From assembly GCA_046726415.1 (NCBI GenBank), contig JBKPAK010000057.1, positions 1-19,001 of the forward strand: a DNA stretch of 19,001 bases, written 5' to 3'. This DNA comes from Candidatus Methylomirabilota bacterium. Lineage in GTDB: Bacteria > Methylomirabilota > Methylomirabilia > Rokubacteriales > CSP1-6. A model generated the notes under the pieces. That model was not told the origin of the DNA, searched no databases, and was given only the letters and a program-made list of their open reading frames with translations. Position numbers and translations under genes: made by a program. Within the stretch, counting starts at the first letter, position 1, and every line of letters starts with the position of its first letter. Below are positions 1 to 19,001 of this stretch, one piece after another.

Positions 1-3000
1 TAGCCCCACGACGCCACGAGCAGAGAATGGCCCCGGATCAGCTTCATGCTCTGGGCCTGCCGCACGGCATCGTCCAGGAGGGGGAGCGCCTCAACGGCCC
101 GACCGGTCGCCGCATACGCGCTGCCCAGCGCCGACGCTAGGCGCGGGATCCAGAGCGGGAGGTTGGCGCTTCGGCAGAGATTGAGGGCCCGTTCCAGGAC
201 GGGGATCGCCTCGGAGAAGTTGCCGCGGCGAATGAGGGCCGTCCCGAGACCGGCGCCGGCCACGGCCACCGCGAGGGGATGGTCGACCGCCTCGGCCAGA
301 CGCATCGCCTCCTCGGCGCGGGTTGTCGCCTCGGCAAATTCGCCGAGCTCGACGAGACACCACGCCAGGCACGTCCGAGAATGCACCGCGGGCAGCTGGG
401 GCATTCCGAGCCGCTCCCGCGCGAGGTCGCCGACGAGGACGTCCACGTTGTGCCGAAAGAGGCCGATGGCCTGGGCGTAGTCGGCTTCGGCATAGGCCAG
501 CTGCCCGAGCCACGTGCGCGCGGCCACTTGGAGGGTGACGTCGTCGTGCGCGTCAGCGATGTCCAGCGCGCGCCGGCCCGCCTCCGTGGCGCGCTCGCTG
601 TCACCCATCAGCCTCCAGTAGTCGGTGAGGAAGGCGAGCGCGCGACCGAGCCGCTGTGGCTCGCCGAGCGCCGTGGCCAGGGCCTCGGCCTGCCGGAGCT
701 CGCTGGCGATCCGATCGAACTCCCCGAGGGGTTGCAGAGCGTTGCGGAGGTCGAATCGCACATCGACACCTAACTCGAGCGTCTCGCGATCCTCGGGGAG
801 ATATCGCAGCGCCTCGAGCGCCTGCTCGAAGCTGTGCGCGCTCTCCCGGTAGGCGGAACGGGCTAGGGCGCGCTGGCCCGCCTGTCGGAGATACGTCACC
901 GCTGTGGCCCACCGCTGGCCGTGCAAGCAATGATGAGCCAGGCGCTCGACGTGGGCTGCCTGGCCGGCGGGCTCGAGCCTCTCCAGGAACTCCGCGATCC
1001 GCGCGTGTAGTCGGCAGCGCTCCTCCGGGGAGAGGCTCCGGTAAGCCACCTCCTGCGTGAGCCCATGGGCAAACACGTGGGCGGCTTCGCTGCCTCCCGC
1101 GTCCTCGTACAAAAACTCGCCACCGCGGAGCCGCCGCAGGCCAGCCCGCAGATCCTCCTCGCTGAGATCGCTCACCGCCCCCAGCAGGAAGGCGGGGATC
1201 GCCCGTCCGATGACGGCCGCGGCCTGGAGAAGCTGGCGGTCAACGAGGGGAAGGCGATCGATGCGGGCCAGCAGCACGGCCTCCACCGTCTCAGGCACGG
1301 TCAGCGAGGGGGTGCGGCGCCTCTGCTCGCGGATCTCGCGCACCAGCTCTTCCAAGAAGAACGGGTTTCCCTCGGCCCGCTTCAGGATCAGCTGCACGAG
1401 CGCGTCGTCGACGCCATCCTCGTCGAGCAGAGCCCGGACGACCTGCGCTCCGTCGTCGGGCGAGAGCGGCGGCAACCCGATCTGTGTTGCGTACGACCGT
1501 CCCATCCACGGCGGCTGATAGCCGGGGCGATAGGTCGTCACCAGGAGGACGGGTGCTCCGGCGACGAGGTCGGCCAGCGAGGCCAGCAGCTCGTCTGACG
1601 CGCGGTCGATCCAGTGCAGATCCTCGATGCCGACGACGAGTGGCTGGCGTCGGCTCATCGCCAGCAACACGCCGCGGATGGACTCGATCGTGCGCTGGTT
1701 GACCACGTCGGGACCGAGAGCGGTGACGGTGTCGCCTGTCCCTTCGAGCCCGAGGAAGTGCAGAAGGAAGGGGCTCATCTCGGTCGCCGGGAGACCCAGC
1801 TCGTCCAGCCCGGCCCGGACCTGCTCGGCGGCGGCCTGGGGCGCGTCGTTCTCGACGATCCCCAGCGCGTCGCGCACGATCTCCAGGATGGGAAGATAGG
1901 CGATGGCGCTTCCATGGGATACGCAGTGCCCCTCCAAAAAAACGGTCGACGCGCCCTTGAGCTGCTGGCGAAACTCGAGGAGCAACCGCGATTTGCCGAT
2001 TCCCGCCGGGCCCGCCACGCCCACCACCTGTCCGTGGCCCCGCGTGGCGGCCGCGAACCGAGCGAGGAGAAATTCCAGCTCCTGCCGGCGACCGACGAAG
2101 CTGGCCAGGCGTCCACCCGCCCCGAGTCCAAGGCCCGCGCGCTCCGCGCCGACAAGCCGATAGAGACTGGGGGCGACGCTGCTCAGGTCGAAGCGCCGCT
2201 CCAGGAACGGCACGGCGACCTCCGTCACGAAGATGCCGGAGCGCCCGAGGTCGCGCATGATGCCGTCGACGGCGCTCACGGTCTCGTGAACGGCATCCGG
2301 ATCGGGATCCGCGGCCTCGTCGACGCGACCGAGCGGAATGGACGCCACGTGGATCACCGCGGTGAGGGCGCCGGCGTCCTCGAGGGCGACCGCGCGTTGC
2401 ATGGCCATCGCCGCGTTCGCGGCGCGCCGAGGCGCGTCCTCCACGGGCGTGAGCCCAAAGATCGCTAACACGTCTCCGTCGCGAGCGATCTCGATCGTGC
2501 CACCGAAGATCTGGACCTTGTCGACCAGCGTTTCATCCATTTGCCCAGCGGTGACGAGCTGGGCGTCGGTGCGGGGGGTGAACCGCGCACGAAGGAACGT
2601 GAGTCGGCGCGGCTCTCGACGAGGGGGTGTCGGCCGCACGGGGGCGGGCGGCGTCGGGGAGACCGCTGCCGCCGAGGCAGCGTGTCCCCGTCCGCGTGGT
2701 GACGGGGTGGCCTCCGGGCGGAGCCCGTATTTCTCGATGCGATATCGAATCGTGTTGCGCGTGATCCGCAGCCGCGCGGCGGCCTGCGAGATGTTCCAGT
2801 TCGTCTCGTGGAGGGCTTCTTCGAGCGCCGCCCGCTCCAAACTTCCCGGCGCGTGGCCGAGGGTGGGTGGGCTGGCGAGCGACGACCTCGGTGCGGCCTC
2901 GGCCATGGTCGTGGCTACGACCGTGGGCGCCGGCGCCGAAGCCCGGCGGGGCGCGATCTCTGGCAGGCCCAGCATCGCCGCCGTGATCTGGACGGTCTCT

Positions 3001-3728
3001 GCCATGAGCGCGGTTCGCTCGATGACGTTCCGGAGCTCGCGGACGTTGCCAGGCCAGGGATAGCGCCGCAGGGCGGCGCGCGCGTCGGGGGTGAACGACT
3101 GCATTGGGAGGCCATAGTCCTGAGACACCGCCGCCAGGTAATGGTCCGCCAACAACAGCACATCGTCGGCTCGCTCGCGCAGGGGGGGCAACGTTAGCTT
3201 CAGCACGGCCAAGCGGTGATAGAGGTCGGCCCGGAAGCGTCGTTCCTGGACCGCGGCGCCCAGGTCTTCGTTGGTCGCGCTGAGGACGGCGATGTCGACC
3301 GGCTCGCTCCGCGTGCCTCCGAGGCGACGGACCGCGCGCTCCTCGATGACCTTGAGGAGTTTGGCCTGAACGGCTTCGGGAAGTAGGGCGATCTCATCGA
3401 GAAAAATGGTGCCGCTGTGCGCGAGCTGGAAGAGCCCGGGCTTGGCCTGGCGCGCGTCCGTGAAGGCCCCGCGCTCGTAGCCAAACAGCTCCGCCTCGAG
3501 CAGCGTCTCCGGAATGGCCGCGCAGTTGACGTCCACGAAGGGCCGCCCGCGGCGAGGGCTACTGGCGTGGATGAGACGCGCCACCAGACCCTTTCCGGTT
3601 CCGGTTTCGCCTTCGATCAGGATGGGAGGCTGGCGCCGAGAGCTTATCTGACGAGCAAATCGCTGGACCTGCTCGCGCAGAGAAGCAATCCCCGGGCTGT
3701 GGCCGAGCAGCTCGGGTGAGGGATTCAT
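1..3728 (-). CDS. Sigma54-dependent enhancer-binding protein fused to Fis-type HTH, degenerate adenylate/guanylate cyclase-like domain, STAND-type NTPase and TPR region (>1240 aa, 3' end outside window)
   Basis: Manual translation from ATG 3728 stays open to the window edge: MNPSPELLGHSPG..., Walker A GETGTGKG, VNCAAIPETLLEAELFGYERGAFTDA (GAFTDA at 3453-3470), FLDEI, FRADLYHRL, WPGNVRELRN, HTH NISQAAARLRITRNTIRYRI, cyclase-like DGDVLAIFG...EDAPRRA, FVGRRQEL, second Walker A GPAGIGKS (1989-2012), Walker B IEDLHWID, GNPFFLEE, then TPR-like helices. Confidence 0.93.
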   Translation of the reverse strand, partial: MNPSPELLGHSPGIASLREQVQRFARQISSRRQPPILIEGETGTGKGLVARLIHASSPRRGRPFVDVNCAAIPETLLEAELFGYERGAFTDARQAKPGLFQLAHSGTIFLDEIALLPEAVQAKLLKVIEERAVRRLGGTRSEPVDIAVLSATNEDLGAAVQERRFRADLYHRLAVLKLTLPPLRERADDVLLLADHYLAAVSQDYGLPMQSFTPDARAALRRYPWPGNVRELRNVIERTALMAETVQITAAMLGLPEIAPRRASAPAPTVVATTMAEAAPRSSLASPPTLGHAPGSLERAALEEALHETNWNISQAAARLRITRNTIRYRIEKYGLRPEATPSPRGRGHAASAAAVSPTPPAPVRPTPPRREPRRLTFLRARFTPRTDAQLVTAGQMDETLVDKVQIFGGTIEIARDGDVLAIFGLTPVEDAPRRAANAAMAMQRAVALEDAGALTAVIHVASIPLGRVDEAADPDPDAVHETVSAVDGIMRDLGRSGIFVTEVAVPFLERRFDLSSVAPSLYRLVGAERAGLGLGAGGRLASFVGRRQELEFLLARFAAATRGHGQVVGVAGPAGIGKSRLLLEFRQQLKGASTVFLEGHCVSHGSAIAYLPILEIVRDALGIVENDAPQAAAEQVRAGLDELGLPATEMSPFLLHFLGLEGTGDTVTALGPDVVNQRTIESIRGVLLAMSRRQPLVVGIEDLHWIDRASDELLASLADLVAGAPVLLVTTYRPGYQPPWMGRSYATQIGLPPLSPDDGAQVVRALLDEDGVDDALVQLILKRAEGNPFFLEELVREIREQRRRTPSLTVPETVEAVLLARIDRLPLVDRQLLQAAAVIGRAIPAFLLGAVSDLSEEDLRAGLRRLRGGEFLYEDAGGSEAAHVFAHGLTQEVAYRSLSPEERCRLHARIAEFLERLEPAGQAAHVERLAHHCLHGQRWATAVTYLRQAGQRALARSAYRESAHSFEQALEALRYLPEDRETLELGVDVRFDLRNALQPLGEFDRIASELRQAEALATALGEPQRLGRALAFLTDYWRLMGDSERATEAGRRALDIADAHDDVTLQVAARTWLGQLAYAEADYAQAIGLFRHNVDVLVGDLARERLGMPQLPAVHSRTCLAWCLVELGEFAEATTRAEEAMRLAEAVDHPLAVAVAGAGLGTALIRRGNFSEAIPVLERALNLCRSANLPLWIPRLASALGSAYAATGRAVEALPLLDDAVRQAQSMKLIRGHSLLVASWG

Positions 3729-3737
3729 GGTGGTGGG

Positions 3738-3743
3738 ATCTTA
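3738..3743 (-). promoter_or_regulatory. Putative -10 element (TAAGAT) 9 nt upstream of the EBP start, near-leaderless
   Basis: Minus strand reads TAAGAT-CCCACCACC-ATG; no Shine-Dalgarno between hexamer and start. Confidence 0.45.
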
Positions 3744-3818
3744 CTGCGCCTGGTGTTCAGGAATCCACCTTCACCAGCGTTGCTGACGTCCATCTTCTTG
3801 AAATCTCGGTCTTCTCAT

Positions 3819-3835
3819 CTGGCACGTTCCGTGCT
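3819..3835 (+). promoter_or_regulatory. Sigma54 (-24/-12) promoter for the gene at 3900
   Basis: CTGGCACGTTCCGTGCT: GG (3821-3822) N10 GC (3833-3834), close to consensus TGGCAC-N5-TTGCW, and divergent from a sigma54 activator. Confidence 0.75.
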
Positions 3836-3899
3836 GGTCCCCACCATTGGCACTGTGTCGATCGTGACGTCCGGCGAAAACGCCAGGGAGGGGAGCGCA

Positions 3900-4457
3900 A
3901 TGGATCGCCTGAGTGTGCTCTGCGCCGCGCTGGTCACTCCGATCACCGTCGCCGCCATCCTGATCCTGGCCGCGGATGGAACGCCGGCCGCGCGGGTCGA
4001 GAGGGCCGATCTCGAGTTGGCCCAGCGCCTGCGCGAGGCCGATGCGTCCCTCGCCGCTGGCGACGGGCAGACGGCACTGGTTCGCCTGCGCGCGGCCCAC
4101 CGTGCCGCGCTGCGGACGGAGCGCTGGGACGCGATGACCGAGGTGGGCGACGCTGCGCGACGCGCCAGCGCGATGGCCGCACCGCCCGGGCGCGCCATGG
4201 CAATGGCGAGCCGTGCGTACCTTGCCGGCCTGGCGCGGGCCCGTGAGCAACGCTCGCTGGACGGCGTGCTCCGCATCGCCGAGGGATTTGCCGCGCTCGG
4301 CGACCGCGAGATGGTCGAGTACTGCATCGGCGTGGCGACGCGGCTCGCGGAGGCCGACCGCGAGGCCGAGCGCGTGACTCGCGTGACGAGGGTGCAGAGC
4401 TTCATGGAACGCTACCGCGAAGTCCGGCCGGTGACGCGCGAGGGACTCAGCGAGTAG
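3900..4457 (+). CDS. Hypothetical protein, N-terminal signal/TM segment followed by a helical TPR-like domain (185 aa)
   Basis: GGGAGGGG SD upstream of ATG 3900; hydrophobic N-terminus LSVLCAALVTPITVAAILILAA; Ala/Arg-rich amphipathic helices. Overlaps the convergent MFS gene by 11 nt. Confidence 0.75.
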   Translation: MDRLSVLCAALVTPITVAAILILAADGTPAARVERADLELAQRLREADASLAAGDGQTALVRLRAAHRAALRTERWDAMTEVGDAARRASAMAAPPGRAMAMASRAYLAGLARAREQRSLDGVLRIAEGFAALGDREMVEYCIGVATRLAEADREAERVTRVTRVQSFMERYREVRPVTREGLSE

Positions 4458-5730
4458 CGCGGGCCGCCGGCGGTCCCACCGCGGCGGTTGCGGTCCCGCC
4501 GCCAGTGGGGCCGCCGGCGCGCACTCGCGCGAGCAAGGCCAGACCGATCAGGAAGGAGAGTCCGACGACGGCGACGGCAGCGCGCTGGTCACCGCCCGTC
4601 GCTCGCGAGACGACGCCGAAGAGAAGGGGTCCCACGATGGCGCCGGTCTTGCCGACCAGCGCATAAAAGCCGAAAAACTCGGCCTCCCGATGCTCGGGAA
4701 TCAGGGTGGCCATGAAGGTGCGACTGGCCGCCTGGATGGCTCCCAGGCCGCTTCCCGCCAGAACCGCCACGATCCAGAACTGCCACTTCTCAGCGACGAA
4801 GAGGGCGATGACGGCCACGGCCGTCCACTGAACGAGCATCAGCGCCACCACGAACTTGGGGCCGCGCGTGTCAGTCGCCCGCGCCCACACCGCCGAGCCG
4901 AGCAAGGCGGTGAGCTGGACGGTCAGAAAGAGGCCGATGATCTCGGGGGTGGCGAACCCCAGGGTCTTGGCGGCGAAGACGGCGGAGAACAGGATGATCG
5001 TGTTCACCGCGTCTTCGTACACCAGGTAGGCGAGGAGGAAGCGCCGCATTTGGGTGCGGGCGGGCTCGCGCACGATCTCGCTCAAGGTGGCGAGCGTGTC
5101 ACGCACGCCGCGCGCCACCGCCTTCGTAGGGGGCAGGACCCGTCCCGCATCCCCGGGGAGCCACACCAAGGCGGGCAAGGCGAACAGCAGGAACTGGGCG
5201 GCGGTAGCGAGGAAACACGCGCGGTAGGCTTCTGCCTTCACGAATGGGTATGCGACAGCGAAGGCCGCGACCGAGCCCGCGTAGCCCACGGCAAAGCCCA
5301 AAGCAGAGATGCGGCCCAGGGCCTGCGCGGCGGCAATGCGCGGCAGGTAGGAGTTGTAATACACCAAGGCTGACTCGAACATCACCATACCGACGACGCT
5401 GACCGCGAAACCTCTCACCACCTGCCCCGGCCCCACGGTGGCGAGGAGCGCGGTTGCCGCCACCGCAGCCAGGGTGAAGGCGATGAAGAAAGGCTTGCGG
5501 GCACCGGCGTGATCGGCAATGCCGCCCAGCAGCGGCGACCCGAGCGCCACCAGCACCATCGAAACGGACCCCGCCAGGCCCCACCAGAGATCGCCTTGCC
5601 CCGCGCGATTGCCCACGACCAGTTCGGCGTAATACACGGGAAAGATGGTGGCCACGGCAATGGCCGAGAAGGCCGAATTGGCGAAGTCGTAGAGGGCCCA
5701 CGCCAGAATGGTGCGCCGCTGGCCGACCAC
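4447..5730 (-). CDS. MFS transporter, UMF1/Atg22-like family
   Basis: WALYDFANSAF, GGIADHAGARK, YNSYL, GYAG, QAASR, EFFGFY motifs and about 12 hydrophobic segments. Start moved to GTG 5730; the ORF-track N-terminal extension looks non-coding. Confidence 0.9.
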   Translation of the reverse strand: MVGQRRTILAWALYDFANSAFSAIAVATIFPVYYAELVVGNRAGQGDLWWGLAGSVSMVLVALGSPLLGGIADHAGARKPFFIAFTLAAVAATALLATVGPGQVVRGFAVSVVGMVMFESALVYYNSYLPRIAAAQALGRISALGFAVGYAGSVAAFAVAYPFVKAEAYRACFLATAAQFLLFALPALVWLPGDAGRVLPPTKAVARGVRDTLATLSEIVREPARTQMRRFLLAYLVYEDAVNTIILFSAVFAAKTLGFATPEIIGLFLTVQLTALLGSAVWARATDTRGPKFVVALMLVQWTAVAVIALFVAEKWQFWIVAVLAGSGLGAIQAASRTFMATLIPEHREAEFFGFYALVGKTGAIVGPLLFGVVSRATGGDQRAAVAVVGLSFLIGLALLARVRAGGPTGGGTATAAVGPPAARATR

Positions 5731-5833
5731 GTCGCGCAGGATGACATACGAAGGCCGGGTGTGCCACCCGCGATGCGTGCCGCGATATGGCTGCGCGCGA
5801 TGACCCTGGCGGCTCGCGCTGCCATTGACCGAT

Positions 5834-5920
5834 GATCTGTCTGCTCGCCGCGTCGGCAGCACATGGATTTGCCTGCTCGCCCTGTCGGCGCACGTGATCT
5901 GCCTCCTCGCCCTTGGCGAA
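5834..5920. repeat. Three imperfect ~30-32 bp tandem direct repeats in the MFS/glnA-like divergent intergenic region
   Basis: GATCTGTCTGCTCGCCGCGTCGGCAGCACATG (5834) / GATTTGCCTGCTCGCCCTGTCGGCGCACGT (5866) / GATCTGCCTCCTCGCCCTTGGCG (5896). Confidence 0.8.
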
Positions 5921-5935
5921 CTCGACGCAGTGCGC

Positions 5936-5941
5936 TACCAT
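5936..5941 (+). promoter_or_regulatory. Putative -10 element (TACCAT) of a leaderless transcript
   Basis: TACCAT-N7-ATG(5949), no SD. Confidence 0.55.
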
Positions 5942-5948
5942 CCGCGCC

Positions 5949-7304
5949 ATGCCCGGCCGGTTGACCTTGGAGGCGCTCGAGGCTCTCGTCAAGAGCGACC
6001 AGGTCGACACGGTGCTCACCGTAGTTCCCGACGGGTTCGGTCGGCTGATGGGCAAGCGCCTCGTGGCCCGCTTCTTCCTGGACTCCGCGGTCCAGCACGG
6101 TCTCCACGCCTGCATCTATCTGTTCACGGTCGACATGGAGATGGAGCCGCTTCCCGGCTTTGCCCTGACGTCGTGGGGGCGTGGCTACGGCGACATGAAG
6201 CTCGTGCCCGACCACTCGACCTTGCGCCTCATTCCATGGCTACCCAAGACGGCCCTGGTGTTTTGCGATGTCTACGCGGAAGATGGGGCGCCCATCGAGG
6301 AGGCCCCGCGCTGGATCTTGCGGCGCCAGGTGGAACGGGCGGCCTCGCTGGGCTACGTGGTGAAGACGGCGGCGGAGCTCGAGCTCTACTGCTTCAAGGA
6401 ATCGTTTGCCGAGGCCCGCGCTCGGCGCTACCACGGCCTCACCCCCGTCTCCGACTACCTCGAGGACTATCACATCCTTCAGACCTCGCGCGAGGAACCG
6501 CTCATCCGCGCCATCCGCAACAACATGGAGGCGGCCGACGTCCCTGTGGAGTGCTCCAAGGGCGAGTGGGGAAAGGGCCAGGAGGAGATCAACCTCCGCT
6601 ACGCAGAGGCCCTGGAGATGGCCGACCGCGCCGCCCTGTTCAAACACGGCGTGAAGGAGATCGCCGATCAGCACGGGCGCTCGGTGACGTTCATGGCCAA
6701 GTGCGACATGGGGGCGGCCGGCTCGTCCTTTCATTTGCACTCGTCCCTGTGGGATCTCCCGGGCACCACCCCGCTCTTCGCCGACGGGCCCACGGCGCCG
6801 CTGTTCGGCGCGTGGTTGGCCGGCCAACTCGCCCTGGCGCGCGAGCTGGCGCTCTTCTATGCGCCCTCCGTGAACGCCTACAAGCGCTACCAGGCCGGTT
6901 CCTTCGCGCCAACCCGCATCGTGGCCGGCGCCGATAACCGGACGTGCGGCTTCCGGCTGTGCGGGGAAGGCGCAAGCTTCAGGGTGGAGAACCGCATTCC
7001 CGGCGCCGACGCCAATCCGTATCTCGCGTTCGCCGCCGCCATCGCCGCCGGGCTTCACGGCATCCGCACCGGGCTCGAGGCACCGAAGCTCTATACGGGC
7101 AACGCGTATGAGGACGCCACGCTGCCCGAGGTGCCGAAGACGCTGCGCGAGGCTATCACGGCTCTGGAGGACTCGAAGGCCGCCACCGACGCCTTCGGCC
7201 AGCGCGTGGTCGCGCACTACCTTCACGCGGCGCGGCTGGAGCAGCACGCGTTCGATACCGCGGTGACTGACTGGGAGCTCCTCCGCAATTTCGAGCGGAT
7301 CTGA
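5949..7304 (+). CDS. Glutamine synthetase-like gamma-glutamyl-amine ligase (GlnA4/PuuA-like)
   Basis: GRLMGKR, SWGRGYGD, AAELELY, KGEWGKGQEEIN, TFMAK, GSSFHLHSS, NAYKR, DNRT, RVENRIPGADANPY, C-terminal VTDWELLRNFERI. Overall pattern recalls Streptomyces GlnA4 more than canonical GSI. Confidence 0.92.
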   Translation: MPGRLTLEALEALVKSDQVDTVLTVVPDGFGRLMGKRLVARFFLDSAVQHGLHACIYLFTVDMEMEPLPGFALTSWGRGYGDMKLVPDHSTLRLIPWLPKTALVFCDVYAEDGAPIEEAPRWILRRQVERAASLGYVVKTAAELELYCFKESFAEARARRYHGLTPVSDYLEDYHILQTSREEPLIRAIRNNMEAADVPVECSKGEWGKGQEEINLRYAEALEMADRAALFKHGVKEIADQHGRSVTFMAKCDMGAAGSSFHLHSSLWDLPGTTPLFADGPTAPLFGAWLAGQLALARELALFYAPSVNAYKRYQAGSFAPTRIVAGADNRTCGFRLCGEGASFRVENRIPGADANPYLAFAAAIAAGLHGIRTGLEAPKLYTGNAYEDATLPEVPKTLREAITALEDSKAATDAFGQRVVAHYLHAARLEQHAFDTAVTDWELLRNFERI

Positions 7305-7312
7305 CCAACGCC

Positions 7313-8077
7313 ATGCCCGGACGTTTGAGGGGGAAGGTGGCGTTCATCACGGGCGCAGGCAAAGGCATCGGCCAGGCGGTTGCCGTGCTCTTCGCCGAGG
7401 AGGGCGCCGGGGTCATCGTGGCCGACGTGGACGAGCAGGCCGCCCGGGAGACAGTCGCCCAAGTCGAGAGGGCAGGTAGCCAGGCGCTCGCCGTGGTCGG
7501 AGATGTGGCGATCGAGGCGGACGTGGCGCGCATGATCGATGGCGGCGTGCGGCATTTCGGGGCGCTGCACATCCTCGACAACAATGCCGGCGTCCTCTGG
7601 AAGGATCGGGACCGCTCGGTGCTCGAGACGGACGAGACCTGGTGGGATCGGGTCGTGGCCATCAACCTCAAGTCGGTGTTCTGGGTCACCAAGCACGGCA
7701 TCCCGCATCTGCAGCGGGCTGGGGGCGGCTCCATCATCATGATGGGGTCGGTCTCTGCGCTGGCGGGGTTCACCCGGGCCCAGGATGCGTACACCGCGGC
7801 CAAGGGCGCGCTCATTTCGCTGACCAAGTCGCTGGCCATTCAATTCGCCCGCGACCGGATCCGGTGCAATGTGATCCACCCAGGCATCGTGGATACACCA
7901 CTGCAGGCGCCCTACCTCAACGAGGCTCTCCGCAAGGAGTTCCAGGCCGGCATTCCGCTCGGGCGGATCGCCGAGCCGCGCGAGATCGCCCAGGTCGCCC
8001 TGTTCCTGGCCAGCGACGAGTCCTCGTACATGACGGGCACCGAGCTGGTCGTGGATGGTGGCTTCACTGCGGGCTAG
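7313..8077 (+). CDS. Short-chain dehydrogenase/reductase (classical SDR, likely NAD-dependent)
   Basis: TGAGKGIG, NNAG, catalytic YTAAK, PGIVDT, SSYMTGTELVVDGG; Asp at the end of beta2 (VADVD). Confidence 0.95.
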   Translation: MPGRLRGKVAFITGAGKGIGQAVAVLFAEEGAGVIVADVDEQAARETVAQVERAGSQALAVVGDVAIEADVARMIDGGVRHFGALHILDNNAGVLWKDRDRSVLETDETWWDRVVAINLKSVFWVTKHGIPHLQRAGGGSIIMMGSVSALAGFTRAQDAYTAAKGALISLTKSLAIQFARDRIRCNVIHPGIVDTPLQAPYLNEALRKEFQAGIPLGRIAEPREIAQVALFLASDESSYMTGTELVVDGGFTAG

Positions 8078-9725
8078 CGTCGCGATCCCGACGCCCCAGG
8101 GCCGCCACCGCGACCTCGTGGTCACGGCCACCGCGGCCGTGGTGGTGCTGGTGCTGGCGGCGTTCGTGATCTGGCCGGTGGCCAAGGTGCTGCTCATCAG
8201 CGTGTCGGGCGCCACCGCCATGAGCCTGGAGCACTACGCGGAGTTCTTCAGCTCGTGGCGGCTGCTGCGCATCTTGCTCCAGAGCCTGCTCGTCTCTGCG
8301 GTATCCACGGTCATCGCGGTGGCGATCGCGCTCGTCCTCGCCTATGCGGTCACGCGCACGACCATCCCGGGCAAGCGATTCATCTCGCTGATGAGCCTGC
8401 TGCCGCTTGTGTCGCCGCCCTTCCTGGTCTCCCTGGCTTTCATCCTGCTCTTTGGGCGCAGCGGTCTCGTCACGCGGGCGCTCGGGTTGGAGGCCAGCAT
8501 CTACGGGTTTCACGGCATCGTGGCCGCCCAGGTCCTCACCTTTCTCCCGCAGGCCTATCTCCTCCTGGCCAACGTGCTCGGCAACATCGACACGACCCTG
8601 GAGGAAGCCGCGGAAAACCTGGGTGCCGGTTCCCTGACGACCCTCAGGCGGGTTACCCTCGCCCTGGCTCGGCCCGGGCTGGCCTCCGCCACCCTGATCG
8701 TCTTCATCCTGTGCATGACGGACTTCGGCAACCCCATCCTGATCGGTGGGCGCTACAACGTGCTGGCCACGGAGATCTATGCGCAGGTCATCGGCATGAG
8801 CAACTTCGCGGCCGGGGCCACCATGAGCGTGGTCCTCCTCGTGCCATGCCTGATTGCCTATCTGGTCAACACGTACTGGGTTGGCACCGCCTCATACGCC
8901 ACGGTGTCCGCCGGCGCGCGCACCGCGCTGCGCCCGACACCCCCCGGCGTTCGCTGGCCACTCACCGTGGTGGCCGGTGGAGTGGCCGCCTTCGTGGCCC
9001 TCATCTACGGGCTGATTCCCCTCGGCTCCTTCGTGCGCCTATGGGGAAGCGACTGGACGCTGTCCCTGCGCCACTACACCTTCCAGTCCGCCGCGGAAGG
9101 CGCTTGGCCCATCTGGAACAGCGTGAAGCTCGCCCTCGTCGCCGGCGCTCTCGGCACCGCGCTGGCACTCGTGACCGCCTACGTCGTGGAGCGCCACCGC
9201 CCGCCCGGGGCGCGCCTCATCGAGTCCCTCGCCCTTCTGCCGGCCGCGCTGCCGGGCACGCTGGTCGGCGTCGGATACATCCTCGCCTTCAACGTGCCTC
9301 CCGTGCTCTTGACGGGCACCATCTGGATCTTGGTGACCAGCGTCATCTTCTGGAAGCTTCCGGTGGCGGTGCTGGCTGCCATCAACGCCCTCAAGCAGAT
9401 CGATCCGGCGGTGGAGGAGGCGGCAGTCAGCCTTGGCGCAGGAGCGCTGAGGACATTTGCACGCGTGGTGCTGCCGCTGCTCACCGGCACGGCCTTTTCG
9501 ATCTTCATTTATTTCTTCATCAACGGCATGGTGACCGTCAGCGCTGTCATCTTCCTGACATATCCCGGGTTTAACCTCGCCTCGGTGGCCATCCTGAACC
9601 AGGTGGAGAACGGATTTCCGGGGGTGGCCTGCGCGCTCGGGACGATCATTCTGGCCATCGTGATCGGAACGATCCTGCTTCTGCGCGGATTGGTGGGAGG
9701 CGAGCGCGTCGCCATTCTGAAGTAG
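8055..9725 (+). CDS. ABC transporter permease with two BPD_transp_1 domains (AfuB/FbpB/PhnU-like)
   Basis: Two EAA loops (LEEAAENLGAG, VEEAAVSLGAG), TDFGNP, about 12 TM segments. Exact start uncertain. Confidence 0.93.
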   Translation: MVASLRASVAIPTPQGRHRDLVVTATAAVVVLVLAAFVIWPVAKVLLISVSGATAMSLEHYAEFFSSWRLLRILLQSLLVSAVSTVIAVAIALVLAYAVTRTTIPGKRFISLMSLLPLVSPPFLVSLAFILLFGRSGLVTRALGLEASIYGFHGIVAAQVLTFLPQAYLLLANVLGNIDTTLEEAAENLGAGSLTTLRRVTLALARPGLASATLIVFILCMTDFGNPILIGGRYNVLATEIYAQVIGMSNFAAGATMSVVLLVPCLIAYLVNTYWVGTASYATVSAGARTALRPTPPGVRWPLTVVAGGVAAFVALIYGLIPLGSFVRLWGSDWTLSLRHYTFQSAAEGAWPIWNSVKLALVAGALGTALALVTAYVVERHRPPGARLIESLALLPAALPGTLVGVGYILAFNVPPVLLTGTIWILVTSVIFWKLPVAVLAAINALKQIDPAVEEAAVSLGAGALRTFARVVLPLLTGTAFSIFIYFFINGMVTVSAVIFLTYPGFNLASVAILNQVENGFPGVACALGTIILAIVIGTILLLRGLVGGERVAILK

Positions 9726-9777
9726 TGATTCGGCGATCCTGACCTCGATGAGGTCGTCAATTGAAGGGAGGCCCGTC

Positions 9778-10773
9778 ATGCGTCGAATGCTCGTCCTGGC
9801 GCTCGCCCTGATCCTGCTGCCGGCTTGGCCGGTGCTCGCGGCCGAGGAGAAGCTCGTCATTTACACCGCGTTCGAGGAGAACGAGCTGAAGGACTTCTGG
9901 GAGCAGTTCAAGAAGGACCTGCCCGATCTCGCCGCCAAGGCCTCCTACGTCCGGGGCTCCACCGGGCCCACCATGGCCAAGATCGAGGCGGAGCGCGCCA
10001 ACCCGCAGGCCGACGTGATCTGGGGGGTCTTCAACGACTACCTCACGGGCGCGGCCAAGAAGGGACTGCTTGAGCCCTATGCCGCCAAGGACTCCAATCT
10101 GATTCCCGCCCGCTTCAAGCATCCCGAGAACATGTGGCAGGGAGTCACGCTGCTCACGGTGGCCTTCGCGGCGAACCAGAAGAAGATGACCGAGCTGAAG
10201 CTGTCGCCGCCGCGCTCGTGGGGGGACCTGACCGACCCCAAGTACAAGGGCCACATCGTGATGTCGAATCCATCCACGTCGGGCACGGCATACCTCCTCC
10301 TGGCCAGCCAGGTGGCCCGGCTCGGCGAAGACAAGGCCTTCGAGTACTATGCGGCCCTCGACAAGAACCTCTCGCAAGTCACGAAGTCCGGGGGCGCCCC
10401 GGGGCGCATGGCGGCGTCGGGCGAGACGCCCATCGGGATCGCGCTCGCCTATGAGGTGGAGGTGGCCAAGAAGCAGGGGGCGCCGCTCGACATCATCTTC
10501 CCGTCGGACGGGGTGGCGTGGACGTTCGAGGGCGACGCCCTGGTGAAGGGCGCCAAGAACCCAGAGAACGCCCGGCGCTTCCTCGACTGGGCGATGTCGA
10601 AGTCGGCCATGGAGGTCTACGCCAAGTGGCGAGGGGCGGGCATCACGCGCGCTGACGTTGCCCTGTCCGGCCAGAAAATCACCGAGCTGAATCTCATCAA
10701 CCTCGACTTCGTGAAGGCCGCCGAAGAGAAGGATCGGCTCGTGAAGAAGTGGCTGGAGAAGTTCTCGCGGTAG
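9778..10773 (+). CDS. ABC transporter substrate-binding protein (AfuA/PhnS2-like)
   Basis: GGGAGG SD; signal peptide MRRMLVLALALILLPAWPVLA; LVIYTAFEE, RGSTG...AERANPQADVIWG, SNPSTSGTAY, TKSGGAP motifs. Confidence 0.92.
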   Translation: MRRMLVLALALILLPAWPVLAAEEKLVIYTAFEENELKDFWEQFKKDLPDLAAKASYVRGSTGPTMAKIEAERANPQADVIWGVFNDYLTGAAKKGLLEPYAAKDSNLIPARFKHPENMWQGVTLLTVAFAANQKKMTELKLSPPRSWGDLTDPKYKGHIVMSNPSTSGTAYLLLASQVARLGEDKAFEYYAALDKNLSQVTKSGGAPGRMAASGETPIGIALAYEVEVAKKQGAPLDIIFPSDGVAWTFEGDALVKGAKNPENARRFLDWAMSKSAMEVYAKWRGAGITRADVALSGQKITELNLINLDFVKAAEEKDRLVKKWLEKFSR

Positions 10774-10786
10774 TGGAGTCACTGGG

Positions 10787-11848
10787 ATGCGGGTCAGCCT
10801 GCGCCGGGTGAGCAAGCGCTTCGGTGCGGCCACCGCCGTGGACGAGCTGTCCCTCGACGTCGGGCCGGGCGAGCTGGTGTCGCTGGTGGGAGGATCGGGC
10901 TGCGGGAAGACCACGACGCTCAGGATGATCGCGGGGTTCGAGGTCCCCGATACCGGCCAGATCCTCTTCGAGGACCGCGTGGTCAATGACGTGCCTCCAC
11001 GCCGCCGCGGGGTGGGCATCGTGTTCCAGTCGTATGCGCTGTTCCCCACCATGACGGTAGGGGAGAACATCGCCTTCGGCCTCCGCGTGGCACGGTGGCC
11101 GGAGGCCACCATCCGCGAGCGAGTGGCCGAGATGGTGACGCTCACCGGACTGGGAGGCCTGGAACGCCGGTACGCGAACCAGCTGTCGGGCGGCCAGCAG
11201 CAGCGCGTGGCGCTGGCCCGCGCCCTGGCCCGCCGGCCGCAGATCCTGCTGCTCGACGAGCCGCTCTCGGCCCTCGATGCCAAGATCCGCCTGCGCCTGC
11301 GGGCCGAGGTCCGCAAGATCCAGCAGGACCTGGGGATCACCGCCCTCTACGTAACCCACGACCAGGAGGAAGCGCTTTCCATCGCCGACCGCATCGCCGT
11401 CATGCGCGAGGGGCGCATCGAGCAGGTGGGAACGCCCGAGGAGATCTACGCGGCTCCGCGCTCGGACTTCGTGGCCGACTTCATCGGTATCTCGAATCTT
11501 CTCGCATGCCAGGTGGTGTCGGCAGTGGAAGGCGTGGTGGAGTGGGAGGGTGAGCGCTTCCGAGCGCCGCTCGGCGCGCTGGCCGATGGCGCTCGGGTGG
11601 TGATCTCGCTCCGGCCCGAGAAGCTGTCCGTGGTGTCCGATGGCGAGCCTGCCGCGGGACGCAACCGGCTCGCCGGCGTGCTCGAGGTCGTGACCTTTCT
11701 CGGCCCGGTCGCGCGACTCGAGGTCGCCGTGCATGGCCGTCCCTTCTGGGTCGATGTGGCGCCCGGCCGGGCGCGCGCCTACCCCCGCAAGAAGCCGCTG
11801 GCCGTTGTGTTCGATGCCGACGATTGCGTCGTCATTGTCCCGCGATGA
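10787..11848 (+). CDS. ABC transporter ATP-binding protein (PotA/AfuC-like, C-terminal TOBE region)
   Basis: GGSGCGKTT, VFQSYALFP, LSGGQQQRVALARAL, LLLDEPLSALD, VTHDQEEA. Confidence 0.96.
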   Translation: MRVSLRRVSKRFGAATAVDELSLDVGPGELVSLVGGSGCGKTTTLRMIAGFEVPDTGQILFEDRVVNDVPPRRRGVGIVFQSYALFPTMTVGENIAFGLRVARWPEATIRERVAEMVTLTGLGGLERRYANQLSGGQQQRVALARALARRPQILLLDEPLSALDAKIRLRLRAEVRKIQQDLGITALYVTHDQEEALSIADRIAVMREGRIEQVGTPEEIYAAPRSDFVADFIGISNLLACQVVSAVEGVVEWEGERFRAPLGALADGARVVISLRPEKLSVVSDGEPAAGRNRLAGVLEVVTFLGPVARLEVAVHGRPFWVDVAPGRARAYPRKKPLAVVFDADDCVVIVPR

Positions 11849-11964
11849 GGGAGCCGAGGTGCATCGAGACCCTGGCCGTCCACGCCGGTCGGACCATCCA
11901 TCCAGCTCCGCGGCCGGCGAGAACGCCTCAGCGCAGCCTCGTATCTCGCGCCGCCCCACGTTGA
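11845..11964 (+). pseudogene. Possible N-terminal remnant of a Cys/Met-metabolism PLP enzyme (MetB/MetC/CGL family)
   Basis: ATGA-coupled 39-aa ORF MREPRCIETLAVHAGRTIHPA...; IETLAVHAG resembles the family N-terminal signature, and similarity is lost after about 20 codons. Confidence 0.45.
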
Positions 11965-11990
11965 CACGCGGCGACGGGCCCCGGTATCGT
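11961..11990 (+). promoter_or_regulatory. Sigma70-type promoter for the 12000-14220 unit
   Basis: TTGACA (11961-11966) N18 TATCGT (11985-11990), 9 nt before ATG 12000, no SD. Confidence 0.6.
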
Positions 11991-11999
11991 ACGCTCACC

Positions 12000-12233
12000 A
12001 TGTCCCGCGAGCGGCCCATCGACGCGCTGGTGAAAAAGCTGCTCCACACCATCGAGGTGTCACTGGCGGCCACCGACGCCGCGCGGGATGCCGTGCAAGA
12101 GATCCTGCGGCGCGGGGCCGAAACGGGAATCTTCTTTGCCGGGGCGCGCAGTCGCGAGAATCCTTCCTCCTTCGAGTTGACCGCGCAGGACCGCGAGTTC
12201 CTCCGGGCCGTCTCCATCAAGCCTGACCGCTGA
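12000..12233 (+). CDS. Small hypothetical protein (77 aa)
   Basis: MSRERPIDALVKKLLH...FELTAQDREFLRAVSIKPDR; GC3-rich codons, promoter immediately upstream, 6 nt gap to the next gene. Confidence 0.7.
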   Translation: MSRERPIDALVKKLLHTIEVSLAATDAARDAVQEILRRGAETGIFFAGARSRENPSSFELTAQDREFLRAVSIKPDR

Positions 12234-12239
12234 GCGGCC

Positions 12240-12476
12240 ATGCGGCTGGCCCTCATCCTGGTCTGGGTCCTCGTCGCCCTCGGCCTCATCTACCTCTGGA
12301 TACGTCGAAGCCTTCCCCATCCGCGCCTGCCCGCCGTGCGCTACGACGAGCTGGTCAAAGATCCCGTGTGCAACACGTACGTCTCCCGCTCGCGGGCGGT
12401 GACGCGCACGGACGCCATGGGGCTTCACTACTTCTGCAGCGCCGAGTGCGCGCGTCGCTACGCCCGCTTGAGCTGA
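12240..12476 (+). CDS. Membrane-anchored YHS/TRASH metal-binding domain protein
   Basis: N-terminal TM helix, then LVKDPVCNTYV...HYFCSAEC. Confidence 0.88.
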   Translation: MRLALILVWVLVALGLIYLWIRRSLPHPRLPAVRYDELVKDPVCNTYVSRSRAVTRTDAMGLHYFCSAECARRYARLS

Positions 12477-12514
12477 CGGCGGGTGACCGCCCTCCGCGCC
12501 GCCCCGTCTGATCG

Positions 12515-13333
12515 GTGAGCGTGCATCCGGATCCATTCCGCGACATCGATGCGCAGCCCGATCCCCTCCGCATCGTCGAGGCCCTGGAGAGACGCGGGAG
12601 CACGCCGGCTCAGCGGCGCCTGCGCCGGCGCTTCCTGCGCTTCGTCCCCGTGACGCGAGGCGATGCTGTCCTGGAGGTTGGCTGTGGGACGGGGGTGATC
12701 GTCCGCGATCTGGCGGGCATGGTTGGCCCCCGGGGCCGGGTGGTCGGCGTCGATCGGAGCCGCGCCACCGTCAAGGCCGCTCGCCTGCTCGCGCGCGCGC
12801 ATCCGTTGCGGTCTCACATGGGGCTGCGGGTTGCCAACGGTGAGCGGCTACCCTTTCGCGCCGACCGCTTCGACGTCGCCCTCGCCATCACGGTGATGCT
12901 GCACGTCGCGGACCCGGGCGCGGTGGTCACGGAGATGGCGCGCGTGATCCGGCGGGGCGGTCGGGTGGCCCTGCAAGACCAAGATTTCGGGGCGGTGGTA
13001 CTCGCGCATCCGCATCGAGCGCTGACGGTCAGGATCCTCGACGACGTCGTGGCACGCCTGTATCCGGAACCGTATAGCGGGCGCCGTCTCCCCCGTCTGC
13101 TCGCCGAGGCGGGGCTCGAGGACGTGCGCGTGCTCACCGACGTCTACCAGGATACGGCGTTAGAGCCCTACACCAAGGACTTCCTCGAGCGTCGGGCTGA
13201 GAACGCCGTGCGCTTTAGGATCGTCGACGCGCGGACCGCGCAACGGTGGCTCGATGATCTCACCGAACTGGTGGTTCAGGGCGCCTTTCTCTTCACCGTG
13301 AACTACTACGGCGCCGTGGGGGTGAAGCCCTGA
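12515..13333 (+). CDS. Class I SAM-dependent methyltransferase (UbiE/Methyltransf_11-like)
   Basis: VLEVGCGTG, VVGVD, LPFRADRFD, EMARVIRRGG. Confidence 0.9.
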   Translation: MSVHPDPFRDIDAQPDPLRIVEALERRGSTPAQRRLRRRFLRFVPVTRGDAVLEVGCGTGVIVRDLAGMVGPRGRVVGVDRSRATVKAARLLARAHPLRSHMGLRVANGERLPFRADRFDVALAITVMLHVADPGAVVTEMARVIRRGGRVALQDQDFGAVVLAHPHRALTVRILDDVVARLYPEPYSGRRLPRLLAEAGLEDVRVLTDVYQDTALEPYTKDFLERRAENAVRFRIVDARTAQRWLDDLTELVVQGAFLFTVNYYGAVGVKP

Positions 13334-14220
13334 AACGGCGGGCGCTCGCCGTCGGCCTCGCCTTGGCCGCGACGGTCGCCGCGGCGGGGGCCTCGGCGTT
13401 CAGTGGAGAGGCGGCCTTTCGGGACGTGGATCGCCTGGTGGACATGGGGCCGCGCGTGGCGGGCTCGCCGGGGGGCGCCAAGGCGCGCGACTACATCGTG
13501 AGCGAGCTGAGGAAGGCCGGGGTCGCGGCAAGAGTCGAGCCGTTCGAGGCCGATACTCCGCACGGGCGCCTGCGCATGGCCAACGTGGTGGGAGTGATCG
13601 CCGGACGCCGAGCCGACGTCATCCTCATTGGAGGGCACTACGACACCAAGTTCTTCGCCGACCGCCGGTTCGTGGGCGCCAATGATGGAGGCTCGAGTGC
13701 CGGGCTGCTGCTCGAGCTGGCCCGGCAGCTCGCGCGCAGCCCCCGCGACTTCACGTACTGGGTCGTCTTCTTCGACGGGGAAGAGGCGCGGGAGTCCTGG
13801 ACGGCGACCGACAGCCTGTACGGCTCGCGCCGCCTGGTCGCGGAGCTGTCTCGCACTGGCCGCCTCCCGCGCGCCGTCATCGTGGTGGACATGATCGGCG
13901 ATCGCGACCTCAACATTCGGCGCGAGGCGTTCTCCACGCAGGCCCTGGCCGACCTCATCTGGGCCGCGGCCCGCCGCCTCGGTCACGAGCGCCACTTCCT
14001 GTCCGCCTCGATGCCGGTGGAGGACGACCACGCGCCGTTCCTTCGGGCCGGGGTGCCGTCGGCCCTGCTCATCGATTTCGACTTCCCCCCCTGGCACACG
14101 GCGGGCGATACCCTCGACAAGGTCTCCCCCCGGAGCCTACAGATCGTGGGCGACGTGCTCCTGGACGCGCTGCCCTCGATCGAGCGCTGGCTGCTCAGCT
14201 CACCGCTGCGCCAGCGGTGA
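13330..14220 (+). CDS. Exported peptidase M28 family protein, animal-type glutaminyl cyclase-like
   Basis: GGHYDTK, GANDGGS, FFDGEE, SLYGSR, VDMIGD, EDDHAPF, WHTAGD. Start proposed at CTG 13330 (ORF track gives TTG 13363), restoring a full signal peptide. Confidence 0.85.
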   Translation: MKRRALAVGLALAATVAAAGASAFSGEAAFRDVDRLVDMGPRVAGSPGGAKARDYIVSELRKAGVAARVEPFEADTPHGRLRMANVVGVIAGRRADVILIGGHYDTKFFADRRFVGANDGGSSAGLLLELARQLARSPRDFTYWVVFFDGEEARESWTATDSLYGSRRLVAELSRTGRLPRAVIVVDMIGDRDLNIRREAFSTQALADLIWAAARRLGHERHFLSASMPVEDDHAPFLRAGVPSALLIDFDFPPWHTAGDTLDKVSPRSLQIVGDVLLDALPSIERWLLSSPLRQR

Positions 14221-14252
14221 ACGTCCATTCGCGCGCGATGAGCTGTGACCGC

Positions 14253-14275
14253 GCCGGGCGCCATGGCGGCCCGGC
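14253..14275. terminator. GC-rich hairpin between the M28 gene and the AhpD-like gene, possible terminator without U-tract
   Basis: GCCGGGCGCC AT GGCGGCCCGGC inverted repeat. Confidence 0.3.
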
Positions 14276-14301
14276 CTCGCGGCGCTTGGCGATGACGGGG
14301 C

Positions 14302-14307
14302 TATAAT
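14302..14307 (+). promoter_or_regulatory. Consensus -10 element TATAAT of a leaderless transcript
   Basis: TATAAT-CCGGCC-ATG(14314), no SD. Confidence 0.7.
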
Positions 14308-14313
14308 CCGGCC

Positions 14314-14856
14314 ATGCCGCGCGTCGGCGAGATCGAGGAGCCGGGCGATGACCCGGTTCTGCGCGAAATCTTCGAGCGGGACCGACAGCTCTTCGGCTTC
14401 GTCCTCAACACCACAAGGGTCCAGGCGCACTGTCCGCCCATCCTCCACGCGGCCAAGCAGCTCTCCGTGGCCATCGAGACGTCCGGACGGCTTCCCGCCG
14501 AGCTTCGGGCCCTCGTGAATCTCCGCGTGGCCCAGCTCAACGGGTGTCCGTTCTGAATTGACATCAATGCATCCCGGGGGATGCACGCTGGAGCCTCGGC
14601 GGAAAAGGTGCGCACGGTGGCCGACTTCGCGACCAGCCCGCTGTTCTCGGAACGCGAGCGCGCGGCCCTCACCTTCGCGGAGGCCATGACCATCACCGGT
14701 CAGAAGGTGACGGACGAGCTTTTTGCCCGCGTGCGCGCTCACTACTCCGAGCCTGAAACGGTGGAGCTGGCCGCGGCGGTCGCCATCGAAAACTTCCGCA
14801 GCAAGTTCAACGTGGCGCTCGGCGTGGAAGCGCAGGGATTCTGCGTGCTCAGGTAG
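14314..14856 (+). CDS. AhpD/carboxymuconolactone decarboxylase-family selenoprotein (180 aa, C78-P-F-U81)
   Basis: ORFs 14314-14556 and 14581-14856 share one frame, separated only by TGA 14554-14556. Read-through gives LRVAQLNGCPFUIDINASRG...SPLFSERERAALTFAEAMT...VTDELFARVRAHYSEPETVEL...ENFRSKFN, with the UGA at the second Cys of the family CxxC motif. Confidence 0.9.
14568..14585 (+). promoter_or_regulatory. Bacterial SECIS-like stem-loop
   Basis: TGCATCC-CGGG-GGATGCA, a perfect 7-bp stem starting 11 nt after the UGA; loop begins 18 nt downstream with G at loop position 2. Confidence 0.8.
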
Positions 14857-16084
14857 TTACGACCCGTTGGGCACCCCGGCTGGAGGGGCACCGGCCGGCG
14901 TCGGTGGCAGCAGGGTGGCAGCCGATGCCTCGAACGCCGCGGCCTGAGGCAGCCACCGCGCATAGACCCGCAGCAGCACCGAGGCGCTGCGCCACCCTCC
15001 CTGATGCTGGACGTAGAGCAGGGGGAGCGTACCTGGAAAGCATGGTCGAGGCGAACGTGTGCCTGAGCTGCTCGGGCACCCGATAGCGCACCCGAGCCTT
15101 GGCGAGCGCGCGACGCCACCGACGGTGCACCTCCATCGACGACAGCGGTGTGCTACCCGGGCTGCCGGCTGGAGCAAAGACGAACGCCTCGGGATCCCGT
15201 GACCGCGTTCCGAGGGTCTGAAGCCCGGCTAGCACGCTCCGTGCGGCGTCGGTCCCGCCTGGTCGCCAGTCCGCGGTGTCGTCGGCGACTGGGTGCAGGA
15301 GCGACACGGAGCGTGCATGCCCCGTCTTGGTTGGCCCGAGGCGCTGCCGACTCCACGTTCTCTGCACCAGCGCCGTTCTTCGCTCGAGGTCGAGATCCTG
15401 CCACTGGAGCGCGCACACCTCACCCGCACGCATTCCAGTCTGGGCCCACAGCCGGAACATCGCAGCGGCGTCGGGTCCCACCGCCGCCCTGGCTCCTTCC
15501 AAGAGTGCCCGTAGCTCCCACCCCGTGAAGGGGTCGACCTGGTCGATGCGGGGGGCGAGACGGAACTCGACCTCCTTCATCGGATTGGCCGGGATCAGCT
15601 TCACCTTGACCGCACGCTGCAGGATCAGCCGGAGAGCCAGCAGCCCCGTCCGTAGCGAGGCATCCGATAGCGCCTTGCCGGGCCGGCGCACCGACCCGCC
15701 GGGCGCCGGCTTCGCCTCGATGAAGTCCTCGATCGCTTCCGGCGTGATCGCGGTGATCGTTTTGGCGCCGAAGAACGGAAGGAGATGCATCTCGGTGAAC
15801 GAGCGGTAGTTGTCCATGGTGCCCGGGCGCACCGCGTGGAGCGATGGATACTTTCGGCACCACTCCTTCGCGATGGTGGTGAACGTCGGCACGGGACCGG
15901 TGCCTTTCGGCGGATCGAAGATCGACGTATCGCCTTCCGCCAGCCTGGCCGCGATCCTGATCGCCGCCAGCTCCGCCGCCTTCTTGCCGGCCTTGCCGGT
16001 GCCCACTCGTCTCCGTTTTCTTCGCCCCTTGTGAACCACGTCGAGCCAGTACGCTCCCTTCCAGATGACGACCTTCACGGCCAT
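14857..16084 (-). pseudogene. Tyrosine recombinase (phage-type integrase) with a +1 frameshift at a C5 run
   Basis: AGGAGG SD and ATG 16084; arm-binding-like N-terminus, TGMRAGE, PTKTG, EQLRHTFAS. The motif LLYVQHQGGW...LLRVYARW with the catalytic Tyr is in another frame, joined by removing one base at 15021-15025. Confidence 0.88.
14903..14922. repeat. GGTGGCAGC direct repeat x2 (11-bp period), candidate integrase arm-type sites
   Basis: Copies at 14903-14911 and 14914-14922; GGGCACC also occurs twice just upstream (about 14869 and 14886). Confidence 0.4.
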
Positions 16085-16198
16085 GCCGCCTCCTGTCCGC
16101 CGGAGCGTCGCGTCGAGCCCGGAGGCAGTGTGCCCCGCCACGCTGCGACGATGCGCTCCGTGCGCTGGGTACGGAAGTATCCACGACGAGGAGGCGTG

Positions 16199-16453
16199 TC
16201 AAGGATGGATCGCAGAGACGACCTCGCGCACGATGCGTTCCACATCGGGCGCTCCGATCCGGCGGTACGCGCCGATCCACGCGTCGAAGTCCGAGCGCCG
16301 AACAAGGATTTTCCCTCCAACCCGGAAGTGAGGCAGCGGGTGCTCGGCATCGGTGAGATGGTCGCGCAGTCTGCGCGTACCGATGGCGCAGTAGCCGGCG
16401 AGGTCCTTCAGCATCAGGTACTCGCGCGCCGGAGCTCGAGCGGATGGTGTCAT
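16199..16453 (-). CDS. Excisionase-like HTH DNA-binding protein (84 aa)
   Basis: EYLMLKDLAGYCAIGTRRLRDHL...LPHFRVGGKILVRRSDFDAWI (HTH_17-like), immediately upstream of the integrase. Confidence 0.85.
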   Translation of the reverse strand: MTPSARAPAREYLMLKDLAGYCAIGTRRLRDHLTDAEHPLPHFRVGGKILVRRSDFDAWIGAYRRIGAPDVERIVREVVSAIHP

Positions 16454-16590
16454 GGCGTCGGCGTTGGGGGCCGCGCAGCGATTCGTGCCCGCATTGCCTC
16501 GACGGCTCCATAGAGGCATGCCACCTCTTCGGCGCTGGCCTCGGCGAGCCGGGCCGGAGTGGTCACGACGTCGACGAGAGTCAGAGCCAA
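16450..16590 (-). CDS. Small hypothetical protein (46 aa) translationally coupled to xis
   Basis: AGGAGG then TTG 16590; LTLVDVVTTPARLAEASAEEVACLYGAVEAMRARIAAR; ATGA overlap with the xis start. Confidence 0.5.
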   Translation of the reverse strand: MALTLVDVVTTPARLAEASAEEVACLYGAVEAMRARIAARPPTPTP

Positions 16591-18124
16591 GCGTCGCGTC
16601 CCTCCTGGCCATGCCTCGCGCAGCCGAGATTGGTATCGCGAAAGGTCCGGCGCCCTCGATGCATGTGTCGACGGCGAGCGAGAGGTGTGCCAGTGAGCTC
16701 GATCACGGTCGGCGTCATCGTAAGGTCCCGAAGTGGCGGGCCGATCGGGCAGCGCTGGGTCGCTGCCGTATTGCGTCGCAATCAGAGCCGATTGATGCAA
16801 GACGCCTCACGCTGCTGCAGATCGCCTCGGAGCCGAGGTTTCGTCCGTCCGGCACACGAGCTGGCCGTGAGGATGCATCGTTACTGAACTCTCTCGAGAC
16901 GGAGAGCGAGCTCGTGAGGCGAGAACGCGACGACGCCTACGCAGGGCGATGCCCGTGATGCAGCATGCGCCGATCGTCTCGAGGCTGCCGTCATCGAGCC
17001 CCTGCTCCCTACGAGCCTCCGCCGGGCGGGCACGGGCCGTACCAGCTGGCAGAGTCCCGGAAGTCGTCAGCGCCGAGCAACCTGGCGGCCGAGAACCGTT
17101 GCGTGCCGGAGTTCGGACATCGCTCGTGACGGGGCCATCGCCGGGACGCGGCCCGGACCGCGCGTCGTCGATGACAGCACGAGCTGACACTCGGTCGATC
17201 CAGACGAGAACGCGGACTGCGGCTGGGGCCGCGGCGAGGCCACCAGGCTCGACGTCGAGCTGGGAGGCACGGGATCGAGACTGGGCGAGACTCCTTCGAG
17301 CGATTGATCCGATGGTGCCCCGCGACCTGGTACCCAGGCCCCTGCGACGACGGCTGCTCCGATGACGACTCGGCGGGCCCGCGGCGAAGCCCGACAAACA
17401 TCTCAGCGAAGCTTGCCCCTTTGCTCGTGTGGGCCTTACGCATGTTCCGACCGATTCGGCACGGCCGTATCACGCGAAGATCGTGGAGCGGTTCGTGGGA
17501 CCGAACCGGACCTTGCCGGCCCGCCGGCGGAGTCGACAGGGACCGCCCCGGGGCCTAAGGACGGGCCGGAAGCGAGGCGGGAGGGAATGGGCAGGAGAAA
17601 GACGGGGATGCTACAGCAAGATAAAGAGTTACCTCACACGCGACCGAAGTCGCTGTCGCTCCGCGCCAAGTCGTGAAGCACCCGCCTTTCGCAGTACTTC
17701 GTGGTTCGCACGCGGATAGCGTGCAGATCACCTGTCGGCCGACGTGCCGTCGGTCGAACCGCCATGCTGTCGGCCGCCTGTACTCGGAGGCGCAGTTTCC
17801 GTGGTCGTTGCGGGCCGCCGCCCGTGCGTCACGTTTGCAGGCGACCGGCACCCGTTGTGCCGCGCCGTGACGGAACCTCGGAGCGCGGAGAGCACGGCAG
17901 GCGCGTGCTGAATGCCGGGTCAGTGACCGTCGGGCAGGCCGGCAACTGCCTCAGGCTGGACCATGCGCGGACAGAGTCCAGGCGCATCACCGTCAGTTCG
18001 ATGACGCTCCGACTGAGGCGGCTGTGGCCAATGCTCAGCGCGTCGCCTGAAGAACGCCCGCCGCGTGGCCCGCAAGAGCGACTGGGGGATCGTCAGGCCG
18101 AGCGCCGCGGCGATCGTGGAGCTG

Positions 18125-18238
18125 CTACTCGGGCCGCAGTGCCTAGATCGGATCGAGGCGTGCCGCGCGCTGCGCCGGAACGTAGCCGAAGATCACGCCG
18201 ATCGCCACCGCGACCACGAACGCGAGGAGGTTGACCAG
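18125..18238 (-). pseudogene. C-terminal fragment of a MacB/FtsX-like ABC permease
   Basis: LVNLLAFVVAVAIGVIFGYVPAQRAARLDPI*ALRPE*, matching the family terminus PARRAARLDPIEALR.E, with a premature TAG at 18143-18145. Confidence 0.8.
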
Positions 18239-18489
18239 GGGTGAAGATTCGTGGTCGTTGCGCTCGCGCGGGCTGTACGTGAGCGACACGGTCTTGTCGG
18301 CCCCGCCGCCATCCAGCTCGTCGCGGTAACCTGTCCTGGTCAGTGCACCATGATCATGATGGACAGTCCGGCGCCGCGGGGCCGGCTGGCTGCTGGGTAG
18401 TCATCGCCGAGCGTGTCATCCGCCGCGCGCCGTCTCCCGTGTCTTACCGTACGCGGCTGAATGGCACCCGACAGGGTAGAATCTGGTCC

Positions 18490-18810
18490 GTGAAGCGGCG
18501 GCGGCTATGGCTGTTCGCGATCCTGGTCTACGTCGGCCTCGACCTCTGCCTGCCAGCTATGCCAGGCGCCTTCGTATTCGATCCCGACGGTTCGGTCGAG
18601 AGCGTGGACGTTGCCCGTGCCCGCGTGACCAGCAAGCTCGGTTTACTCCCGCCACTTGCCATAGCTTCGCTGCAATCCCCGCCGCAGCTCCGCGATTTCA
18701 CGCCTAGCCTGCCGTCGAACAATCCGGCCCCGCCTCCGGGGCACTTCATGACACGCTACCTGCCTCGGGCCACTTGCGCTCCGCCTCCGCCCTCCGAAGA
18801 CCTGCACTAA
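18490..18810 (+). CDS. Hypothetical protein with N-terminal hydrophobic segment and Pro-rich tail (106 aa), probably leaderless
   Basis: TAGAAT (18477-18482) N7 GTG; MKRRRLWLFAILVYVGLDLCLPAMPGAFVFDPDGSVESV...PPPPSEDLH. Confidence 0.65.
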   Translation: MKRRRLWLFAILVYVGLDLCLPAMPGAFVFDPDGSVESVDVARARVTSKLGLLPPLAIASLQSPPQLRDFTPSLPSNNPAPPPGHFMTRYLPRATCAPPPPSEDLH

Positions 18811-18888
18811 GGCCCTTCGCTTCCTGGTGATGTTCGGCGGCCCCGTTTCGGGCGTCGCTTCCCGTCTATCTGTCATAAGGGGAGAAGT

Positions 18889-19001
18889 ATGGCCAAAGTG
18901 GGACGGTGGGTTACCGATCCAAAGGCTGGTGCGTACTGCAAGATTACGCTCGACAGCGGCGAGAAGATCCTCATCAATCACGATAAGGGTGGGTTCCAGG
19001 G
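18889..19001 (+). CDS. Hypothetical protein, 5' part (runs off window)
   Basis: AAGGGGAG SD; MAKVGRWVTDPKAGAYCKITLDSGEKILINHDKGGFQ; open to the window edge. Confidence 0.7.
   Translation, partial: MAKVGRWVTDPKAGAYCKITLDSGEKILINHDKGGFQ

Follow-up and report, generated by a model that had tools for sequence, protein, structure and literature searches.

The question that this locus raises is whether a TGA codon in the middle of an otherwise continuous reading frame ends a protein or encodes one of its residues. The locus is found in a stretch of 19,001 nucleotides (the window; 65-72% GC), which is contig C57 of a Candidatus Methylomirabilota genome of 7.6 Mb in 352 contigs with a completeness of 98%. 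On the forward strand, an ATG at 14314 starts an open reading frame of 80 codons that ends at a TGA (14554-14556), and the same frame continues to a TAG at 14854-14856. Read through, it gives a product of 180 amino acids with the context AQLNG-C-P-F-[TGA]-I-D-I-N, followed by ASRGMH. An earlier description made from the letters alone (the sequence-only reading) had noticed one frame at 14314-14856 with a single TGA break and a hairpin 11 nt further on, and its coordinates and letters are all correct. It had also proposed one 180-residue selenocysteine (Sec) protein that gene callers split, and this proposal is borne out by the Sec machinery of the genome, by a TGA at codon 81 in 20/20 orthologs, by a covarying hairpin, by homologs with Cys at this position and by the separate halves that the databases hold. 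The mid-gene TGA almost certainly encodes selenocysteine. To judge from sequence comparison, we are highly confident that 14314-14856 (+) would be a single, complete selenoprotein gene of 180 codons and a TAG stop, whose product has an AhpD/CMD fold with the motif C78-P-F-U81 and in which the in-frame UGA at codon 81 (14554-14556, +) is read as Sec by means of a hairpin SECIS.

The sequence-only reading had suggested looking in the genome for selA, selB, selD and tRNA-Sec, and all four were found, each above its curated cut-off. The tRNA-Sec scores 71 bits against a cut-off of 47 and is called by ARAGORN as SeC with the anticodon tca; it is directly adjoined on contig C313 by selA (592 bits) and selB (374 bits). 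The selD gene scores 336 bits and has one in-frame TGA inside (G000:C223:11994-12938, L019), so that in this genome the selenophosphate synthetase is probably a selenoprotein as well. The genome also contains prfB, which encodes release factor 2 (RF2; 496 bits), and UGA is therefore an ordinary stop elsewhere; the M28 peptidase gene upstream and several of the orthologs do end in TGA. These data bear on one possible option in which UGA is read as Trp, Gly or Cys without selenium, by a changed code or by near-cognate suppression. Such a reading could explain why some database entries have G, S, L or W at position 81 (P0002-P0005), yet each of these residues is one base off TGA and the entries are singletons or nearly so, as is seen for errors or for calls made with another code. 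Since RF2 is present, TGA terminates the M28 gene and several orthologs, the Sec pathway is complete and a hairpin follows every such UGA, we regard decoding as an ordinary amino acid as very unlikely.

If the TGA is a Sec codon it should persist among relatives, and the sequence-only reading had expected homologs with Cys or TGA at codon 81 and conservation on both sides. A six-frame search of this genome and 40 relatives (41 genomes; G011 is counted in this search only) gave a match in 40 of the 41, and the best 28 matches, one per genome and 51-99% identical, each contain exactly one TGA. This TGA is codon 81 in 20/20 ortholog loci (L024-L043), in the context GCPFU[IM]D[ITV]N[AS]S, with C78, P79, F80 and D83 invariant in all of them. 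The 20 orthologs are 51-83% identical over their full length, and the similarity runs from residue 1 to about residue 177, on both flanks of the TGA, and the wider homologs have Cys at this codon, which agrees with this expectation. The same reading had named a sequencing error as a possible source of the TGA. Contigs from four soil metagenome runs, from four studies, cover 14554-14556 without any variant letter, and two of them bridge the site (X3 record 17 and X4 record 25). The summed depth of these contigs has its peak at 14536-14583, where it is raised by the many related contigs that have this stretch in common. The conservation in orthologs together with the metagenome contigs indicates that the TGA did not arise as an error or by a recent nonsense mutation.

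This conservation also decides about a pseudogene, in which a nonsense mutation from TGC or TGT to TGA would have inactivated an ordinary CxxC AhpD-like gene. Cys forms exist (P0122 and P0038) and a single base change would be enough, but a TGA at the same codon in 20/20 orthologs, down to 51% identity, in an unbroken frame with selection acting on either side, does not fit such an event, and neither do the conserved covarying hairpin after the TGA and the Sec machinery in the genome. We consider the pseudogene to have a negligible probability; on the sequence comparison it appears to be effectively refuted already by the conservation of the TGA across genomes.

Another question is whether the hairpin that follows the TGA can be the signal for Sec insertion. 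It is located at 14568-14585 (+), 11 nt past the UGA, and consists of a perfect 7-bp stem, TGCATCC (14568-14574) with GGATGCA (14579-14585), or UGCAUCC/GGAUGCA in the RNA, closed by the 4-nt apical loop CGGG (14575-14578). Taken alone, this hairpin is within chance and unexceptional in DNA of 68% GC. Folding of the single sequence gave no signal (76-nt fold, z = +1.02; 177/200 shuffles fold as well), and a hairpin of at least 6 bp is found at such a distance after 510/5481 (9.3%) other in-frame codons of such genes. What raises the hairpin above chance is the comparison, namely its presence at 44/44 related UGA sites, its covariation and the RNAalifold prediction. The 44 related Sec genes are the 20 orthologs and 24 genes from 40 further CMD-type loci that were chosen from the six-frame search list; seven of the 40 fetched loci were left out because the motif or the match was missing. 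All 44 genes can form a stem of 6 bp or more that begins 10-14 nt past the UGA, with a loop of 3-5 nt and a G in the first two loop bases; the apical loops seen in the family include CGGG, CGUG and AGGG.

In a 54-column alignment of the orthologs (A1), 92.9% of the cells in the named helix are paired, and both sides change in 4/7 stem pairs, with G-C replaced by U-A in five sequences and an outer pair that alternates between U-A and C-G. The covariation score of the hairpin was matched by 0/500 shuffles, registers that are slid by 1-3 columns pair in just 24-60%, and RNAalifold predicts the same helix unaided. Ortholog L043 has a wholly different palindrome, GCUAGC-GGC-GCUAGC, in the equivalent place. 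Part of the nucleotide conservation of the stem belongs to the protein level, because the stem encodes the conserved peptide A/S-S-R-G-M. Among the 49 conserved four-fold-degenerate codons of the 20 orthologs, though, the third position has zero entropy at Ser87 (UCC, 19/19) and Gly89 (GGG, 19/19), which are both in the stem, while the remaining 47 have entropies of 0.61-1.71 bits, and the third position of the loop codon Arg88 varies freely. These frozen positions around a variable one argue that the RNA is under selection in addition to the peptide. The sequence-only reading had called the hairpin SECIS-like and proposed covariation as a check, and on the evidence of the shuffles, the RNAalifold helix and the 44/44 Sec genes this claim held.

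The minimal SECIS element of Escherichia coli fdhF is likewise spaced 11 nt from its UGA, and the fdhF element has a bulged base. No bulged base of this type is found in the hairpin at 14568-14585, and the search of this hairpin against Rfam gave no SECIS family, only three chance matches of miRNA or snoRNA type that were all below threshold. A bacterial SECIS is defined, in passages of the 2005 Sargasso Sea study (PMC1088965), as a stem-loop just 3' of the UGA with a small apical loop that contains a G. The hairpin has this position just 3' of the UGA and a small, G-containing apical loop.

Analysis of the protein family supports one continuous chain. The Pfam CMD domain (PF02627) matches residues 52-123, across the UGA, with 55.2 bits against a cut-off of 23. 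An AlphaFold model that was predicted from the ortholog alignment has nine helices and a pLDDT of 92, with values below 50 only in the last three residues. Foldseek gave 35 PDB matches at E <= 0.001, of which all the listed ones are of AhpD/CMD type, with TM scores of 0.84-0.89 to Bmp8, Deinococcus radiodurans AhpD, 2oyo and 2prr; for PA0269 and Atu0492, which are shorter proteins, the scores are 0.71-0.75. Sequence alignments without gaps place C78 and U81 on the CxxC of 2gmy, 2ijc, 2o4d, 7xw1 and 6ohi. The fold of the selenoprotein is that of the AhpD/CMD proteins and its Sec takes the place of the second CxxC cysteine, and the assignment in the sequence-only reading, to this family and with Sec at this position, agrees with both the Pfam match and the alignment of U81 with the second Cys of these five solved homologs.

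An exhaustive search with HMMER gave 6054 relatives (E <= 0.001), and 149 of the best 150 were aligned. One library entry (P0123) was left out because it is a tandem-repeat ORF in which weak repeated matches add up; in its 3939 amino acids a unit of 89 residues recurs about 44 times, as would be seen for an ORF that runs across a tandem repeat. Cys occupies the Sec column in 127/149 aligned representatives. These 127 Cys forms conserve C78 in 121, D83 in 117, E115 in 116, G175 in 112 and C177 in 100, from which the subfamily signature C-x-[FWY]-C/U-x-D ... E ... G-[FLY]-C can be drawn. The closest full-length Cys form among the best 150 of the 6054 relatives is P0122, which is 50% identical, reads CSFCIDIN at the motif and ends in QGFCILP.

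The same data can be used to examine whether the locus contains two small genes, or whether termination at the UGA gives an 80-residue product with the downstream half made separately. Gene callers do annotate it in this way: about 112 of the best 120 database matches are C-terminal pieces of 99-105 amino acids, and the representative library has nine pieces that end in GCPF. Against this, the CMD domain (52-123) and the predicted helices cross the TGA, the Cys homologs are single chains, the earliest start codon in the window past the TGA at 14554-14556 is at 14581, and the CxxU motif would be split in two. We regard two separate products as extremely unlikely, and a single selenoprotein remains our preferred reading.

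Three residues received special attention in the sequence-only reading, which noted that Asn stands in place of the usual His and suggested that extra Cys residues may be resolving residues. Asn85 is present in 20/20 Sec orthologs and aligns with the His of 2gmy and 2ijc, so that the replacement as such stands. As an adaptation to Sec it does not, since the Cys forms mostly have Gly or Asn: the residue at +4 in the 127 Cys-form representatives is G in 63, N in 29, S in 10 and H in 9. Asn for His is a subfamily trait that is common to the Cys forms and no consequence of Sec. We also considered that Sec forms in general lose the His at +4. This idea came from a local sample in which the Sec forms had N 28, R 12 and H 4 (n = 44) and the Cys forms H 9 and R 1 (n = 10), and it was rejected on the counts for the 127 Cys forms from the unbiased library search; P0122, the closest of them, has Asn at +4 in its CSFCIDIN. 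With regard to the extra Cys residues, Cys40 (in HCP) is not conserved, being C, T or R among the orthologs and H, S, R or N in the wider family. Cys177 (in GFC) is conserved in 18/20 orthologs and 100/127 Cys homologs, and it is located on the low-confidence C-terminal tail of the model; a role for Cys177 as a third redox residue is plausible.

CxxU selenoproteins of AhpD-like type have been in print since 2005, and the window gene is a further member of a long-known kind. Passages of the Sargasso Sea study of that year report AhpD-like (COG2128) and CMD-domain CxxU selenoproteins with 27 and 4 sequences, respectively (PMC1088965), and passages of the study of the GOS data place AhpD-like 1 (299 sequences) and AhpD-like 2 (70) among the commonest selenoprotein families (PMC2398784). 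A 2026 review lists, in the part that concerns them, four such CxxU families, and it cites Deng et al. 2026 for a Methylomirabilota MAG with 63 predicted selenoprotein genes (PMC13188914). As far as these descriptions go, the marine families (AhpD-like, COG2128; CMD, PF02627, AhpD-like 2) share with the window gene the Pfam family, the CxxU motif with Sec at the second Cys, a SECIS directly 3' with a small G-containing apical loop, and abundant Cys homologs. They differ in that they are marine while the genomes here are soil-type and of high GC, and the likeness is one of descriptions rather than of sequences.

The closest named fragment of the window ortholog group among the best 120 database matches is from a Candidatus Rokuibacteriota MAG. 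When the gene is compared with AhpD-like 1 (COG2128, CxxU), a group that we take to be the YciW group, the CxxU motif is present and the best NCBIfam match is YciW-related. This best match is NF053654 ('GroundWater_YciW: YciW-related (seleno)protein'), which covers the full length (1-175 of 179; E 2.3e-46) and has the same architecture and Sec position, but the window gene scores 157.8 bits against its cut-off of 310. NF053654 fits the paralog group CEFUQDxN better, with 290.5 bits for the copy on contig C161, which is still under 310. The score below the cut-off and the better fit of the paralog indicate that the window gene belongs to a sister subfamily that has no curated equivalog model. 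For TIGR01926 (peroxidase-related enzyme), the window gene scores 55.2 bits, under the cut-off of 81.8.

Comparison with solved structures shows which features are shared with Cys enzymes. Atu0492 (2gmy), PA0269 or Pseudomonas aeruginosa AhpD (2ijc, 2o4d, 7xw1) and D. radiodurans AhpD (6k40) share the AhpD fold with TM scores of 0.71-0.88. In 2gmy, 2ijc, 2o4d and 7xw1 the CxxC falls on C78/U81, and 2gmy has Asp at +2 as in the window protein. The solved Cys homologs differ in having Cys and not Sec, and His at +4 versus Asn, and those of 145-153 amino acids lack the first 35 residues of the window protein and the GFC tail at its C-terminus. Mycobacterium tuberculosis AhpD (1knc, 1gu9), in which the second Cys is the nucleophile, has a fold of the same superfamily and a redox centre of CxxC type but is a distant match only (TM 0.54-0.57, 13% identity, Foldseek E 0.2-0.3); where its CxxCxxxH has His the window protein has Asn, and there is no AhpC or lipoamide partner near the window gene. 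AhpD proper is recognized by CxxCxxxH with a His/Glu proton relay, and in 20/20 orthologs the residue at this place is Asn85 and not His.

A mechanism that fits these data is that UGA81 would not be read as a stop because the hairpin at 14568-14585, inside the coding sequence, would act as a SECIS and recruit SelB-GTP-Sec-tRNA(Sec), presumably through binding of SelB, with insertion of selenocysteine. The product would be an all-helical redox enzyme of the AhpD fold with a Cys78-x-x-Sec81 active site at the N-terminal end of a helix. The likeliest chemistry, to judge from homologs of 13-30% identity, is thiol/selenol oxidoreduction, which we hold to be reasonably probable. In such a reaction Sec81 may be the nucleophile that attacks a hydroperoxide or an oxidised partner protein, Cys78 would resolve the intermediate by forming a selenenylsulfide with Sec81, and Cys177 on the flexible C-terminal tail may exchange with this selenenylsulfide or pass the electrons on. 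The neighbouring genes (M28 peptidase, methyltransferase and integrase) give no hint of a partner.

Another hypothesis accepts the insertion of Sec but not a peroxidase-type oxidoreductase, and proposes instead a reductive dehalogenase like Bmp8, or the handling of a metal or metalloid through C78, U81 and C177. The tetrabromopyrrole debrominase Bmp8 (6ohi, 6ohj) is the best full-length Foldseek match (TM 0.84) and matches in sequence with E 1e-14; its CMYC falls on CPFU without gaps and its dehalogenation is reportedly thiol-based. Three conserved chalcogen residues could also bind a soft metal. On the other hand, the identity to Bmp8 is low (26-27%), Bmp8 has Cys and not Sec, the AhpD-named structures 6k40, 7xw1 and 6e8l match about equally, and the neighbourhood is not of bmp type and is without a halogenase or metal-transport gene. 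We consider this hypothesis unlikely and favour thiol/selenol oxidoreduction. A more speculative extension of the latter, to which we likewise give a small chance, is a three-residue relay of Cys78, Sec81 and Cys177, in which the tail Cys would reduce the selenenylsulfide and export the oxidising equivalent to an external reductant, as a thioredoxin reductase tail working in reverse. The Sec forms would then be self-contained, high-turnover reductases of peroxides or organohalides that have expanded, within this soil lineage, to seven or more CMD subgroups with Sec, of which this genome contains four, each with its own SECIS.

The genes upstream on the same strand are an ABC transporter set, a methyltransferase (12515-13333) and the M28-family peptidase (13363-14220, +; PF04389, E 1.7e-32), which is syntenic with the selenoprotein gene. 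The peptidase is upstream in 13/20 orthologous loci and the methyltransferase in 11/20. A TATAAT hexamer is found at 14302-14307 (+), 6 nt before the ATG, where it may be a -10 box and points to a separate transcript without a leader in this genome. A TATAAT-like hexamer stands 6-7 nt before the start codon in 10/20 orthologs (among L026-L037) while the others have ribosome-binding sites of the GGAGG type, which suggests that the same selenoprotein mRNA occurs among the orthologs both with and without a leader. A scan of 14150-15000 for two-hexamer sigma-70 promoters and terminators gave no sites, and the fold of the intergenic region (14215-14316) is unremarkable (z +0.55).

Downstream there is a convergent gene for a tyrosine recombinase of the phage-integrase family, in two frames at 14849-16141 (-) and 14857-15177 (-), with a frameshift near 15023-15048. 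The intact homolog of L032 matches frame -2 with residues 10-368 and then frame -3 with residues 355-394, and the true recombinase stop is a TAA 2 nt from the TAG of the selenoprotein gene. By tblastn a homologous recombinase is found at the same place in 4/20 orthologous loci, and this recurrence suggests that it may be a resident gene and not a fresh insertion.

Another point that is raised by these searches is how often such genes occur and how they are stored. Three further genes of the CMD family in this genome carry a single in-frame TGA at the CxxU position (G000:C106:16657-17148, G000:C161:72-599 and G000:C15:61227-61691; L045, L050 and L058), each with its own hairpin 11-12 nt past the TGA. 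Related genomes contain at least six further Sec subgroups: CEFUQDxN, CTYUxTHN, CEYUTRAH, CxYUxKxR, CEYUGVQR and SxYUMDIR. One Sec subgroup has SxxU, with the first Cys missing. The databases contain the family mostly as halves (about 112 of the best 120 matches), and 17/149 library representatives are halves as well. Among P0002-P0005, P0007 and P0035, a few 'full-length' entries have, in place of the Sec, one of G, S, L or W, which are each a single base away from TGA, and two others lack residues of roughly 73-113, as though the part around the TGA had been spliced out; these odd entries resemble artefacts, from errors or from genes called by different rules.

The finding leaves the knowledge of Sec decoding and of AhpD-like proteins unchanged, and its value is mainly one of annotation. 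Gene callers systematically split the window ortholog group, for which NCBIfam has no curated equivalog, as well as six or more sister groups in related genomes. Correct calls would raise the selenoprotein counts in such soil lineages, which fits the very large selenoproteomes that passages of the 2026 review describe for Methylomirabilota (PMC13188914).
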